A DNA stretch of 64,000 nt from a phage. The stretch lies in NCBI GenBank assembly GCA_012225525.1, contig GCA_012225525.1_3923.1; one strand, written 5' to 3'. The translations under genes and the position numbers were made by a program. Below are positions 1 through 64,000 of the stretch, piece after piece; position 1 is the stretch's first letter, and each line of letters opens with the position of its first letter. The notes beneath the pieces were generated by a model that saw only the letters and a list, made by a program, of their open reading frames with translations, had not been told where the DNA came from and made no database searches.

Positions 1-977
1 TCGGAGATTTGAACAGGCTGACTTATGGTGGTTACGGTTTAGGTGAGATTACAACTATTGCAGCACCATCTTCAGTAGGTAAGTCAGCTTACACTCGTGA
101 GATGATTTACTCAGCTTGGAAAGAAACTGATTATAATATCGGTGTAATTCCTGTAGAAGATACCTATGAAGAGTTGATGGAGATGCTCTGTGCAATCCAC
201 CTGAGCAAGCAGATTTCTGAGATTCCTTATGATGAACGGGATTGGGATGAATTAAAAGGAGCACACGCAGAACTGTCTAAAGGCCGTCGTATCCATATCG
301 TTGACCATCAAGGGGCAATTGACCAAGATAACCTGCTAGAGTTTGTTGACTATCTTGTTAACAGTTTAGACTGTAAGATTATCATTCTTGACCCTATCAC
401 GTTAGCCCTGTCACGTTCTGATACGGATGAAGAAGAAGTTTTGTCTGAGCTATTGCGTCGTTGCAAACGCTACCAGTATGCGCAGGTAAACGTATGTCAC
501 GTTCGTAAGAGTGCAGGTGGTCAGAAAGCTAACTCTGAAGGTGGAGATATCTCTGAAGAGGATATCAAAGGTTCTGGTGCGTATTTTCAGATTTCTATGA
601 ATAACATTCTGTTAATGCGTAACAAGGTTGACCCAGACCCTGTTAAGAAAAACTTGACAAAAATCAAGTTAACTAAATGCCGTCGTCACGGTAAGTCGAC
701 AGGTATTGCTGGTCATACTTGGTACAATCCAGATACAGGACGTCTCATTAAAGCCTCTGGTTGTGGAGTTGACATTGATGGCGCAGCAGAAAATATTCGC
801 CAACAGTTTGGTATTGGTGAAGCTGAAGACCATTACGATGACTCTTTGCCACATTATGAGGATGAAGTATTTGACCGTGAGACTGGTGAAGTCTATACTG
901 AAGAGCAGCGTCAAAGCTCAACGATTCCACCTGTATTAAGTGAGGATGCAGATGACTGCCCATTCGAAACTGAGTGA
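1..977 (+). CDS. DnaB-like replicative helicase, C-terminal RecA-like domain (5' end probably truncated by window edge)
   Basis: Track ORF 9..977 begins with TTG and frame stays open to position 3; Walker A-like AAPSSVGKS near N-terminus. Confidence 0.5.
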   Translation, partial: GDLNRLTYGGYGLGEITTIAAPSSVGKSAYTREMIYSAWKETDYNIGVIPVEDTYEELMEMLCAIHLSKQISEIPYDERDWDELKGAHAELSKGRRIHIVDHQGAIDQDNLLEFVDYLVNSLDCKIIILDPITLALSRSDTDEEEVLSELLRRCKRYQYAQVNVCHVRKSAGGQKANSEGGDISEEDIKGSGAYFQISMNNILLMRNKVDPDPVKKNLTKIKLTKCRRHGKSTGIAGHTWYNPDTGRLIKASGCGVDIDGAAENIRQQFGIGEAEDHYDDSLPHYEDEVFDRETGEVYTEEQRQSSTIPPVLSEDADDCPFETE

Positions 978-1229
978 TAGTTATAAAAGAGAGGGGTTCA
1001 CACCCTTCTTTGAAGAAAAAAGTTTAAATAAATTTCAGGAAGAGTGTTTGACAAAGATTGATAGGTTCTATAGAATGCTCTACATGAAATGTGATGGTGG
1101 CGTTGAGGTAGAAGAAAAGTTCCATCACAGTATTATCACAGTCACTATTACTATACCTGAACATAATATTGGTTGGCTGTTTATAATGAAAGAAAATGTG
1201 TTTGAATATCAAGTATATCGGAGAATATC

Positions 1230-1379
1230 ATGAAACACTCTAAAGCATTTGAAAAAGTTTTTGGGGACTCTTTAAAAGCCACTGCTGGAAAACCAGCAAA
1301 ATACTATGAAGAAAAACGTGTAAGAACTGGAAAAACTGCACGTAAAGCAGCTTCTAAAGATAAGCACAACTTCCAGTAA
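1230..1379 (+). CDS. small basic hypothetical protein (49 aa)
   Basis: ATG at 1230 with GGAGA about 8 nt upstream; below the track size cutoff. Confidence 0.2.
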   Translation: MKHSKAFEKVFGDSLKATAGKPAKYYEEKRVRTGKTARKAASKDKHNFQ

Positions 1380-1451
1380 TTAATGTTTGACAATAGAGTA
1401 TCAACAAATTAGAATTGGTACTCTTCATAAATTGAGATAGAGGTTTAAATA

Positions 1452-2309
1452 ATGTCTAAAGTTGTTAAAATGAAAGCTCCGGTAGAGAAGTACAACGGTA
1501 CTGAACGTCAAACTCTGCGTTACCTGCTGAAAGATGTCTGGTTTTATTACCTGAATACTTCACCACGTCCGGGAAAAGGTAAGTCTATTGATAAGAAATT
1601 CCCAGGAAAAGATTGTAACTACAGCGTATCAATTCTGGCAGAAGACGGTAACAAACTGTTTAAAGAGTTTACTAAGTCTAAGAAAAATCCAGAAGGATGG
1701 GATAAAGTTACTACTGAAGCAGTTGATGCAGACGACTTCGAAGAGAAGTTTGGTTGCAAACCACCTTTTGAAGCAGACACTTACTACATCTTGAAAGTAA
1801 GTCGTGCAGCAGCTTATAAAGATGGTGCTGTATGGACAGCTAAACAGTCATTCCCTGTAATGCTGATTGAAGAAGTAAATGGTAAGCGTGTAGCTGTTAA
1901 GCAGCCGATGAAGAAAATCAAAGCTCAAGCATCTGACAAACATGAAGATGATAAGAACTATGATGTAATTCATCCAGATATTGCAGTTGGTAACGGTTCT
2001 TTTGGTAGTGTGATTCTTTCTACTCACTTCTACACTTTTGAGAACAATGTCTTGACAAAGCCTATTCAGGAACAGTTTATCATTGATACTCTTGTACCTT
2101 ACACTGGTGGTAACGGTGCTAACGGTGAACCTGAACTGGATGAAGATGAACTGGCTATGCTTGGTCTTGATGGTGTCGAAGATAACGGTGAAATCACTGA
2201 AGAAGACGCAACAGACCATAAATCTTCGAATGATTCTGATGATGGTGACGATGAAGACTTGCCAGACCCAGATGACGAAGAAGATGAAGACTTCGATACA
2301 GAAGACTAA
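1452..2309 (+). CDS. hypothetical protein with strongly acidic C-terminal tail (possible ssDNA-binding protein)
   Basis: 285 aa; C-terminus DDEDLPDPDDEEDEDFDTED resembles acidic tails of phage SSBs; position in replication block. Confidence 0.35.
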   Translation: MSKVVKMKAPVEKYNGTERQTLRYLLKDVWFYYLNTSPRPGKGKSIDKKFPGKDCNYSVSILAEDGNKLFKEFTKSKKNPEGWDKVTTEAVDADDFEEKFGCKPPFEADTYYILKVSRAAAYKDGAVWTAKQSFPVMLIEEVNGKRVAVKQPMKKIKAQASDKHEDDKNYDVIHPDIAVGNGSFGSVILSTHFYTFENNVLTKPIQEQFIIDTLVPYTGGNGANGEPELDEDELAMLGLDGVEDNGEITEEDATDHKSSNDSDDGDDEDLPDPDDEEDEDFDTED

Positions 2310-2371
2310 TCTCTAAAAGTTACTTTAAAGCCCTGTACTTAGTATGGGGCTTTTTCATATGGAGAGCCATA

Positions 2372-3412
2372 ATGGAGAAGTACACATTAACAAAGCTTCC
2401 CGATTCAGTTACACATGTCTTTATTGACTCTGACAGCATTGCCTATAAAGGTGCTTGTGTAGTTGAGAAAGCAAAGTATAAATACGTTAATAAACTCACA
2501 GCAGAAGAATCTGAACCATTTGATAATGCGAAAGATGCTGCAAGATGGTTAGCAGACCAGAGAATCCTTGTGGAAGAGCTTGGCCTGACATTTGATGAAG
2601 ATGAATGGGAAAGACAGACTTGGAAAGAAGCTAAGAGTGAAAAAGAAGCTATCATGGCTACTCAACAGGTGCTTCAGGAATGGCTTAAGGTTGTTGGGAA
2701 AGAGAGAACTTGGGTAGGCTATTTAACAGAGAAAGGTGTGCATAAACATAAAGACGTTAAAGGTCTTGAGCACCAATATCAAGGCAACCGTAAAGATGCT
2801 GTCACACCAACACACTTAGTTGCTTGTCGTGAATACCTTCTGTCAAGACCAGAGTTTAAGCTCTTAAAGGGGGGCTTCGAAGCCGATTCAATCGTAATCG
2901 CTAAAGCTGAAAAGATGGGTAAGAAAGCTGCTCTTATGAGTATTGACAAAGACCTTCGACAAGCTGAAGGAACTTATTGTATTGATATGACTTATGAAAA
3001 GTCACCACTAATTTTTATTGCTGACAATAATGTTGGTGATATCTGGGATTGCCCTATCAAATCAAAACCAAAAGCTGCAAAAACAGTTGGCGTAGGTTTT
3101 AAATTCTTGTGTTATCAGGCTGTTGCTGGAGATAATGCAGACAACTACTTCGGCCTAAAAGGTGCTGGTAAAGTAGCTGTGATGAATGCTTTAGAGGGTA
3201 AAGAGACCTACAAAGAGTGTCTTGACGCTATCTATGAACTTTATGCTAAAAAAGATTCTTATACCTATGTGTCATGGGATGGACAGACTGTTACCAAAAC
3301 ACCATTAGAGTTAATGGAACAGCATTTCTGGATAGCATATCAAGAGAGAAATCCAAAAGACAATTTCTCTTTCAAGAAATATAATTGGGAGCCGTGTATG
3401 AATGAAGATTAA
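2372..3412 (+). CDS. 5'-3' exonuclease / flap endonuclease (FEN, RNase H-like)
   Basis: N-terminal HVFIDSDSIAYKG, GGFEADSIVIA and AGDNADNYFGLKGAGKVA motifs typical of PIN/H3TH 5' nucleases. Confidence 0.65.
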   Translation: MEKYTLTKLPDSVTHVFIDSDSIAYKGACVVEKAKYKYVNKLTAEESEPFDNAKDAARWLADQRILVEELGLTFDEDEWERQTWKEAKSEKEAIMATQQVLQEWLKVVGKERTWVGYLTEKGVHKHKDVKGLEHQYQGNRKDAVTPTHLVACREYLLSRPEFKLLKGGFEADSIVIAKAEKMGKKAALMSIDKDLRQAEGTYCIDMTYEKSPLIFIADNNVGDIWDCPIKSKPKAAKTVGVGFKFLCYQAVAGDNADNYFGLKGAGKVAVMNALEGKETYKECLDAIYELYAKKDSYTYVSWDGQTVTKTPLELMEQHFWIAYQERNPKDNFSFKKYNWEPCMNED

Positions 3413-3899
3413 AGGATTTGGCAATTGCCCCACCTACGGTCATTGGGTATCTTTATGTGGGGAAGTTGACCCCACTAAACATTTTGGCTTTGTCTATTTA
3501 GTGCACTGTAAGAAGACTGGACAATATTATATCGGAAAGAAACAGCTTAACAGTGTGACAAAAAGAAAAGTTGCTGGGAAGACTCGGAAGAAGGTAGTCA
3601 CTAAGGAGAGTGATTGGATGACTTACGAGACTTCTTCTGAGTATATTAAAAAAGATATTGAGAGCTTTGGAAAAGAATTTTTTGACTTTTACATCATTCA
3701 GACCTACTACACAAAAGGTGGCCTAGTCTATGGTGAAGCAAACCTTCAACATAAATTCGATGTAATGACAAAAAGGATTGACTCGAAGCTCAGACTCTTC
3801 TACAATGCCAATATTGCAGCAATTAAGTTTATTACTAAAGAAACTTATGAAGATGCTGAAAAAAGAATCCATAAGGTAATGAAAGCAAATTGTGCTTGA
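3402..3899 (+). CDS. GIY-YIG family endonuclease (homing-endonuclease-like)
   Basis: FVYLVHCKKTGQYYIGKK matches GIY-(10 aa)-YIG spacing. Confidence 0.5.
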   Translation: MKIKGFGNCPTYGHWVSLCGEVDPTKHFGFVYLVHCKKTGQYYIGKKQLNSVTKRKVAGKTRKKVVTKESDWMTYETSSEYIKKDIESFGKEFFDFYIIQTYYTKGGLVYGEANLQHKFDVMTKRIDSKLRLFYNANIAAIKFITKETYEDAEKRIHKVMKANCA

Positions 3900-3905
3900 T
3901 AACTA

Positions 3906-4169
3906 TTGAGAGAGAATAAAATGTTTAACAAAAGCAAAGCTGTGAATCATGTAGCAAAAGTTGACAGTAAGATTGAAGAACTTGAGCGCATTCTTGCAAA
4001 TGCTAGAGAATCAATAATTAAAGAAGTTGAAGCTGTTGAATCACAAATGCAGCACCTAATGCTTAAACGCCAAGAGCTACGTGAGCATCTAGAATATATT
4101 GAAACACGAGAGCTAAAAGTTAACAGATATTTTAAGGAGTCCGAATGTTTAACTCAAGAGAATCAGTAA
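3906..4169 (+). CDS. hypothetical coiled-coil protein
   Basis: Track ORF; probable start ATG at 3921 after GAGAGA. Confidence 0.4.
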   Translation: MRENKMFNKSKAVNHVAKVDSKIEELERILANARESIIKEVEAVESQMQHLMLKRQELREHLEYIETRELKVNRYFKESECLTQENQ

Positions 4170-4900
4170 AAAACTGGAACCTTCGTTGTGGAAACACTCA
4201 AAAGCAACCTTACAGTAATGAGTATTGGGAATCTTTAAAATCTCAATCTCTGTGTATGCTTGAAGAAGCAAAAGAGCTTGTAAAAGCAATTGAAGAGAAA
4301 GACCCCATTGAGACATTGGATGCTCAGGCAGATTTGCAATATGTTCTTGACGGTTTGATTTACCTGTCACAACATGACCACAACGGTGCTATGGAAGCTG
4401 TTTGCCATAATAATGACCTGAAGTACACAGATGACTATGAAGAAGCTTTAAAACGTCTTGCAGACATTGAAAAGCGTACTGGTCAAGAGTGTATTATTCG
4501 AATGTCAGTGGTTGATGGTAAAGAGTGGTATGCGATTGTCCGTGCAGCCGATGGGAAGATTATGAAGCAATCAAATCTCCCTAAAGTACAGCTTGGTGAA
4601 TACATTGTAGAGCTTGAAAGCCAAGAACTTTTTGTGGTAGTATCTGAGACATGCGTTATCTGCAAAGGTATTGTAGGTAGCTTAAAGGATTTGGGTGTAG
4701 ATGGTTTTGTAGAAGTTAATCCAATTACCTCTAAAGCAGATAAAGACTTCTGTAAAGAGAATGGACTATGGATTGCAGATATTGTCTACTATGATGGTGA
4801 GCAGTTCCATGTAACCTCATACCCGAAACTGAATTATGATGCTAATAACCTGAAGTGCTGGTTAAAAGGGGTTGGTTATAATGGATTCACAGAACATTAA
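4145..4900 (+). CDS. hypothetical protein, possibly MazG-like NTP pyrophosphohydrolase N-terminal domain
   Basis: LEEAKELVKAIEEKDPIETLDAQADLQYVLDG resembles the all-alpha EExxE...D motif; weak. Confidence 0.3.
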   Translation: MFNSRESVKNWNLRCGNTQKQPYSNEYWESLKSQSLCMLEEAKELVKAIEEKDPIETLDAQADLQYVLDGLIYLSQHDHNGAMEAVCHNNDLKYTDDYEEALKRLADIEKRTGQECIIRMSVVDGKEWYAIVRAADGKIMKQSNLPKVQLGEYIVELESQELFVVVSETCVICKGIVGSLKDLGVDGFVEVNPITSKADKDFCKENGLWIADIVYYDGEQFHVTSYPKLNYDANNLKCWLKGVGYNGFTEH

Positions 4901-5204
4901 TAAAGAGGGTGTGGCTCAGAAGAGCCACTTCTCAAACTACAATATTTCTATGACGGTGTTTATGAATGACCCGTTACTTGAGAAGTATGGTGAGACTCCA
5001 GATACACTTCTGGATAATGAACAAGTTTTAAAAGCAGTCCTGTACAAATACGGGATTGACATTGAGAAAGAGTATTCTTTTGAAATCTGCCAACACAGGA
5101 ATACTTTCGGTAAAGTTGTGATGGCTCCGCTCTTTATGGGTGTAGAAAGGACTGACTATGGTTGGCTGTATCTGAAAAGAAACTTGGAGAAATACCGTGT
5201 TTAA
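4872..5204 (+). CDS. hypothetical protein
   Basis: Track ORF in co-directional gene array. Confidence 0.4.
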   Translation: MVIMDSQNINKEGVAQKSHFSNYNISMTVFMNDPLLEKYGETPDTLLDNEQVLKAVLYKYGIDIEKEYSFEICQHRNTFGKVVMAPLFMGVERTDYGWLYLKRNLEKYRV

Positions 5205-5532
5205 AGCAAAAAAGCTATCTTATGATGATATCATTTCTGGCGCTAAATTAGGTGTTGACAGTCTCGGACAAGACGTTAAACACGGAGACACAGTGATGTA
5301 CTGTGATGACCGAAGAGGAAGAAGTGCAATCTTGTTTGGAAAAGTTGTATGTAAAATACGCGGTAATTATGTTGTTTCAGATATGGATGTCAACGTCGCA
5401 CAAAAGCTCAAAACAATCATGGATAGCAAGATTTCATCATGGCTCTTAAATTGTATGCACGCATCGTCAATCACAAAGGTAAGTGATAAGTTTTACGATA
5501 TGTGGCAGAATGAGCAAATTTTCAAGATTTAA
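5197..5532 (+). CDS. hypothetical protein
   Basis: Track ORF; followed by hairpin terminator. Confidence 0.4.
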   Translation: MFKAKKLSYDDIISGAKLGVDSLGQDVKHGDTVMYCDDRRGRSAILFGKVVCKIRGNYVVSDMDVNVAQKLKTIMDSKISSWLLNCMHASSITKVSDKFYDMWQNEQIFKI

Positions 5533-5538
5533 ACTAGG

Positions 5539-5560
5539 GAGCCTCTTCGGAGGCTCTTTT
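5539..5560 (+). terminator. intrinsic terminator hairpin
   Basis: GAGCCTC-TTCG-GAGGCTC followed by TTTT. Confidence 0.6.
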
Positions 5561-5578
5561 CATCTGTAGGATTTAAAA

Positions 5579-7813
5579 ATGATTAAGACAATTAAAAAAT
5601 CAAACGGTACAGTAGTAAGCTTTGACCCAGAAAGACTGAATAAATGGGCATCATGGGCAGATAAGCGTGGAATTATCTGGTCAGAAGTCACTATGGAAGC
5701 TATGAAACGTGTCTATGAAGGTTGCACCACAAAAGAGATGCACCAAGCCATGATTGATGTTTGTGTTGATAAACAAACTCAAGAGTACTCAGATATGGCT
5801 GGACGACTGCTTTTGGGTATTATCTACAAAGAAGCCTTTGGAGGCTTTACTAAGGTTCCTACGCTGGTTACCTTCGTTAAAAATATGGAGAGAGCAGGAC
5901 TTTGGGAGAAGATGGACTATTCTCAGGAAGAGCTTGAATACCTGCAAGGGTACATTGTGCACTCAAAAGATATCTCTTATGGTTATGCAGTCCTGAAACA
6001 GTTCAGAGACAAGTATGGTATCCGTGATATTAAAACGGGAAGACTTTTTGAGTCACCACAATTTATGTTTATGGGTATGGCTATGAAAGCCTTTGAGAAG
6101 CAACCAAAGCACCGTAGACTACAAGATGTTATCAAGCTGTACACTTACCTATCTGACCTGAAGATTAACGCTCCTACTCCTTACCTGAATGGTTTAAGAG
6201 CCACTAAATCAGGTTATGCGTCATGCTGTTTGATTAAGGCGAATGATACCGCTGAATCTCTCGGTATTGCTGCAAAGGTTGCTTATGATATGACTACAAA
6301 GCAAGCTGGTATCGGGATGCTGATGGAGACTCGCACTATTGGTGATGGTATCCGTCAAAATACTATTGAACACATGGGTAAGCTACCTTATTACAAGCTT
6401 GTACGTTCATCTGTAGAGGCAAACAAACAGAAGAGTCGTGGTGGTTCAGCTAACAACTTCTATACTGCTCTAGACCCGCAGATTGAAGATTTACTGCGTT
6501 TGAAGCACCCTACAACGGTTCCTTCGAAACGTATTAACGAGATGGACTACTCATTTGGTACAAATGATTATTTCTGGCAGTGTGTTCAATATGATACAGA
6601 CTGGTTGCTATTCTCTTACAAGGATGCACCAAAACTCTATGACATGTTCTACACAGCATCTGCTGATGAGTTTGCTATGGCAGTTGGTCACGCAGTCCAT
6701 TCAGGTGTTAAGCACAGACGAGTAAAGGCTCGTGAAATTGCTAAACTGTTTATCCAGCAGCGTTATGCAACAGGCCGTGTGTACCCATTCTTCACGAATA
6801 ATGCAAACACACATACGCCATTTAAAGAACCTTTGAAGATGTCAAATCTTTGTATGGAAATTGTGTTGCCAGTGTACGGCTTTGAGAAAGAGACAGACCT
6901 TTACAGAGATGATGCTGTGAAAGAGGATGGTGAGGTAGCTCTTTGCTTCCTAGCTAGTTTGGTTGCAGGGAGAATTTCAGAAGATGAATACGCTGACGTT
7001 GCTTATTATGCTCTTGCAATGGTTGACTCCGTTATTGACCTTATGGATTATCCGTATCCGTCGATGCGTAACCATGTTCAGAAGCGTCGTTCTGTTGGTA
7101 TTGGCCTTACAAATGTGGCTCATTACCTTGCAAAAAACTACGTGAACTACTCTTCAAGAGCAGGTAAGACGAAGCTTCATGAGCTTGCTGAAATGCACTC
7201 TTACTACTTACACGAAGCTTCTTTAAGACTTGCTAAAGAACGTGGTGTACCTGAGTATATGCAGTTCACTAAGTATCCTGAAGGCTGGGTTCCTCCAAAG
7301 ACAGCTAACAAGAAGATTGATGAGAAGCATGATGCAAAACTTCGTTATGATTGGGATGACTTAGCACAACGTATTAAAGAAAATGGTGGAATCCGTAACT
7401 CTGTATTAGAGGCTTACATGCCTAATGAGAGTTCTTCACTGGCAACTAATACGACAAACGGCTTGTACCCAATTCGTGACTTTATTTTAACTAAAAAGTC
7501 TGCAACTGGTAACGTACTGTTTATTGTTCCAGATTACGAAGAGTTGAAGTATGTCTATGAAATTGCTTGGGATATTGACACCTTTGACCTGATTGATTGT
7601 TATGCAATTGTTCAAAAGTTCACTGGTCAAGCTATCTCTTCAGATTTCTATGTTGACTACGCAAAAGCTAAGAAGGTATCATTGGCTCAAGCTTTGAAGT
7701 ACATGATTTATGCTAACTCAGTAGGTATGAAAACTATGTACTACCTTAACAGTCGCATTGGTGTAGGTAAATCTGCACTGCAAGATGCTTATTGCGAGGG
7801 TTGTGGTGTTTAG
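5579..7813 (+). CDS. nrdA: ribonucleoside-diphosphate reductase large subunit (class I RNR alpha)
   Basis: 744 aa; ATP-cone-like N-terminus; followed by NrdB and redoxin genes. Confidence 0.9.
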   Translation: MIKTIKKSNGTVVSFDPERLNKWASWADKRGIIWSEVTMEAMKRVYEGCTTKEMHQAMIDVCVDKQTQEYSDMAGRLLLGIIYKEAFGGFTKVPTLVTFVKNMERAGLWEKMDYSQEELEYLQGYIVHSKDISYGYAVLKQFRDKYGIRDIKTGRLFESPQFMFMGMAMKAFEKQPKHRRLQDVIKLYTYLSDLKINAPTPYLNGLRATKSGYASCCLIKANDTAESLGIAAKVAYDMTTKQAGIGMLMETRTIGDGIRQNTIEHMGKLPYYKLVRSSVEANKQKSRGGSANNFYTALDPQIEDLLRLKHPTTVPSKRINEMDYSFGTNDYFWQCVQYDTDWLLFSYKDAPKLYDMFYTASADEFAMAVGHAVHSGVKHRRVKAREIAKLFIQQRYATGRVYPFFTNNANTHTPFKEPLKMSNLCMEIVLPVYGFEKETDLYRDDAVKEDGEVALCFLASLVAGRISEDEYADVAYYALAMVDSVIDLMDYPYPSMRNHVQKRRSVGIGLTNVAHYLAKNYVNYSSRAGKTKLHELAEMHSYYLHEASLRLAKERGVPEYMQFTKYPEGWVPPKTANKKIDEKHDAKLRYDWDDLAQRIKENGGIRNSVLEAYMPNESSSLATNTTNGLYPIRDFILTKKSATGNVLFIVPDYEELKYVYEIAWDIDTFDLIDCYAIVQKFTGQAISSDFYVDYAKAKKVSLAQALKYMIYANSVGMKTMYYLNSRIGVGKSALQDAYCEGCGV

Positions 7814-7868
7814 TTTTAATAACTATGAGGGTCGTAAAAGACCCTCTAAAATTAACTTTGGAGAGACT

Positions 7869-8126
7869 ATGAAAGACTTAATAGCAAATCACGAATGGCC
7901 CATATACTTGTTCCACAAACCTCGGAAAACGATGTACTATGTGAGTAGCACAGACATGATGATAAAACAAAATGATGACTCATGGGTCGATGGTGTCTCT
8001 TACATCTCTACAGCAGATGGTAAAATCTATGCAAGACCTTATGACATGTTTAACAAAGAAAATTGGGAAGTTTTAGACAGAAAACAAGCCTTAGAGATGA
8101 TAAAGAAAGGAGAAATCACGCTATGA
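7869..8126 (+). CDS. small hypothetical protein between nrdA and nrdB
   Basis: ATG at 7869 (MKDLIANHEW...) inside track ORF 7785..8126. Confidence 0.35.
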   Translation: MKDLIANHEWPIYLFHKPRKTMYYVSSTDMMIKQNDDSWVDGVSYISTADGKIYARPYDMFNKENWEVLDRKQALEMIKKGEITL

Positions 8127-9196
8127 TTAACCAACACCCAATCTTTTTAGGTGGTGAGAGAAAGACATTTGACTCACTTAACAAGCACTACCCAAAAATC
8201 TTTGAACTCTATAAACAACAAAAAGCACAAGACTGGTCAGAAGATGAGTTCCCTTTTGAACAATCACGTCTTGATTTTGAGAGTGTACCAGCATCAATGT
8301 CAGGTGTAATGCTTGAGATTCTTAAGTGGCAGTGGGAAGCAGATACCCAAGTTGCTAAGAGTTTAGCGTTTGCTTTTGCACCATTCATCTCTGATGACAT
8401 TTATGCAACTGCAATTATGAAGCAGTCTGAGATTGAAAACCTACATGCTCTTACTTACTCGGAGATTGTAAGACAGTGTATTAAAAATCCTGAAACAATC
8501 TTAGATGAGATTAACCAGAACATTGCTGTACAAGACCGATTAAAAACTGTGAATCGTGTTCTTGAAGAATTACTGGATGAAGGTATAAACTATCGACTGA
8601 GTTATGTCCGTGACTCACTTCTGGATAAAGACCCTTTGCACTTCCATAAAGTGATTCTGAAAGGGCTGTTTGCAGTGACTGCACTTGAAGGCATATCTTT
8701 TATGGCATCCTTTGCATGTACTTTTGCACTTGATGCTCAAGATAAATTTCAGGGTATTGCTCAAGCTGTGCAGAAGATTATGCTTGATGAAATCCTTCAC
8801 ACTAAAATTGATATTGAAGTTTTAAAAGAAACTTTAAGAGATGATGAGTGGCAGAAAGCTTTTCAACAAATTCTTCCAGAGATTAAAGTAATCTTAGATG
8901 AAGTAGTTGAAAGTGAAGAGAAATGGTCGTATTATATCTTCTCCGAAGGACGTGCTGTAGTTGGCTTAAATACAAAGCTTCTTCATGAGTGGGTTTACTA
9001 TAATGCTGCCCCACTGTATGATATGTTTGGAATTCCCAGAGATTTTGTAGCTCCTAAAGAACCACCTTTGAAGTACATGATTAAGAAGATGGAAATTGAT
9101 AAAGAGCAGAATGCTAATCAGGAGCAACAGAACGGTGCGTACCTGTTGAATACTGTTGTAGATGATTTGAATAGTGGATTTTTAGAGGTTCCTTAA
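8123..9196 (+). CDS. nrdB: ribonucleoside-diphosphate reductase small subunit (class I RNR beta)
   Basis: ATG at 8123 (MINQHPIF) with AGGAG upstream; about 357 aa; track ORF from 8063 likely over-extended. Confidence 0.85.
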   Translation: MINQHPIFLGGERKTFDSLNKHYPKIFELYKQQKAQDWSEDEFPFEQSRLDFESVPASMSGVMLEILKWQWEADTQVAKSLAFAFAPFISDDIYATAIMKQSEIENLHALTYSEIVRQCIKNPETILDEINQNIAVQDRLKTVNRVLEELLDEGINYRLSYVRDSLLDKDPLHFHKVILKGLFAVTALEGISFMASFACTFALDAQDKFQGIAQAVQKIMLDEILHTKIDIEVLKETLRDDEWQKAFQQILPEIKVILDEVVESEEKWSYYIFSEGRAVVGLNTKLLHEWVYYNAAPLYDMFGIPRDFVAPKEPPLKYMIKKMEIDKEQNANQEQQNGAYLLNTVVDDLNSGFLEVP

Positions 9197-9438
9197 TGAC
9201 TTATGTAATTTACTCCAAAACTGGATGCCCTCAGTGTGAGACTGCAAAGAATTTTGCAAAAGCTCGTGGTATTGACCATGTTGTGAGAATGTTAGGGCAG
9301 GACTATGAACTATCAGACCTGATGGATATTGCACAGATGCCAGTTCGTCAGATGCCATTCATCATGAAAACTGATGGACAAAACCTAAAACCTGTTGGAA
9401 CGCTACAGAATTTTATGGCAGAGGTGAATAATGCTTAA
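9196..9438 (+). CDS. nrdH: glutaredoxin-like / NrdH-like redoxin
   Basis: 80 aa; CPQC active-site motif near N-terminus; adjacent to nrdAB. Confidence 0.65.
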   Translation: MTYVIYSKTGCPQCETAKNFAKARGIDHVVRMLGQDYELSDLMDIAQMPVRQMPFIMKTDGQNLKPVGTLQNFMAEVNNA

Positions 9439-9637
9439 ACGCCTTTGGGAAGGTCTGGTTGTTGATGCACCAGCCATTGTGATTGGTATGCTTGTTGTTA
9501 ACCTATTTACTGATTTTGAACAAGGTTCATTGTTTGGAGCCATGTTACTATGGGTTATCTTTGAAATATTAGAGATACAGTTAGGCATCACTGAAAAACT
9601 GAGAAAACTCGTTTCTAAGTTTTCTAAAAAGATTTAA
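9431..9637 (+). CDS. small hydrophobic protein
   Basis: 68 aa with hydrophobic stretch. Confidence 0.3.
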   Translation: MLKRLWEGLVVDAPAIVIGMLVVNLFTDFEQGSLFGAMLLWVIFEILEIQLGITEKLRKLVSKFSKKI

Positions 9638-9643
9638 AATGAA

Positions 9644-9667
9644 AGGGTCTCTTCGGAGACCTTTTTA
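9644..9667 (+). terminator. intrinsic terminator hairpin
   Basis: GGGTCTC-TTCG-GAGACC followed by TTTTT. Confidence 0.6.
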
Positions 9668-9685
9668 GCATGTAAAGGGGCAATA

Positions 9686-11830
9686 ATGAACAAAGTGCAG
9701 ATTATTAAAAAGAATGGCTCACTCGAAGAACCTGATATCAAAAAAGTTTTAGCAGCAGTCACAAAGTCAGCTAATAGGGTTGGTTATAAAGAGCTTCCAC
9801 CAGATGTTACTCAAGCTCTTGAGTCAGCATTTATGAGGATTCTGGTAAAGTCCGCTAAGCAGAATAATTTGCTTATCTCGGTAAATGATATTCACAGTAT
9901 TGTTGAAGGTGCTTTGGCAGAAGTTAATCACGAGATTTATGAGTCTTACTCAACATATAGAAATTACCGTAAAGAAGTTGCTCAAAATTGGGATGAACTC
10001 TACCAGAAGACCAAAGATACACTCTTCTTAGGTGACAGAGAGAATGCTAACTTTGACAGCAGTTTAATTTCTACAAAAGGTTCAATTATTCGTGGTTATC
10101 TGACTAAAGAAATCTTTAAACAGTACCATTTAACACCAGAGGAACTTGAAGCCATTGAAAAAGGGTTTATCTATATCCATGATTTAAGAGACCTAATCTT
10201 TGGTGGTATCAACTGTTGCCTGTTTGACATTGGTAAAGTCCTGAAAGGTGGCTTTGAAATGTCTGGCATCGAATATTGTGAACCAAAGTCTGTGCTGTCG
10301 GCCTTACAGGTTATTGGTGACGTAGTTCTTTCAGCAACTGCACAGCAATTTGGTGGCTTTACTTTAGCAGAGATTGATAAGGTACTTGTACCGTATGCTA
10401 AGAAGTCTCTACGCTATCATGCTGAGAAAGCAGCATCTTATGGTATTCCTAAAGAACATTACCACAATTATGTCATGGAGCAGCTACAGATTGAACTAAC
10501 TCAAGGTTTCCAGTCACTTGAAATGAAACTAAATACCGTACCTTGTAGCCGTGGGGATTTTGCATTTACAACTTTGACATTCGGGTTACTTGACTCAGAT
10601 ATGTCTAATGAAGATAACCGACTGCAATATATGATTGCAAGTACTCTCCTAGATGTTCGTATGAATGGACAAGGTAAGAGCAAGAAACCTGTTGTATTCC
10701 CTAAACTGGTTTATATTTATGACCAGAAGAGACATAATGAGAATATCTGTCAAGGCCACCTGTACAGTAAAGCTATAGAGTGTTGCTCTAAAGCGATGTA
10801 TCCAGATTTCTTAAGTGTATCTGGTCATGGTGCTGTAGCAGAAGCTTTTGAGCGTTCTGGCAAGGTAATCTCGCCGATGGGTTGTAGAGCCTTCTTATCT
10901 CCATATCTTAACGAGGATGGGGAAGAGTTCTACGTTGGTCGTGCTAACATTGGTGCTGTATCTTTGAACTTACCAATGATTTACCAGTATTCTAAAGAGA
11001 ATGGTTTAGATTTCTGGAAAGAGCTTGATAAGTACCTAGAGATGATTCGCAGCTTCCACAAGAAACGCTACGAAATGATTGCTAATATGCCAGCAAGTTC
11101 TAACCCTCTTGCGTTCACACAAGGTGGTCTGTACAAAGGAACTAAGAAACCTACTGACAAGGTTGGTTGGGATATTGTGAAGTCCTTCACAGCTTCTTTT
11201 GGTGTTACTGCGCTTGATGAGTTGTCTGTTCTTGCTGAAGGTAAACGACTTCATGAAGTTGGAAGCTATAGTTTTGCATATGATGTTCTGGCATACATTA
11301 ACATGAAAACCGAAGAGTTTAAAAATGAAGATGACTTCTTATATGCCGTCTATGGTACTCCAGCAGAATCACTATGTGGGACTCAGCTAAAACAGTTCAG
11401 AGATATGTTTGGGGTTATCAAAGGTGTTTCCGATAAGGAATACTTTACAAATAGTTTCCATATGAATGTTGCAGCAGACATCTCACCATTTGAGAAGCAG
11501 GACTTAGAAGAGCCATTCTTCCATATCTGTAGAGGCGGTAGAATCCAGTATGTAAGAGTAGCTAACCCAGAAAACTTAACAGCACTTAAAAGTTGTATTA
11601 CAAGAGGTATGTTGAAAGGTTTCTATCAGGGACTTAACTTTGACTTAGCAATCTGTGAACATTGTGGTAACAGGCCAAAGGCTGATGTTGAAGAATGTGA
11701 AGTTTGTCACTCACATGATATCTCTGTGATTAACAGGGTGTGTGGGTATCTTGGATGGACTAAGATTAAAGGTGAATCCCGAATGAACGATGCAAAAATC
11801 GCTGAGATTCGTGACAGGGTTTCTATGTAA
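9686..11830 (+). CDS. nrdD: anaerobic ribonucleoside-triphosphate reductase (class III RNR)
   Basis: 714 aa; C-terminal Cys cluster and NRVCGYLG glycyl-radical motif. Confidence 0.9.
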   Translation: MNKVQIIKKNGSLEEPDIKKVLAAVTKSANRVGYKELPPDVTQALESAFMRILVKSAKQNNLLISVNDIHSIVEGALAEVNHEIYESYSTYRNYRKEVAQNWDELYQKTKDTLFLGDRENANFDSSLISTKGSIIRGYLTKEIFKQYHLTPEELEAIEKGFIYIHDLRDLIFGGINCCLFDIGKVLKGGFEMSGIEYCEPKSVLSALQVIGDVVLSATAQQFGGFTLAEIDKVLVPYAKKSLRYHAEKAASYGIPKEHYHNYVMEQLQIELTQGFQSLEMKLNTVPCSRGDFAFTTLTFGLLDSDMSNEDNRLQYMIASTLLDVRMNGQGKSKKPVVFPKLVYIYDQKRHNENICQGHLYSKAIECCSKAMYPDFLSVSGHGAVAEAFERSGKVISPMGCRAFLSPYLNEDGEEFYVGRANIGAVSLNLPMIYQYSKENGLDFWKELDKYLEMIRSFHKKRYEMIANMPASSNPLAFTQGGLYKGTKKPTDKVGWDIVKSFTASFGVTALDELSVLAEGKRLHEVGSYSFAYDVLAYINMKTEEFKNEDDFLYAVYGTPAESLCGTQLKQFRDMFGVIKGVSDKEYFTNSFHMNVAADISPFEKQDLEEPFFHICRGGRIQYVRVANPENLTALKSCITRGMLKGFYQGLNFDLAICEHCGNRPKADVEECEVCHSHDISVINRVCGYLGWTKIKGESRMNDAKIAEIRDRVSM

Positions 11831-11844
11831 AACTTGACATGGTG

Positions 11845-11879
11845 GTGTGAGTCTTGATAGGCTTACATCACCTTTTTTA
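11845..11879 (+). terminator. probable intrinsic terminator
   Basis: Imperfect hairpin GGTGGTGTGAG...CTTACATCACC followed by TTTTTT; approximate coordinates. Confidence 0.45.
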
Positions 11880-11984
11880 TTGGATGTTAGATATGGCAGA
11901 GAGTATTATTAGGTTGTTCATAGGTTCTGTCTTACTAGGGTTCTTTTTAGGACTCTCTTATTGTGAATTAAGAGGCAAGTTAAA

Positions 11985-12185
11985 ATGTTTAAAATATCAA
12001 AAGCGTTGATATACATTCTCCACATTCTAATCTTCTTCTTTGGGGTTAGTGTTATGGTATGGGGTTTTTCAGACCCACAATGGAGTTTCGCATATCAGGG
12101 TCAGATGGATTTATGGTCATGCTTCAAACCATTTTTAGGGTTAGTCATAGCATTCAGTGCATTGCCAACTAAGGTGAAATTATGA
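11985..12185 (+). CDS. small membrane protein
   Basis: 66 aa, hydrophobic. Confidence 0.25.
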   Translation: MFKISKALIYILHILIFFFGVSVMVWGFSDPQWSFAYQGQMDLWSCFKPFLGLVIAFSALPTKVKL

Positions 12186-12577
12186 TTAAGTTGAACAAAA
12201 AACAGTTAGAGTGGATTAAAGATTATGCCTCAGAGTGTGGCTCTTGCGAAAAGAATCACGTAAGATATTCAACATTCCATACAGCCTTTACATTATATCT
12301 CAGCGAAAACGTTCTAGCTGATTCTGTAGAAGATGGTGTGTCATTACCTAATGAGTTACTTGATAAATTAGCTGTAGTTACTGGAACTTGGTCTGAAGAA
12401 GATGGTCATGAGTTATCTGATGATGTTGTCTTCTACAGTCTTGAAAATATTATGAATCCAGAGTATATTGCACTAATGACCTGTGCACAAGACTGTGTAA
12501 TCTTGCAGGATTTCATCAAGAAACACTGCGAAGAATTTATTACTAAACAGGTTCCTTGTCAGGTGGTGTTTGAATGA
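12182..12577 (+). CDS. hypothetical protein
   Basis: Track ORF; start overlaps previous stop (ATGA). Confidence 0.4.
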   Translation: MIKLNKKQLEWIKDYASECGSCEKNHVRYSTFHTAFTLYLSENVLADSVEDGVSLPNELLDKLAVVTGTWSEEDGHELSDDVVFYSLENIMNPEYIALMTCAQDCVILQDFIKKHCEEFITKQVPCQVVFE

Positions 12578-12873
12578 GTAAAACAATTCGAAGAAAAGGT
12601 TTAAAGAACGTTCATGGACTCTATGAGTGGAGAAATGAGGTACGTAACAGAGAAAATGCTTCAGATGTCTACTTCCATTCTGATATGATGTCCAGAAAAG
12701 GTGGCTCTTACGACTTCACAAGCCAGCCTTGTAGAGAGATTAAGAAGGCCACTAAACGTCTTACAAGAACACAAATAAGGCAGCTTTCTAAGACATCCTT
12801 CTTAGATGAAGATTTTGATATTGATAGCAAGTCTCCAAAGAAAGCCGCTAAGAACACTTATATGTATTGGTGA
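12574..12873 (+). CDS. hypothetical protein
   Basis: Track ORF; overlapping stop/start with neighbour. Confidence 0.4.
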   Translation: MSKTIRRKGLKNVHGLYEWRNEVRNRENASDVYFHSDMMSRKGGSYDFTSQPCREIKKATKRLTRTQIRQLSKTSFLDEDFDIDSKSPKKAAKNTYMYW

Positions 12874-12882
12874 GGTAACTAG

Positions 12883-13368
12883 ATGAATTACATGGAGATT
12901 CGACCATTTGACACAGCTAATGGTGAAGGGGTTCGTGTAAGCCTCTTCGTAGCTGGTTGTAAGCATCACTGTGAAGGTTGCTTTAATAAGGAATCTTGGA
13001 AGTTTAATGCTGGTAAAGAGTTCACTTATGCAAACCTTTATGGCATCATTAAGTTAATGGATGATAATGCCATCAGTGGGCTGTCAATACTTGGTGGAGA
13101 ACCTCTGGATGATAGAAACATTCAAGAGGTTACCAACATATGCAAACGTATTAAAACCGTTTACCCAGAAAAATCTATCTGGCTCTGGACAGGTTTTCAG
13201 TTACATGAAAAAATTCACCTTGATGTGATGAAATATGTTGACGTGGTGATTGATGGTAAGTATGATTCATCTAAACCAACAGTTAAACCGTATCGTGGTT
13301 CAGATAACCAAAACCTCTGGAGAAAAGAGTACGGATGGCAAGGTGATTGTCAGTGGAGAGCAGAGTAA
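12883..13368 (+). CDS. nrdG: anaerobic RNR activating enzyme (radical SAM)
   Basis: CKHHCEGC (CxxxCxxC) radical-SAM cluster motif near N-terminus. Confidence 0.85.
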   Translation: MNYMEIRPFDTANGEGVRVSLFVAGCKHHCEGCFNKESWKFNAGKEFTYANLYGIIKLMDDNAISGLSILGGEPLDDRNIQEVTNICKRIKTVYPEKSIWLWTGFQLHEKIHLDVMKYVDVVIDGKYDSSKPTVKPYRGSDNQNLWRKEYGWQGDCQWRAE

Positions 13369-13492
13369 ATCTCGTTATAAAGTAGGTTATCGGTAAAAGC
13401 CACTTTACAATGTTCTACAGAACAAACTTAACCGTTGGTATCACTGAAGAAGAACTTAAAACATTTTGTGAAAAGATTGAGAGAGATATGAA

Positions 13493-13750
13493 ATGGGACT
13501 CTGGAATAGTTTTAAATCAAAAGTGAAAGCAGCACTAGCTTCATTAGGTATGCTCACTGGTGTTGATGTGACTCATCTTATGCAGAACTTCAAGATGGAT
13601 GAGAAACTGGCTAATGAGATTATGAAAAGCATCTATGTAGGCCGTGGCAAAGGTGGTAAGAAGCAAGCCCATCGTCCGACTGGTGCAGCAGCAATTAAAC
13701 GCGCAGCTAAGAAAGCTCGTAACCGTAAACGTAATAAGAAGGCTAAATAA
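13493..13750 (+). CDS. small protein with basic C-terminus
   Basis: C-terminal KKARNRKRNKKAK. Confidence 0.35.
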   Translation: MGLWNSFKSKVKAALASLGMLTGVDVTHLMQNFKMDEKLANEIMKSIYVGRGKGGKKQAHRPTGAAAIKRAAKKARNRKRNKKAK

Positions 13751-13752
13751 TC

Positions 13753-14073
13753 ATGAGCAAAGTTTATAACACTCGTAAATTACAGATTTTCTTACTGTGC
13801 CAGTTTATGGCTAGAGAACATAACTCCTACTATTGTGGTACAGGATTCATTAGTGATAATGATGGCTCATATCTCCCATTCAAAGAGGCTGTAAAACTCT
13901 TCAATGAAGAGAAAAGCTCTGAGAAAGATATTGAAAAGGTTAAATTAACCTATAGTAAGAAAGATAAGAAGATTATCTGCCTAGATAACTTTGTGAAAGT
14001 TACCAAAGAAACTAAAGAGTTAATGGAAGAAAGTGAAATTCCATTCACAAGAATCTTGAAAGTAGCTCAGTAA
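13753..14073 (+). CDS. hypothetical protein
   Basis: Track ORF. Confidence 0.35.
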   Translation: MSKVYNTRKLQIFLLCQFMAREHNSYYCGTGFISDNDGSYLPFKEAVKLFNEEKSSEKDIEKVKLTYSKKDKKIICLDNFVKVTKETKELMEESEIPFTRILKVAQ

Positions 14074-14084
14074 ACAGATACTAT

Positions 14085-14113
14085 AAGGGGACTGTAAAGG
14101 TTCCCTTTTTATT
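14085..14113 (+). terminator. probable intrinsic terminator
   Basis: Hairpin around GGGGACTGTAAAGGTTCCC followed by TTTTT; approximate coordinates. Confidence 0.4.
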
Positions 14114-14124
14114 TTGGAGGTAAA

Positions 14125-14640
14125 ATGTATCTGTCAAACCTGAAACGTTCGGTTGCAATGTCAGTTCTAAGACTCAGCTTTGATGAGCGTCAAGAGTTTA
14201 TAGACTCCCACAAATATGACCCTTCAAATTCTAATCACATGGTTCTTTGGAATCGTGGTAACTTACGTGAAAGAGCACTTGTCCGTTATTACCCACACTA
14301 CACAATAGATAACCTGTATGAATGGTGTGTTGTGAAGAACACCATTGCAACACTGAACAATCTTTGCAGGTATACGGGTAAGCAAATATTTACATTAGGT
14401 CATCACAAACCTGTTACAAAAGGTGGTGAGCATCACTGTGCAAACTGGTTTATCCAAACTAAAGCTGATAACCAGAAGCAAGGAGATAGCCTCCTAAGTA
14501 TCCCTAAGATGACCTATGAAGAGCAAGAGAAATATATCAAAAATAATATGCCAGATGTGCTTGACAACAACTATACAGATTTGGCAATATCTCTCCTGTT
14601 GAAGTTCGAGACAGTTTATAGGGCAACTTATAATGACTAA
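14125..14640 (+). CDS. HNH family endonuclease
   Basis: GHHKPVTKGGEHHCANWFIQTKADNQKQG fits HH...GG...N...N-x-x-K pattern. Confidence 0.5.
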   Translation: MYLSNLKRSVAMSVLRLSFDERQEFIDSHKYDPSNSNHMVLWNRGNLRERALVRYYPHYTIDNLYEWCVVKNTIATLNNLCRYTGKQIFTLGHHKPVTKGGEHHCANWFIQTKADNQKQGDSLLSIPKMTYEEQEKYIKNNMPDVLDNNYTDLAISLLLKFETVYRATYND

Positions 14641-14911
14641 AGAAAAGTGGGAGATTTTACCATTAGTCAGTGAAGGAGGTAATGGTTGTGAAATGTACAT
14701 GATACGTGGTCATGTTCCAGAGCCAATTGCACTTGAGATGGTAAACAACTTTACAGATGGTTCTTACAAAGACTTAGGCGAACCAACTGTCAAGCAACAA
14801 TGGGTTAAACCTGTACCAGACAGCACAGGTAACTGTAGTGTACTTTATCACGTTGTAGACCCTGCAAAATGCAAATCTGCAATGGCAGTAACAAACGTAA
14901 CTTTTGATTGA
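14633..14911 (+). CDS. hypothetical protein
   Basis: Track ORF. Confidence 0.35.
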   Translation: MTKEKWEILPLVSEGGNGCEMYMIRGHVPEPIALEMVNNFTDGSYKDLGEPTVKQQWVKPVPDSTGNCSVLYHVVDPAKCKSAMAVTNVTFD

Positions 14912-14922
14912 GAGAGAAAACT

Positions 14923-15804
14923 ATGAAAACATCTATCCGTGTTACAGTTCATTCACCAACTAAAGGGACTCATGAAGAAGAGTTTAACATCGTCCAATTC
15001 CCTTCTGGTGAGATTGGTGGACACTTTTCGCCAGAGTTTGTTGATTTTACTGCTTATGCAGCATCATCCATCAACAATGTGATTATGATTGTAAAAGGTT
15101 ATGACAAGGACACATTGTTTGCTGTGGCACTTGCTAAAGAAGCAATTGATGATTTAATTCCTCATGATTATGCTTTAAAGACTGTCATCTTTTACTACTT
15201 ACCAAATGCACGATATGACCGTCACATGTTTAAAGGTGACGCAGCAGCTTTAAAGGTTTTTGCTAAACAGATTAATGCAATGGGATTTGGCGCAGTCTGT
15301 GCAGTTGACCCTCACAGCTATGTACCAGATAACCTGTTTAACTGCTTCCAGAGTATTCCTCAAAAGGAGATTGCAGTCCACTATGCAAATGACCCACTGA
15401 TTGATTACTTAGTAGCCCCAGATGCAGGTGCTGCTAAGAAGATTGCAGAGACTGCTAAAGAGGTGGATAAACCATATATCACAATGTCTAAAGTACGCAA
15501 CCTTAAGACTGGTGAAATTACTGGTATGCGAATCCTTGATGATGTTGATTTGACAGATAAAACCGTCATGATTCTGGATGATATCTGTGATGGTGGTCGA
15601 ACCTTCATAGAAGCAGCTAAACATCTTCGTGAAGCAGGTGCAAAACGTGTGGAACTCTATGTAACACACGGTATCTTCTCTAAAGATGTTGAAAACCTTC
15701 TTGACAATGGCATTGACCACATCTACACTACAAACTCTTTAGGGGAAGCTAAAGACCGTGGCTTAACACATTATGGTCAAGTTACTGTAGCAAACCTTGA
15801 TTGA
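14923..15804 (+). CDS. ribose-phosphate pyrophosphokinase-like enzyme (Prs family)
   Basis: PRPP-binding-loop-like ILDDICDGGRTF and VAPDAGAAKK; ATG at 14923 (track ORF starts at TTG 14908). Confidence 0.8.
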   Translation: MKTSIRVTVHSPTKGTHEEEFNIVQFPSGEIGGHFSPEFVDFTAYAASSINNVIMIVKGYDKDTLFAVALAKEAIDDLIPHDYALKTVIFYYLPNARYDRHMFKGDAAALKVFAKQINAMGFGAVCAVDPHSYVPDNLFNCFQSIPQKEIAVHYANDPLIDYLVAPDAGAAKKIAETAKEVDKPYITMSKVRNLKTGEITGMRILDDVDLTDKTVMILDDICDGGRTFIEAAKHLREAGAKRVELYVTHGIFSKDVENLLDNGIDHIYTTNSLGEAKDRGLTHYGQVTVANLD

Positions 15805-15813
15805 AACTTTATA

Positions 15814-15834
15814 GGGGCTTAAAAGCCCCATTTT
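15814..15834 (+). terminator. intrinsic terminator hairpin
   Basis: GGGGCTT-AAA-AGCCCC followed by ATTTT. Confidence 0.55.
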
Positions 15835-15849
15835 GAGAGAGATTAAAAG

Positions 15850-17631
15850 ATGACTAAATCACTTTATGCAGTACCAGCAGGTTTAAACGCAGATGCTTAC
15901 AAATCTGGTCATGTTTACCAGTACCCTAGTGCAACAGAGTACTTGATGTTCAACCTGACACCACGTAGTGACAAATGGTTTAACAGCCCCTTAGCAATTG
16001 ATGGTGTAGTAGCTTTTGGTATTCAACGTTTCGTTAAAGATTACTTGATAGACCACTGGAACGCCACTTTCTTTGAACGTGATAAAAAAGAAGCCATTGA
16101 TGAAATCTTAGAAGTCATGAATGGTGTTCTGGGTAAAGATGCTATCGGTCGAGAGCATTGGGAAGCACTTCACGACTTAGGTTATCTACCAGTTGAAGTA
16201 TACGCTGTAGAAGAAGGTACAGTTGTTCCTATGCGTGTACCAATGATTGTCTTCCAGAACACTGTTTCAGGTTTCCATTGGGTAGCGGGGTATCTGGAAG
16301 ATGCTTTCTCTGCTGAGATTTGGAAGGCTTGTACCATTGCAACTATTGCATTGCATTATAAACGCATCTGTAAGAAGTGGGCTGACCTTACTTGCGACAA
16401 TGACTTACATTTGCCTTATCAGTGCCATGACTTTGCTATGCGTGGTATGTCCGGCTTTACTGATGACGCATTTAACGCTGTAGGCCACTTAACCAGCTTT
16501 AAAGGAACTGATAGCTTCCCTGCTGTGTATACGGCTAAACGAATCTATGGACAGTCTTACCCAATCTCTGATATTGGTAGCTCTGTACCAGCCACTGAGC
16601 ACTCTGTAATGTGTGCAAACATTGCTTGGGAAGGTGGTAATGATTTGGTTGAAGAAGAAAGACGCTTTAAAGGTGAGTTACAAACCTTCCGTCGTTTCTT
16701 AACAGAAACTTACCCAACTGGTATTGCAAGTGTTGTTTCAGACACTTATAACTTCTGGAGAACTGTGTCAGAAATCTTACCAGCACTTCGTAAAGAAATT
16801 ATGGAACGTGATGGCAAACTGGTAATTCGTCCTGACTCTGGAGACCCTGTACATATTGTCACAGGTTATAAAGCAATCCACTTAGAATGTGCTAAGAAGG
16901 CTTATTACGAGCACCTAATCAAGCTGGAAGCCAGTGACACAATGTTGAATGCTGTTCTGAACATGAAGCTTGAAAACATCAACTATGGTATTGCTGGATG
17001 GCTACTGTCAGAAGGCTACGAAATGGTTGTTGACAGAGAAGACTTTGAAGTTGCTGATACAGTGATGTTGAAAAACGCCTATATGGTTGGTTCTGCAAAC
17101 GTTGTAACACGTCCTGTAGCAGAGATTGATGGGGCCATTAAGACCTTGTATAACATCTTTGGAGGAACTATCAACTCTAAAGGGTTTAAGGTACTGGATG
17201 AGCACATTGGCCTTATCTATGGTGACTCTATCACGTTGGAACGTGCAAACGAAATCCTGAAGCGTTTGTATGAAATGGGTTTTGCAAGCTCTAACGTAGT
17301 GTTTGGTGTAGGTTCTTACACTTACCAGTACATGACTCGTGACACCTTTGCATTTGCTGTCAAAGCAACTCTTGCAAGCATTGGTGGTAAAGAGATTATG
17401 CTTGCAAAAGACCCTAAAACAGATAGCGGTATTAAGAAGTCTGCTTTTGGTGGTGTAGCCCCTATGTGGGATGGTGAGAATCTGAAAGCTGTAGATGGCT
17501 ATGGATTCCAGAGTTTTGCAGATGCACTTGAGCATCCAGCTTGTGCTTTACGTTTAGTCTTTAGCGACTCTGAGCAGTTCGGCTACACAACTCTTGGCGA
17601 TATTCGAAATAATATTGACAAGCAGCTTTAA
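15850..17631 (+). CDS. nicotinamide phosphoribosyltransferase-like enzyme (NAMPT family)
   Basis: 593 aa; N-terminal DAYKSGHVYQYP resembles NAMPT DSYK region; adjacent to Prs-like gene. Confidence 0.8.
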   Translation: MTKSLYAVPAGLNADAYKSGHVYQYPSATEYLMFNLTPRSDKWFNSPLAIDGVVAFGIQRFVKDYLIDHWNATFFERDKKEAIDEILEVMNGVLGKDAIGREHWEALHDLGYLPVEVYAVEEGTVVPMRVPMIVFQNTVSGFHWVAGYLEDAFSAEIWKACTIATIALHYKRICKKWADLTCDNDLHLPYQCHDFAMRGMSGFTDDAFNAVGHLTSFKGTDSFPAVYTAKRIYGQSYPISDIGSSVPATEHSVMCANIAWEGGNDLVEEERRFKGELQTFRRFLTETYPTGIASVVSDTYNFWRTVSEILPALRKEIMERDGKLVIRPDSGDPVHIVTGYKAIHLECAKKAYYEHLIKLEASDTMLNAVLNMKLENINYGIAGWLLSEGYEMVVDREDFEVADTVMLKNAYMVGSANVVTRPVAEIDGAIKTLYNIFGGTINSKGFKVLDEHIGLIYGDSITLERANEILKRLYEMGFASSNVVFGVGSYTYQYMTRDTFAFAVKATLASIGGKEIMLAKDPKTDSGIKKSAFGGVAPMWDGENLKAVDGYGFQSFADALEHPACALRLVFSDSEQFGYTTLGDIRNNIDKQL

Positions 17632-17645
17632 AAGTATATGATAAT

Positions 17646-17667
17646 AGGCTCCTACGGGAGCCTTTTT
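17646..17667 (+). terminator. intrinsic terminator hairpin
   Basis: AGGCTCC-TACG-GGAGCCT followed by TTTT. Confidence 0.6.
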
Positions 17668-17684
17668 AATTTCTGGAGAAAATT

Positions 17685-18020
17685 ATGAAAATCAAAGAGA
17701 TGAACATCAACATTGTCTTAGAAGAGCGTTGGGAGAACATCAAGAAGCCTGAAAATGGTCATAAGTTCCTCAACAAAATCTTAGTAGCAGCTAAAGAAGA
17801 ACTGACTGGGAAGATTGCAGCAGCAATCACAATAAAGGTGTGTGTAAAAGGTCTTCCAGACAATCACCAATTTGCACTTGACGAGTTTAAAGAAAGCTTC
17901 TACAATCCAAACAAACAGATGCTTGAAAGTAACTTTGCAGTATCTACAAGTATCGTCCATGACAGAAGCTTTATCCTTTACAAAAACATGAGAGGTGAGT
18001 CATGCAAGCATATTGGGTAG
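17685..18020 (+). CDS. hypothetical protein
   Basis: Track ORF. Confidence 0.4.
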   Translation: MKIKEMNINIVLEERWENIKKPENGHKFLNKILVAAKEELTGKIAAAITIKVCVKGLPDNHQFALDEFKESFYNPNKQMLESNFAVSTSIVHDRSFILYKNMRGESCKHIG

Positions 18021-18178
18021 AAATTTTACTGTCACTTGGTAGTGTAGCAGTCCTTGTTTACCTTCTTTGTAAGTACTTTGCAGAACACAAGAAGTGTGAC
18101 TACTGTAATGGAGAAGGGTATACAAGAGCAGGTTGTTGCCCTATGTGTGGTGGTTCTGGTAAAATGTTTAATAAGTAA
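18002..18178 (+). CDS. small membrane-anchored zinc-finger protein (58 aa)
   Basis: ATG 18002 after GAGG; hydrophobic N-terminus then CDYCNGEGY...CCPMCGGSG (two CxxCxGxG units); not in track (under 60 aa). Confidence 0.3.
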   Translation: MQAYWVEILLSLGSVAVLVYLLCKYFAEHKKCDYCNGEGYTRAGCCPMCGGSGKMFNK

Positions 18179-18206
18179 TTTAACAGTAAACTAAGAGGAA
18201 AGTATT

Positions 18207-20573
18207 ATGCGCATGGTAAATGACCACGCAGAAGTGATTAAGAGTTCAACTTCTTTAGAGACGTCTCAAGCACAGATTACAATGACACCTGAGATGTTCA
18301 GCCTTTTGAGTTCTGGTGTATATACCTTTAAAGAAAGGGCAGTGATTCGTGAACTGTCATGTAACGCAGTAGATGCTCAGAAAGAAGCTGGAAAAGAGAA
18401 CATCCCGTTCCATGTGCATTTACCTACTCGTTTTGAGCCTTACTTTGAAGTTCGTGATTTTGGAACTGGATTGACTCATGATAAAGTTATGAGTTTGTAC
18501 CTAAACTACGGGGCTTCTACGAAGAATGACTCTAATGACTACATTGGTGCAATGGGTATCGGCTCAAAATCCCCATTTGCAATTGCTCAGTCATTCACAG
18601 TATCTAGCTATGTTGATGGTGTTGTTAATAAGTACTCTGTTTATCTTGAGAATGGTATCCCTCAAGTAACTAAGCTGACCACTAACCCAACAAAAGAACC
18701 TAATGGTTTAGCTGTACGTGTGGCAGTTGCTGACCACCGTATCTCAAAGTTCTTTGAAGAAGCTGGAAATGTGTACTCATACTTCACTGTAAAACCAGAA
18801 AGTAATATTGAGTACGACGATGTATTAGCAGATATGAACGTCATTGCCCGTGAAGAAGGTGTTTATGATGCCATGATTCATAAGCAAAGCTGGCGTTCTA
18901 GTGGTAATAGGACAGAGTTTAATGTGGTGATGGGTAATATTGCCTATCCAGTGAACATGGAAGCATTACTTGGTGATGATTTCTTCAAAGTCTTGCCAGA
19001 GTTTTTCCGTAGGAGCGTAGACCTTGTAAACATCTACATGCCTATTGGTTCAGTTGCTATAGCCGCTTCTCGTGAAGCATTGCAGATGAATGATACGACA
19101 AAAAATGTTATCATCGAGGCTACCAAAAAGATAACTGAAGCAATTACAAAGGATGTTATCAAGAAAGTTAATAGCCAACCTACACTGATGGATGCTGCAC
19201 AGGCTTATGCAGAGTTACGTTTGAACTCACGAGAGATGTTTAATGCTGTGTGTCCAAAGCTAGAGTGGGGAGGCGTTAAGCTTGATTCTCTGGAAGAAGA
19301 ATTGTTAAACATTCGTCGTGGAATTATCTACGCAGAAGACGGCTCAGTCATTTATGAACGTGACGGTAAAGGCAATATTAAGGTTGATAGGAACGGGAAT
19401 AATATCCCTAAAGTAGATTATCTTTATAACCCAGTTGCTTATGTCAAGTTCAACTCTTTAGAGAGTAAGATTCGTGCAACAGCACTTTCCTACACTCAAG
19501 AGGCAAGTATGTTCAATATCTTTGGTGCAATGCGTAAAAGCCAAATTGAACAGTTTTTGTTCGTGATTAATGACCGTCGCAATAAAAACGGTACTGAGAA
19601 GACTGTAGGACGCAATCAAATCTTGCGTGGTGCATGTCGAGACTACGCTAACGAGTCAAGTCTGTTCCACAGATACAATGGTATTGTGTTTGTATTCTCG
19701 ACTGAGAAAGAGCTAGATGACTTAATCAATCTGCACAAACTTGATAAAAGCTTGTTAAAGATTGTGAAGATGTCTGATAAGGAACATCACTATCAGCGTA
19801 AAGAAGCTGTAAGAGGTGTTGTAAAACTCTGGAAAGCTGTTCCAGCAGAAGGTGTAGCTTCCTATAAAGAGGTTTCAGAGGACTTTGATACAATTGAAGA
19901 ACCTCAGCTTTACATTAAGGCAGTTGGTGACACAGTTGATGGCGAATGTTTTTGCTCATCTCCAGAAGATGTGGCTAAGTCAGTTGCTAATGTTATAGGG
20001 AAGACAGTCTATGTTTTCCGAAAAGCAAATTGGAAAAAGATACCAGAAGACTGGATTGAAGTAGATGAGAAGCTCTTGAACGACAGCTTAACTGATGTTC
20101 ATTGGATTAATCATAACAGGTATATGACACGCATCTACATGAATGGTGTTCTTGACCTTACAAGCAGTTGGATTATTGCCAGAAACTTTACATTCAATAA
20201 CAGGAAGATTTCTCGTGGCTATTGCTATTCACGAGATACTAGCAAAACTATCTTCCTAGAAGGTAATGAAGAGGCTGTAGAGGCTATGTTCGGTAAAATC
20301 CAGTATGTTGCTGCACCGTTTGCATACACTTACACTATTAGCAGATTGCAAACTTTGAAAGAATGCCTTGACAATGATACAAAGCTTTACAAGAAAATTA
20401 AGAAAGCTGGTGACCGTATGGTTATTAAGGTGACAAACTACCTTTCAAAAAGAAAACAAGAAAACTTCTTGCTTTCTCATTTAGATTGGAATAAAGTGTC
20501 ACCCATCGAAGTGAGTAAGTTCTTAGGCTTTGATGTGAAGTGTGTTCCAGAAGGAACTACAGTTTACGATTAA
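18207..20573 (+). CDS. GHKL-superfamily (HSP90/MORC/GyrB-like) ATPase domain protein, 788 aa
   Basis: N-box ELSCNAVDA, G1 box VRDFGTGLT, G2 box GAMGIGSKSPF in the N-terminal 130 aa. Confidence 0.55.
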   Translation: MRMVNDHAEVIKSSTSLETSQAQITMTPEMFSLLSSGVYTFKERAVIRELSCNAVDAQKEAGKENIPFHVHLPTRFEPYFEVRDFGTGLTHDKVMSLYLNYGASTKNDSNDYIGAMGIGSKSPFAIAQSFTVSSYVDGVVNKYSVYLENGIPQVTKLTTNPTKEPNGLAVRVAVADHRISKFFEEAGNVYSYFTVKPESNIEYDDVLADMNVIAREEGVYDAMIHKQSWRSSGNRTEFNVVMGNIAYPVNMEALLGDDFFKVLPEFFRRSVDLVNIYMPIGSVAIAASREALQMNDTTKNVIIEATKKITEAITKDVIKKVNSQPTLMDAAQAYAELRLNSREMFNAVCPKLEWGGVKLDSLEEELLNIRRGIIYAEDGSVIYERDGKGNIKVDRNGNNIPKVDYLYNPVAYVKFNSLESKIRATALSYTQEASMFNIFGAMRKSQIEQFLFVINDRRNKNGTEKTVGRNQILRGACRDYANESSLFHRYNGIVFVFSTEKELDDLINLHKLDKSLLKIVKMSDKEHHYQRKEAVRGVVKLWKAVPAEGVASYKEVSEDFDTIEEPQLYIKAVGDTVDGECFCSSPEDVAKSVANVIGKTVYVFRKANWKKIPEDWIEVDEKLLNDSLTDVHWINHNRYMTRIYMNGVLDLTSSWIIARNFTFNNRKISRGYCYSRDTSKTIFLEGNEEAVEAMFGKIQYVAAPFAYTYTISRLQTLKECLDNDTKLYKKIKKAGDRMVIKVTNYLSKRKQENFLLSHLDWNKVSPIEVSKFLGFDVKCVPEGTTVYD

Positions 20574-20578
20574 AGTGT

Positions 20579-20608
20579 TTGACAAGGGGCTTCAAAGCCC
20601 CTTAGAAT
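20579..20608 (+). promoter_or_regulatory. promoter-like TTGACA/TAGAAT with hairpin in the spacer
   Basis: TTGACA at 20579, hairpin AAGGGGCTTCAAAGCCCCTT, TAGAAT about 18 bp downstream. Confidence 0.35.
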
Positions 20609-20652
20609 AGCCTTACAAAATGATTTATTAACTAACAAGAGAGAGTAATAAG

Positions 20653-21762
20653 ATGACTACTAAAACTAAAGCACAGATTGACGCAGAAATTTACAAACTG
20701 GTTAAAGAAGGTAAGCTGACTAAAACAGCTATTGCACAGAAATTTAATACTTCAACCCGTTCAGTTGGTCGTGCTGTAGAGCGTCATGAAGCAACCTTAA
20801 AAGGGAATAAGAAGGCGACTTCTACACCAGCTACGAAAACTTTGAAGCAAGTTGCTAAGACCTTTAAGAAGAAAGCTGGCAAACCAGTTGAAAAGGCTGT
20901 TAAAGACACTGTACAGAAAGCTCCAGTAAATAAACTGCACGAAGCTATGCAGAAAGATGACAAGATTGAGTACATGATTACTGGTGATTCTGTAATTATG
21001 ACTTATGGTTCAGAATCTGAAATTGTTGAGTCTACTCATCCGAACTATCAAGAGATTGTAGTTCATGTTGTGAAAGGTGAGTTCAAGAAAGCATTTGAAC
21101 TGATGAACATTCGTAAGTCTATCGAAAACTTCACTCAGGGTGCTATCACAATCAAAGGTGACAAGCTATTCTACGGTGCTGTTGAGATGCGTTCTACTCT
21201 GGTTGACCGTATTCTTCACATGATGAAAACTGGCGATAAAGGTTTTGAACGACTTGTAATGTTCTTCGAAAAACTGATGGAAAACCCATCTAAAGATTCT
21301 GTAGAACAACTTTGGGGATTTGTATCTCACCTTGATGTTGAAATTGATGAAGAAGGCTACATCATTGGTTGGAAGAAAGTCTCTACTCGTGAAGGCAAGC
21401 TGGTTGACTCTCACACCTACAAAGTTCCTAATGATTTGGGTAACATTGTAGAAATGCCACGTTGGATGGTTGATAATAACCGTAACGTAACTTGCTCTCA
21501 AGGTCTTCATGTTGGTGCTTGGGATTATGTTCGTTGCTTCTCAGGTGATACAATCCTGAAGGTTCGCGTACATCCACGAGATGTTGTATCTGTTCCAACT
21601 GATTACAACGATATGAAGATGCGTTCCTCTCGTTATGAAGTTGCAGCAATCGTTGATAATCAACGTAAAGTGCTGGAAGCATGGGACGGTAAGACTGAAG
21701 CTTTGCATGTCATCGTTGGCACTGCTGGTGAACTCATCTCTCAACGTAAACGTGAAATCTAA
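20653..21762 (+). CDS. hypothetical protein with N-terminal helix-turn-helix-like segment
   Basis: TKTAIAQKFNTSTRSVGRAVERHE near N-terminus followed by Lys-rich linker. Confidence 0.4.
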   Translation: MTTKTKAQIDAEIYKLVKEGKLTKTAIAQKFNTSTRSVGRAVERHEATLKGNKKATSTPATKTLKQVAKTFKKKAGKPVEKAVKDTVQKAPVNKLHEAMQKDDKIEYMITGDSVIMTYGSESEIVESTHPNYQEIVVHVVKGEFKKAFELMNIRKSIENFTQGAITIKGDKLFYGAVEMRSTLVDRILHMMKTGDKGFERLVMFFEKLMENPSKDSVEQLWGFVSHLDVEIDEEGYIIGWKKVSTREGKLVDSHTYKVPNDLGNIVEMPRWMVDNNRNVTCSQGLHVGAWDYVRCFSGDTILKVRVHPRDVVSVPTDYNDMKMRSSRYEVAAIVDNQRKVLEAWDGKTEALHVIVGTAGELISQRKREI

Positions 21763-21778
21763 TAAGTAATTTCTTAAA

Positions 21779-21801
21779 AGGCTGCTTCGGCGGCCTTTTT
21801 T
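21779..21801 (+). terminator. intrinsic terminator hairpin
   Basis: AAGGCTGC-TTCG-GCGGCCTT followed by TTTTTT. Confidence 0.6.
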
Positions 21802-21862
21802 ATTTGTATTTTGTGCAGAGTGCTGTATAATTGTTGTCACGATAAACTAAACAGGAGAACCA

Positions 21863-22411
21863 ATGAAGAAATTGATTCTAGGTTTGTGCTTAATGTTTAC
21901 AGCACACTTATCTTATGCAGTTGACTGCCCAGAGCTATCAATTAGCCAAAAAGTGAACATGTTAAAAGCTTACCAGTATGGTGAGAATAACATGGGTAAA
22001 GGTTGGGGTATCACTCTAGCAGCTATAGCCTTACAAGAGTCAGAGTTAGGTCTGAAGGTAGAAAATAAAAAGACCCATGACTATGGTATCTTCCAGAATC
22101 ACTTGAAGACTGTTGTAAAGCGTAACAAAATTAGTCCTAATGTTGCTAAAAAGAAACTCTTAAAAGATTTTGACTATGCCGCAAAAGAAACACATAAAGA
22201 GCTTGAGTTTTGGACGAAGGTACATGGTCACCCAAAGTCAAAGAAGACTTTACAAAAAGTTTTAGCATCATATAATGCTGGGTATTCGTACAGAATCCCT
22301 AAAGCTAAGAAATACTCTCAAGATGTCTATAACAATATGAAAGTTATCGCTCAATGTGAATTTGCAACAAACATTTCTAAGGTAAATCATGAAAAAATTA
22401 AGAAAGTCTGA
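21863..22411 (+). CDS. secreted lysozyme-like / lytic transglycosylase-like protein
   Basis: Signal-peptide-like N-terminus MKKLILGLCLMFTAHLSYA; QESELG...YGIFQNH resembles SLT catalytic region. Confidence 0.4.
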   Translation: MKKLILGLCLMFTAHLSYAVDCPELSISQKVNMLKAYQYGENNMGKGWGITLAAIALQESELGLKVENKKTHDYGIFQNHLKTVVKRNKISPNVAKKKLLKDFDYAAKETHKELEFWTKVHGHPKSKKTLQKVLASYNAGYSYRIPKAKKYSQDVYNNMKVIAQCEFATNISKVNHEKIKKV

Positions 22412-23084
22412 TGAAGTCCTGTGCCACGCTTATGACTTGCATCCTCATGAGTTAGGTCTTGATTCCTGTGTATGGACTCCAGAACAGTGCAGAGATTTTG
22501 AAGACACTGCAAGAGAGGTTGTATGTTCACTTGAAGAGTTCCACACATCAGAACCCATTGTGAACGTTGTGGACAAAGAGACTGGACAAACTATAGGTGT
22601 AAGGCGTGATAGTTTAGTGATAGTCAATAAAGACCTTGTAGAAAAAGGTAACCTCATCTTAGCAGATATTGATGGTGTTCTTACAAATTTTAATCACGAA
22701 GATTGCTCAACGGAATTGACTGATGGGTCATTCTCACAGTACACTAATCTTCTTGATTCTGTAAGAGCAAAACCAACATATGTTTTCAACATTATTGATG
22801 CAATTGCAAATCATGCAGCAGTTGGACTCTTGACAGCAAGAGGTGAATCTCAGAGAATACCTACTGAGATGTTTTTAAGGCACAATATAGAGCATGATTA
22901 CTTGCTTTTTATGCGTGGTTTTGGAACTAACTCTATAAGTGCAGAAAGTTTGAAAGTGAGGATGATTCAGTCTTGCATTCTTCCTTACTTTAATATAGTA
23001 TGCTTTATAGAAGATACAGAGAAGAATGTTCAGAAGGTAAACAGAATCCTTCCACACATTAAAACCATGTTAGTTAAACATTGA
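22389..23084 (+). CDS. HAD-superfamily hydrolase-like protein
   Basis: ILADIDGVLTNF matches HAD motif I (DxDG[TV]L). Confidence 0.4.
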   Translation: MKKLRKSDEVLCHAYDLHPHELGLDSCVWTPEQCRDFEDTAREVVCSLEEFHTSEPIVNVVDKETGQTIGVRRDSLVIVNKDLVEKGNLILADIDGVLTNFNHEDCSTELTDGSFSQYTNLLDSVRAKPTYVFNIIDAIANHAAVGLLTARGESQRIPTEMFLRHNIEHDYLLFMRGFGTNSISAESLKVRMIQSCILPYFNIVCFIEDTEKNVQKVNRILPHIKTMLVKH

Positions 23085-23095
23085 GAGAAGAACTT

Positions 23096-23560
23096 ATGAA
23101 CAATATCATTACGGTAGCACTGGACGATACGGCAAACAAATCTGAAGTAGTTCGTAAAATGATTCAAGGTAACTTTGAAGGTAAAATTTTCCGTGCTGTT
23201 AATGTAAAAGCTGATGGCAGCATTCGTGAATATCGTGCATTGTTGAACGTTAAGAAGCACGTAAAAGGTGTTGGTTCAACGACTGCACACAAAGAAAACC
23301 TGATGACTATCTATGATATGGGTAAGGCTTCAGAGTTAGGTGCTGAAGGTATCGTTAAAGAAGGTGCTCCGTATCGCTCTTTCAATCTGGAAACTACCCT
23401 TATGCTTTCCTTTACAAGTGGTTCCAAAACAATCACTTATCTCTTTACTGATGCTGCAACGGTATCTGCTATTAAGGATAGCACTGTCAAAGCTGGCGTA
23501 GTTGCTGCTGCAAAAGCTTCTTCGATGGCTGCGAATATCCTTGCTAAAGTCCTCGGTTAA
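23096..23560 (+). CDS. hypothetical protein
   Basis: ATG 23096 inside track ORF 23081..23560. Confidence 0.4.
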   Translation: MNNIITVALDDTANKSEVVRKMIQGNFEGKIFRAVNVKADGSIREYRALLNVKKHVKGVGSTTAHKENLMTIYDMGKASELGAEGIVKEGAPYRSFNLETTLMLSFTSGSKTITYLFTDAATVSAIKDSTVKAGVVAAAKASSMAANILAKVLG

Positions 23561-23571
23561 GGTTAAGATAC

Positions 23572-23593
23572 AGGCTCCTTCGGGAGCCTTTTT
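23572..23593 (+). terminator. intrinsic terminator hairpin
   Basis: AGGCTCC-TTCG-GGAGCCT followed by TTTT. Confidence 0.6.
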
Positions 23594-23612
23594 CATTTCA
23601 GGAGATTGTTAA

Positions 23613-23960
23613 ATGACATTTAAAGAGTTCTGTCAAGCTACTTTCATAATTGTTTTCTTAGTTGGGACAGGTGTCTGGGGAGGATACTCTTACAGAGACT
23701 ACCAAGTTGCTGAAACTGAGCTAAACAACCAGAAGCTAATAAGTGTTGCTAAAGATGCTTATCAGGAAGGATTAGCTACACTGAGCACCAATTACAAAAA
23801 TGATTTGAAAGACGTGCTTGCTAAGAATAAGCACACAAAAGAGGTACTGACATATGAAAAGACTAAGCCAGAGTTTTATAATGTTTGTGTTACTGATAAC
23901 TATGTCAGGGTGTTCAACGAACAAAGTGAACAGTACATTCAAAAACTCCCAAGTAAGTGA
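23613..23960 (+). CDS. i-spanin-like protein (N-terminal TM segment plus coiled-coil periplasmic part)
   Basis: FIIVFLVGTGVWGGY TM helix then charged helical region; a lipoprotein ORF is embedded in the +1 frame. Confidence 0.35.
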   Translation: MTFKEFCQATFIIVFLVGTGVWGGYSYRDYQVAETELNNQKLISVAKDAYQEGLATLSTNYKNDLKDVLAKNKHTKEVLTYEKTKPEFYNVCVTDNYVRVFNEQSEQYIQKLPSK

Positions 23961-24123
23961 GAGTGATAAGTACACTCAAGAAGAATCACGGTATATCATC
24001 AAAGGCAACACAGGCAGTGATGTAGCAGCAGCACTTGAGTTCTACCGTGACGGCTTTTACCAGTGTACAATTAAAGCTAATAACCTTATTGACATGATTT
24101 TATTAGGGAATAAGCAGCAATGA
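23854..24123 (+). CDS. lipoprotein, possible o-spanin, overlapping 23613..23960 in another frame
   Basis: Signal peptide with lipobox-like ITMSGC; starts inside the upstream gene. Confidence 0.3.
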   Translation: MKRLSQSFIMFVLLITMSGCSTNKVNSTFKNSQVSESDKYTQEESRYIIKGNTGSDVAAALEFYRDGFYQCTIKANNLIDMILLGNKQQ

Positions 24124-24389
24124 CAGAGAATCAAGACACTTTCTATGTAGAAGGTTACTTACTGTTACCACGACCAAAAGAAACTTATATGCGAATCGAT
24201 TTCTTACCAACCATTATGGATAATGTGATGTGTCATATCTTTATGCAAGGTGTCACAGCACAGCTTAAGCATGTTGGTAAAGATTGCAAAATAAAGGTTG
24301 ACACTCATCCAGAAATCAAAGAGAATCACTACACATGGTTCTTACCAGATTCTAAAGAAATCTTAGCAGTTCTTAAAACGAGGAAGTAA
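24120..24389 (+). CDS. hypothetical protein
   Basis: Track ORF. Confidence 0.35.
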   Translation: MTENQDTFYVEGYLLLPRPKETYMRIDFLPTIMDNVMCHIFMQGVTAQLKHVGKDCKIKVDTHPEIKENHYTWFLPDSKEILAVLKTRK

Positions 24390-24391
24390 CT

Positions 24392-24718
24392 ATGCAGATT
24401 AATGGAAGAGACTTTGTAGCCGTTTACTACGAGAAAGATAAAGAAGTTGGCGTAGCACAAGTGTCTTATAGCAATGGTAAGTGGCTATATGGAACAATCG
24501 CAGTAGTTGGAACAAGAAGTGATACAAAAACTTTTAAAGATTGTGTTGACCTTCTTGAAGAATCCATTCAGAATCATTGGTGTCTGATATGGATGACTGA
24601 CAATGAAGTGATAGAACGCTTCAAAAAGATTGATATCAACATTGATAGTATTGAGCATGTTGATTTATATGAGCTAACTGAGAAGGTAAACTATGAGAGT
24701 AATTCTAGCCAGAGATAA
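24392..24718 (+). CDS. hypothetical protein
   Basis: Track ORF. Confidence 0.35.
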   Translation: MQINGRDFVAVYYEKDKEVGVAQVSYSNGKWLYGTIAVVGTRSDTKTFKDCVDLLEESIQNHWCLIWMTDNEVIERFKKIDINIDSIEHVDLYELTEKVNYESNSSQR

Positions 24719-24920
24719 AAAGACACGGAAACTCATCCGGTCAGCAGTATTCATTGGAAGAAATGAAGTCATCCCGTTTACAGCAAACGATGTGATAGCC
24801 TACAGGAAAAACTTAGTATTTAGTGATTGCTTGCGTGGCTTCATCTCCCAACCGTTGGAAGACTTTAAAAGCCGTTGTGGTAAAGGTATCATCATTCAAG
24901 AGGCAATTATCAATGGCTGA
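24693..24920 (+). CDS. hypothetical protein
   Basis: Track ORF overlapping neighbours. Confidence 0.25.
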   Translation: MRVILARDKKTRKLIRSAVFIGRNEVIPFTANDVIAYRKNLVFSDCLRGFISQPLEDFKSRCGKGIIIQEAIING

Positions 24921-25113
24921 CTTCTGCAAAGACTGTTCTATAGAAATGTTTGGACGTGATACAGGTGACTTAAAAGGTCTTATCACTGAGGATGACTTTA
25001 AAGCTGGCTACGCAATGCCAGTAATCTGTGAAGGCTGTGGGTGCATCTGGGTAGACCACGAAGGACAGCGTGTAAAACCTTCAGAAGATAAAGAGTCTTG
25101 GGAGAGATGTTAA
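24913..25113 (+). CDS. small zinc-ribbon-like protein
   Basis: ATG 24913 (MADFCKDC...CEGCGC) within track ORF 24823..25113. Confidence 0.3.
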   Translation: MADFCKDCSIEMFGRDTGDLKGLITEDDFKAGYAMPVICEGCGCIWVDHEGQRVKPSEDKESWERC

Positions 25114-25899
25114 ATGGGTATTGTAAAAATAATCAATGGTGATATCTTTGCCGCATTTGATAAAGGTAAGTTTGACATCATCGGTCACGGTTGCAACTGT
25201 ATGAATTTAATGGGTGCAGGTATCGCTGACAAGATTTCTAAACTTTACCCAAAAGCATATGAGACCGATACAGAAGTTTATCTATATGCAGGTGGTATAG
25301 GACACAAACCCTGTGAAAATTTACTGGGTAATTTCTCTGTAGCACGTTTAAAACAAGGTCGTATAGCTAACCTTTACACTCAGCTTAAGACTGGTAAAGA
25401 TGCCCGATACAGTGCTTTAGAGTCATCTTTGAAACAGCTTAACAGATACTGTGAAGTTAATCAGTTGAAGAAAGTTGGTTTACCTATGATTGGTGCAGGT
25501 ATTGGTGGGCTGGACCCTCAAGCTGTCATAGTTATCATCAATCAGGTGATGAAGAGTGTAGATGTTTATCTGTATGTCTATGAAGGAGAGATGTACCACA
25601 AGTTACGCTCAGGTTGGAAGAACTACTGTGAACCAGAATACTTTGCAGGTGTAGCAGTGTTCACAGATAACGCAGTTACCCTCTTCAGACGAAGAAAAGG
25701 TAAGATACATCAAAGTAACCCTCCGGTTGAAAAGATGTCTCTGAGTAACGCTCTAGTTACCCACCTGTCGAAGAGCAATCACAGGATTGCAGTAACATTT
25801 GGCAGTGATGCAGATACTTATATCTATGCAAGAACTGATGAGGATATCGAGACAGTTTTCTCTTCACCAGAAGTTACCTTCTTAGACGCAAAGAACTAA
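25114..25899 (+). CDS. macro-domain-like protein (ADP-ribose binding/processing)
   Basis: INGDIF...FDIIGHGCNCMNLMGAGIADKI and GLPMIGAGIGGLDP resemble macro domain N-terminal and Gly-rich motifs. Confidence 0.5.
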   Translation: MGIVKIINGDIFAAFDKGKFDIIGHGCNCMNLMGAGIADKISKLYPKAYETDTEVYLYAGGIGHKPCENLLGNFSVARLKQGRIANLYTQLKTGKDARYSALESSLKQLNRYCEVNQLKKVGLPMIGAGIGGLDPQAVIVIINQVMKSVDVYLYVYEGEMYHKLRSGWKNYCEPEYFAGVAVFTDNAVTLFRRRKGKIHQSNPPVEKMSLSNALVTHLSKSNHRIAVTFGSDADTYIYARTDEDIETVFSSPEVTFLDAKN

Positions 25900-25967
25900 G
25901 AAACTCTGTAGAATATTCACAATAGACTAAGCCTTTCTTATCTGGTAAATTTTTCAGGTAAGGAGGG

Positions 25968-26153
25968 CTTTTTCATTTCAGGATTGTGCAGGTAGAGTTC
26001 TGTAGAGAAATCTGTAGAGAGAATTTTGAACTCCAAAGAGAAAATTCATTTTCAAACTGTGCAGGTAATCTCCAAAGAGCTTTTTCATTTTCAAAACGTG
26101 CAGACCCCGCTCAGGTCGGGCAAGAAAAATCATTTTAGAATTGTGCAGGTAGG
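25968..26153 (+). repeat. four imperfect direct repeats of about 26 bp (TTTCATTTTCAAA-TGTGCAGGTA)
   Basis: Copies at about 25968, 26040, 26078, 26125; also duplicated TCTGTAGAGA and CTCCAAAGAG. Confidence 0.7.
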
Positions 26154-26154
26154 T

Positions 26155-26205
26155 TTTTATAGAGAGCCAGACCAACCCCTCTCCCCCTCTTACTCCCCCT
26201 CTCCC
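26155..26205 (+). repeat. polypyrimidine C-rich tract
   Basis: CCAGACCAACCCCTCTCCCCCTCTTACTCCCCCTCTCCCC. Confidence 0.6.
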
Positions 26206-26327
26206 CAAAAGTCAAGAGAAAAATTTGTAGTGGATTGAAAAATAATTCTTGATTTGTGTTCTGTTTTGTGGTAGTCGCGTGCGCCCGTTTCATTACAGTT
26301 TTGCTAAAAATATTTTTAAAAATTTTC

Positions 26328-26356
26328 TTGACTCTTTGAACGGGGTTATCTAATAT
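26328..26356 (+). promoter_or_regulatory. sigma70-like promoter
   Basis: TTGACT-17 bp-TAATAT upstream of first small gene. Confidence 0.55.
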
Positions 26357-26408
26357 TTGCATCAGACGGGGCGACAAGCTCAACAACCTTAAACTAGGAG
26401 ATTCAAAA

Positions 26409-26789
26409 ATGGCATATCGTGCACCTAAATTCATCAACAAAGACAACTTTCGCAACGCACTGGAGAAGTCACTTGATGAAAATTTTAAAGGTAACATTAT
26501 CGTTGTTCACGCATTCAATTTTAAGTATGATGTAAACGGGAATAGAATCAACCATTACACGGCAACCATGTCAGATGGTACACTTTCAAGTGAAAAAGCC
26601 GTACTAAATGCACTGGCAGGACGTGGAAAGGTATTAGTAAGATGTGATAAGAGACGTTATCAGGGCGGCGCATATGGTTATGATGATGCTGTTTACCATC
26701 TTGAAAATATGGGCTATCAAGTAGAAAAAGCTGGAGCATCACAAATCATCGGCAGCGATGGTTATGTAACAATCTTCAAAATTAACTGA
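26409..26789 (+). CDS. small hypothetical protein (array gene 1)
   Basis: Preceded by TTAAACTAGGAGATTCAAAAATG leader. Confidence 0.5.
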   Translation: MAYRAPKFINKDNFRNALEKSLDENFKGNIIVVHAFNFKYDVNGNRINHYTATMSDGTLSSEKAVLNALAGRGKVLVRCDKRRYQGGAYGYDDAVYHLENMGYQVEKAGASQIIGSDGYVTIFKIN

Positions 26790-26877
26790 TAAAGTACTTT
26801 ACAAGGGGCTTATAGTTCGATAAAGTAAGCCCCAGATAAAGAGCTTTACCACTAAATCCTAAATTGGAGATTCAAAA
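26786..26877 (+). repeat. cassette type B copy 1
   Basis: CTGATAAAGTACTTTACAAGGGGCTTATAGTTCGATAAAGTAAGCCCCAGATAAAGAGCTTTACCACTAAATCC...GGAGATTCAAAAATG. Confidence 0.75.
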
Positions 26878-27168
26878 ATGGCTACTATCAAAAACGTTGT
26901 AATTCCTGTAAAAACTCGTGATGACGCTCGCATCATGGCGAAAAAGTTAGGCGGGAAAGTGGTTGACAACGGAAAACAATCTGCTGTAAGATGGGGTGTG
27001 AAGGCTGATAAACAGTTGAAGTTAAAAAATTCACCAATAAATCTTTTTACATGTGTAAACACTATCGGAAAGACAAATGTATACACGAAAAAGGCATATA
27101 TTAGACGCGTAGCCTTAACATCTCCAATTCGTACAATGAGAGGTTATGCAAAGCTGAAAATTAACTGA
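26878..27168 (+). CDS. small hypothetical protein (array gene 2)
   Basis: Follows cassette B. Confidence 0.5.
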   Translation: MATIKNVVIPVKTRDDARIMAKKLGGKVVDNGKQSAVRWGVKADKQLKLKNSPINLFTCVNTIGKTNVYTKKAYIRRVALTSPIRTMRGYAKLKIN

Positions 27169-27256
27169 TAAAGTACTTTACAAGGGGCTTAAAAGTTGGT
27201 ATCTTAAGCCCCAGATAAAGAGCTTTACCACTCAATCCTAAACTGGAGATTCAAAA
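27166..27256 (+). repeat. cassette type B copy 2
   Basis: Same architecture, hairpin GGGGCTTAA...TTAAGCCCC. Confidence 0.75.
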
Positions 27257-27553
27257 ATGAAATTACCAAATAAAGTTCGTGAAAATCTAAGCAAATTACT
27301 CAACAAAATTGATTTCATTGAAACATCAAGAAATAGCCATGATGTTATGGAATGGTTACACGGCAAAATAAAAGGTCGTCGTGTAGTGATTTGCTTATGG
27401 AATAGTTGCAGGGAGTATAAAAAACCTGTATTGCAAGTTAATATCTATGATGATACTCTTAAAAGTCCTGTCAAATCTAAAAGCGATTTACTAGATTCTT
27501 ATGAGATAACTGTAAATGGCAAAGTGTCACGTAAAGAGGAAGCACCATGTTAA
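27257..27553 (+). CDS. small hypothetical protein (array gene 3)
   Basis: Follows cassette B. Confidence 0.5.
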   Translation: MKLPNKVRENLSKLLNKIDFIETSRNSHDVMEWLHGKIKGRRVVICLWNSCREYKKPVLQVNIYDDTLKSPVKSKSDLLDSYEITVNGKVSRKEEAPC

Positions 27554-27879
27554 TGACTGGTATCACTGCAATCATTGCCATTTTCGCGCTCTATAAGGCA
27601 TATAAAGCCTATAATCTAGCAAATAAGGCAATTACACAACAGGTTAGCAATAACCTTGTAATGAGCTTTCTAGAGCGGTTGAGCGATGAACAATTAAAGC
27701 GGTTAGAAATGAGCTTCAGATTCAGGGCGAGAACTTATCAAATCAGCGACATTTTCAAAGATGATTTTCAATTAGTCGATGATTATAATTCTCTGATAAA
27801 TGCTTTAAATATTAGTGACTTAAAAGACTATCATACTGTAATTGTTCAAGAGTTGAGCAAACGAAAACAAAACTGTTGA
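27547..27879 (+). CDS. small membrane-associated hypothetical protein (array gene 4)
   Basis: N-terminal hydrophobic segment; overlaps previous stop. Confidence 0.4.
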   Translation: MLMTGITAIIAIFALYKAYKAYNLANKAITQQVSNNLVMSFLERLSDEQLKRLEMSFRFRARTYQISDIFKDDFQLVDDYNSLINALNISDLKDYHTVIVQELSKRKQNC

Positions 27880-27969
27880 CACTGGTTTTTAGATAGATTA
27901 AATTACACATCAACGGGGAGGGAATGACCTTCCCCACTAAATAAAGTCCTTAAACTAGGAGATTCTAAA
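27876..27969 (+). repeat. cassette type A copy 1 (promoter TTGACA-17-TAAATT, hairpin 27915..27935, RBS)
   Basis: TTGACACTGGTTTTTAGATAGATTAAATT...GGGGAGGGAATGACCTTCCCC...TTAAACTAGGAGATTCTAAAATG. Confidence 0.75.
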
Positions 27970-28242
27970 ATGTATACTACTAACAATGGCCGCACTTTGA
28001 ACGTCACACTACGTCACTATGTAGATGGTGTCATGCACTTTGAAGATTTACAAGCTGAACAACATATCTTAGATTGGCAAGTCGCAGGACTCCAAAAAAC
28101 TGCTACGGGATACGGTAAAAAGATTCCAACTAGTTGGAAAGTTCACTATGAAGGACGTTTGCGCAGAATTTATCAAGATGTGCAAAGCAATAGTGCATCG
28201 AGTTACATTATAGTAAAAGGTAAAAAACTGCATTTAGTGTAA
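27970..28242 (+). CDS. small hypothetical protein (array gene 5)
   Basis: Follows cassette A. Confidence 0.5.
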   Translation: MYTTNNGRTLNVTLRHYVDGVMHFEDLQAEQHILDWQVAGLQKTATGYGKKIPTSWKVHYEGRLRRIYQDVQSNSASSYIIVKGKKLHLV

Positions 28243-28325
28243 AGTACTTTACAGGGGGTTATCAAGCTGATAAGATAGCCCCAGATAAAGAGCTTTACCA
28301 CTAATCCTAAATTGGAGATTCAAAA
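28243..28325 (+). repeat. cassette type B copy 3
   Basis: AAAGTACTTTACAGGGGGTTATCAAGCTGATAAGATAGCCCCAGATAAAGAGCTTTACCACT. Confidence 0.7.
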
Positions 28326-28730
28326 ATGGCTATCAATAATCGTGAATTATCAATCTTAAAAGCACGTTTGACCGTTAATCGAATCAATGTTATCACGTCA
28401 TCAGCACCGGATGAAACATTGCACAACATTATCGGAAAGATTCAAAGCGTTATCTTAGACGTTGAAAACGTAAAAAGTTCATTGGCTGACGTTGCAGCAG
28501 GTATCACGCTAGACGGTGCGCAATATGAAATGGCTGACATGTTAGGCAAATCAAAGGTAATGAATAAAGAACTTGATTTAAAAATGTTTCGATTTGCCGT
28601 GAAAGTATGGCTATCCGTCGAGTATGACGCTAATTTTGCAATCGCTGATTTCTTCGCCACTTGGTTGCAACGTAATTTGACAAATCATGATTTTCGTGAC
28701 ATCTGCGACGCAATTTATGCAGAACTCTAA
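28326..28730 (+). CDS. small hypothetical protein (array gene 6)
   Basis: Follows cassette B. Confidence 0.5.
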   Translation: MAINNRELSILKARLTVNRINVITSSAPDETLHNIIGKIQSVILDVENVKSSLADVAAGITLDGAQYEMADMLGKSKVMNKELDLKMFRFAVKVWLSVEYDANFAIADFFATWLQRNLTNHDFRDICDAIYAEL

Positions 28731-28738
28731 AAATTTTA

Positions 28739-28831
28739 TTGACACTGATTTTTAGATAGATTAAATTACACATCAACGGGGAGGGAATGACCTTCCCCAC
28801 TAAGTAAAGTCCTTAAACTAGGAGATTCAAA
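28739..28831 (+). repeat. cassette type A copy 2 (promoter TTGACA-17-TAAATT, hairpin 28778..28798, RBS)
   Basis: Near-identical to copy 1. Confidence 0.75.
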
Positions 28832-29029
28832 ATGGCTATTATCAACGGTTTAACCATTGAAACCACGCACATCAAAGACATTAAAGTTGGTGATGTAGTT
28901 CTTTCCCACGGCGTAGAAAAAACAGTCACTGCAAAGGATATCAAAGATGATTCTTTCATGGGTAGAACTCTCTTCGGTGATTCTTATTGCTTAGGTTATC
29001 TTGCAGTTTTAAAAGTTGTCAAAAATTAA
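28832..29029 (+). CDS. small hypothetical protein (array gene 7)
   Basis: Follows cassette A. Confidence 0.5.
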   Translation: MAIINGLTIETTHIKDIKVGDVVLSHGVEKTVTAKDIKDDSFMGRTLFGDSYCLGYLAVLKVVKN

Positions 29030-29122
29030 CTGATAAAGTACTTTACAAGGGGCTTATAGTTCGATAAAGTAAGCCCCAGATAAAGAGCTTTACCACTAAA
29101 TCCTTAAACTAGGAGATTCAAA
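29030..29122 (+). repeat. cassette type B copy 4
   Basis: Near-identical to copy 1. Confidence 0.75.
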
Positions 29123-29665
29123 ATGAAATGCTTTCACGGTACTACTCAAGAAAACTTTATCAACCTGATTAATAACGGTGATAAACCATCAGGTGTATGG
29201 AATTGTTCGGATATGGACGGCAATTTTTACGTGTACCCAGAAAATAAACTCTATGGTGATGATGAGGAAGAGATAGCATCGGAAGGTATCCAGCAAGCTC
29301 TAGGAAATGCCACTATCACGGCAGCTTTTCAGATGAAAACTCAAAATATTGTTATCTTAGAACTTGACATTCCAGAGGATGAGCTAAATGATGATTATTC
29401 TTGTGATAACATGTCAAATATAGCAAGCTTTACAGAGTACTTTGATGTAAATTGGATTAAAAAGGTCTATACAACAGAGTTCAACGCTATGTATTCACCT
29501 TTTTGTCTCCCTTCACTGGATAACCCAAATTTAAATTATCTTGATGAAACATTGGAGCTACTTGCTAAAAGTATCCAACAATCCGACAGTATTCAGGTTT
29601 TTTGTGACATCATGGATACACTGACAGAAAACATTGTAGAGAGTGATTTAAAGGTCTTTTTCTAA
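29123..29665 (+). CDS. hypothetical protein (array gene 8, 180 aa)
   Basis: Follows cassette B. Confidence 0.5.
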   Translation: MKCFHGTTQENFINLINNGDKPSGVWNCSDMDGNFYVYPENKLYGDDEEEIASEGIQQALGNATITAAFQMKTQNIVILELDIPEDELNDDYSCDNMSNIASFTEYFDVNWIKKVYTTEFNAMYSPFCLPSLDNPNLNYLDETLELLAKSIQQSDSIQVFCDIMDTLTENIVESDLKVFF

Positions 29666-29731
29666 AAACCTATACATTCACCTTATAAACACTGATTAAC
29701 CCCTTACAGGGGCTTTTAGAGGGCTTAAATC

Positions 29732-29965
29732 ATGCTTACAACCATTTATCTCATCCTTTCCATTTGTAACGGCCATTCATGTGACTTTAAAGGGCTTGAA
29801 GAGTTTACAGGAAGTAAAGAAAATGCTATTCAAGTTTGCCAGATAGCAAGACAAGACTACCCCGCCAGTGATGATATACAATGTTACTTTAAGACAGAAG
29901 ATGACGAAGGAATCTATTTCGACAGTGTCGATGGTCAATATGAAATTATCATTGAAAAAGACTAG
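29732..29965 (+). CDS. small hypothetical protein (array gene 9)
   Basis: Preceded by hairpin CCCCTTACAGGGG; no A/B cassette. Confidence 0.4.
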   Translation: MLTTIYLILSICNGHSCDFKGLEEFTGSKENAIQVCQIARQDYPASDDIQCYFKTEDDEGIYFDSVDGQYEIIIEKD

Positions 29966-30058
29966 ACAAGCCTGATAAAAGTCTGTAAATTATCAATCAA
30001 CGGGGAGGGAATGACCTTCCCCACTAAGTAAAGTCCTTAAACTAGGAGATTCCAAAAA
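29966..30058 (+). repeat. cassette type A copy 3 (hairpin 30002..30022)
   Basis: ATCAACGGGGAGGGAATGACCTTCCCCACTAAGTAAAGTCCTTAAACTAGGAGATTCC. Confidence 0.7.
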
Positions 30059-30307
30059 ATGTATACTAAAACTCAACTAAAAAACATGGTTAGCAATGGC
30101 TTAATGGATGAAGTCTATAAAGAGTGTAGACGCTACGGGGAAATTAAGGATAAGACTAGTTATGAGTATACCCACACAATAGACTTTAAAACCAATGAGA
30201 AGAGGACTGACCTTGTTACTGTAGTAGTGATTGAGTATAAACGAATTATTTGGACCTTTGAGCTAGTAAAAGGTGAGTGCACAGAGATAGAATATAAAGA
30301 CGCTTAA
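30059..30307 (+). CDS. small hypothetical protein (array gene 10)
   Basis: Follows cassette A. Confidence 0.5.
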   Translation: MYTKTQLKNMVSNGLMDEVYKECRRYGEIKDKTSYEYTHTIDFKTNEKRTDLVTVVVIEYKRIIWTFELVKGECTEIEYKDA

Positions 30308-30392
30308 AGTACTTTACATGGGGCTTATTAGTCTGTATAGTAAGCCCCAGATAAAGAGCTTTACCACTCAATCCTAAACTGGAGATTCTAAA
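30308..30392 (+). repeat. cassette type B copy 5
   Basis: AAGTACTTTACATGGGGCTTATTAGTCTGTATAGTAAGCCCCAGATAAAGAGCTTTACCACT. Confidence 0.7.
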
Positions 30393-30734
30393 ATGGCTTA
30401 TGTAACCGTAATTACCGATAAAGCTGGCTCATCTTGGTCAACTCAAGTAAGTGATAAGATGTCACCTATGCAGTGCCTAAAATACTTTGAACAGTGGAAC
30501 AAAGGCGAGGGTGTAAGCCCCTTTCAAGTGATGCAAATCATCCATACAGATAACGAAGGGAATAAAACGACCTTGAACAGTGAATACTACGCAAGCCGTT
30601 TTGAAACGAGAAGTAAAACAATGAAGCTTTTACGTGAATCCGGTTATGCACATATTGCCGCTTTAATCTGGGATGACCTGCTAAAAAGTCAGCGTATCAG
30701 CTATGTAAAACCTGAAAAAATATTCATCAGTTAA
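30393..30734 (+). CDS. small hypothetical protein (array gene 11)
   Basis: Follows cassette B. Confidence 0.5.
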   Translation: MAYVTVITDKAGSSWSTQVSDKMSPMQCLKYFEQWNKGEGVSPFQVMQIIHTDNEGNKTTLNSEYYASRFETRSKTMKLLRESGYAHIAALIWDDLLKSQRISYVKPEKIFIS

Positions 30735-30862
30735 TCAATAACTTATAAAAAACTTTTAAAAAAGTGTTGACAATACCCATTGACATTGGTAACTTTGTTC
30801 GAGGGGGTTATCTAAAAGGGATTCACTTAATAGATTCTTTATAGATAAACTTAAAAAATTGC

Positions 30863-30955
30863 TTGCAAAGGCAAATCAAAACAAGTATAGTACTAATCAA
30901 CGGGGAGGGAATGACCTTCCCCACTAAGTAAAGTCCTTAAACTAGGAGATTCAAA
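30863..30955 (+). repeat. cassette type A copy 4 (promoter TTGCAA-17-TATAGT, hairpin 30902..30922)
   Basis: Additional TTGACA-like elements at about 30769-30790. Confidence 0.7.
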
Positions 30956-31486
30956 ATGAACAAGTTTCAAGCTATCAACTACATTCGCTCATCTAACGTT
31001 ATGACTAAACCCGTTAAAGATACCTTCGAATTTCGTTGCAACGGTGTACACTTTGCAACTATCACTAAATCAGAAAACGGGGCTTATTATATACATCGTC
31101 GTAATGTTTCTACTGTTGTAGTATCTCACTTTATGCAAGCTGTAGCAGAACTGTTACCGCTATTCTTAGGTATTTACTTAGATGAGTGTAAAAACGTTCG
31201 CAACCACGTTAAAGACCTTTTAAATGGTTATAAAATGGCTTATGAACGTTCTATCAAGAATCTTAACAAGTTCTATAAAGCCCCTGAAAACACCGTATCA
31301 ATAGCTTATGATGTAAGCGGTGAAATGGTCAACCTCTCCAATGTAGAACAAATTGGCCTTTATGATTTACGTCCTAGCGGTTATTCTAAGACTCTCGGTG
31401 AAGGCTTATCCTTCAATATCAAGAACTTAGAAAAAACTTTAAAAGATATTGAAAAAGATATTGACGAGACAATCAAAAGTCTGTAA
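30956..31486 (+). CDS. hypothetical protein (array gene 12, 176 aa)
   Basis: Follows cassette A. Confidence 0.5.
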   Translation: MNKFQAINYIRSSNVMTKPVKDTFEFRCNGVHFATITKSENGAYYIHRRNVSTVVVSHFMQAVAELLPLFLGIYLDECKNVRNHVKDLLNGYKMAYERSIKNLNKFYKAPENTVSIAYDVSGEMVNLSNVEQIGLYDLRPSGYSKTLGEGLSFNIKNLEKTLKDIEKDIDETIKSL

Positions 31487-31553
31487 ATTGTCAATCAACG
31501 GGGAGGGATTAACCTTCCCACTAAGTAAAGTCCTTAAACTAGGAGATTCAAAA
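31487..31553 (+). repeat. cassette type A copy 5 (variant hairpin 31499..31518)
   Basis: GGGGAGGGATTAACCTTCCC variant then TTAAACTAGGAGATTCAAAAATG. Confidence 0.7.
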
Positions 31554-31817
31554 ATGGAAAACGTAGAATTAACCACACTTTTACAAATTGCAACCGACAA
31601 AGAAGATGTAGCATTATTCCACCGTATCGAAAGCGATTTGTTCAATGGTGAAATCATTAAAGAATCTTACGAAGTTGTCGGATTCAAAGATGGTAAAGCA
31701 TTTGGCTTTTTTGACCTCGACAAAAGCAAAGCGGTTACAATGTACGATGTTCTATCTTGTGAAATTCTGACAAAATACAACGAAAAAAGGCTTGCAACCT
31801 ACGCCAATATGCAGTAA
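31554..31817 (+). CDS. small hypothetical protein (array gene 13)
   Basis: ATG 31554 directly after cassette RBS; track ORF 31449..31817 over-extended upstream. Confidence 0.45.
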   Translation: MENVELTTLLQIATDKEDVALFHRIESDLFNGEIIKESYEVVGFKDGKAFGFFDLDKSKAVTMYDVLSCEILTKYNEKRLATYANMQ

Positions 31818-31884
31818 ATTACTAATCAACGGGGAGGGAATGACCTTCCCACTAAACAAAGTCCTAAACTGGAGAATCTAAATT
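31818..31884 (+). repeat. cassette type A copy 6 (hairpin 31831..31850)
   Basis: ATCAACGGGGAGGGAATGACCTTCCCACTAAACAAAGTCCTAAACTGGAGAATC. Confidence 0.7.
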
Positions 31885-32133
31885 ATGTCAACTATCCGCG
31901 TAACTGTTAATGCTTATGGCTGCCACCAACTTGATGCAAAATTCGATATCGGTGGAACAGATAACACCTTTGACCTTATCAAAATGCTGATTCAGCAGGT
32001 GATACCAGATTATAACCCTACTGATGACTTCTGGAAAGATGCCGTAAAAGAAGCCATAAACGAGGAATCTCACTACCATTATTGGGGTGACTTGATTATC
32101 TCTCTGTACTACAGCAAACAAGGTTACAACTAA
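31885..32133 (+). CDS. small hypothetical protein (array gene 14)
   Basis: Follows cassette A. Confidence 0.5.
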   Translation: MSTIRVTVNAYGCHQLDAKFDIGGTDNTFDLIKMLIQQVIPDYNPTDDFWKDAVKEAINEESHYHYWGDLIISLYYSKQGYN

Positions 32134-32143
32134 TCGACGCAAC

Positions 32144-32196
32144 GGGGCTAAATAGCCCCAGATACCTGAAAAGCTCCTTCTCATAGGGGCTTTTTT
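32144..32196 (+). terminator. terminator region ending the rightward small-gene array
   Basis: Hairpin GGGGCTAAATAGCCCC, then GGGGCTTTTTT. Confidence 0.5.
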
Positions 32197-32199
32197 ACG

Positions 32200-33700
32200 T
32201 CTATAAAGAGACTCTATACAATCCCTTTCCTTTCCTTCCTAGAATCTATCCCGTACCTTAAAAGCAATAACTCTATAGGTTATTCTATAGCCCCTTATCA
32301 AATCAACTTAAATAAAAGCCAATAACCCCAGAAAGGGGATGGCCCATTAAAACGCTCTATAAAGCTCTATAACAGCCTTATCAACCTAACTTAAGCAATC
32401 ATATTAACCCACTCTAAAAAGCCCTTTATAGAGCTTCCCAGAGCCTTAAAAGAATCTTATAAGGGTGTAAGTTTATAGGCTGGCTAGTATCTTGTGAATA
32501 ACTAAACAATCCCCTTGATAGTCACTAAAAAGCATGTTATAGGGGGTATAAAGTTACTTCAAAGTAACGTAAAAAAGGCTATAAAGTTACGTAAATGCTA
32601 GCCCCCTTAACATTTTCTTAACAATTTCTTAACAATCCCTACATAGTTATGCTTGTTAGCCCCTTGTTAAATCTCTGTTAAGACCACGTAAAAGCCTTGT
32701 AAGAGTCTTTGACATAGCCTTAAAAGCTCCTGTAAAGCCCTATAAAGAGGTGTCTGTATAGTTGGGGTGTAATTACTAGGAAGAGACTTAAAAGAGCTTA
32801 CAAGGAGCTATAGAGAGCTTTTAAGAGGTATGTTTAAGAGTTCACTAAGAAAGGAAGGGAACGATAAGAAAAGAGATAGTGACCATGTTAATAGCTTGTT
32901 AAAAAGATTAAACACTTGTTAGGAACTTGTTAATTATCTTAATTGGTATTGTTACCAATCCCTACAAAATAACTCTTTAAAATTAACTTGTTAGCTCTTG
33001 TTAGTCATCTGTTAAGCCTCTGTAAAGACTATTCAGCACTTGTTAGAAAACTGTTAAGCCCTTGTTAGTTCTGTTAAGAAACTGTTAAGACCTTTGAAGA
33101 GATGTTAAGAGCTTGAGAGAGTTGTTAAGAGATTGTTAAGGATATTTTAAAATTTTGCAAAGTACTTGTAAGGGAGCTGTTAAGGGCTACCAAGCAGATA
33201 TACATCTTCTACAGATATTTTTCAGTCCCTTCAAAGACCCTAAAAAATGACTTGATAGTCCTATTTTATAAAAATTTTAAAATTCTGAATAATTACCTAG
33301 ACAGTCTTTTAAAAATACAGGTAGAAACAGGCTTATAAGATACCTTGTTAGTACCGTGTTAGACCTTGTGAGATAAGGTCTGTAAAGATATTCCTGTTAA
33401 GTTTGTTAAAACAGTCTATATAGAGGCTTAGTAGTGCCTAGTGAACACCTATAGAGGGTAACATAGCTAACCTAGAGATTAAGAGGTGTATAGGAGCTTC
33501 TAAGAGGGTGTAGAGAGATGGTTAAGGTGATTGTATAGGTTGTTAAGAAGGCTTGTTAGAAGAGTGTTTAGAAGGGCTATACAGAGGGGCTATTAAGACC
33601 ACTAGATAGATACTAAGATACTATATAGTACTATATAACTATATAGAGAGTAAGATTAAGAAGGTTGTTAAGAAGGGTAGATATTTTATTCACATATGAT
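32200..33700. repeat. ORF-free, motif-dense non-coding region (about 1.5 kb)
   Basis: No ORF of 60 aa or more on either strand; dozens of short motifs (CTTGTTAG, CTGTTAAG, TTGTTAAGA, CTATAAAG, TTAAAAG, TATAGAG). Confidence 0.8.
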
Positions 33701-33739
33701 GGTGACCCAGCGGTTGGGACAACCGATAAATTTTATAAA

Positions 33740-33778
33740 AATTAAAAAGCCCCCGATTAAGGAGGCTCTTAAGATATT
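33740..33778 (-). terminator. probable terminator for the leftward block
   Basis: Minus-strand hairpin around GAGCCTCC/GGGGGC followed by T-run; approximate. Confidence 0.35.
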
Positions 33779-34372
33779 TTAAATCAGTGTTTCCAGAACT
33801 GTTTTCAATGATGACTTGGTTGTCTGATAAAAATGAGTAAATCCATTGTTATTATCGAATACCTGCATCATGATATCATCTCCCTTGATTGGGTACACTC
33901 GGATATCATAGTGAAAACCATTAAAGACACAAGAGCCATTACAGAATGCACTAAAGTCATCCACTGAGATATACTCTTCATGTCCTGTGATTTTTATACA
34001 AACACCTTTACTCGGTCTCTTAGGGTTGATATCTTCCATCACAGACATACTCTGTCCACCAAGAGACACCATAGTGACCACTTTACGGTTCTTCTGTTTA
34101 AAGTACATCTTAACTTTCTGCAAAGTGTCTTCATAGAACGGATAAGACTTCTCTACAAATATTCCTTCAAGTGGCTCTTTACCATTTTCAACTTCTCTGG
34201 TATGTCGTACTGCAAAGATAATTTGTTGGAACCAGTCAAGATTTTCTTCGGAGAGTGCTTCTCGAACATCACTCCAGTCAAGGACTAGATAGTTACCTTC
34301 AACTTCTTTTAAGTTATCTTTTTCCATATCTATCACACCATTATCGTAAAACTTGATATTCTGGTACTGCAA
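33779..34372 (-). CDS. hypothetical protein
   Basis: Track ORF, 197 aa. Confidence 0.45.
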   Translation of the reverse strand: MQYQNIKFYDNGVIDMEKDNLKEVEGNYLVLDWSDVREALSEENLDWFQQIIFAVRHTREVENGKEPLEGIFVEKSYPFYEDTLQKVKMYFKQKNRKVVTMVSLGGQSMSVMEDINPKRPSKGVCIKITGHEEYISVDDFSAFCNGSCVFNGFHYDIRVYPIKGDDIMMQVFDNNNGFTHFYQTTKSSLKTVLETLI

Positions 34373-34805
34373 ACTTGTTGCTATTGTTCCTAATAAGGTC
34401 TTCTTCTGTTACTAAGAATGTAATCCCACATAAGTGCGTATAGTGGCTGTCATACTCGAATATTTTAAGTAAGTATTTACCATCATGATAAACAGATTCT
34501 ACTACACCTTTTGCAACAATCTTTCCAGTCTTGAAGTCTTTAAGAGGGTATGTATTACCAACTTTAGGGACTGTTTTCACTTCAGGTTCTTTTAGCTTCT
34601 CACTAGCTTCTACATCACCTAGTAAGTTAGAACTTTCAAAAGCTCTGAATCTCATATAAGCTTCTGAACATTCCCAGATAAAACAATGTACAAGAACCTT
34701 AGCAGCATGTCTTGAGCAATTCAACTCATCACAGATTTCTTTGTACATTTCATCTTTAGTTGAATTGGTAAGCATTGCTTTTCGAACTGTTTCTTTAATT
34801 TTCAT
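34341..34805 (-). CDS. hypothetical protein
   Basis: Track ORF, 154 aa. Confidence 0.45.
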   Translation of the reverse strand: MKIKETVRKAMLTNSTKDEMYKEICDELNCSRHAAKVLVHCFIWECSEAYMRFRAFESSNLLGDVEASEKLKEPEVKTVPKVGNTYPLKDFKTGKIVAKGVVESVYHDGKYLLKIFEYDSHYTHLCGITFLVTEEDLIRNNSNKFAVPEYQVLR

Positions 34806-35223
34806 AAGCTCTCCGAATAACCCTATTAAGCATCTCTAAAGTCAGCTTTCCAGACTCTAAATGTGGCATAACAAGCTTTAAAGCTTTTTCAACATCATGC
34901 ACAACATCTATTATACCTTCTTCATAGGCTTCTACAAGGATATCTTTTACGTTTTGTTGGTTATCTTTTTGTGGTATTGCTAGACGCATATTAAACTCAT
35001 TTGCTTGAGGGTGGTCACTACCACGCCAGTAACCATCTTTGTTAAAGCTGATGTAGTCACCGTGGTAAAAGTGTACACCATTAGCTTTAAACTTCTCCAG
35101 CACAAGGCATTGAATTGGGTATTCAGTATTCCACTCCCTGACTCCTATAACCTTCACTGTTGCGATGTACTCCTGTGTTTTTGCATCTATGATGTCAAGT
35201 TCTTGACCAGCTATGATTTGCAT
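34795..35223 (-). CDS. hypothetical protein
   Basis: Track ORF, 142 aa. Confidence 0.45.
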   Translation of the reverse strand: MQIIAGQELDIIDAKTQEYIATVKVIGVREWNTEYPIQCLVLEKFKANGVHFYHGDYISFNKDGYWRGSDHPQANEFNMRLAIPQKDNQQNVKDILVEAYEEGIIDVVHDVEKALKLVMPHLESGKLTLEMLNRVIRRAYEN

Positions 35224-35277
35224 ATTCGCTACCTTCTAAGTTTCTACAAAGGGGCTATCAAGTAACCCCTCAAGTTA

Positions 35278-35502
35278 TTACTCAGACTTTTCAGTCTTCT
35301 TGTCGGATTTCTTACTAGTCTTCTTCTCAGCTTTCTGCTCAGGCTCCTTCTCAGAAGTTGCCTTAATAACCATATCAAGAAGCTCTGATAAGTCACTCTT
35401 CAGTAAAGTAACAGGCTGCTCATTGTAGAAGTTTTTGTCAAGATAGACTTTGAACTCTTCAATAGATGGAAATCCAAAAATTGGTACAGGTGTCTTAATC
35501 AT
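35278..35502 (-). CDS. small hypothetical protein
   Basis: Track ORF, 74 aa. Confidence 0.35.
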   Translation of the reverse strand: MIKTPVPIFGFPSIEEFKVYLDKNFYNEQPVTLLKSDLSELLDMVIKATSEKEPEQKAEKKTSKKSDKKTEKSE

Positions 35503-35578
35503 TACTTAGTTTCTCCATAAGCATCTTTCAAGATTGCCTTGTTAATCATTTCAGCGATTGCAAAACGAACACATACAG

Positions 35579-36112
35579 CTATAATTGTAGGTTGCATTCT
35601 TTACTTACCTCTTCAAGTTTAACCTCAGAGTCCTTAAGTCGTTTCTTATGAACTCTGAATCTCATTAGTGAGATGATGATACCAACTAAAGGGACAGCAT
35701 ACAAGTACCAAACATCATATACCTTTGCAGTAATCTGTGCAATTGTCAAATCTTGAGCTATGCAGCTAATTACTGATACTGCCAGTAACGTTGCTAAGAA
35801 GAAAGCCAGTATCATAACAATATTCAGACAACCTCTGGCATGGTATTCATGCTTAATGCACTTATTCTTTTCGTCAACAACCCTGTTGTAGTCGTTTGTA
35901 AAGTCTCTGTAGAAAGCTTTCAAGTATTCTTGAGTGTAGCCTTCAAAGCAACCTGTACCATACCAATAATCACCACCAAAATGTGCTATGATACCGGTAT
36001 CTCCATTTGGTTTGGTTACTCTTAAAGAGACATGATGACCAGTCTTCTGGTAATCTATCTTATATCTTTCTTCGTAAATCATTTTCCAACCCCTCTCAAT
36101 CTCTTGTTCCAT
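35579..36112 (-). CDS. membrane protein
   Basis: Two hydrophobic segments (ILAFFLATLLAVSVI, LYAVPLVGIIISL). Confidence 0.4.
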   Translation of the reverse strand: MEQEIERGWKMIYEERYKIDYQKTGHHVSLRVTKPNGDTGIIAHFGGDYWYGTGCFEGYTQEYLKAFYRDFTNDYNRVVDEKNKCIKHEYHARGCLNIVMILAFFLATLLAVSVISCIAQDLTIAQITAKVYDVWYLYAVPLVGIIISLMRFRVHKKRLKDSEVKLEEVSKECNLQL

Positions 36113-36297
36113 TCAAGGTCAACAAATCTTTGCAGAACTTTTCCTCTAGGTGTTACACCTTTTAAATCTGCATCGTAACAATGGTAAAAATCACCTTCAG
36201 CGTGTTTACCATAGCATTTTCTGATATTCTGGCTTCTGCGATACTGTTCTAACAAGGACAGTTTGTAGTAATCTTCAACTGTAGTTAGTTTTTTCAT
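36079..36297 (-). CDS. small hypothetical protein
   Basis: Track ORF, 72 aa. Confidence 0.3.
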   Translation of the reverse strand: MKKLTTVEDYYKLSLLEQYRRSQNIRKCYGKHAEGDFYHCYDADLKGVTPRGKVLQRFVDLEWNKRLRGVGK

Positions 36298-36839
36298 TCT
36301 TTCACCATAGCATTTCTGAACTGGCGTTGTGTTTCTCTTGTAATTTCGTTTGGGGTAAACCCTGCTTTTAGCATATCTCTGAAAAGAACTTCTAAGTGGT
36401 CCCTCTCAATGGTGTAAATGGCATTCTGAATAGCTGTTTTACGCTCCTTCAGGTCGCTGCTAATCTCTTCGCACTTGCTTGTAAGTTCTGTGTCAACTTT
36501 CTTATAGACTGGCATAACATGTGCATAACAACCTTTATTGGTCTCCATGAAGAATTTAAAAGATTCTTCAGAGTCCTTTAGAGCAATCCCTATAAAGTTC
36601 TTGTAAGCACCTGTGAAAGATAAGGACTCAATCTCAGCAGTTGAGTATACAGTCCCTGCACACAGCCTTGCAGAAGTACTAAATGTGTGGTTTGGTGTCA
36701 TGTCAAAATCTAAGTTCTTCAGTGGCCTGAAATAAACAATACCGTTGTGTGAGATATGTGTTACAACAGCCTCAACACTCTTTGAAGGATTCTGTTTAAC
36801 ATACAAAATAATTTTATCGTGTTCTTTCACTTTAGCCAT
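36294..36839 (-). CDS. hypothetical protein
   Basis: Track ORF, 181 aa. Confidence 0.45.
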   Translation of the reverse strand: MAKVKEHDKIILYVKQNPSKSVEAVVTHISHNGIVYFRPLKNLDFDMTPNHTFSTSARLCAGTVYSTAEIESLSFTGAYKNFIGIALKDSEESFKFFMETNKGCYAHVMPVYKKVDTELTSKCEEISSDLKERKTAIQNAIYTIERDHLEVLFRDMLKAGFTPNEITRETQRQFRNAMVKE

Positions 36840-36911
36840 ATCTATTCTCCAGAAACTAAAAAGGGAACTACCTTTCGATAGCTCCCATCATAATCAATAT
36901 TGTATACTCGG

Positions 36912-37493
36912 TCAAGAGTATTTTTTAGGCAGTAATGCACTGCGCTTGTTGCTCTCTTCACTCAGCAGTGCGATAAATTCATCACCTTTACCCTTCCACG
37001 GGCTAAATGTAGGGATGTGTTCTCTGATAGCGTCAATCACTGTTTTCAGGGCATTGTTTTTTAGCCACCAATCAGACACTGCTGAAGCTACAATATAATA
37101 AGCACCATCATCTGTGAAGATTGGCTCAGAGATACATGGTGAAATCATAGTGGTGATGATAGAGCCGTTATTCATGTAATATGTTCTTTTTTCAACCTTA
37201 TCAAGAAGCTTATGTAGGTCTGCAAAGAGACTCACAACCTCTTTATGGTCAATATCTTTTTCAAGATTTGCTCTATATTTCAGCAGTGCAGCATCAACCT
37301 CTTTATCATTAAATTTGAAGTACTGGACTTCTTCATTCACACATACACTGATGTTGTTAGTGTTTATCGTCAATTTGCACAGTTTGACTGGAGAGTTGAT
37401 GTTGGTCTGAAAAAGTGCTACACAGCCTTCTACATTTCCGAAATGTTTTACTAATGTAACTTCTGGTTGGATATGCTCATGTTCTTCTGACAT
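36912..37493 (-). CDS. hypothetical protein
   Basis: Track ORF, 193 aa. Confidence 0.45.
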   Translation of the reverse strand: MSEEHEHIQPEVTLVKHFGNVEGCVALFQTNINSPVKLCKLTINTNNISVCVNEEVQYFKFNDKEVDAALLKYRANLEKDIDHKEVVSLFADLHKLLDKVEKRTYYMNNGSIITTMISPCISEPIFTDDGAYYIVASAVSDWWLKNNALKTVIDAIREHIPTFSPWKGKGDEFIALLSEESNKRSALLPKKYS

Positions 37494-37837
37494 TACAGTT
37501 TCCTCATTAAATACTTTTTAAGTTGTGTGTTAGGTTTCTCAAAAACTTCTATAGAAGATATCTTGACAGACTCACCACGCATACCAGTATGTTTGAATAT
37601 GTAGTACTCTAACATCCCTATGTACTTTGCTGGTAAGTCATATTTGACATACACCGTCACAGAATCTTCAAATTCTACAACCTTTGTACCATCTTTGTAG
37701 TTGAACTCTTTAGGATGGTTGTAGTTGTCTATGTCATACATTAAAAAGAGTCTTTTACGTTGTAAATCAAGCTTATTTGTTAAAGACTCTTTGATATCTG
37801 AGAAGTTTTTGTACACTGTGACATGGAGCTTACTCAT
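37493..37837 (-). CDS. hypothetical protein
   Basis: Track ORF, 114 aa. Confidence 0.4.
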   Translation of the reverse strand: MSKLHVTVYKNFSDIKESLTNKLDLQRKRLFLMYDIDNYNHPKEFNYKDGTKVVEFEDSVTVYVKYDLPAKYIGMLEYYIFKHTGMRGESVKISSIEVFEKPNTQLKKYLMRKL

Positions 37838-38123
37838 CGTTAAACTCTCTGACGAAGAAATAGTTGACTTTGTTATTACCTACCATAAGGTCAAAGCAGG
37901 TATTTTCAAAAGGTTTGTTGTAGGCATCGTATGAAACATATGGGTCAGCTACTTGCTTAGTGCTTAACTTCTTACTTGATGGATTTAAGAGGCCACCATA
38001 CAGCTTCTTGATAGCCTCTTCTACAACAGACCAGATAATTTCGTCAGTAATTTCTTCGTACAGGTCAAGTTCACGCTCTAGTGAGAAGTCACAAATAGGG
38101 AAAACAACCTGTACTTTACTCAT
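37830..38123 (-). CDS. hypothetical protein
   Basis: Track ORF, 97 aa. Confidence 0.4.
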   Translation of the reverse strand: MSKVQVVFPICDFSLERELDLYEEITDEIIWSVVEEAIKKLYGGLLNPSSKKLSTKQVADPYVSYDAYNKPFENTCFDLMVGNNKVNYFFVREFNDE

Positions 38124-38512
38124 TAACGAACAACCTGTGAGACTTGAATTGCTTCAGTTACAGACAAATCACCAACTTTCTCTTCTTTGATAAAAGTGAA
38201 GGTGAGTTCAACAGGCTCTTGCTCTTCTTGCTCAACTGGAATGCCATTAAGCTCATCGCGGATTGATTGAGTTGTCCAGTCTTCTCCACCATCTGGATAA
38301 TGGATGGCGTAAAGAGGAAACTCCGTGTCATACCAGCCAAATACAGGGCAACCATCTGCATCATCTCGCATTCTGCGAAGGGTGCTACCTGAGCCTGTAA
38401 AGCGAAGACTAATATTCCCATTACACTCAAAAATCACTGCGTCAGCAAGTCCAGCATCTTCTCGACCATCATGGCCAAAGGTGTCAACTTTTACTTGAAT
38501 CTCTTTATTCAT
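38123..38512 (-). CDS. hypothetical protein
   Basis: Track ORF, 129 aa. Confidence 0.4.
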   Translation of the reverse strand: MNKEIQVKVDTFGHDGREDAGLADAVIFECNGNISLRFTGSGSTLRRMRDDADGCPVFGWYDTEFPLYAIHYPDGGEDWTTQSIRDELNGIPVEQEEQEPVELTFTFIKEEKVGDLSVTEAIQVSQVVR

Positions 38513-38903
38513 AAAAACCTCTCTCTGCTTGTTCTATTTTTGCTCTTAAAGCTTCGCAATGTTGTAAATGATAGTTAGCTTCTTGCTCATGTGTTGCTAA
38601 CTGCCTTTCCAGAACAGTTTTATAATAACTTGCGAGTTGCTCTTTTGTCAATGGGTGCTCTGAAATAATATCAAGTCCACTTTCACCAAGAGGGTTGAAT
38701 TGTCCATGTTCGTTGACATTGTAAGTCTCAAACTTGAACAGGCCATTGTTCACAGACTCAATAGGTGACAGTTCAACAAGCTCTACAGTAAACCGTGTAT
38801 ATACCTTGTCACCTCTTGAAACCACATTGTTCCCGACAATGCGTACAAGCGAGCCATTACGAGTGTACTTAAAAGTTCCAAAGTCACTAGCCCAAAGTTT
38901 CAT
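38505..38903 (-). CDS. hypothetical protein
   Basis: Track ORF, 132 aa. Confidence 0.4.
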   Translation of the reverse strand: MKLWASDFGTFKYTRNGSLVRIVGNNVVSRGDKVYTRFTVELVELSPIESVNNGLFKFETYNVNEHGQFNPLGESGLDIISEHPLTKEQLASYYKTVLERQLATHEQEANYHLQHCEALRAKIEQAERGFYE

Positions 38904-38931
38904 AGCTTTCTCCTTAGAAAATAAAAAAGGC

Positions 38932-38954
38932 TCCCGAAGGAGCCTATGAAGATA
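38932..38954 (-). terminator. intrinsic terminator after endolysin gene
   Basis: Minus-strand AGGCTCC-TTCG-GGAGCCT followed by TTTTTT. Confidence 0.55.
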
Positions 38955-39419
38955 TTACTTTGGGTATACACTGTCAAGATAAATGTCAGCTTCCATTCTA
39001 CGTCTGTTTTTCAGACCGTTTGAAGTGACCTTCTTACCTTTGACTGTAACCTTGTTCCACCACTGCATAGCTTCTGCACAACCTACCTTATTACCGGCAT
39101 TGTGGCGCTTGATAAATGTGGAATCCTGCATAGCTGTGATACCGATGTTGTATGTTTCACTTACAAGTGCATCGAACTCATTCTGAGTAGTTGGAACCTT
39201 GATAGCTTTGTTCACTGCTGCAACAAACTTCTCAACATCCGCGAGAAGATACTGTTCAGCTTGTTCAGCAGTAATTTTCATACCCATCTTAACAGGTTTT
39301 CCGTCAATACGGATTGTCCCATACCCGATTGTTGGGATTCCGGCAGAATCTTCGTAAGCCTCTAACTCCAGACCTTCGAAGAACTTAATAGCATCTAAAC
39401 CTTTTCTTGAGAGTTGCAT
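38955..39419 (-). CDS. endolysin, phage lysozyme (GH24 muramidase-like)
   Basis: LELEAYEDSAGIPTIGYGT motif typical of T4/lambda-type lysozymes; 154 aa. Confidence 0.7.
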   Translation of the reverse strand: MQLSRKGLDAIKFFEGLELEAYEDSAGIPTIGYGTIRIDGKPVKMGMKITAEQAEQYLLADVEKFVAAVNKAIKVPTTQNEFDALVSETYNIGITAMQDSTFIKRHNAGNKVGCAEAMQWWNKVTVKGKKVTSNGLKNRRRMEADIYLDSVYPK

Positions 39420-40552
39420 TACGCCTCCCCTGCTGGGTTAACTGTAACTGTTGCTGCATTGGATGTTACAGAGCCACCTGCACCAGTAACTACACAGGTG
39501 TAGCTTCCTGCATCAGCAGCGGTCGCACCTTCTTTGGTGTAAGTTGCAGTAGTTGCATCAAGGATGTCTTCCTCACCTTTCTTCCACTGGTAACCTGTCG
39601 CACCTGTTGCCACAACATTCAGCGTTAAGGTCTCACCTTCATTGATTTCTTGATTGGTTGGCTGTTGAGTGATTACCGGAAGTGCGTTAACAGTAACCGT
39701 TGCAGGGCTAGAAGTGACAGAACCACCTGCACCTGTTACAACGCAAGTGTATGAACCTGCATCTGCTGGCAGAGCACCAGACTTACTATAGGTTGCATCT
39801 GTAGCCGAAGGAATGTCAGAGCCATCTTTCTTCCACTGATAACCTGTTGCACCTGTTGCAGTCACTTCCAAGTTGATGTTTCCACCCTCATTGACGGTCT
39901 GACCAGAAGGTTGCTGTGTAATAACAGGCAGTGCGTTGACAGTAACTGTTGCCGCATCTGAGGTAACACTTGTCCCAGCCTCTCCAGACACAACACAAGT
40001 ATAAGAACCAGCATCAGAAGGTGCTACAGATTGTTTTGTGTAGGTTGCAGATGTGGCGCTAGTGATATCCTCACCATCCTTTTTCCATTGATATCCAGTG
40101 GCATTGGTTGCAATAACGCTTAGGGTAAGTGTATCACCTTCATTTACTGTTTGATTGGTTGGTTGCTGAGTGATTGATGGTGGCTTGATAGCATCCTTCA
40201 ACTTAGCATTCAACATTGAGAATGGTTTAACTCTTGCCAGCCATTCACAATAAACTGTATCAACGTCTTTACCATTGATAATTGCATATTGTAAGTCCAT
40301 GAAGAAGTCAGAAGTTCTCATTTGAGCACCAACGCTGTAAAGCAACTCATCACTAAATGGGACTTTGTAGTCTGGTTTGTAGTCAAACTTCTCAACTTCT
40401 GCAATATCAGCTTCAGGCCAATACGAGCTATAGGTGAGTGGTAAAATAGCCTCTTGATATGTTCTAAAATCATATCTCTTACCAGCCTTTACATTTGCAA
40501 TGAAGCCCTTCACAAACTCTTTGAAGTCTGGGTAAGTCTTTGCTTTAATCAT
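39419..40552 (-). CDS. protein with N-terminal unknown domain and three C-terminal Ig-like repeats
   Basis: Three tandem ~90-aa repeats each with QQPTNQTVNEG...ATGYQWKKDG...DAGSYTCVV (I-set-like pattern). Confidence 0.6.
   Translation of the reverse strand: MIKAKTYPDFKEFVKGFIANVKAGKRYDFRTYQEAILPLTYSSYWPEADIAEVEKFDYKPDYKVPFSDELLYSVGAQMRTSDFFMDLQYAIINGKDVDTVYCEWLARVKPFSMLNAKLKDAIKPPSITQQPTNQTVNEGDTLTLSVIATNATGYQWKKDGEDITSATSATYTKQSVAPSDAGSYTCVVSGEAGTSVTSDAATVTVNALPVITQQPSGQTVNEGGNINLEVTATGATGYQWKKDGSDIPSATDATYSKSGALPADAGSYTCVVTGAGGSVTSSPATVTVNALPVITQQPTNQEINEGETLTLNVVATGATGYQWKKGEEDILDATTATYTKEGATAADAGSYTCVVTGAGGSVTSNAATVTVNPAGEA
39422..40180 (-). repeat. three tandem ~280-bp coding repeats (Ig-like domains)
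   Basis: Repeated nucleotide blocks; antisense ORF 39407..39628 is a by-product. Confidence 0.65.
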
Positions 40553-40920
40553 TTCTTTTCAGCCTCTAAATGTGCGTTTAGCCTAAAATAACCTTTGTGA
40601 TTCGGAGATACATCACCAACAACAATACCTTTAACCTTATAACCTTTACCAATTACATACTGGATATCCATAAGGAATCTTCCAAGACCAACAATATGGA
40701 ACATTGGATATAATAGATTCTCAGAGTCTGGAATATTGATTTCAGGTTTGTAGGTGCGTTGTTCGCTTGTTGGTGTAATATCTTCTTCAGGCCATTTACT
40801 GAGTCTCCATGTCAAAGGTGTTGGGATAACATCATTAAGGTTGTACCTTTCACCATTTTGCACGGAATTGATATAGGATTGTAGGAAGCAATAAAAGTCT
40901 TTTGCACTCTTAGCTTTCAT
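40549..40920 (-). CDS. paralog of the N-terminal domain of the Ig-repeat protein
   Basis: LMDIQYVI vs FMDLQYAI and similar overall pattern; 123 aa. Confidence 0.45.
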   Translation of the reverse strand: MKAKSAKDFYCFLQSYINSVQNGERYNLNDVIPTPLTWRLSKWPEEDITPTSEQRTYKPEINIPDSENLLYPMFHIVGLGRFLMDIQYVIGKGYKVKGIVVGDVSPNHKGYFRLNAHLEAEKK

Positions 40921-40967
40921 TAAATATCCTTATAAATAGTTAAAGGGGCATCAGCCCCTATTCACAC

Positions 40968-41558
40968 TTAAGCTTTGGTCTTAAGTAGGTTCTTAAGTTT
41001 TTTAAGATTCATACTCTCATCAAACTTAAAACCAAATCCATTGACATAATCAATGAACTCGGATTTCTTACTGAGTGACAATGCGTAACTCATATCAAAG
41101 TTCTTACTTGTTTCTGCGTCTGGACTAGAGTTCACATCAAATGAAATTTCTGTAGGCTCCTGCTTACTTTTTCTCATATTATCAACCAACAAACATGTAT
41201 AGTTTGCTGGATAGAAATTTACACTACCATCAACGTAGCTGTACTTATTATTATGGATAAGGTTGGAAAATACCTTAAGGAATGTTTCTGAGTCGTGGCA
41301 AACAAGTTTGAATTGGCTGCTCTCTCCAAGCGCAACTAATGAATACGGACTTTCACTATCAAAGTCATAATTTGGATTAGATGCCGTCACTGTTACACGC
41401 ATCAAGTTATTAGCAATAGTCTTCTGTTTAAAAGAATTTTGAACATAGTGAAGACCTCTATCACACTGATTGACTAGCTCTTTAAGAAGGTCATTTGCAT
41501 ATGGTGAATTAATTGATACAGAGCCATCACTATTGTAATTAAAACTTACTGTTAACAT
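40968..41558 (-). CDS. hypothetical protein
   Basis: Track ORF, 196 aa. Confidence 0.45.
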   Translation of the reverse strand: MLTVSFNYNSDGSVSINSPYANDLLKELVNQCDRGLHYVQNSFKQKTIANNLMRVTVTASNPNYDFDSESPYSLVALGESSQFKLVCHDSETFLKVFSNLIHNNKYSYVDGSVNFYPANYTCLLVDNMRKSKQEPTEISFDVNSSPDAETSKNFDMSYALSLSKKSEFIDYVNGFGFKFDESMNLKKLKNLLKTKA

Positions 41559-41785
41559 TTTTCAGTTCTCCTGCGATTTATAATTTTGCTGCAATAGAGA
41601 AACGAAGTAAACTCACTGGAAGAAACCATTAAGTGTTGTTCACTAGATTGAGCCATTGCCCTGAAATACATTCCAGTCAAAGCATCATAGTGACTATTCT
41701 TTCCAATTGAGGTTATATAGCCATGACTCTTTGCAGTTTGATATAAATCTATAATATCTGCGATTTCTAATTGGGAACTACACAT
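41552..41785 (-). CDS. small hypothetical protein
   Basis: Track ORF, 77 aa. Confidence 0.35.
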   Translation of the reverse strand: MCSSQLEIADIIDLYQTAKSHGYITSIGKNSHYDALTGMYFRAMAQSSEQHLMVSSSEFTSFLYCSKIINRRRTEKC

Positions 41786-41949
41786 AGATAATCCTCTTGT
41801 CTTCTGTAATTTTGAAAGAACAGGTACAGACCAATTTCAGAGGATGAATAGTAGATTAACTCTACCCTTTTTGATTCCTTACAGTGATTGGTATTCTTAC
41901 CTTTCTTCGGTTTATTTGATTTTCTCATTAAGTCTCCTTTGTAGAACAA
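41767..41949 (-). CDS. small basic hypothetical protein
   Basis: Track ORF, 60 aa. Confidence 0.3.
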   Translation of the reverse strand: MFYKGDLMRKSNKPKKGKNTNHCKESKRVELIYYSSSEIGLYLFFQNYRRQEDYLCVVPN

Positions 41950-42019
41950 GGCAGACCTACAGCTTTAAGTAAGATGGTACAGTAATCCATACAACAAGTC
42001 AAGAACTATTGCAAGTTAA

Positions 42020-42170
42020 AAAAGTTGTTGACAAAGTACTTGACAAGGTGTAGGCTTATAAATACTTAGAAGATAACTTAAAAGGTTCCTCTAAAAAGGC
42101 TATTTAAACAGATATCTTTCTGGATATCTATCTTTTATCTTAAAAGCCTTTTAAGAGGTCTTATAAGAGG
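42020..42170. promoter_or_regulatory. divergent promoter/operator region
   Basis: TTGACA-like hexamers at about 42025-42050; palindrome AGATATCTTTCTGGATATCT; TTAAAAG/TTATAAGAGG motifs also seen in 32.2-33.7 kb. Confidence 0.4.
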
Positions 42171-42177
42171 CATACCA

Positions 42178-42549
42178 ATGAAAAACAGAACAAACAAAGG
42201 CCAGTTTAAAAAAGGCCAGTCTGGAAACCCATCTGGAAGACCAAAAGGCTCTCGTAACAAAAGCTCACTTGTAAAAGCTCAACTGACCATTGATAATTCT
42301 GCTGAGTTTGCTGCAAAGTTGTTTGAGGCGATTGTTACAAGGGACGCGGCTAAGCTTGCAGAGTTTGGGTTAAACACAGACGACGTAACCATCAAGAGCA
42401 TGATTGAGGTCGGTAAAACTATCATGACCCACTCAGCAGGTGAGATGAAAGCAATTGCAGCAGATACTAAGAAGACTCCTGATAATGGTGGTCAGTCTCA
42501 GACAGATAACAAACCAACGTTCTCTGCTGTTGCAACCCTTAAAAAATAA
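42178..42549 (+). CDS. hypothetical protein with N-terminal GNPSGRPKG motif (possible nucleic-acid binding)
   Basis: KGQSGNPSGRPKGSRNK near N-terminus. Confidence 0.4.
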   Translation: MKNRTNKGQFKKGQSGNPSGRPKGSRNKSSLVKAQLTIDNSAEFAAKLFEAIVTRDAAKLAEFGLNTDDVTIKSMIEVGKTIMTHSAGEMKAIAADTKKTPDNGGQSQTDNKPTFSAVATLKK

Positions 42550-42561
42550 TTTTAAAAGATG

Positions 42562-42595
42562 TTGACAGACTCTATAAAGTTGCTCTAAAGTCTGT
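42562..42595 (+). promoter_or_regulatory. promoter-like TTGACA embedded in hairpin GACAGACT...AGTCTGTC
   Basis: TTGACA at 42562; 8-bp inverted repeat spans spacer. Confidence 0.35.
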
Positions 42596-42630
42596 CACAT
42601 CAAACAACAAATGAGAGAAGAGAGTAAAAT

Positions 42631-44046
42631 ATGAGCGAATTATTTAAACATGCGCACCTTCATGCAGGTCGAACTGAAAATGGTGCTGTAAACCATACTT
42701 CATCAATGTCTACTCTTGTAGACTTTTACAAAGCTGCTGGTTCAAGCCGTAGCAATGTAGAAATCTTACCAGACTTGTTCTACAAAGCTTTGCGTGAGGA
42801 TGTTGATGTTGCAGTTCGTATTTTACTGCATATGCGAGATGTACGAGAAGGCATGGGTGAGCGTAAAGCCTTCAGAACTGTTTTGCTTCAAGCGATTGAA
42901 GATGAAGTTTTAGAGCCTACGCAGGTTCTTCGCATTATGGATAAGATTGCAGAACTTGGTCGTTTTGATGACTTCAAAATCTTTGTAGGTACTCGTTTCG
43001 AGACAGATGCCTTCAAGCATTTAGAAGCAGCATTACTAGACCCTGCAACAGCAGGTTTGGCGGCTAAGTGGTTACCACGAGTCAAACCACGTCATAAGCA
43101 GTTTGTAAAACGTTTCTGCAAGTTTGCCAACTTGAGTGAGAAAGAGTACCGCACACTGTTGTCTGCACTATCTGATACAGTTGAGCAAAAAATCTCTGCT
43201 AATGAGTTTGGTAAGATTGACTACAGTAAGATTCCTTCACTTGCTGCTGCACGTTACCAAAAACTGTTTAACCGTAAAGATGGAGAGCGTTACAAAGCTT
43301 ACATCGAGTCCTTATCAAAAGGTGAGACTAAGATTAACGCTGGTGCTGTTTACCCATACGATGTGATTAAATCTTTCAAGTATGGTAATGCAGATGTTGC
43401 TAATGAGCAGTGGAAAGCACTACCAAACTGGATGGCAGAAGGTGAAAACATCTTGTGTATGTCTGATGTATCAAGTTCAATGTCTTGGGTGAATTTTGGC
43501 TCCATTACTGCTCTGGATATTGGTGTATCACTTGCCTTGTATGTAGCAGAACGCAATACAGGTTGCTTTAAGAATGAGTTGATGGTTTATTCGACAAACC
43601 CTCACTTCATCGAACTGAGTGGTGATTTACGAAACCGTCATCGTCAGGTGATGCGACACGTTGAATATGGCTCAACTAACTTACAAGCAGCTTTTGACCG
43701 CATTCTTGAAACAGGTAAAAGAAACAACTTGACTCAGAAAGATATGCCAAGTAAGCTTATCATCTTCTCCGATATGGAGTTCAATCAGGTTGATGGAGCT
43801 AACGGTCGTACAAACTTTGAAGCAATTCAGAGTAAGTACAAAAAAGCTGGATATGAGATGCCACAACTGGTATTCTGGTACTTAGCAAACCGTAATGGTA
43901 CTTGCGAAGTATCTGTTAAGGATAACGGTGTAGCAATGGTATCAGGGTTCTCTCCAGCCACTTTAAAAGCTCTGCTTGGTGGTGAGAAGTTTGACCCAAT
44001 CAGTGTAATGCTCAAAGCAGTAATGATTGACCGTTATATCTGGTAA
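42631..44046 (+). CDS. von Willebrand factor A (vWA) domain protein with MIDAS motif
   Basis: DVSSSMS (DxSxS) MIDAS motif about residue 280; 471 aa; sits immediately upstream of the tRNA array. Confidence 0.5.
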   Translation: MSELFKHAHLHAGRTENGAVNHTSSMSTLVDFYKAAGSSRSNVEILPDLFYKALREDVDVAVRILLHMRDVREGMGERKAFRTVLLQAIEDEVLEPTQVLRIMDKIAELGRFDDFKIFVGTRFETDAFKHLEAALLDPATAGLAAKWLPRVKPRHKQFVKRFCKFANLSEKEYRTLLSALSDTVEQKISANEFGKIDYSKIPSLAAARYQKLFNRKDGERYKAYIESLSKGETKINAGAVYPYDVIKSFKYGNADVANEQWKALPNWMAEGENILCMSDVSSSMSWVNFGSITALDIGVSLALYVAERNTGCFKNELMVYSTNPHFIELSGDLRNRHRQVMRHVEYGSTNLQAAFDRILETGKRNNLTQKDMPSKLIIFSDMEFNQVDGANGRTNFEAIQSKYKKAGYEMPQLVFWYLANRNGTCEVSVKDNGVAMVSGFSPATLKALLGGEKFDPISVMLKAVMIDRYIW

Positions 44047-44064
44047 AAAGTTTTAAAAAGGGTA

Positions 44065-44093
44065 TTGACAATGTGTTTAATACCCTTTAATAT
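44065..44093 (+). promoter_or_regulatory. sigma70-like promoter for tRNA array, -35 inside hairpin
   Basis: TTGACA-17-TAATAT; flanking inverted repeat AAGGGTATT/AATACCCTT. Confidence 0.5.
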
Positions 44094-44211
44094 GTTCTAC
44101 ATAGAAACGAAATGAGAGCTTTTCTAAGATACTGAAAAATATTTTAAAAAAGTTCTTGACAACCACTAAAAAATAATGTTAAAGTGGTTACATAGAGTTT
44201 GAAAAGTTTAT

Positions 44212-44288
44212 CTCTGTTTAGCTCAGCTTGGTAGAGCGTTCCGTTTGGGGCGGTAAGGCCGGAGGTTCAAGTCCTCCAACAGAGACCA
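44212..44288 (+). tRNA. tRNA-Pro (anticodon TGG)
   Basis: Manual cloverleaf; T-arm GGAGG-TTCAAGT-CCTCC; CCA encoded. Confidence 0.7.
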
Positions 44289-44295
44289 AATTAAT

Positions 44296-44373
44296 GTTCC
44301 AGTAGACAAAATGGTAAAGTCACCACTCTTTCAAAGTGGATATCTGAGGGTTCAAATCCCTTCTGGAACGCCA
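44296..44373 (+). tRNA. tRNA-Glu (anticodon TTC)
   Basis: Acceptor GTTCCAG/CTGGAAC; anticodon loop CTTTCAA. Confidence 0.7.
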
Positions 44374-44463
44374 GTTTTGACAGAAGACCAATTACAGCAA
44401 ACTTAATCTACTCATCTGAAAGTTAATCGGACAAAGAAGATATTTGGTCTGGTCATTAAGAAT

Positions 44464-44540
44464 TGCGGGTATAGAGAAAGGGCGTCTCACATGTCTCATT
44501 AGCATGGTATCGGCAGGTTCGACTCCTGCACCCGCCTCCA
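44464..44540 (+). tRNA. tRNA-like element, anticodon arm unresolved
   Basis: Perfect T-arm GCAGG-TTCGACT-CCTGC and CCA end; internal GTCTCA duplication. Confidence 0.3.
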
Positions 44541-44623
44541 AATTTACAGAAGACCGTTTACAGCAATATTTATTAAATTTTTAGCGGAAAAATTGAAAGA
44601 TACGGTCTGGTAATACTAAACAT

Positions 44624-44700
44624 GGTTAGGAAGCACATAAGGTATGTGCGGTCGCCTGTTAAGCGAATGGCACAGGGTTCGAATCCCTGACTAACCGCCA
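44624..44700 (+). tRNA. tRNA-Asn (anticodon GTT)
   Basis: Anticodon loop CTGTTAA; T-arm CAGGG-TTCGAAT-CCCTG. Confidence 0.7.
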
Positions 44701-44769
44701 AATTTAGGAGAGAAGCGATTGCTCACCGATTTGTAAGGTGCAAGTCCTTAGCCTGAATAGAAATCAAAT

Positions 44770-44857
44770 GTGTCGTTATCCCGTAGATGGTAGCGGTGGG
44801 GACTGTAAATCCCTTGTCATTGAGACTCGGTAGGTTCGACTCCTACACGGCACACCA
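44770..44857 (+). tRNA. tRNA-Tyr (anticodon GTA), long variable arm
   Basis: Anticodon loop CTGTAAA; 88 nt. Confidence 0.7.
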
Positions 44858-44863
44858 AATAAA

Positions 44864-44941
44864 GGTTATGTAGTTTAATCTGGTTAAAATACTCCCCTGT
44901 CACGGGAGATGATGAGGGTTCAAATCCCTTCATAACCGCCA
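44864..44941 (+). tRNA. tRNA-Asp (anticodon GTC)
   Basis: Acceptor GGTTATG/CATAACC; anticodon stem-loop CTCCC-CTGTCAC-GGGAG. Confidence 0.75.
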
Positions 44942-45370
44942 ATTTTGAGAGGGCTATTTAGCCCCTCCCTTAAAGAGTTCTTACGAGTATTCTTTAAAGG
45001 AGCAGAAGACCAAATACAGCAAGAATGTATGAAATTTCAAGCCAATTCAATTTTGAAAATTTAAAACTTGGTCTGGCTCAACAAATTTACAGAAGACCGT
45101 TTACAGCAAAACTTAAACAATCTATTTCTCCGGTAAAGAAAAGGCGAAGGTTCGATTCCTTCACTCGGCAGATGTCGAGTTGGTGTAATGGTAGCACTTA
45201 AGATGATAAACAACGGTCTGGTAATTATCTTTGTAGATAAGTTATTAAGCTTACCTGTGAGTATGCGACCACAAAGGGTGAAAGGGTAAATTCTAGATTT
45301 AAACCCAAAAAGGCACATCGCTACAGACCTTAAGCAAGTCTGGGTAGCTTATCTACAAAGATAATTTAAT

Positions 45371-45446
45371 GGAAGTGTAGCAGAATGGTGATGCGGCAGA
45401 CTTTTAATCTGACAGGCGATGGGTTCGAATCCCTCCACTTCTACCA
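45371..45446 (+). tRNA. tRNA-Lys (anticodon TTT)
   Basis: Anticodon loop CTTTTAA; T-loop TTCGAAT. Confidence 0.65.
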
Positions 45447-45524
45447 AATTCACCCTTAACTGAGAAACACCTGCGCGGCTGGAAACACCCACTCAACAGT
45501 TTCTCTAACTAGGGTACTTATTCT

Positions 45525-45601
45525 GGTTCAGTCGCAGATAAGGTAATGCAAGGGTCTCATAAGCCCTATGAATGTGGGTTCGATTCCCATCTGAACCTCC
45601 A
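45525..45601 (+). tRNA. tRNA-Met or Ile2 (anticodon CAT)
   Basis: Acceptor GGTTCAG/CTGAACC; anticodon loop CTCATAA. Confidence 0.7.
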
Positions 45602-45602
45602 A

Positions 45603-45678
45603 GCTGGTATAGTTAAGAAGGTTATAACACTCCCCTGATAAGGGAACATCGGTGGTTCGATTCCACCTACCAGTACCA
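45603..45678 (+). tRNA. tRNA-Ile (anticodon GAT)
   Basis: Anticodon loop CTGATAA; T-arm GGTGG-TTCGATT-CCACC. Confidence 0.7.
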
Positions 45679-45693
45679 ATTTCAATAAAGTTG

Positions 45694-45722
45694 TTGACAT
45701 TGAGATGTGACTACTTTATAGT
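45694..45722 (+). promoter_or_regulatory. sigma70-like promoter inside tRNA array
   Basis: TTGACA-17-TATAGT. Confidence 0.5.
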
Positions 45723-45924
45723 AACCTTAGTTTTCGTTGCGTAGCGTCTATTTTGCAAATTTAAAATAAATGCAAACGACAATGTTTTTCTGGCAGTAGC
45801 TTGATAGGCTAAACACCAGTGAGGTCTTCCAATCCCTCATCAAAGAATTTGGCGTACTCGCCCACGGTATGATTAATAAGGTGGGCATCTTTAAGGGCTT
45901 TCTAAGAGAGTCTTTAAAGATAAT

Positions 45925-46001
45925 GCACCCTTAGTTCAATTGGATAGAGCAACGGTCTTCTAAATCGTTAGTTACAGGTTCGAATCCTGTAGGGTGTACC
46001 A
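45925..46001 (+). tRNA. tRNA-Arg (anticodon TCT)
   Basis: Anticodon loop CTTCTAA; T-arm ACAGG-TTCGAAT-CCTGT. Confidence 0.7.
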
Positions 46002-46143
46002 AATAGTTAGCAGATTACTTAGACGGCCTTAGCGGGTCTTCCTGTAGGGAGGTGGTCTGTATCTCATGTTTTCCAGAACATGTAAATAATCTGAGAAGAA
46101 GCTTGACAGTGTTGAGATAACAGGGTAAGCTTCGAATTATAAT

Positions 46144-46226
46144 ATGGGACGATGTTAAGACTCTAAGGCATGAGCAACGGCCTCCAAAACCGTTTCAAAG
46201 GGGTTCAACTCCTCCGTCCCATGCCA
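46144..46226 (+). tRNA. tRNA, probably Trp (anticodon CCA), atypically long D region
   Basis: Perfect acceptor ATGGGAC/GTCCCAT, CCA end, candidate loop CTCCAAA; 83 nt. Confidence 0.4.
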
Positions 46227-46239
46227 AAGTCTTATTAGG

Positions 46240-46327
46240 GGTAGGTAGCGGCTAATGGCAGCCAAACAGTCTTGAAAACTGTTGCCACTGTAGAGATACG
46301 GTGAGGGTTCGACTCCTTTACTTACCG
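46240..46327 (+). tRNA. tRNA-Ser (anticodon TGA), long variable arm
   Basis: Anticodon stem-loop ACAGT-CTTGAAA-ACTGT. Confidence 0.7.
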
Positions 46328-46483
46328 CCTAATAAGATTTACTCCGTCCATGCTTGTTCGCATTGTCGGTTTATCCCTCGTGTATTGTCGTACACTGTCA
46401 AAGCACCTAGTAGGTGTCACGGAGAAGAGATAATATCAAGCTCTCCAAAGGTTCTAGTCACCGGATTAAACAAGACTATGCAA

Positions 46484-46503
46484 AGACCTATTTAGGTCTT
46501 TTT
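46484..46503 (+). terminator. intrinsic terminator within tRNA region
   Basis: AGACCT-ATTT-AGGTCT followed by TTTT. Confidence 0.5.
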
Positions 46504-46582
46504 AGAGGGCTTCTAAGGTTATTACAGCTTGTTGTGGAACCTTGTTGCTTAGGTTCTTAGAAGTTCTCTAAAAAGATTTAAT

Positions 46583-46660
46583 GGGAGATTGACGGTAATT
46601 GGTAAACCTACCATCCTTAGAAGTTGGTGTTTGAGGGTTCGAATCCCTTGTCTCCCACCA
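46583..46660 (+). tRNA. tRNA with anticodon TAG (Leu-type) but short variable loop
   Basis: Anticodon loop CTTAGAA; discriminator A; 5-nt variable loop. Confidence 0.55.
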
Positions 46661-46667
46661 AATTAAT

Positions 46668-46743
46668 GCAGGTGTAGCAAAATGGTTATGCGGCTGACTC
46701 TTAATCAGTAAGACGATGGGTTCAATTCCCTCCACCTGTACCA
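46668..46743 (+). tRNA. tRNA-Lys (anticodon CTT)
   Basis: Anticodon loop CTCTTAA. Confidence 0.65.
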
Positions 46744-46749
46744 AACAAT

Positions 46750-46825
46750 GGGGTCATAGTTTATATGGTTAAAATTCGAGTTTTGCAAACTTGGGAACTG
46801 AGTTCAATTCTCAGTGACTCCACCA
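46750..46825 (+). tRNA. tRNA-Ala (anticodon TGC)
   Basis: Anticodon loop TTTGCAA; T-arm CTGAG-TTCAATT-CTCAG. Confidence 0.7.
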
Positions 46826-46831
46826 ATTAGT

Positions 46832-46906
46832 GCATCCATAGTTTAAACGGGAAAATTACAGTCTTCCAAACTGAGGTTGAGGGTTCGATTCCCTCTGGAT
46901 GCTCCA
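46832..46906 (+). tRNA. tRNA-Gly (anticodon TCC)
   Basis: Acceptor GCATCCA/TGGATGC; anticodon loop CTTCCAA. Confidence 0.7.
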
Positions 46907-46913
46907 AATTAAT

Positions 46914-46989
46914 GCTCCTATCGTATAATTGGCTATTACGGTTGCCTTGTAAGTAACTTATCAGGGTTCGAATCCTTGTGGGAGCACCA
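46914..46989 (+). tRNA. tRNA-Thr (anticodon TGT)
   Basis: Anticodon stem-loop GTTGC-CTTGTAA-GTAAC. Confidence 0.7.
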
Positions 46990-47085
46990 ATTTAGAGGTC
47001 AAGTGAAAGACCGCTTTGAGTCAACTGAAGACCGTAACAAATCCCACGGAGTTGAGTTAGCGGAACAACTTCAGACCTCTTTCAT
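46990..47085 (+). ncRNA. candidate structured spacer RNA
   Basis: Closing inverted repeat AGAGGTC...GACCTCT enclosing TGAAGACCGTAACAAATCC. Confidence 0.3.
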
Positions 47086-47160
47086 ACTCGCTTAGTTTAT
47101 ATGGTAAAACATCACCCTTACAAGATGAAGAAAAAGGTTCAAGTCCTTTAGTGAGTACCA
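47086..47160 (+). tRNA. tRNA-Val (anticodon TAC)
   Basis: Anticodon loop CTTACAA; T-arm AAAGG-TTCAAGT-CCTTT. Confidence 0.6.
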
Positions 47161-47161
47161 T

Positions 47162-47239
47162 GTTCCAGTATCCCAATTGGCAGAGGATGCAAGCTCAAAC
47201 CTTGTACTAGTGACGGTTCGAATCCGTCTTGGAACACCA
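47162..47239 (+). tRNA. tRNA with anticodon CAA (Leu-type) but short variable loop
   Basis: Anticodon stem-loop GCAAG-CTCAAAC-CTTGT; 6-nt variable loop; discriminator A. Confidence 0.55.
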
Positions 47240-47255
47240 ATTTTAGGAGAACACT

Positions 47256-47363
47256 ATGAGTAATAAATCAATTGCAAAAAAGTTTATAGCGTCATTCAAA
47301 AACAGGCGTAAAAACAACTCTTGTGAAAAACTGTATGGTGTTCTTGTAGGTAAGCAGGATTAG
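47256..47363 (+). CDS. very small ORF (35 aa) with strong RBS inside tRNA array
   Basis: TAGGAGAACACTATG; stop overlaps 5' end of the next tRNA. Confidence 0.2.
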   Translation: MSNKSIAKKFIASFKNRRKNNSCEKLYGVLVGKQD

Positions 47364-47429
47364 TTCAAATGGATAGAGCAACAGTCTACGAAGCTGTTAA
47401 TAGGGGTTCGAATCCCTTATCCTGCGCCA
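47354..47429 (+). tRNA. tRNA-Arg (anticodon ACG)
   Basis: Perfect acceptor GCAGGAT/ATCCTGC; anticodon loop CTACGAA. Confidence 0.7.
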
Positions 47430-47448
47430 ATTTAAAGAGGCTATTTAA

Positions 47449-48006
47449 ATGAGATACTTGAAGTATGCTTCATGGATTTTCTTAGCTTTGCTAGAGCCAT
47501 TGGCAGCAATCTTAGCAGTTATCTTAGCACCTTTTGTAGTTCCATTTTACAGTGAGAAGAAAGGACACTTACCTTTTGGATTCAGATGGATGGAGACATA
47601 TGACAACCCGATTGATGGTGATGAAGGTCACGTTAAAAGATGGGCTAAGATTAGAAAGATTGGTAAGCTTGGTGTCTATTTGCAGAGAGTTGGATGGCTC
47701 TGGAGAAACAAAGCTTATAACTTCTCTTACCATGTGTTAGGAAGAGATGTAAAAGATGTTACTAAGTGGAAAGGCAATATCAACGTAAGTTCTGACCCTG
47801 AAGATAATCAGACAGGTTATCTCCTAATGTGGAACAGTAATGCTTGGGGATTATTCGCTTTTATCCCATCAATTAAAGTCTTTGGTAAACAATTCTACTG
47901 GAGAATTTATGTTGGATGGAAGCTAAAAAGTGTTGTCCCAGAAGAAAGAGCATTCTCAAGGGAAAGAGTTATGTTGGCATTCTTTATTCATCCACTGAGA
48001 AAGTAA
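47449..48006 (+). CDS. membrane protein embedded in tRNA array
   Basis: 185 aa; N-terminal hydrophobic segments. Confidence 0.5.
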   Translation: MRYLKYASWIFLALLEPLAAILAVILAPFVVPFYSEKKGHLPFGFRWMETYDNPIDGDEGHVKRWAKIRKIGKLGVYLQRVGWLWRNKAYNFSYHVLGRDVKDVTKWKGNINVSSDPEDNQTGYLLMWNSNAWGLFAFIPSIKVFGKQFYWRIYVGWKLKSVVPEERAFSRERVMLAFFIHPLRK

Positions 48007-48014
48007 AGATTTAA

Positions 48015-48090
48015 AGGGGATTAGTTTACAAGGTTAAAACCTCGGTCTTTGAAATCGAAGAAGTTGGTTCAATTCCAACATCCCCCGCCA
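48015..48090 (+). tRNA. tRNA-Gln (anticodon TTG)
   Basis: Anticodon stem-loop TCGGT-CTTTGAA-ATCGA; T-arm GTTGG-TTCAATT-CCAAC. Confidence 0.65.
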
Positions 48091-48092
48091 AT

Positions 48093-48171
48093 GCTCCATT
48101 ACTCCAATTGGCAGAGAGGCCAGACTTAAAATCTGTGTTATGTATCGGTTCGAATCCGATATGGAGTACCA
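48093..48171 (+). tRNA. tRNA with anticodon TAA (Leu-type) but short variable loop
   Basis: Anticodon loop CTTAAAA; 7-nt variable loop; discriminator A. Confidence 0.55.
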
Positions 48172-48176
48172 AATTT

Positions 48177-48252
48177 AGCGGTATAGCATAACTGGCAATG
48201 CAGCAGTCTCTGAAGCTGTCTTATTAAGGTTCAAATCCTTATGCCGCTGCCA
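48177..48252 (+). tRNA. tRNA-Gln (anticodon CTG)
   Basis: Anticodon loop CTCTGAA; T-arm TAAGG-TTCAAAT-CCTTA. Confidence 0.65.
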
Positions 48253-48283
48253 CTTCTAAGGATTCTTACGAGAGTCCTTAAAT

Positions 48284-48359
48284 GTGGCCTTATCATAAAT
48301 GGTAATGACCCATGCTGTGAACATGGTCTATACGGGTTCAAATCCCGTAGGTCACCCCA
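48284..48359 (+). tRNA. tRNA-His (anticodon GTG)
   Basis: Anticodon stem-loop CCATG-CTGTGAA-CATGG. Confidence 0.7.
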
Positions 48360-48364
48360 ATTTA

Positions 48365-48439
48365 TAGTCCAAGTAGCTTATATGGTTAAAGCGCGTGTCT
48401 GAAAAACATGAGAAGAGGGTTCAAATCCCACTGGACTAC
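48365..48439 (+). tRNA. tRNA-Phe (anticodon GAA), CCA not encoded
   Basis: Acceptor TAGTCCA/TGGACTA; anticodon loop CTGAAAA. Confidence 0.65.
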
Positions 48440-48457
48440 CAATTTCAAAGGTGCTTA

Positions 48458-49192
48458 ATGAAAGAGATGACAGAACAAGGTAAGGAGATTTTTAATCTCT
48501 TAAAAACTGGTAAAGGGTTTTCTAACCCCCTTATTACTGGTGCAGCAGTTCTCGGTGGAACCGTAGCTGCCTCTACATCACTTGTAAGCTCTATTAGTTC
48601 TGTATCAGACCCTACAGTAAAGGATAAGCTTGTTGCTGCTGGACTTACAACAGTTCTGCTTAACAGCTTTACCACGAGTCTGACAAGCACTACATCAACT
48701 ACCAAAACACTGACAGATTACGGTCAAAAGTCCATTGATGAGTTTTCATCACGTATGCAGGTAGCAAAAGGTTATTCTAATGTTATGGGTGCAGCAGGTG
48801 AACAAGTTGGCTGTACACCATTTAGTGGTATTATGGGTGTTGCTACAGAGTATGGTCAAAAAGCTATTGATATGATTAACAGTGCACTAGACGGTGTTAA
48901 TGATGTATTAAGTGACTTACAAGACGCTATTGACAAAGGTCTTGATACTATTTCTGATTTAGCTAACCAAGCTGTTAGTAAGATTAATGAAGGTATCTCG
49001 AAGATTACAGCTTATGCAGATGAAGTTGTGCAGATGATTGAAGAAGAAGCTGCCCTTATTGCAGAGTACCTTAAAACGAATATCAATGGGTTCTTAGCAG
49101 GTATCTTACCAGACTGGTTTGATGATGCTTGTAAAACTGGTGTAATTGACACTATTGCAACACCAGAAATGAAGAACGCATTACAGAAATAA
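48458..49192 (+). CDS. Ser/Thr-rich hypothetical protein
   Basis: ATG 48458 after AAAGG; track start 48395 lies inside tRNA-Phe. Confidence 0.5.
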   Translation: MKEMTEQGKEIFNLLKTGKGFSNPLITGAAVLGGTVAASTSLVSSISSVSDPTVKDKLVAAGLTTVLLNSFTTSLTSTTSTTKTLTDYGQKSIDEFSSRMQVAKGYSNVMGAAGEQVGCTPFSGIMGVATEYGQKAIDMINSALDGVNDVLSDLQDAIDKGLDTISDLANQAVSKINEGISKITAYADEVVQMIEEEAALIAEYLKTNINGFLAGILPDWFDDACKTGVIDTIATPEMKNALQK

Positions 49193-49194
49193 AT

Positions 49195-49287
49195 GGAAGA
49201 TTAACCCTAAAAGGTAAGGGAGCAGTTTGCTAAACTGCCAGTAGCTGAGAAATCGGTGTACCAGTTCAAGTCTGGTATCTTCCTCCA
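49195..49287 (+). tRNA. tRNA-Ser (anticodon GCT), long variable arm
   Basis: Perfect acceptor GGAAGAT/ATCTTCC; anticodon stem-loop GCAGT-TTGCTAA-ACTGC. Confidence 0.75.
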
Positions 49288-49291
49288 ATTT

Positions 49292-49367
49292 GAATCCGTG
49301 ACAGAAATGGCTATGTGCCTGTCTGCAAAACAGGTTTATAAGGGTTCGAGTCCCTTCGGATTCTCCA
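49292..49367 (+). tRNA. tRNA-Cys (anticodon GCA)
   Basis: Perfect acceptor GAATCCG/CGGATTC; anticodon stem-loop CCTGT-CTGCAAA-ACAGG. Confidence 0.75.
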
Positions 49368-49406
49368 AGTTATTTTACTCTCTCTCTCAATTAAAATAAT
49401 AATAAT

Positions 49407-49466
49407 GCCCTGCTATAAGTATTCTTCCTTTCGCTACCGAAGAGTATTTTTAGACAGGGCTTTTTT
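49407..49466 (+). terminator. intrinsic terminator closing the tRNA array
   Basis: GCCCTG...CAGGGC stem followed by TTTTTT. Confidence 0.6.
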
Positions 49467-49591
49467 ACAGAGTTATACTTTATAAGAAGTCTTATACAGT
49501 ATGTCTCTGACGTACATTGTGGTTTCTCCTTGACGGTCTCTGTACCGTCTTTTTTAAGGGGAAACATGGTTAACTATTTGGAGAAAACATA

Positions 49592-49792
49592 ATGAGCGAG
49601 ACCGTTTATAAAGAACTTTATGAAGCTAATAAAAAGCTAGAATTTATGCAGAATACTATCATGGCAATTGCAGACAGATTGTCTGTAGCAACAGGTATTG
49701 ATATTAAAGAAGCATCTATGGATGCACTTCTTGATGCTGTTGATGCAAAGTTCGAAGTTAAGAAAGAAGAGACTGCTACAGACTCTGAATAA
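49592..49792 (+). CDS. small protein upstream of terminase (possible small terminase subunit or DNA-binding partner)
   Basis: 66 aa; position only. Confidence 0.35.
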   Translation: MSETVYKELYEANKKLEFMQNTIMAIADRLSVATGIDIKEASMDALLDAVDAKFEVKKEETATDSE

Positions 49793-49813
49793 TTCTATTT
49801 GCGGAGGTGCTTA

Positions 49814-51415
49814 ATGGACTTAAATGCTGTTAAGCAGAAGCGAGTGGAAGATGTTAGGAAAGTCCTAGCTGGAGAGTTGGGGCTTTCTGATGAAGTAAAA
49901 GAAATTATCAAATCATTCGGTAAAGACCCCTCTAAATTCCTTCCAACTCAAATTCTGACTTTATTAAGATACACACCAGACCAAGTTCGCCTTATCTTTA
50001 AATTGATGACTGATAAGAATTATGTAGCCCCTCAGCCGGGTTCTCAAGAGGTCTTTTTAAACACTAATGCTGACTTGGTTCTTTATGGTGGTGCTGCTGG
50101 TGCTGGTAAAACTGCTGCATTGTTAATGGACTCTTTAAGATTTATTGAAGACCCTAACTATAATGCTGTATATTTCCGTCGAAATACAACACAGCTACAA
50201 GGTGGTTTATGGCCTGCTGCAAAGAAACTATTTGGTAAGTTTGGTGGGATTCCTCACGAGCAGAAAATGACTATCACATTCCCTTCTGGGGCAACTATCA
50301 AGTTTACCTACCTAGAACTTGAAAAGCACGCTGAAGGTCATCAGGGTATTGAATACTCAGCTATCTACTTTGACGAAGGTACACACTTCTCTGCTTCACA
50401 GATTTCATACCTACAGACCCGTCTACGTTCTGGTGCTGAAGGCGACTCATACATGAAGATTTCTATGAACCCAGATAGAGACCACTTCATTTATGATTGG
50501 GTAGAACCCTTCTTAGATGAAGAAGGTTACCCAGACCCTGAGAAGTGCGGTCGTATTCGTTGGTATGTTATGAATGACGGTGTGATGGTTTCTGATTGGG
50601 AAAGAGACAAGATTCTTGAAATGTTCCCTCTTGAGATTCCTCAGACATACACCTTCATCTCTGGTACGATTGATGATAACCCAATTCTTGACTTCTTAGA
50701 ACCTAAATATCGTGGTAAGCTGGAAAACAACACCCCTGTAAACGTTGCAAGACTTCGTTTCGGTAACTGGAAGGCTCGTGCAGAAGGTTCAAACTATTGG
50801 CAAAGACAATGGTGTGAAATTGTTGATTCACTCCCAGAAGATGTATTCGATGTCAGAGCATGGGACTTAGCAGCAACTTTACCATCTGAGATTAACCCTA
50901 ATCCAGACTGGACAGCAGGTGTTAAGATGGGTAAATCTAAAAAAGACGGTTGCTATTATATCATTGATGTAGTAAGATTTAGAGATAGACCCTCTGGAGT
51001 CGAAACACAAATTAATTTGACTGCTGAAAGTGACGGTAAGCGAACTGGTATTTTTATCCCTCAAGACCCAGGCGCTGCTGGTAAATCCTACGCAACATCC
51101 CTCATCAGGAAACTTGCCGAGAAAGGTTATCGAGCAAGAGCTAAACCAACAAATAAAGACAAAGTTACCCGATTTGCGGGGTTTTCTGCTGCTTCTGAAG
51201 CTGGACTTGTAAAAGTCTTGAGAGGTAGTTGGAATGAAGCTTACTTTCAAGAGCTTGAAGGCTTTTGTGGTGATGGTAAAACTAAAGATGACCAAGTGGA
51301 TGCTACCAGTGATGCTTTCAACAGTCTTAACGAAGTTAAATTATTCAAGCCACCATCAATGGGTGCTCACACAGATTTAGTGAGAGGAAACCCATATGAG
51401 GGGCTTAGACGTTGA
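49814..51415 (+). CDS. terL: terminase large subunit
   Basis: Walker A LYGGAAGAGKTAA; ATG 49814 after GGAGGT; followed by portal. Confidence 0.8.
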   Translation: MDLNAVKQKRVEDVRKVLAGELGLSDEVKEIIKSFGKDPSKFLPTQILTLLRYTPDQVRLIFKLMTDKNYVAPQPGSQEVFLNTNADLVLYGGAAGAGKTAALLMDSLRFIEDPNYNAVYFRRNTTQLQGGLWPAAKKLFGKFGGIPHEQKMTITFPSGATIKFTYLELEKHAEGHQGIEYSAIYFDEGTHFSASQISYLQTRLRSGAEGDSYMKISMNPDRDHFIYDWVEPFLDEEGYPDPEKCGRIRWYVMNDGVMVSDWERDKILEMFPLEIPQTYTFISGTIDDNPILDFLEPKYRGKLENNTPVNVARLRFGNWKARAEGSNYWQRQWCEIVDSLPEDVFDVRAWDLAATLPSEINPNPDWTAGVKMGKSKKDGCYYIIDVVRFRDRPSGVETQINLTAESDGKRTGIFIPQDPGAAGKSYATSLIRKLAEKGYRARAKPTNKDKVTRFAGFSAASEAGLVKVLRGSWNEAYFQELEGFCGDGKTKDDQVDATSDAFNSLNEVKLFKPPSMGAHTDLVRGNPYEGLRR

Positions 51416-51431
51416 TAGCTAGGTGAGAAGA

Positions 51432-52898
51432 ATGGCAGATATTACAGAAACACAAGAAAGCTTACCACCATTTAGAATGGGTGAAGTAGGTTCTTTGGGT
51501 CTGAAGGTTAAGAATGGAAGAATCTATGAAGAACCTCGTCAGGCACTAAGGTTCCCTGAAAGTATTAAAACTTTCCAATTAATGATGCGTGACCCTGCTG
51601 TAGCAGCATCTGTAAATATTATTAAGATGTTTGTCAGAAAAGTCAACTGGAGATTCGTACCTCCAAAGGGGAAAGAGCAAGACCCTAAAATGCTTGAAAG
51701 AGCAGACTTCTTTAATTCTTTAATGGATGACATGGAGCATGATTGGGCAGATTTTATTAACTCTGTAATGTCATTCTGCACTTATGGGTTCTGTGTTAAC
51801 GAAAAGGTTTATAAGAAACGTCAGGGTAAAAAAGGAAAGTACCAGTCAAAATTTGATGACGGTCTAATTGGGTGGGCTAAATTACCAATCAGAAACCAGT
51901 CAACACTTGATAAGTGGTATTTTGACGAAGACTTTAGAAAAGTTACTGGTGTTAGACAGAATCTGAGAAATGTTTCACATATTGCTGGAGCAATCAATCT
52001 CGGAGAAAGACCACTAACAAGAAAACTTCCACGAGCTAAATTCATGCTGTTTAAGTATGACGATGAATATGGAAATCCAGAAGGTCGTTCACCATTACTT
52101 AACGCTTATGTACCGTGGAAATATAAAGTACAGATTGAAGAGTATGAAGCTGTTGGTGTTTCAAGAGACTTAGTAGGTATGCCAAAGATTGGTTTACCAC
52201 CAGACTATCTGGATGAAAATGCAGAGCCTGAAAAGAAAGCTTTCGTACAATACTGCAAAACTGTTGTTAACGATATGATTGCTAATGACAGAGCAGGTTT
52301 AATCTGGCCTAGATATATCGACCCAGACACTAAAGAGGATATCTTTGAGTTCTCATTGGTTTCTAGACAGGGTGCTAAAGCATACGATACAGGTTCTATT
52401 ATTGATAGATATTCCAAGCAGATTATGATGGCATTCATGTCAGATGTTCTTGCTATGGGTCAGTCAAAATATGGTTCATTTTCTCTTGCAGATTCTAAGA
52501 CAAGCCTATTAGCAATGTCAGTAGATATTCTGCTGAAGCAAATTAAGAACGTAATTAACCGTGACTTAGTTGCACAGACTTATGCTCTTAATATGTGGGA
52601 TGATGAAGAACATGTACAAATCACGTATGATGATATCGAAACTCCAGACCTTGAAGCAATTGGTTCTTATATTCAGAAGACTGTTGCCGTAGGTGCTTTG
52701 GAAGTTGACAAAGAGCTATCTAACAAACTTAGAGAGCATATTGGTCTTCCTCCTGCTGATGAGTCTCAGCCAGTATCTGAAAAGCTTTCTCCAAATAGCC
52801 AAAGCCGTTCAGGAGATGGTTATAAGACCGCTGGAGAAGGTACTGCAAAGACACCTTCAGCGAAAGACCCAAGCACAGCAAATAAGGCAAATAAATAA
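51432..52898 (+). CDS. portal protein
   Basis: About 489 aa directly after terminase; acidic/Lys-rich C-terminus. Confidence 0.6.
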   Translation: MADITETQESLPPFRMGEVGSLGLKVKNGRIYEEPRQALRFPESIKTFQLMMRDPAVAASVNIIKMFVRKVNWRFVPPKGKEQDPKMLERADFFNSLMDDMEHDWADFINSVMSFCTYGFCVNEKVYKKRQGKKGKYQSKFDDGLIGWAKLPIRNQSTLDKWYFDEDFRKVTGVRQNLRNVSHIAGAINLGERPLTRKLPRAKFMLFKYDDEYGNPEGRSPLLNAYVPWKYKVQIEEYEAVGVSRDLVGMPKIGLPPDYLDENAEPEKKAFVQYCKTVVNDMIANDRAGLIWPRYIDPDTKEDIFEFSLVSRQGAKAYDTGSIIDRYSKQIMMAFMSDVLAMGQSKYGSFSLADSKTSLLAMSVDILLKQIKNVINRDLVAQTYALNMWDDEEHVQITYDDIETPDLEAIGSYIQKTVAVGALEVDKELSNKLREHIGLPPADESQPVSEKLSPNSQSRSGDGYKTAGEGTAKTPSAKDPSTANKANK

Positions 52899-53398
52899 TG
52901 GCTGAAGTTATCTCTATTTCAAATGCTACACGAGTGCATTCGTATAGGGGTGTTCTTATCATTACTGATAAGTTATCTGTAGAGGCTGTCTCAAGGGTCA
53001 GCCTTTCAGGTTATGTTAGTGATGGTGGAGTCTCTGACGTTTTCACTATTTGCAGGTTACTTGATGCACCAATGAGTGGTAAACCGTTTATTTCAGGAAA
53101 TTGTAGTGAAATTGTTAAAATTCCATTTGACAGTTCATGCCTTTTGGGTGTAAAGTTATATAACTGCGAGAATAAACGTATCAATGTTAATAGCATTGAA
53201 GCCGCTTTCATTACCCTCGATACTGCATTTCAATCTCCAATGACAGTTAATAAAGAAACAAACAGACTTGAATACATTTTTTCACAAAATGATTACAAAG
53301 TACTTGTCAAAGGTAAAGTATATGATATGATTGTAAATGTGGTAGATGAATCTGGTAACCATTCAACAGTCCTTAAACAAAAAGTAAGGTTTAATTAA
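52898..53398 (+). CDS. head-associated hypothetical protein
   Basis: Track ORF in morphogenesis block. Confidence 0.4.
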   Translation: MAEVISISNATRVHSYRGVLIITDKLSVEAVSRVSLSGYVSDGGVSDVFTICRLLDAPMSGKPFISGNCSEIVKIPFDSSCLLGVKLYNCENKRINVNSIEAAFITLDTAFQSPMTVNKETNRLEYIFSQNDYKVLVKGKVYDMIVNVVDESGNHSTVLKQKVRFN

Positions 53399-53730
53399 TG
53401 GGAACATTAACTATTGATGGTAAGAATAAAATCCTCGCCACGCTAACCCCAACGACTATTATTTTACACAATGTAGACCCAACGGCAGACCCTACAGCAA
53501 ATAAGGTTACTCAGCCAGTGGCTATTTATTTTTCTGAACCGGATAATGGCTTAATTGCCTCAGAAGACACAGTTAATATTACTGTTCCAGCTTCTGCAAC
53601 GGTCTCACACTATAGCTTGTGGGATGCTAACGATAAATGCGTGGCAACTGGTGCTCTTAGCAAACCTCAATTCTTTGCTGAAGAAGGTATCTATGTTATC
53701 TCTTCAGTCTCTGTAGATTTAAACAAATAG
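53398..53730 (+). CDS. head-associated hypothetical protein
   Basis: Track ORF in morphogenesis block. Confidence 0.4.
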   Translation: MGTLTIDGKNKILATLTPTTIILHNVDPTADPTANKVTQPVAIYFSEPDNGLIASEDTVNITVPASATVSHYSLWDANDKCVATGALSKPQFFAEEGIYVISSVSVDLNK

Positions 53731-53741
53731 GGTGAGTAAAA

Positions 53742-55088
53742 ATGAGTTCGAATATCTTCAGACTTGCTGATAGATTATTCAACCAACCTTTACTAGCCAC
53801 TGAATCATTAGCTCACTCAGCAGCAACTTATGTGAATAACAGATTGCTGGGTGATGTCCAAGCAGCAGTAAACTTTGATAAACCTAAAGGTGAAGCAAGA
53901 AGTCTTTTAAAAGTAAAAGATGACATTGCTATTATTCCTATTATGGGTGGTTTAACTCATCGTATGACATTCATTGATGCAATGTGTACAGGTGGTTTAA
54001 GCTCTTATGAAGGTTTACGTAGAGGCTTTGACGAAGCTTTAGCAGATGAGTCAATCAAGACTATTGTTCTGCACATTGATTCTGGTGGTGGTGAAGCTTC
54101 AGGTTGCTTTGAATTAGCACGTCACATCATGGCTTCAAGAGGCCAAAAGAAAATTATTGCTTATGTAGATGAGTTCGCTTGTTCCGCTGCATATGCTCTT
54201 GCATCTTCTGCTGAAGAAATTATTGCATCACCAGATGCAGATGTTGGTTCTATCGGTGTAATCATGGTTCATCAGGAATTAACTAAGGCATTTGAAAAGA
54301 ATGGCGTAACAATTAACGTCATCAAAGCTGGTGAGTTTAAAGGTATGGGTTCACCATTCCAAGCACTTTCAGAAGAAAGCAAAGAAAGACTTCAAAAGAG
54401 AATTAATGATACCTACGCAACCTTTACAGGTTTTGTAGCTGAATCTCGTAATCTCTCTGAAGAAGCTGTAAAGAATACTGAGGCGAATGTTTATTCTGCT
54501 CAGGAAGCTCTTGAACTTGGTTTAATTAACTCAATCATGTCTCAAGATGATTTCTTAAATTACTTACAAGGTTCTGAAGAGGCTCCTGTAAGTTTAAACG
54601 TTAACAATTCAGGTGAAGAAATGACTGAACAAGAAAAGCAAGAACTAGAAGCTTTGCGTCTTCAGGTTGCTCAAATGAAAGCTAAAGAACAGGAAGCTGC
54701 TTTGTCAGATTTGACTAATAAGATTTCTGCTTCTGCTGAAGCTTTTGGGTTTGATGCAAAAGAAGCTGCAACGACTATTTTAGGTGCTGGTCTTGACAAC
54801 CCTCTGAGTGTTCTGTTTATGAATGCTATGGAAGGTGCTAACCAGAAACTTAATGAAACTATCGCGTCCCATGCTTCTGCAATGGAAGAAAAAGAATCAG
54901 AAATTACCAAGCTGAAAGAAACTGCTGGTGCTGTTCTTGAACATTCCAACGCTATGGAAGAAGTGGGTAATGACGGCGAAGCTGATTTGGTTGAAGAAGA
55001 AAAAGAACCAGCTAAGAATGCTTCCGAAGACACCGCTGAACAACGCAAACTGGCTCTCCAGAATGCTCTAAAATCTCTTATCAAATAA
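53742..55088 (+). CDS. prohead protease (S49/ClpP-like) fused to coiled-coil scaffold-like C-terminal region
   Basis: IVLHIDSGGGEASG and FACSAAYALASSAEEIIASP resemble S49 motifs; C-terminal 170 aa helical and acidic. Confidence 0.6.
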   Translation: MSSNIFRLADRLFNQPLLATESLAHSAATYVNNRLLGDVQAAVNFDKPKGEARSLLKVKDDIAIIPIMGGLTHRMTFIDAMCTGGLSSYEGLRRGFDEALADESIKTIVLHIDSGGGEASGCFELARHIMASRGQKKIIAYVDEFACSAAYALASSAEEIIASPDADVGSIGVIMVHQELTKAFEKNGVTINVIKAGEFKGMGSPFQALSEESKERLQKRINDTYATFTGFVAESRNLSEEAVKNTEANVYSAQEALELGLINSIMSQDDFLNYLQGSEEAPVSLNVNNSGEEMTEQEKQELEALRLQVAQMKAKEQEAALSDLTNKISASAEAFGFDAKEAATTILGAGLDNPLSVLFMNAMEGANQKLNETIASHASAMEEKESEITKLKETAGAVLEHSNAMEEVGNDGEADLVEEEKEPAKNASEDTAEQRKLALQNALKSLIK

Positions 55089-55099
55089 GGAACACAATA

Positions 55100-55477
55100 A
55101 TGGCATATCAAGGTTTTACTAAGTTAGGTAACAGAGAACCTCTGAATGATATCATTCTTTGGGAACAAATTACCCCAACAGGCCACTCTCGCAAAGAGTA
55201 CACTCCAGTTGCTTCAACAGAATACCGTGTAGGTGAAGTTCTGAAAGCAGATGGTACTAAGGTACAAGCTGGAGAAGAAGCCCAAGCAGACTCTGTATGT
55301 ATCGTTAATTTCTACGCAGACCTGCAACTGTCTTATCATGGTCAGTTGAAAGTGGTAGGTATCTACCGTGATGCAGAACTAAAAGACATGCTTACTCTTG
55401 AAGCGAGCGTTGATGCTGCTGCCGTCAAGACAGCTCTGGCTGCTAAAGGTATTGATTTCGTACCAACTGGCCTGTAA
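55100..55477 (+). CDS. small head protein (possible decoration protein)
   Basis: 125 aa between protease/scaffold and major capsid. Confidence 0.35.
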   Translation: MAYQGFTKLGNREPLNDIILWEQITPTGHSRKEYTPVASTEYRVGEVLKADGTKVQAGEEAQADSVCIVNFYADLQLSYHGQLKVVGIYRDAELKDMLTLEASVDAAAVKTALAAKGIDFVPTGL

Positions 55478-55510
55478 TAACAATAATAAGACATTCTGGA
55501 GAATTTTACA

Positions 55511-56617
55511 ATGTTGACTAATTCTGAAAAAAGCAGATTTTTCCTTGCTGACCTGACTGGTGAAGTCCAGTCTATCCCAAATACTTATGGGTATATTTCC
55601 AACTTAGGTCTGTTCCGTTCAGCACCAATCACCCAAACTACTTTCCTTATGGACTTGACTGATTGGGATGTTAGCTTGCTTGATGCGGTAGACCGTGATA
55701 GCCGTAAAGCAGAGACTAGCGCACCTGAGCGTGTTCGTCAAATCAGCTTCCCAATGATGTACTTCAAAGAAGTTGAAAGCATTACTCCTGATGAAATTCA
55801 GGGTGTACGTCAGCCAGGCACTGCAAACGAACTGACTACTGAAGCTGTAGTACGTGCTAAGAAGCTGATGAAGATTCGTACCAAGTTCGATATTACTCGT
55901 GAGTTCCTGTTTATGCAAGCTCTGAAGGGTAAAGTTGTTGATGCTCGTGGTACTCTGTATGCTGACCTGTACAAGCAGTTCGACGTTGAGAAGAAGACTG
56001 TTTACTTCGACCTTGACAACCCTAATGCTGACATCGACGCTTCTATTGAAGAACTGCGTATGCACATGGAAGATGAAGCTAAGACTGGCACTGTAATCAA
56101 CGGTGAAGAAATTCACGTAGTTGTTGACCGCTTATTCTTCAGCAAACTGGTTAAGCATCCTAAGATTCGTGACGCTTATCTTGCACAGCAGACTCCACTG
56201 GCTTGGCAACAGATTACTGGTTCTCTGAGAACTGGTGGTACTGACGGCGTTCAGGCTCACATGAACACTTTCTACTACGGTGGTGTTAAGTTTGTCCAGT
56301 ACAACGGTAAGTTCAAAGACAAGCGTGGTAAGGTTCACACTCTGGTGAGCATTGATAGCGTAGCGGCAACTGTTGGTGTAGGTCATGCTTTCCCTAACGT
56401 TTCTATGCTGGGCGAAGCAAACAACATCTTCGAAGTGGCATATGGTCCATGTCCTAAGATGGGTTATGCCAATACACTTGGTCAGGAACTGTACGTATTC
56501 GAATACGAAAAAGACCGTGACGAAGGTATTGACTTTGAAGCTCACTCTTACATGCTGCCATACTGCACACGTCCTCAGTTGCTGGTAGACGTTCGTTCTG
56601 ACGCTAAACCAGACTAA
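55511..56617 (+). CDS. major capsid protein
   Basis: 368 aa following protease/scaffold; biased codon usage suggests high expression. Confidence 0.6.
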   Translation: MLTNSEKSRFFLADLTGEVQSIPNTYGYISNLGLFRSAPITQTTFLMDLTDWDVSLLDAVDRDSRKAETSAPERVRQISFPMMYFKEVESITPDEIQGVRQPGTANELTTEAVVRAKKLMKIRTKFDITREFLFMQALKGKVVDARGTLYADLYKQFDVEKKTVYFDLDNPNADIDASIEELRMHMEDEAKTGTVINGEEIHVVVDRLFFSKLVKHPKIRDAYLAQQTPLAWQQITGSLRTGGTDGVQAHMNTFYYGGVKFVQYNGKFKDKRGKVHTLVSIDSVAATVGVGHAFPNVSMLGEANNIFEVAYGPCPKMGYANTLGQELYVFEYEKDRDEGIDFEAHSYMLPYCTRPQLLVDVRSDAKPD

Positions 56618-56638
56618 TATTCTTAAGGAGGGTTATGA

Positions 56639-57088
56639 ATGTGTTATACAGGCGACCCAGCCAATAACCCTCTTGATAGAGTAAGAATCCTCTGCACAGA
56701 CACCAATAATGATGAAATTCTTATTGAACAGTCTGTGCTAGAGTGGTTCTATCTAGAATCTGGAAAGGATGAAAAGAAAGCAGCCATCAAAGCTCTTAAA
56801 TATTTACTCTTTCAAGTAGCCAAGATGGGAGATGAGAAGGTTGGTGGTGTTTATTTACGTAACTCTTCCAGATTCAAATCTCTGAAAGCTGTTTATGATG
56901 ACCTTGTTAAAAGCTCTGTTTCAGGACTACCCTATGCAGGTGGTATTAATCAGTGTGATATTGACATGCGTCGTCAGAATCCTTGCTCTGTCAAGAAATA
57001 CACAGAATATGGTGATGCTGCCAGATACGAAGGCAGAGATTACTGCAACCGTGTTAATGGCGTATTTATTATCGAGCGAGATGAATAA
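56639..57088 (+). CDS. head completion / neck protein
   Basis: Position between capsid and tail genes. Confidence 0.35.
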   Translation: MCYTGDPANNPLDRVRILCTDTNNDEILIEQSVLEWFYLESGKDEKKAAIKALKYLLFQVAKMGDEKVGGVYLRNSSRFKSLKAVYDDLVKSSVSGLPYAGGINQCDIDMRRQNPCSVKKYTEYGDAARYEGRDYCNRVNGVFIIERDE

Positions 57089-57570
57089 TGGTTAAAAGGG
57101 TTATTCACCCCGCTAGAGCAAAATTAGTCGGGGCTATGAAGAACTTGCAAACGGCTAATGCTCAAGTTGGGTATTTTCAAGAACAAGGTCAACATAGCTC
57201 TGGTTTTTCTTATCCTGCTTTAATGTATTTGCAAGAAGTTATTGGGGTTCCCTCAGCTTCTGGTAAAGTATATCGTAGGTTGTTTGAAATCACTATGATG
57301 CTAAACAGACAGACCTTGTTAGAGCAGACTAAGAAGAATCTATATAAGCAACTTAGCAGTCTCAACACAGACCCTTCAAATACCTTAGAAGCATTTGCAA
57401 AGAATGCTCAAAAGGCAATTAAAAGAGGTTTTGGTAATTCTGCTATACTCCCTCCTAACGCACCTTCCACAGTCAAGAAAAAAGGCTTTAATGCACCTCT
57501 TGTTGAGACAGGTGACTTAAGGGATAACCTTGCTTATAAAATTTCTACTAAGAAGGGTATTAAAAAATGA
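57088..57570 (+). CDS. head-tail connector / neck protein
   Basis: Position; overlapping stop/start. Confidence 0.35.
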   Translation: MVKRVIHPARAKLVGAMKNLQTANAQVGYFQEQGQHSSGFSYPALMYLQEVIGVPSASGKVYRRLFEITMMLNRQTLLEQTKKNLYKQLSSLNTDPSNTLEAFAKNAQKAIKRGFGNSAILPPNAPSTVKKKGFNAPLVETGDLRDNLAYKISTKKGIKK

Positions 57571-57968
57571 GACTCTTAAACAGACACAGCTTTGTAGTAA
57601 AGCGCAAAGTCTCTGAAGATGGTTATTACAATGATGATGGTGATTGGGTAGCTTCACAAGATATTGTAGAGGTTAACTGTAAAGGTAATATCCAGCCATA
57701 TATCAAAGGTTCTGTAAAGAATGGTACACAGATTGCTTTACCGGAAGGTATTAGACTAACCGATACAAGAATCCTGTATACTACATATAAACTTAGAACT
57801 TCAGATGATGTAGAGTGGAATGAGTCTGACATTGTTATGATTGATGGTCATGAGTATGAAGTATTTATGACTATGGATTGGTCACAGCAATTAGCCCATA
57901 CGTCCCATTATGAATATATCATTATTAGAAGGGATAAAATGAATGCAGTTAGAAACAGCAGAACTTGA
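57567..57968 (+). CDS. neck / tail completion protein
   Basis: Position; overlapping stop/start. Confidence 0.35.
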   Translation: MRLLNRHSFVVKRKVSEDGYYNDDGDWVASQDIVEVNCKGNIQPYIKGSVKNGTQIALPEGIRLTDTRILYTTYKLRTSDDVEWNESDIVMIDGHEYEVFMTMDWSQQLAHTSHYEYIIIRRDKMNAVRNSRT

Positions 57969-58542
57969 AAAAGGTCTAGTTAGAACCTTAGTGGATGTTA
58001 TTGGTCACAGACTAGCTCGTGATAAAAATAATAGACCAAATGTAATTAGAGCTTACCCTTCTGATAACTCAAATGACAAAGGTTTAAAACCTGACCAGCC
58101 ATTTATTACCGTATATTGTCAAGATGCTGCAACACCTTATGGTTGGGTTCTTGATAAGTTTGTTGAGGATGATGTAGTTTGCTATAGAATTGCTTTTCAA
58201 ATTCCAGTATTAATTACGGTAAATGGTAAAGGTGCTCACAGTATTATGCTTGAGCTTAAACAACGATTAGAGATGAGTTCAGTCAGAGATTTAATTCTTG
58301 AAGAGACAGGAGCTACAGTTTTAGACACTGGAGCCATCCCAAATGACTACACTTATCTTAATACAGATTTCGAAAATTCTGCACCTCTTGTTGTAACTCT
58401 TGTAAAAAATTCAGTCCTGAAAGATGAACGTGGAAGTATTATTGAGCGTGTCATTGTTGATGGTGAATTAGTTTACGAAGAAGGACAAGAGCCACCAGAA
58501 TATACTATCCATCTAGATGTAGACTCCAAAGGGGTAAAATAA
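57943..58542 (+). CDS. tail completion / sheath terminator protein
   Basis: Position. Confidence 0.35.
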   Translation: MQLETAELEKGLVRTLVDVIGHRLARDKNNRPNVIRAYPSDNSNDKGLKPDQPFITVYCQDAATPYGWVLDKFVEDDVVCYRIAFQIPVLITVNGKGAHSIMLELKQRLEMSSVRDLILEETGATVLDTGAIPNDYTYLNTDFENSAPLVVTLVKNSVLKDERGSIIERVIVDGELVYEEGQEPPEYTIHLDVDSKGVK

Positions 58543-59895
58543 ATGTGGAATCCAATTGTTAATGTAGATATTACATTGAACACCGCAGGAACTACAAGAG
58601 AAGGTTTTGGGCTGCCACTATTTTTAGCTTCAACAGATAACTTTGAAGAAAGAGTCCGTGGTTACACTTCCTTAACTGAAGTTGCTGAAGATTTCGATGA
58701 AAATTCTGCTGCATATAAGGCTGCTAAACAACTTTGGAGTCAGACTCCTAAAGTAACTCAGCTTTATATTGGTAGACGTGCTATGCAGTACACTGTATCA
58801 ATTCCTGATGAGGTTGCTGAGAGCACCGACTATTCTTTAACTGTAGCTGTGAGCGGTGGAGTTTCTCAGCCATTCCAGTACACTTCACAGTCAGAAGATA
58901 CTGCTGAGAAGGTGCTACAGCAGCTTAAAACTCAGATTGAAGCAGAACCTTCTGTAAAAGACCTTGTTACTGTCAATGTAACTGGTGCTGGCGGTTCAGC
59001 AACAATGGTAATCACCAAAGCTGGTGTCAACGACTTCGTGAAGGTTACTACTACAGCACAAACAGTGTCAATTGCAAGCACAACTGCTGACACAGCATCG
59101 ACTGCTCTGGCAGCTATTGAAGCGTATTCAACTGACTGGTATTTCATTGCAGCAGAAGACAGAACTCAACAGTTTGTCTTAGCAATGGCTTCTGAGATTC
59201 AAGCTCGTAAGAAGATTTTCTTTACAGCTAACTCCGATGTAGCAGCACTGCAAGGTACAGAATTAGCGAGTGCAAATGATGTTCCAGCACAGCTTGCTAA
59301 GAATCAGTACACTCGTACAGTTTGCTTGTGGCATCACACAGCAGCAGAAGACTATCCAGAAATGGCTTATATTGCTTATGGTGCTCCGTATGATGCAGGT
59401 TCAATTGCTTGGGGTAACGCACAGTTAACTGGTGTAGCTGCTTCTCTACAGCCATCTAACCAGAGACCTCTGACAAGTATTCAGAAGTCAGCTTTAGATG
59501 CACGTCACTGTAACTTTATTGACCTTGATGGTGGTGTTCCAGTGGTTCGTAGAGGGATTACTTCTGGTGGGGAATGGATTGATATCGTCCGTGGTGTTGA
59601 CTGGTTAGAATCAGACCTGAAAACTTCTCTGAGAGACTTGCTAATTAACCAGAAGGGTGGTAAGATTACTTATGATGATACTGGTATTACCCGTATTCGT
59701 CAAGTCATTGAAACCTCTCTGCAAAGAGCAGTCAACAGAAACTTCCTGTCATCTTACACAGTTAATGTTCCTAAAGCCTCTCAAGTTGCTTTGGCAGACA
59801 AGAAAGCTCGTATCCTGAAAGATGTTACCTTCGCAGGTATCTTGGCAGGGGCTATCTTGGATGTTGACTTGAAAGGTACAGTGGCTTACGAATAA
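58543..59895 (+). CDS. tail sheath protein
   Basis: 450 aa immediately upstream of a 148-aa tube-sized gene. Confidence 0.5.
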   Translation: MWNPIVNVDITLNTAGTTREGFGLPLFLASTDNFEERVRGYTSLTEVAEDFDENSAAYKAAKQLWSQTPKVTQLYIGRRAMQYTVSIPDEVAESTDYSLTVAVSGGVSQPFQYTSQSEDTAEKVLQQLKTQIEAEPSVKDLVTVNVTGAGGSATMVITKAGVNDFVKVTTTAQTVSIASTTADTASTALAAIEAYSTDWYFIAAEDRTQQFVLAMASEIQARKKIFFTANSDVAALQGTELASANDVPAQLAKNQYTRTVCLWHHTAAEDYPEMAYIAYGAPYDAGSIAWGNAQLTGVAASLQPSNQRPLTSIQKSALDARHCNFIDLDGGVPVVRRGITSGGEWIDIVRGVDWLESDLKTSLRDLLINQKGGKITYDDTGITRIRQVIETSLQRAVNRNFLSSYTVNVPKASQVALADKKARILKDVTFAGILAGAILDVDLKGTVAYE

Positions 59896-59910
59896 TAGAG
59901 GTAAATTGGA

Positions 59911-60357
59911 ATGGCTATGTATCAGCAATATTCCCCTAAAGACGTTGTGTGTAGCTGGAATGGTATTGCCATTGAAGGCTTTGCCCCAGACTCATTCTTA
60001 CGTCTACAGAGAACATCACCACTTGTGACACCAGTTGTAGGTGCAGGTGGTCAGGTTGCTCTGACAAGAAATGCAGACAAGACAGGTACTATTGAGATTG
60101 AGCTAATGCAGACTTCTCTCTCTAATCAGATGCTTTCTGCAATTCAAGCTAAACAAGACAATATGGAACTTGAAGAAGATATCTCTTCTAACTTCGTAAT
60201 CTACGACCCATCAGGCTCTGTTCTGGCAACTGGTATTAATGCTTGGTTGCAGGAATTACCACAGATTGAACTTGGTCGTGACCAGAACTCTAAAACTTGG
60301 ATTTTTGGTTGTGAGAAGTTAGACTACACTTCTACAATTCCAGCGTCAAGTGTTTAA
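59911..60357 (+). CDS. tail tube protein
   Basis: 148 aa between sheath and chaperone/tape-measure genes. Confidence 0.45.
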   Translation: MAMYQQYSPKDVVCSWNGIAIEGFAPDSFLRLQRTSPLVTPVVGAGGQVALTRNADKTGTIEIELMQTSLSNQMLSAIQAKQDNMELEEDISSNFVIYDPSGSVLATGINAWLQELPQIELGRDQNSKTWIFGCEKLDYTSTIPASSV

Positions 60358-60370
60358 TAAATCCTATAAG

Positions 60371-60403
60371 GGGGAGACTTTAAAAGGTCTTCCCCTTTTT
60401 TGT
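60371..60403 (+). terminator. intrinsic terminator after tube gene
   Basis: GGGGAGACTTTTAAAAGGTCTTCCCC followed by TTTTTTT. Confidence 0.55.
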
Positions 60404-60429
60404 TTCTTTTAAAGTATTAAGGAATCACA

Positions 60430-60828
60430 ATGAAAACAGAATCTAGAGTAATTAATGGTAAGAAAGTAAATATCGTTCTGCTTGGGGCAAGAGATGGTAT
60501 TAAGATGTCTATGAAGTTGGGTAAAATTGTTGTTCCAACATTTGCACAGATGCTGTCAAGCCTGACTGATAAAGATAAGAAAGAAGCTCCAATGGTTCCA
60601 TTTAAAGAACTTGTTGAAGCTTGTTTTGACAGAATTGAAGAAATCAACCTTGAAGAAATGGCTACCCTGTTATTTCAAGGGGCAACTGTTGATGACTTCC
60701 CACTTAATATTGATACATACTTCCAAGCAAACTACGGTGAATTTATTGATTACTTAGCATTTGCGCTGGAGGCAAACTTCGGAAGTTTTTTCGAAGCAAG
60801 CATTTTCAAAAGCCTAACTTCTCAGTAA
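60430..60828 (+). CDS. tail assembly chaperone
   Basis: Position immediately upstream of tape measure. Confidence 0.4.
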   Translation: MKTESRVINGKKVNIVLLGARDGIKMSMKLGKIVVPTFAQMLSSLTDKDKKEAPMVPFKELVEACFDRIEEINLEEMATLLFQGATVDDFPLNIDTYFQANYGEFIDYLAFALEANFGSFFEASIFKSLTSQ

Positions 60829-60830
60829 AC

Positions 60831-61069
60831 ATGGGTAACACTCTACAGACACCACTGACTGATGCTGCTGTAGAGGCAACCTATGAAGAAGCAGACGAGA
60901 TGAAATTTGTGCTTGCTATTTATGGTATGGAAGGGTGTAAAGAAACACTTGACCAACTCTTTGCTATGACATTCTCTGATTTATTATCATTGAGACAATT
61001 TCTTGAGATTCAGAGGTCGTATAAAGAGGAAATTGCTTACAACGAACTTAGAAGAGCAGGAAAAATGTA

Positions 61070-61070
<1 letters not shown>
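60831..61070 (+). CDS. tail assembly chaperone (second small ORF)
   Basis: Position; stop overlaps tape-measure start. Confidence 0.35.

Positions 61071-64000
<2,930 letters not shown>

Follow-up and report, generated by a model that had tools for sequence, protein, structure and literature searches.

Leucine tRNA genes without the long variable arm in the tRNA array of a Felix O1-like phage

The tRNA array and its three leucine genes

The stretch of DNA that we have analysed (64 kb, hereafter the window) is that of a Felixounavirus, i.e., a Felix O1-like phage, and carries in its + strand an array of 26 tRNA genes (44212..49367), as called by ARAGORN over the whole window. Nearly all of them have an encoded CCA end, and the order of the array is syntenic with those of Felix O1 and Sf14. 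A few small ORFs with no assigned function are scattered among the tRNAs, and ORFs corresponding to DUF7338, DUF7217 and a DUF2828/DUF7788 RNA-binding protein were found in or beside the array. A phage synthetase or tRNA enzyme in or adjoining the array was considered and rejected, as there is no aaRS-like ORF there. An earlier note on this sequence, based on manual folding, had counted about 27 tRNAs; this number was not reproduced by ARAGORN, and two tRNA-like signals below threshold (45113-45163 and 46146-46220, possible remnants) may account for the difference.

Three of the genes have leucine anticodons, namely tRNA-Leu(UAG) at 46583..46660 (78 nt), tRNA-Leu(CAA) at 47162..47239 (78 nt) and tRNA-Leu(UAA) at 48093..48171 (79 nt), all in the + strand and with the CCA included in their length. 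The same coordinates and anticodons had been proposed from the manual folds, with the proviso that these might be wrong. This proviso can be dropped, since two independent programs reproduce them, namely ARAGORN and the covariance model for tRNA in Rfam (RF00005, gathering score 29). The Rfam scores were 38.9, 43.6 and 47.5 bits, respectively (E-values from 1e-5 to 4e-8 in a 5.6-kb region), all above the gathering threshold and hence not chance matches. In the ARAGORN folds each anticodon loop has 7 nt (CUUAGAA in the UAG gene, CUCAAAC in the CAA gene and CUUAAAA in the UAA gene), with U33 and A37 present in all three, and each of the three genes has A73 followed by the encoded CCA, loops and discriminator base being those that had been folded by hand. 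The CAA gene reads UUG and the UAA gene reads UUA and UUG; the UAG gene reads CUA and probably the other CUN codons as well.

The variable regions of the three tRNAs are short and unpaired: (U)GUUU in the UAG gene, (A)CUAGU in the CAA gene and GUUAUGU in the UAA gene, that is, 4-5, 5-6 and 7 nt, the exact count varying with the scoring of 26/44 and 27/43 as paired or unpaired. The earlier note had given 5-7 nt. By the criterion of a long variable stem-loop of >10 nt, none of the three is a type II tRNA. Compared with the 4-5 nt of canonical type I tRNAs, the CAA and UAA genes are slightly over, and most relatives have exactly 5 nt. Long arms do occur in the window, according to ARAGORN over the 64 kb, in one Tyr and two Ser tRNAs only: tRNA-Tyr(GUA) (44770..44857, + strand, 88 nt, variable region of 15 nt), tRNA-Ser(UGA) (46240..46329, + strand, 90 nt, variable region of 19 nt, Rfam 31.1 bits) and tRNA-Ser(GCU) (49195..49287, + strand, 93 nt, variable region of 21 nt, Rfam 46.2 bits). 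As had been noticed by eye for the array, no long-armed tRNA with a leucine anticodon was found, neither by ARAGORN in the 64 kb nor among the sub-threshold Rfam matches in the array.

A 3-bp D-stem and an 11-nt D-loop, CAAUUGGCAGA, make up the D-arms of the CAA and UAA genes; a 3-bp stem of this kind, with 13:22 unpaired and the loop enlarged, is a trait of type II tRNAs. The D-arm of the UAG gene, UGACGGUAAUUGGUAAACCUA, is irregular, with one extra nucleotide and, depending on the register, a C.C or C.U mismatch. Its anticodon stem also contains a U.U mismatch, and both irregularities explain why its Rfam score is the lowest of the three.

Leucine identity and conservation

In E. coli the identity set of tRNA-Leu consists of A73, A15:U48, G18G19 and A20a, with U8:A14 also important for LeuRS recognition; E. 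coli LeuRS requires neither the anticodon nor the long arm, and an arm-less minimal tRNA-Leu is still charged (PMC9976931). The phage genes keep the D-loop motif of E. coli tRNA-Leu (AAUUGG-YA-NA) together with U8, A14, A15:U48, G18G19, A20a and A73. Even in the UAG gene the identity bases of the tertiary core are present, despite the extra D-arm nucleotide and the mismatch. We aligned 22 Leu tRNAs with a short arm, taken from Felix O1-like and T5-like phages, PVP-SE1, Aeromonas phages and uncultured viral contigs, and the invariant columns outside the T-loop were U8, A14, A15, G18, G19, A20a, A35, U48 and A73. RNAalifold recovered the cloverleaf from these homologues, with compensatory changes in 18 of the 20 pairs, in a consensus that slightly undercounts the pairing of three sequences with longer, misaligned variable loops. 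The extra arm is used by bacterial SerRS and TyrRS, and no anticodon-reading synthetase is known to recognize UAG, CAA or UAA.

The published tRNAscan-SE 2.0 isotype scores of phage Sf14 point in the same direction. Its Leu_CAA and Leu_TAA genes, to which the window genes are identical at 77 of 78 and 78 of 79 positions, both rank highest with the Leu model (49.1 against 36.1 for the next model and 60.2 against 54.2, respectively). The score of the Sf14 Leu_TAG gene was not transferred to the window, as the UAG genes of the two phages are not orthologous (ca. 46 of 78 positions identical).

The three genes are already annotated as tRNA-Leu in Felix O1. Copies of the UAA gene with an identity of at least 99% are present in 216 phage records, and the CAA gene has a single difference from that of Felix O1. 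The UAG gene shares 83% of its positions with tRNAL1 of the T5-group phages, and the UAA and CAA genes are ca. 65% identical to genes of this group. An origin as a host-derived gene or prophage copy was rejected, as a search of 5,426 complete genomes of E. coli gave no match to the UAA gene.

Distribution of the arm-less design and its relatives

Leu tRNAs with a short arm are also found in T5-group phages, PVP-SE1, Aeromonas phages and many Actinobacteria. To put a figure on this, we used a viral sample picked by a G73 tRNA pattern, and hence independent of Leu, in which the frequencies are sample estimates and not a census. Among the matches listed, the variable region was short in 22 of 59 Leu tRNAs (37%) and in none of 80 Ser and Tyr tRNAs (Fisher p = 4e-10). 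The short viral Leu tRNAs in these matches had A73 and U48 in all 22 cases and a 3-bp D-stem in 21, vs. 48, 28 and 27%, respectively, for other isotypes of the same listed matches, and the long Leu tRNAs listed resemble the short ones in these three features. Of the listed viral loci that carry a short Leu tRNA, half (7 of 14) have a long one too. Separate scans of viral contigs with short-arm and long-arm patterns gave at least 120 loci each, total counts that are not comparable with one another. In a full-text literature search we found no explicit description of the short arm in the tRNA-Leu of Felix O1 or T5, the T5 papers of the 1980s being outside its reach. The arm-less leucine design is real and is not new biology.

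The tRNA-Leu1 (UAG) and tRNA-Leu2 (UAA) of the T5 group (T5, BF23 and Salmonella phage 5), two 77-nt genes annotated as tRNA-Leu in GenBank record AJ604531, come from phages with the same hosts as the window phage and have a 5-nt variable loop, A73-CCA and a 3-bp D-stem with an 11-nt loop, GAAUUGGCAUA. The window CAA and UAA genes differ in having CAAUUGGCAGA as D-loop and variable loops that, with 5-7 nt, are longer. The UAG gene has a U.U mismatch in common with tRNAL1, from which it differs by the extra nucleotide of the D-arm. The CAA isoacceptor of the window is not listed in AJ604531.

A cellular counterpart is found in Actinobacteria, whose chromosomal tRNA-Leu genes of 74-78 nt share with the window CAA and UAA genes the CAAUUGGCAGA D-loop, the 3-bp stem, A73 and a variable loop (5 nt in Actinobacteria) ending in AGU. 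In Streptomyces coelicolor the arm-less type I tRNA-Leu(CAA), which has been studied biochemically, is present alongside type II tRNA-Leu and is a substrate of a bacterial LeuRS; there, A73 is reported not to be an identity element and a special leucine-specific domain of LeuRS is needed (Fan et al. 2019, PMC6614811). Such independence from A73 is unlikely for the phage genes, to judge from an alignment in which A73 is invariant in all 22 members. Besides, the Streptomyces gene is a cellular one, whereas the window genes are viral and act in a host whose own tRNA-Leu set is all type II, so that both types of tRNA-Leu would coexist during infection.

The tRNA-Leu genes of the host itself include the three anticodons of the window (E. 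coli leuZ UAA, leuX CAA and leuW UAG; leuQPV have CAG). They have the same D-arm architecture (A14 A15 U16 U17 G18 G19 Y20 A20a), U48 and A73; the leuV/leuZ D-loop, GAAUUGGUAGA, also on a 3-bp stem, is the counterpart of CAAUUGGCAGA, and leuZ and the window UAA gene both have a G1.U72 wobble pair. However, the E. coli tRNAs are 85-87 nt long and have a base-paired extra arm where the phage genes have 4-7 unpaired nt, and the UAG reader of the phage has A37 and C32 instead of the G37 and U32 of the host. Animal mitochondrial tRNA-Leu also lacks the long arm and has A73 and A14 as identity elements, but it has its own organellar LeuRS, a loose and mismatch-rich fold and no sequence relation to the phage genes. 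The tRNA-Leu(UAA) of PVP-SE1 (86 nt), also phage-encoded and supplementing the same hosts, has kept the long variable region, and so has the tRNA-Leu of T4. The existence of these long-armed forms beside the short-armed ones indicates that an enterobacterial host can use either design.

Charging, codon supply and alternative readings

We believe that the three genes very probably encode functional isoacceptor tRNAs for leucine that have an arm-less design, their charging and their use by the ribosome being what we infer. They have, in effect, the core of a bacterial tRNA-Leu with the long extra arm replaced by an unpaired loop of 4-7 nt, and would be transcribed together with the rest of the phage array, the CCA end being encoded. 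Leucylation would most likely be carried out by the LeuRS of the host (E. coli or Salmonella), which reads A73 and the tertiary core formed by the D-, T- and variable loops, rather than the extra arm or the anticodon. That these were atypical Leu tRNAs was one of the options given in the earlier note, and the leucine-type D-arm, the identity elements, the isotype ranks of Sf14 and the suppressor of the T5 group now speak in its favour; its other option, that they decode differently, found no support, as no alternative identity set is present.

The suppressor is described by the depositors of AJ604531, who indicate that a CUA anticodon turns the UUA-reading tRNA-Leu into an effective amber suppressor. 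Such activity means that this tRNA is both charged and used, with the qualification that the amino acid inserted is not given and that the tRNA is 65% identical to the window UAA gene. We found a single study in which E. coli LeuRS had been tried directly with a short-arm tRNA-Leu of natural origin, and its outcome was negative: the enzyme failed to charge the tRNA-Leu(CAA) of S. coelicolor, and it is described there as charging only type II tRNA-Leu (PMC6614811).

As to their role, the tRNAs would supply readers for UUA, UUG and CUA(N), leucine codons that the AT-rich phage uses far above its host, which serves them with single-copy tRNA genes. The three codons had been singled out for comparison in the earlier note, and the within-Leu fractions in the phage ORFs are all above those of the E. 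coli sample (UUA 0.26 vs. 0.10, CUA 0.10 vs. 0.04, UUG 0.14 vs. 0.10), CUG being the opposite case (0.17 vs. 0.57). Together, UUA, UUG and CUA make up about half of the Leu codons of the phage ORFs. Among the phage Leu anticodons UAA, UAG and CAA are present and CAG is absent. CUU exceeds its host level in the phage by more than any other Leu codon (2.9x), and yet it has no phage tRNA of exact match. Codon usage is consistent with a supplementation of UUA, CUA and UUG.

There are three other ways of looking at these genes. One would be that the loss of the arm is itself adaptive, allowing the tRNA to evade a host factor that recognizes the arm (a tRNA-cleaving nuclease or toxin) or cross-charging by SerRS or TyrRS in the wide range of hosts infected by these phages. 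The short form makes up 37% of the viral Leu tRNAs in the Leu-independent matches listed and is absent from the 5,426 E. coli genomes, the design is common to unrelated phage families on the same hosts, and there has been a transfer of the UAG gene from one family to another. Along similar lines, the UAG anticodon loop departs from the host's at three positions (CUUAGAA vs. UUUAGGU), and differences of this kind have been linked elsewhere to nuclease evasion. Phage tRNAs are known to counter tRNA-cleaving defences such as PARIS (PMC11464382), and type II tRNAs are reported as targets of the eukaryotic Schlafen nucleases. However, no bacterial nuclease is known to need the extra arm of tRNA-Leu, and a literature search brought up none. 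The long form also occurs in 7 of the 14 listed viral loci that have the short one, in PVP-SE1 and in T4, and is therefore not counter-selected there; free-living Actinobacteria have the same design in their chromosomes with no phage-defence reason needed; and it is simpler to assume that an element that can be dispensed with was lost neutrally. We consider this explanation improbable, and it extends the one that we favour rather than replacing it. In the same way, we would give little weight to the loss of the arm being a selected trait peculiar to phages and not a tolerated decay, in a gene that has spread horizontally among unrelated virulent enterobacterial phages (Felix O1-like, T5-like and PVP-SE1-like). 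If the adaptive explanation were true, the ca. 37% of arm-less viral Leu tRNAs against none for Ser and Tyr, among the matches listed, would be the trace left by an arms race and would reflect more than the indifference of LeuRS to the arm.

The second alternative is that at least one of the genes, chiefly the irregular UAG gene, is decaying into a pseudogene or has a function outside translation, such as a nuclease decoy or a processing signal in a polycistronic transcript. This gene has the lowest score (38.9 bits), the extra nucleotide and mismatch in the D-stem and the U.U mismatch in the anticodon stem; near-identical copies are labelled "tRNA-OTHER" or "tRNA-pseudo" in some records; the T5-group array has several "tRNA-like RNAs with unknown functions" (AJ604531); and the window has the two sub-threshold tRNA-like remnants mentioned above. 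The odd labels come from annotation pipelines and are due to the unusual shape of the tRNA. Eight of the 10 differences between the window UAG gene and that of Felix O1 correspond to a fully compensatory replacement of the whole anticodon stem around the same loop, with the acceptor and T arms, A73 and CCA intact, which speaks for purifying selection on a working tRNA. The U.U mismatch is found at the same position in the T5-like and PVP-SE1 homologues, and is thus conserved and not a sign of decay, and the other two genes, CAA and UAA, have regular folds and hardly vary over more than 200 genomes. All this makes the pseudogene or non-translational reading very unlikely.

Least credible of all is that the tRNAs are charged by an enzyme other than LeuRS or with another amino acid, with a partial recoding of UUA, UUG or CUA in the phage proteins as the result: the hallmark of host tRNA-Leu is missing, E. 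coli LeuRS was inactive on that one natural short-arm tRNA-Leu (PMC6614811), some annotation pipelines give the UAG gene no isotype and, in the Sf14 Leu_TAG row, albeit for a different gene, the Ile2 and Lys models come near Leu, but the E. coli LeuRS identity elements are all present and invariant across the 22 aligned tRNAs, the three genes have neither the G3:U70 of Ala, nor the long arm read by SerRS, nor G73, Leu is the top model for the CAA and UAA genes (Sf14 scores), no synthetase candidate accompanies the array and nearly every protein would be altered, these codons being ca. half of the Leu codons of the phage.

Returning to the reading as arm-less but functional leucine tRNAs, it corrects a generalization, also made in the earlier note, about the long arm of tRNA-Leu. 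The arm is the rule in E. coli and Salmonella, and in T4, but not generally, as phages and Actinobacteria such as S. coelicolor illustrate: more than one-third of the Leu tRNAs of viral arrays, among the matches listed, and many actinobacterial genes have no arm. That in these matches the arm has been lost in phage Leu tRNAs and never in those for Ser or Tyr is a natural replicate of the indifference of E. coli LeuRS to the arm in vitro. It also bears on the published claim that restricts E. coli LeuRS to type II tRNA-Leu (PMC6614811), for which the Felix O1 and T5 genes offer test substrates. Finally, compact leucine tRNAs working in E. coli may serve as a chassis for the engineering of suppressor or orthogonal tRNAs.

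Three leucine tRNA genes with short variable regions

ARAGORN called 26 tRNA genes in the whole 64-kb window, between 44212 and 49367 and all on the + strand. Three of these carry leucine anticodons, namely tRNA-Leu(UAG) at 46583-46660 (78 nt), tRNA-Leu(CAA) at 47162-47239 (78 nt) and tRNA-Leu(UAA) at 48093-48171 (79 nt), all on the + strand and with the encoded CCA included in the length. They scored 38.9, 43.6 and 47.5 bits, respectively, against the Rfam tRNA covariance model, above its gathering score of 29. In the bracket folds their anticodon loops are CUUAGAA, CUCAAAC and CUUAAAA, the unpaired variable regions measure 4-5, 5-6 and 7 nt, and A73 precedes the CCA in all three. The UAG tRNA departs somewhat from the regular fold: its D-arm has one nucleotide too many and a mismatched pair, and its anticodon stem contains a U.U mismatch. 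Coordinates and anticodons are exactly those given in the earlier note, and the short variable loops and A73 are confirmed as well; its worry that these hand folds might be wrong can be set aside, as ARAGORN and the Rfam model concur with them. It had also seen no long-arm leucine tRNA in the array, and ARAGORN found no further leucine anticodon anywhere in the window, where the only long tRNAs are one tRNA-Tyr (15-nt variable region) and two tRNA-Ser (19 and 21 nt). The number of tRNAs, put at about 27, has to be corrected to 26. Two sub-threshold signals within the array, at 45113-45163 (+; 22 bits, tRNA model, partial) and 46146-46220 (+; 23 bits, tRNA-Sec model), may be decayed tRNA genes and may explain that count.

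Other features of the array were also apparent. The tRNA-Ser(GCU) at 49195-49287 has U73 in the ARAGORN fold, where bacterial tRNA-Ser typically has G73, and the tRNA-Ser(UGA) at 46240-46329, barely over the threshold with 31.1 bits, is the only tRNA of the array without a complete encoded CCA. Directly upstream of tRNA-Leu(UAG) there is a long hairpin-like stretch (46488-46587, +) that may act as a terminator or in processing within the array; the 30 bits that it scores against a plant microRNA precursor model are spurious. The ORF directly upstream of the array (42631-44046, +; 471 aa) matches Pfam DUF2828 and DUF7788 and the PHROG family phrog_850 "RNA-binding protein" (E = 4.5e-183). DUF2828 is related to the TROVE/Ro60 family, so the partner of a Ro-like protein adjoining a tRNA array might be tRNA-like or Y-RNA-like.

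Leucine-type core and conservation in Felix O1-like phages

In the CAA and UAA genes a 3-bp D-stem carries the 11-nt D-loop CAAUUGGCAGA, to be compared with the D-loop GAAUUGGUAGA on a 3-bp stem in E. coli leuV and leuZ, and U48 (the position preceding the T-stem) accompanies A73 in all three genes. Judged by these sequence features, they look like bacterial tRNA-Leu except for the absent arm. We aligned 22 short-arm leucine tRNAs from the window, Felix O1, a T5-group phage, PVP-SE1, an Aeromonas phage and uncultured viral contigs. Outside the T-loop, U8, A14, A15, G18, G19, A20a, A35, U48 and A73 were invariant, and the RNAalifold consensus was a cloverleaf with a 3-bp D-stem and without extra arm, with compensatory changes at 18 of 20 pairs. 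The conserved positions coincide with the known leucine identity set (PMC9976931). In E. coli this consists of A73 and the tertiary core (A15:U48, G18G19, A20a and D/T-loop contacts); neither the anticodon nor the long arm is needed, and an arm-less minimal tRNA-Leu is still charged, while U8:A14 matters for recognition by LeuRS (Aquifex aeolicus LeuRS, human mitochondrial tRNA-Leu) (PMC9976931).

The region is 95-99% identical to that of ca. 250 Felix O1-like myoviruses of Escherichia, Salmonella, Shigella and Citrobacter (genus Felixounavirus and relatives, subfamily Ounavirinae), and the Felix O1 RefSeq record already annotates all three genes as tRNA-Leu. Felix O1 has the same UAA gene base for base, and 216 records have it with 99% identity or more; from Felix O1 the CAA gene differs at one position and the UAG gene at ten. 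Eight of these ten exchange one anticodon stem for another (CCAUC/GUUGG to UCUCG/CGAGA) in a fully compensatory way and leave the loop unaltered, which clearly indicates selection on a functional anticodon arm. A match to the region at 97% identity lies in a record labelled as the 147-kb "Staphylococcus phage SA1" (GU169904.1), and one "Campylobacter" record matches too; both are probably chimeric or contaminated assemblies and not true host-range outliers.

Isotype scores, whose comparison the earlier note proposed, are tabulated from tRNAscan-SE 2.0 for Shigella phage Sf14, a Mooglevirus (PMC12482277) of the same subfamily and gene order, in a 2025 paper that is silent on the variable arm. 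Leu scored highest in all three rows, with 49.1 for Leu_CAA (runner-up 36.1), 60.2 for Leu_TAA (runner-up 54.2) and 67.4 for Leu_TAG (runner-up 65.7) (PMC12482277). The first two scores transfer to the window because the genes are nearly identical (77/78 and 78/79 positions); the third does not, the Sf14 gene being a different short-arm tRNA (ca. 46/78 identical). The UAG-reader slot is evolutionarily unstable (window 46583-46660, Felix O1 record L001 3184-3261, Sf14 record L486 1428-1504): the window and Felix O1 share one T5-like gene whose compensatory anticodon stems differ entirely between the two, and the syntenic position in Sf14 is occupied by an unrelated short-arm tRNA-Leu(UAG). This points to exchange of tRNA genes between phages; homing HNH endonuclease genes are present in the Felix O1 and T5-group arrays. 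The phage UAG loop has C32 and A37-A38, against U32 and G37-U38 in the host loop UUUAGGU (PMC12482277, Table 8), and with A37 in place of G37 the phage CUN reader would be without the m1G37 of the host CUN readers.

Short-arm leucine tRNAs in other phages and in bacteria

Homologues of the UAG gene occur in T5-like siphoviruses (ca. 85% identity over the aligned 74 nt, 83% full-length) and PVP-SE1-like myoviruses (82%), phages otherwise unrelated to Felix O1. The T5-group record AJ604531, annotated by the T5-tRNA research group, has two tRNA-Leu genes of 77 nt each, PVP-SE1 one short leucine tRNA and one of 86 nt, and the Aeromonas T5-family phage three of 77 nt with the same trio UAG/CAA/UAA. 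The array of this last phage, AhP_Mru1, also holds CUA- and UCA-anticodon tRNAs annotated as suppressors (L004 1900-1974 and 2796-2869). PVP-SE1 has several unusually long tRNAs (81-86 nt) that are not Leu, Ser or Tyr; at L003 7061-7146 ARAGORN gave a 4-base anticodon (ggca) and the record an 86-nt tRNA-Lys.

A pattern scan of IMG/VR (Leu-type D-loop, Leu anticodon and short spacing to the T-loop) retrieved at least 120 loci with at least 168 short leucine tRNAs by ARAGORN; in the loci listed, tRNA-Ser was long in 111/112 cases and tRNA-Tyr in 32/35. To remove the selection on Leu, we also picked viral loci through a G73 tRNA pattern. Among the matches listed, the short form made up 22 of 59 leucine tRNAs, spread over 14 of the 30 loci with a leucine tRNA, and none of 80 Ser and Tyr tRNAs (p = 4e-10). 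A73 and U48 were each present in all 22 short ones and a 3-bp D-stem in 21 of them, and long leucine tRNAs matched them; the corresponding frequencies in other isotypes were 48, 28 and 27%.

Type I tRNA-Leu has been described as rare in bacteria. When one genome per bacterial species was scanned with the same Leu-type pattern, the matches listed included at least 149 short tRNA-Leu genes; most were actinobacterial UAA readers (75-77 nt) with the D-loop CAAUUGGCAGA, e.g., from Nocardia, Gordonia, Mycobacterium and Arthrobacter. The listed bacterial contig loci (L365-L484) hold chromosomal genes of 74-78 nt, mostly UAA readers, widespread in Actinobacteria (the four genera just named, Rhodococcus and Bifidobacterium among them) and found also in some Planctomycetota, Acidobacteriota and cyanobacteria. 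A natural short-arm tRNA-Leu of Streptomyces coelicolor has been characterised biochemically (PMC6614811). The host's own leucine tRNAs are all long-armed, and a search of 5,426 complete E. coli genomes did not find the UAA gene of the window.

Charging, codon supply and alternative roles

The possibility that the phage encodes atypical leucine tRNAs, raised in the earlier note, gains support from the Leu-type core, the identity elements and the isotype scores of the CAA and UAA genes. The three would be functional arm-less leucine tRNAs, and we infer that they are most likely charged by the host LeuRS, an enzyme that does not use the arm. SerRS and TyrRS do use it as part of their identity sets, which would be why Ser and Tyr tRNAs retain it. 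What chiefly speaks against such charging is the failure of E. coli LeuRS on the Streptomyces short-arm tRNA-Leu(CAA); this may be an unfair proxy because A73 is no identity element in that system (PMC6614811). The T5 group points the other way: according to AJ604531, putting CUA in the anticodon of its UUA reader "converts this tRNA into effective amber suppressor", so that a short-arm phage tRNA-Leu is charged and used in E. coli, though the inserted amino acid is unnamed.

Within leucine codons, 78 long ORFs of the window (39% G+C) use UUA (0.26 against 0.10), CUA (0.10 against 0.04) and UUG (0.14 against 0.10) more than 41 E. coli genes; CUU is likewise higher (0.27 against 0.09) and CUG lower (0.17 against 0.57). 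TTA and CTA are enriched in Sf14 too (PMC12482277). The phage supplies UAA, UAG and CAA and omits CAG, the host multi-copy species, consistent with the codon supplementation usually ascribed to phage tRNA arrays.

Of the three genes, the UAG gene is the most doubtful on account of its irregular D-arm, and some pipelines label its copies "tRNA-OTHER" or "pseudo". A decoy or pseudogene role is conceivable for this gene only; its conservation pattern opposes it, and the compensatory evolution argues for function. That the tRNAs decode differently, being charged with another amino acid, is unlikely: there is no alternative identity set, the isotype models put Leu first, and the three codons account for roughly half of the phage leucine codons. 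Active selection for arm loss (e.g., escape from an arm-dependent host nuclease, of which we know none, or avoidance of SerRS/TyrRS cross-charging across hosts) seems to us improbable, as short and long forms coexist in many phage arrays and free-living Actinobacteria have the same design.

Arm-less leucine tRNAs are not a new type of system but a kind already known from T5-group phages, Streptomyces and mitochondria, and their relevance is modest and mainly for tRNA specialists. What has perhaps been under-appreciated is how often phage arrays contain this design, and how strictly it stays with leucine and is absent from serine and tyrosine tRNAs.

Follow-up and report, generated by a model that had tools for sequence, protein, structure and literature searches.

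Two protein-coding genes lie within the 26-gene tRNA array of a Felixounavirus genome. In our reading, the region is an ordinary Felix O1-type tRNA locus expressed as one processed transcript, in which the first gene encodes an envelope or lysis-associated membrane protein (DUF7338), the second encodes a virion-linked protein (DUF7217), and a 35-codon open reading frame (ORF) is an optional passenger; we put the probability of this combined reading at roughly 55%. The two genes would owe their place in the array to the construction and expression of this part of the genome and not to any action on tRNA. The locus is a standard one, already known and in GenBank since 2003; we regard it as ordinary because neither protein resembles a tRNA enzyme, and the region has been sequenced many times. 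The analysis provides better hypotheses for two "hypothetical proteins" found in well over a thousand phage records (563 for DUF7338 and 582 for DUF7217), and many of the phages that carry them are therapy candidates. For DUF7338, whose fold has no solved relative, it proposes a testable envelope or lysis role.

Layout and expression of the tRNA array

The window (the whole stretch of 64,000 nucleotides that we analyzed) is assigned to Felixounavirus, and more than 200 Felixounavirus records match this region at 95-98% nucleotide identity. The locus comprises the following features:

42631-44046, + strand: gene for a Ro60/TROVE-like protein (DUF2828 and DUF7788; phrog_850, "RNA-binding protein"), directly 5' of the array
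44065-44185, + strand: two sigma-70-like promoter matches (10/12 each; consensus match only), just 5' of the first tRNA gene
44212-49367, + strand: array of 26 tRNA genes (ARAGORN; Rfam concordant)
47240-47353, + strand: optional 114-nt spacer from tRNA-Leu(CAA) to tRNA-Arg(ACG)
47256-47363, + strand: 35-codon ORF for a basic peptide (phrog_13848)
47354-47429, + strand: tRNA-Arg(ACG), into which the 35-codon ORF runs; the DUF7338 start codon is 19 nt downstream
47435-47440, + strand: Shine-Dalgarno (SD) sequence AAGAGG, 5' of the DUF7338 start codon
47449-48006, + strand: DUF7338 gene (PF24027; phrog_2143; Felix O1 ORF48), 185 aa (Pfam, PHROG, AF2)
48015-48090, + strand: tRNA-Gln(TTG), beginning 8 nt past the DUF7338 stop codon
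48447-48453, + strand: SD sequence AAAGGTG, 5' of the DUF7217 start codon
48458-49192, + strand: DUF7217 gene (PF23854; phrog_2114; Felix O1 ORF49), 244 aa (Pfam, PHROG)
49195-49287, + strand: tRNA-Ser(GCT), beginning 2 nt past the DUF7217 stop codon
49532-49549, + strand: first convincing intrinsic-terminator-like hairpin and T-run past the array (consensus match only)

The original prediction, made from the sequence alone, described a membrane protein gene and a Ser/Thr-rich protein gene between tRNA genes, as well as a 35-codon ORF with a strong ribosome-binding site that ends inside tRNA-Arg. Its coordinates are correct for both genes, and its descriptions agree with the hydrophobic segment of the first product (residues 9 to 31) and the composition of the second (T, 10.2%; S, 9.0%; A, 9.8%). 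The short ORF is likewise as described: AGGAG lies 7 nt 5' of its ATG, and its TAG codon (47361-47363) lies 10 nt inside tRNA-Arg(ACG). The Ro60/TROVE-like gene is context and is not among the genes that interrupt the array; a counter-defense (anti-Ppl) function of the Ro60-like gene was shown experimentally in phage Bas63 (preprint, 10.1101/2024.10.10.617714).

The idea that both proteins are cotranscribed with the tRNAs is plausible, as is release of their mRNAs by tRNA processing, because the gaps to the flanking tRNAs are tight (19 and 8 nt for the DUF7338 gene, 16 and 2 nt for the DUF7217 gene), the tRNAs and both long ORFs are all on the same strand, promoter-like sites lie 5' of the array, and a scan of the plus strand found no convincing terminator before 49532-49549. 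The sites called as promoters or terminators match a consensus only, and their number (23) does not exceed the shuffle expectation (17.7 ± 4.7); those at 44065-44185 are candidates for the start of the array transcript. One long precursor would run from these promoters, near 44.1 kb, to the terminator near 49.54 kb; RNase P would cut the 5' ends of the tRNAs, and RNase E-type cleavage would occur in the A/U-rich sequence past each encoded CCA. The CCA end is encoded in 25 of the 26 tRNAs, usually with an A/T-rich sequence (AATT or ATTT) next to it. Since the ORFs lie 2 to 19 nt from their flanking tRNAs, such cleavage would free two mRNAs with SD sites, an arrangement known as "tRNA punctuation." A literature search for Felixounavirus transcriptomics gave nothing usable.

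The arrays of Felix-like and rV5-like phages are collinear, with 72-88% nucleotide identity, and in the rV5-like phages, too, tRNA-Gln(TTG) lies downstream of DUF7338. Such arrays look like shared, recombining modules able to carry genes between phage families.

Proteins encoded within the array

The profile searches by which the original prediction proposed to check the two proteins gave a Pfam family for each. DUF7338 matches PF24027 at residues 1 to 184 with 210 bits (cutoff, 27; E = 2.8e-62), exceeding the gathering score, and also matches phrog_2143 (E = 3.2e-81). Both long ORFs are strongly conserved in related phages, being intact at 24 of 24 related loci for DUF7338 and at 20 of 20 for DUF7217. 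DUF7338 is found at ≥90% identity in ∼215 records; amino acid identity across phage families is 57-61%, and Felix-like copies share ∼70% nucleotide identity with T4-like or rV5-like copies. Its variable sites show a third-position excess (43/13/118 by codon position), and the gene is, as judged from these sequences, under purifying selection.

DUF7338 has one strong hydrophobic segment (KD19 of 2.44 at residues 9 to 27). The AF2 model (pLDDT 94) has a transmembrane (TM) helix at residues 2 to 33 followed by an alpha/beta domain, which is very basic (pI 9.9); T50, D52, R86, N87, Y90, R152, and K158 are invariant polar residues. We propose that DUF7338 is a single-pass inner membrane protein: its charged N terminus, followed by the long hydrophobic helix, would form a signal-anchor and place the alpha/beta domain, a putative new fold, in the periplasm, a topology predicted from the charge pattern only. 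Foldseek comparison of the model with the PDB gave no fold match (best E = 0.35), and against BFVD it returned only uncharacterized phage proteins, where the label "envelope protein" is an automatic name; a PDB sequence-profile search yielded only coiled-coil or flavivirus M noise. NCBIfam and PADLOC yielded no meaningful match for either protein; matches to ZorA, apolipoprotein, and tape-measure proteins in sequence searches were compositional and helical-repeat only and were set aside. We found no paper that names DUF7338 or DUF7217, a preprint on DRT7/Bas63 and the paper on wV8 proved to have no bearing on the two genes, and the GenBank record of phage VpaE1 lists both genes as "hypothetical."

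Felix-like, rV5-like, and T4-like phages alike have DUF7338 beside a tRNA cluster. Among ∼50 loci with ≥55% identity, spanning Ounavirinae, Vequintavirinae, and several T4-like genera, a same-strand tRNA gene lies ≤1.1 kb upstream, with two exceptions: one (L038) has no tRNA within 6 kb, and in the other (L036) a contig end cuts the gene. Three loci at 34% identity have the same upstream arrangement, and the gene keeps its place in the array where other tRNAs flank it (Asp and Ser in L028; Phe and Met in L044-47). No tRNA gene occurs within 6 kb in about 30 more distant members, many of which lie in lysis cassettes. At nine nonredundant distant loci (smaller phages, 30-34% relatives), an endolysin gene adjoins the DUF7338 gene or is separated from it by one or two others, and these endolysins belong to three different PHROGs; the type-A cassette has the order 1-TM protein, 2-TM holin-like protein, DUF7338, endolysin. 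Because these relatives sit in lysis cassettes beside endolysins, we read DUF7338 as an envelope or lysis-associated membrane protein. It would act at the envelope, most likely controlling or executing lysis, and in large virulent phages with scattered lysis genes it would travel as a cassette attached to tRNA clusters. In the window, the endolysin gene (38955-39419, − strand) is 8 kb from DUF7338 and on the opposite strand.

Other relatives of DUF7338 directly follow tail-fiber or tail-fiber-assembly genes (L057, L058, L076, and L086), and another (L075) just precedes the gene for a tail sheath, an arrangement like the moron slot of P2. The tail-fiber-assembly and tail-sheath contexts suit an exclusion or moron role instead of lysis.

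DUF7217 matches PF23854 over its full length (297.8 bits; cutoff, 29; E = 8.6e-89) and phrog_2114 (E = 1.6e-111) and is present in ∼255 Ounavirinae records; the distribution of its variable sites (46/21/141 by codon position) and a dN/dS of 0.09 indicate purifying selection. In the structural model, a Ser/Thr-rich N-terminal region precedes a bundle of long helices, for which Foldseek found only generic helical-bundle or BAR-like matches in the PDB (E ≥ 0.07). Some records label DUF7217 a "putative membrane protein"; we rejected this label, as hydrophobicity is borderline (KD19, 1.62), and in the window only, and the corresponding segment of the Erwinia and Ackermannviridae homologs is polar and rich in Ser and Thr. 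We also rejected a longer, GTG-started version of the ORF (48395; 265 aa), which is the one annotated in phage pinkbiff, since its start lies within tRNA-Phe.

The DUF7217 gene lies just upstream of the terminase (TerL) gene in all four Ounavirinae-type lineages examined, and both an Erwinia phage and a 39%-identity locus keep this position. The gene is present in L090 and absent from the same site in the rV5-like phage TH18. The 445-aa pre-terminase protein of TH18, considered as a long DUF7217 relative on the strength of a phrog_289 match, proved to have no real similarity; its counterpart in L090/L091, two related rV5-like loci, is a Gad2-family protein instead. The tRNA gene nearest to DUF7217 is tRNA-Ser(GCT) in each of the four lineages. 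It lies 2 nt downstream in the window and in L088/L089; in L090/L091, where a 40-aa ORF intervenes, the distance downstream is ∼275 nt. Since it lies immediately upstream in the Erwinia phage, we rejected the notion that it always follows DUF7217.

Homologs in Ackermannviridae, at 27-29% identity, are bona fide DUF7217 members. Phage LIMEstone1 ORF129, a 25.03-kDa "unknown structural protein" with a counterpart in ViI, was detected in purified virions by ESI-MS/MS with two peptides (PMC3296691), and its mass and position match those of the JA15 homolog. Felix O1 Gp49 was listed among the structural proteins, with a 51-kDa band deemed sheath-like "by synteny and mass" (PMC3185647); the predicted mass of ORF49, 25.6 kDa, is at odds with that band, and a better candidate for the sheath is the 450-aa ORF at 58543-59895. 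The overview and conservation sections of the Bas63 cryo-electron microscopy paper name no protein from the DUF7217 position. DUF7217 is probably a virion protein, and it is a candidate for a low-copy or internal virion protein common to Ounavirinae and Ackermannviridae. In our reading it is a soluble helical-bundle protein whose gene heads the packaging/morphogenesis module in each Ounavirinae-type lineage examined, with tRNA genes having accreted around it.

The 114-nt spacer that holds the 35-codon ORF occurs in only 34 phage records and is missing from most relatives, which have a 5-nt spacer, a 178-nt spacer, or no tRNA-Arg at this site; its sequence changes more quickly than that of the flanks, with 23 of the 34 records at 80-90% identity. 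A predicted conserved 12-bp stem (47247-47258 with 47334-47345) sequesters the SD and AUG of the ORF. These properties, together with its shortness, its A-rich sequence, and a stop codon inside a tRNA gene, would fit, for this ORF only, a reading of the ORFs as chance open frames or annotation artifacts in tRNA spacers, an explanation that we think highly improbable. The short ORF matches phrog_13848 (E = 7e-18), is intact in all eight copies examined (six distinct alleles) with AGGAG kept, and has 9 of 16 variable sites at third positions; its pN/pS is mostly ∼0.3 to 0.5 (range, ∼0.07 to 1.3 over 15 allele pairs). Its conservation suggests, weakly, something beyond chance. The ORF may be a micro-gene that the phage can dispense with or no more than an open frame in a structured spacer RNA; in either case it would be an optional passenger in the variable spacer. 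Artifact is excluded for the two long ORFs because of their family membership, intactness, and codon-position bias.

Other readings of the two genes

The envelope or lysis reading of DUF7338 has to be weighed against several others. The protein might serve in host takeover, exclusion, or anti-defense as an accessory membrane protein (Sie-type, like T4 Imm/Sp or P2 fun(Z)) in a tRNA-region island, which we regard as a minority possibility. It is a single-pass membrane protein with relatives beside tail genes, in classic moron or exclusion slots; its surroundings are rich in counter-defense (the Ro60-like anti-Ppl gene, the tRNAs, a Gad2-family protein [PF26128] adjoining the array in L090/L091, and NAMPT adjoining it in TH18); and copies of the gene have passed from one phage family to another, as their nucleotide identity suggests. 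However, its conservation is unusually high for such a role (in amino acid identity across families, an invariant polar set, and low nonsynonymous change), neither PADLOC nor any other anti-defense family matches it, and the nine lysis-cassette contexts point elsewhere. The original prediction had raised moron insertion for both genes, and the term fits only loosely: DUF7338 behaves as a mobile accessory cassette between families, but the gaps leave no room for a promoter or terminator of either gene's own, no such matches flank them, both are sporadic only across families and not among close relatives, and DUF7217 keeps its pre-terminase position throughout the lineages examined. It is unlikely that DUF7338 is the holin of Felix O1-type phages, that is, a class III, T4 gpT-like holin with one TM segment and a large periplasmic domain. 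The paper on Felix O1 did not identify its holin (PMC3185647). The window endolysin is soluble, so a holin is required, and none is adjacent; DUF7338 has a predicted topology like that of T4 T, with the one or more TM helices expected of a holin, and is directly 5' of the endolysin gene in several small phages. It is labeled "holin" in the GenBank records of phage P54, Citrobacter HP1, and GEC_vB_B1, but these labels carry no evidence. Moreover, it does not match the T-holin family (Phage_holin_T), DUF7338 being the only Pfam match at E ≤ 1, or any PDB fold at E < 0.35; the window contains several other small ORFs with one or two TM segments; and a tRNA operon is an atypical position compared with a late lysis unit. 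DUF7338 is probably not the holin itself, because T4-like phages that carry it presumably also possess their own T holin and because type-A cassettes hold a separate, canonical 2-TM holin candidate. A broader version, in which DUF7338 would represent an unrecognized family of lysis-control or holin-type proteins, novel in fold and coupled to tRNA operons in large virulent phages (Felix O1-like, rV5-like, and T4-like), is speculative and also seems unlikely to us; if true, tRNA-precursor transcription and RNase P/E processing would set its dose and timing, linking the lysis/envelope program to the phage's translational-capacity module.

A functional link to tRNA, also raised by the original prediction for proteins cotranscribed with tRNAs, appears quite improbable, though cotranscription itself is plausible on the grounds of gaps, strand, and sites. 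DUF7338, and perhaps DUF7217, would in that case work with the array, as a membrane-anchored countermeasure to tRNA-targeting toxins or anticodon nucleases or as a tRNA-handling factor. The proximity of DUF7338 to upstream same-strand tRNAs in three phage families and at the three 34%-identity loci, its retention in the array next to differing tRNAs, the constant presence of tRNA-Ser(GCT) as the nearest tRNA to DUF7217, and the upstream Ro60-like gene, a counter-defense gene in Bas63 (10.1101/2024.10.10.617714), would all fit such a link. But neither protein matches RNA/tRNA enzyme families in Pfam, NCBIfam, or PADLOC, and no RNA/tRNA enzyme fold was found for DUF7338 (PDB profile search; Foldseek against PDB and BFVD) or DUF7217 (Foldseek against PDB), so that neither sequence nor fold points to RNA-binding, nuclease, ligase, kinase, or modification families. 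DUF7338 is membrane anchored, and its ∼30 distant members lack nearby tRNAs, many lying in lysis cassettes; DUF7217 has homologs identified as virion proteins, and in Ackermannviridae its gene is in a structural module, away from tRNA genes. Shared descent or exchange of array segments, given the collinear Felix-like and rV5-like arrays, can explain the linkage.

Comparison with known systems

Felix O1 itself is the closest comparison: ORF48 (NP_944875) and ORF49 (NP_944879) correspond to the window genes in identity, order, and flanking tRNAs, and counterparts of both occur in >200 Felixounavirus genomes. ORF48 is 96.2% identical in amino acid sequence to the window copy, and other Felixounavirus copies of both genes are ∼95-99% identical. 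The Felix O1 array differs in holding three HNH endonuclease genes that the window lacks and in missing tRNA-Arg(TCT), which the window has. The HNH homing endonuclease genes (Felix O1 ORF44, ORF45, and ORF47; T4 segB) are likewise ORFs between array tRNAs and mark the array as a hotspot for insertion; in contrast to them, the two window genes do not encode nucleases, are fixed in the genus, not sporadic, and are under strong purifying selection.

For DUF7217, LIMEstone1 ORF129 and its ViI-like counterparts in Ackermannviridae resemble the window protein in having DUF7217 over their full length and a mass of ∼25 kDa, but their genes, flanked by the capsid gene on one side and gp3 on the other, have no tRNA genes close by, and their N-terminal region is not hydrophobic. 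For DUF7338, the T4 holin T and further periplasmic proteins of lysis or exclusion with a single TM segment (RI and Sp) share its plan of one N-terminal TM helix and a sizeable C-terminal domain; DUF7338 has no sequence or fold similarity to them and presumably coexists with T in T4-like phages.

Transcripts punctuated by tRNAs are familiar from mitochondria (the punctuation model), from the thrU-tyrU-glyT-thrT-tufB operon of E. coli, and from T4, whose tRNA region includes the trna.1-.4 ORFs. In these systems, as here (gaps of 2 to 19 nt), coding sequence abuts tRNA genes; on the single transcript proposed for the phage, the ends of the mRNAs would be set by tRNA processing. Unlike in mitochondria, bacterial RNase P and RNase E would do the processing in the phage.

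Two conserved genes within the tRNA array

Twenty-six tRNA genes occupy the plus strand between 44212 and 49367 (ARAGORN, confirmed by Rfam). The original prediction placed three ORFs among them, whose coordinates and descriptions all proved correct:

47256-47363: mini-ORF of 35 codons, with AGGAG 7 nt upstream and a stop codon 10 nt into tRNA-Arg(ACG)
47449-48006: 185-aa ORF with a single strongly hydrophobic segment, at the N terminus; full-length DUF7338 (Pfam, E = 2.8e-62), also phrog_2143
48458-49192: 244-aa ORF rich in Thr, Ala, and Ser; full-length DUF7217 (Pfam, E = 8.6e-89), also phrog_2114

By megablast, 47200-49400 matched 292 phage records, 207 of them at 95-99% identity; the latter are essentially all Felix O1-like phages of Escherichia, Salmonella, and Shigella. 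The Felix O1 sequence is 95.3% identical here; its RefSeq record names the two long ORFs ORF48 ("phage conserved protein") and ORF49 ("hypothetical protein"), and their flanking tRNAs are the same as in the window. The two have long been known in Felix O1-type phages as conserved hypothetical proteins, and the finding is real but ordinary. Beyond existing annotation, we add only the linkage of DUF7338 to tRNAs across phage families and its lysis-cassette relatives.

Conservation in related phages was borne out: both genes are intact in every one of 20-24 related loci, and variable sites fall mostly at third codon positions (43/13/118 at positions 1/2/3 for DUF7338; 46/21/141 for DUF7217). The DUF7217 dN/dS is 0.09, versus 0.012 for the terminase. 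On these comparative grounds, both are real, constrained genes. We found nothing in support of the proposal that either has a tRNA-directed biochemical function. Three HNH endonuclease genes lie between tRNAs in Felix O1 (L001 1017-1502, 1990-2382, and 3300-3713) but are missing at the corresponding window sites (45601-45603, 45925-46001, and 46906-46914), which shows the array to be a hotspot for insertions. The window tRNAs are separated by 1-7 nt at two of these sites; at the third, the window has a tRNA-Arg(TCT) that Felix O1 lacks. ARAGORN also found tRNA-Met, tRNA-Ser(TGA), and tRNA-Ser(GCT) in Felix O1, which are unannotated in its RefSeq record.

DUF7217 and the packaging module

The AlphaFold model of DUF7217 (pLDDT 75) is a bundle of 40- to 45-residue helices, and a structural search with it returned generic matches only. 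The family is small: an exhaustive profile search yielded 79 clusters, with almost all proteins 220-290 aa long. By tblastn, DUF7217 is present in 582 records, ∼255 from Ounavirinae and 327 at <60% identity; among the matches listed, the latter are Erwinia phages (44-46% identity) and, for nearly all others, Ackermannviridae. In every Ounavirinae-type lineage examined, the gene precedes that for the large terminase by 0.4-1 kb: in Felixounavirus (the window and relatives), in an Erwinia phage (46% identity) where it directly follows the last tRNA, and in a metagenomic relative (39% identity) in which the Ro-like gene is followed by 26 tRNAs, DUF7217, a small ORF, and TerL. Among rV5-like phages, it is present in two loci (L090 and L091) and missing at the same inter-tRNA site in phage TH18.

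Membership in the family is clear for the Ackermannviridae proteins (E = 4e-93 and 4e-102); their genes belong to the structural module, where they lie between the capsid gene and gp3 and have no tRNA genes in the vicinity. LIMEstone1 ORF129, a 25.03-kDa "unknown structural protein" encoded two ORFs from gp3, was found in virions by ESI-MS/MS, and a counterpart is stated to occur in ViI virions (PMC3296691). The JA15 DUF7217 homolog (25.08 kDa) agrees with ORF129 in position and mass. "Gp49" is also listed among Felix O1 structural proteins, as a 51-kDa virion band called sheath-like "by synteny and mass" (PMC3185647); however, the predicted mass of ORF49 is 25.6 kDa, and a 450-aa ORF that follows the head genes (58543-59895) is a better fit to the sheath. 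Either the numbering slipped or the band is an SDS-stable dimer; we treat the Felix O1 report as uncertain. DUF7217 is probably a virion protein that heads the packaging module. Its weakly hydrophobic N-terminal stretch in the window is not conserved across the family; "membrane protein" labels are therefore unsupported. We noted two annotation problems in related records: the DUF7217 coding sequence of phage pinkbiff (L003 2696-3493) has a GTG start inside tRNA-Phe, and the 88-kb Felix O1-like genome of phage P54 (PV390658) is filed under Tequatrovirus.

Either of two small genes could encode the small terminase subunit:

42178-42549, plus strand: 123-aa DUF5681 protein, first gene of the rightward transcription unit
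49592-49792, plus strand: conserved 66-aa phrog_4397 protein (dN/dS 0.03), immediately upstream of the large terminase gene

DUF7338: tRNA linkage and lysis cassettes

The DUF7338 AlphaFold model, built from an alignment of 27 relatives, is very confident (pLDDT 94): a transmembrane (TM) helix spans residues 2-33, and an alpha/beta domain comes after it. The invariant residues are W9, P28, T50, D52, G57, W83, W85, R86, N87, Y90, G98, G109, G123, R152, G156, W157, and K158. The model had no fold match in the PDB (best E = 0.35), and its BFVD matches were uncharacterized phage proteins only.

DUF7338 occurs in 563 phage records by tblastn: ∼215 are Felix-like, and the others are T4-like phages of Klebsiella, Escherichia, Enterobacter, Cronobacter, Salmonella, and Aeromonas and a few jumbo phages. 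All but two of ∼50 loci at ≥55% identity have a same-strand tRNA ≤1.1 kb upstream, the exceptions being L038, which lacks a tRNA within 6 kb, and L036, which is truncated by the end of its contig; in three loci at 34% identity, a tRNA lies 16-266 nt upstream. The gene sits within the array in Felix-like, rV5-like, Aeromonas-type, and Cronobacter-type phages and directly after the tRNA cluster in JS98-, RB43-, and KP15-type phages; the neighboring tRNAs vary by lineage. In some Felix-like and rV5-like variants, an optional phrog_14202 gene (76-80 aa), missing from the window, is fused upstream, overlapping the DUF7338 start codon, as in P54 (L002 1749-1991; EC6/Z31 type) and TH18 (L006 4705-4935). 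The Felixounavirus and rV5-like phrog_14202 proteins are 33% identical (E = 6e-9), and DUF7338 may be half of a two-gene cassette with them. Because Felix-like and rV5-like arrays are collinear (72-88% nucleotide identity) and in some variants have this gene in common, the tRNA linkage is at least partly a matter of common ancestry or of array segments having been exchanged.

More remote members of the Pfam family, at 30-34% identity, lie in 35- to 60-kb contigs with no tRNAs nearby. In nine nonredundant loci of this kind, an endolysin gene either comes next or lies one or two genes further on; these endolysins represent three different PHROGs, SAR-type lysozymes among them. One cassette type (type A) has the order 1-TM protein, 2-TM holin-like protein, DUF7338, endolysin. 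Further relatives are found after tail-fiber or tail-fiber-assembly genes, or ahead of a gene for a tail sheath. These settings assign the family to the envelope and lysis side of phage biology and explain the "holin" label in a few GenBank records; DUF7338 is most likely a mobile membrane protein associated with the envelope or with lysis. It is unlikely to be the actual holin, since it lacks similarity to T4 gpT, the T4-like phages that carry it also have T, and type A cassettes contain a separate holin candidate. In the window, the endolysin gene and its neighbor are:

38955-39419, minus strand: endolysin (phrog_7), soluble, no SAR helix
39419-40552, minus strand: 377-aa protein, best match "tail protein" phrog_3995, also matching "major tail protein" and Hoc-like head-decoration families

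No holin gene is adjacent to this endolysin gene, several other small TM ORFs exist in the window, and the Felix O1 holin could not be identified (PMC3185647). The 377-aa product is probably the decoration protein that the Bas63 cryo-EM paper describes as encoded away from the structural module and usually misannotated as a tail protein.

Other array elements and a probable tRNA-punctuated transcript

Several further elements lie in or beside the array:

42631-44046, plus strand: Ro60/TROVE-like protein (DUF2828 + DUF7788; phrog_850 "RNA-binding protein"), directly upstream of the array
45113-45163, plus strand: partial tRNA-like match (22 bits) in the 429-nt gap past tRNA-Asp
46143-46237, plus strand: ∼95-nt segment upstream of tRNA-Ser(TGA), with a subthreshold tRNA-Sec-like Rfam match (23 bits)
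46990-47085, plus strand: tRNA-Thr/tRNA-Val spacer with a long predicted hairpin (z = −3.6; 0 of 200 shuffles as good)

A Ro60/TROVE-like gene also directly precedes the array in a distant locus (L088). The homolog in Bas63, gp130, is reported in the PhageMaP preprint (10.1101/2024.10.10.617714) to counter the Ppl defense system, and its authors speculate that Y-like RNAs may be among the array "tRNAs"; no Y-RNA family was matched when 43500-50000 was scanned with Rfam. In rV5-like phages, a 452-aa protein with a match to Pfam Gad2 (anti-Gabija family; PF26128) and weak nucleotidyltransferase similarity is encoded between array and terminase (L090 6847-8205 and L091 4633-5991), and NAMPT is at the opposite end of the TH18 array (L006 1-511). 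The tRNA region resembles an island of accessory or counter-defense genes. The 46990-47085 spacer, 77% identical in nucleotide sequence to an rV5-like spacer (L090 3083-3200 and L006 4553-4669), may be a conserved processing element or small RNA; the 46143-46237 segment (77% identical to the equivalent L088 spacer) and 45113-45163 may be decayed or noncanonical tRNA-like genes.

The mini-ORF is carried by a 114-nt spacer (47240-47353), at a site with at least four alleles among sampled relatives:

Window and 7 relatives: 114-nt spacer with mini-ORF
12 loci: 5- to 6-nt spacer
2 loci: 178-nt spacer with an unrelated 53-codon ORF
4 loci: no tRNA-Arg(ACG); in addition L028, whose array is arranged differently

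Only 34 records of the phage collection contain the 114-nt spacer, mostly at 80-90% identity, indicating faster divergence than its flanks. Wherever it occurs, the mini-ORF (a phrog_13848 match) is open and AGGAG is retained; third positions account for 9 of the 16 variable sites, with pN/pS mostly ∼0.3-0.5 (range, ∼0.07 to 1.3; 15 allele pairs). On the other side, the spacer RNA is predicted to fold better than shuffles (z = −2.55): a predicted 12-bp stem (47247-47258/47334-47345), retained in all spacer alleles with three one-sided compatible changes, would bury the Shine-Dalgarno sequence and AUG, and RNase P cleavage at 47353/47354 would strip the message of its stop codon. We regard the mini-ORF as an optional microgene or merely a structured spacer, dispensable in both cases.

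CCA is encoded in 25 of the 26 tRNAs, usually followed by AATT or ATTT. The DUF7338 ATG lies 19 nt past tRNA-Arg and its stop codon 8 nt short of tRNA-Gln; the DUF7217 ATG lies 16 nt past tRNA-Phe and its stop codon 2 nt short of tRNA-Ser(GCT). Promoter-like sites are located just ahead of the first tRNA (44065-44185) and at 45694, and the first convincing terminator-like hairpin on the plus strand is at 49532-49549. The encoded CCA, tight ORF-tRNA gaps, and positions of these signals fit a single precursor, whose tRNA processing would also set the ends of the DUF7338 and DUF7217 mRNAs. This is most likely a tRNA-punctuated operon, on the same principle as the Escherichia coli tufB operon and mitochondrial "tRNA punctuation."
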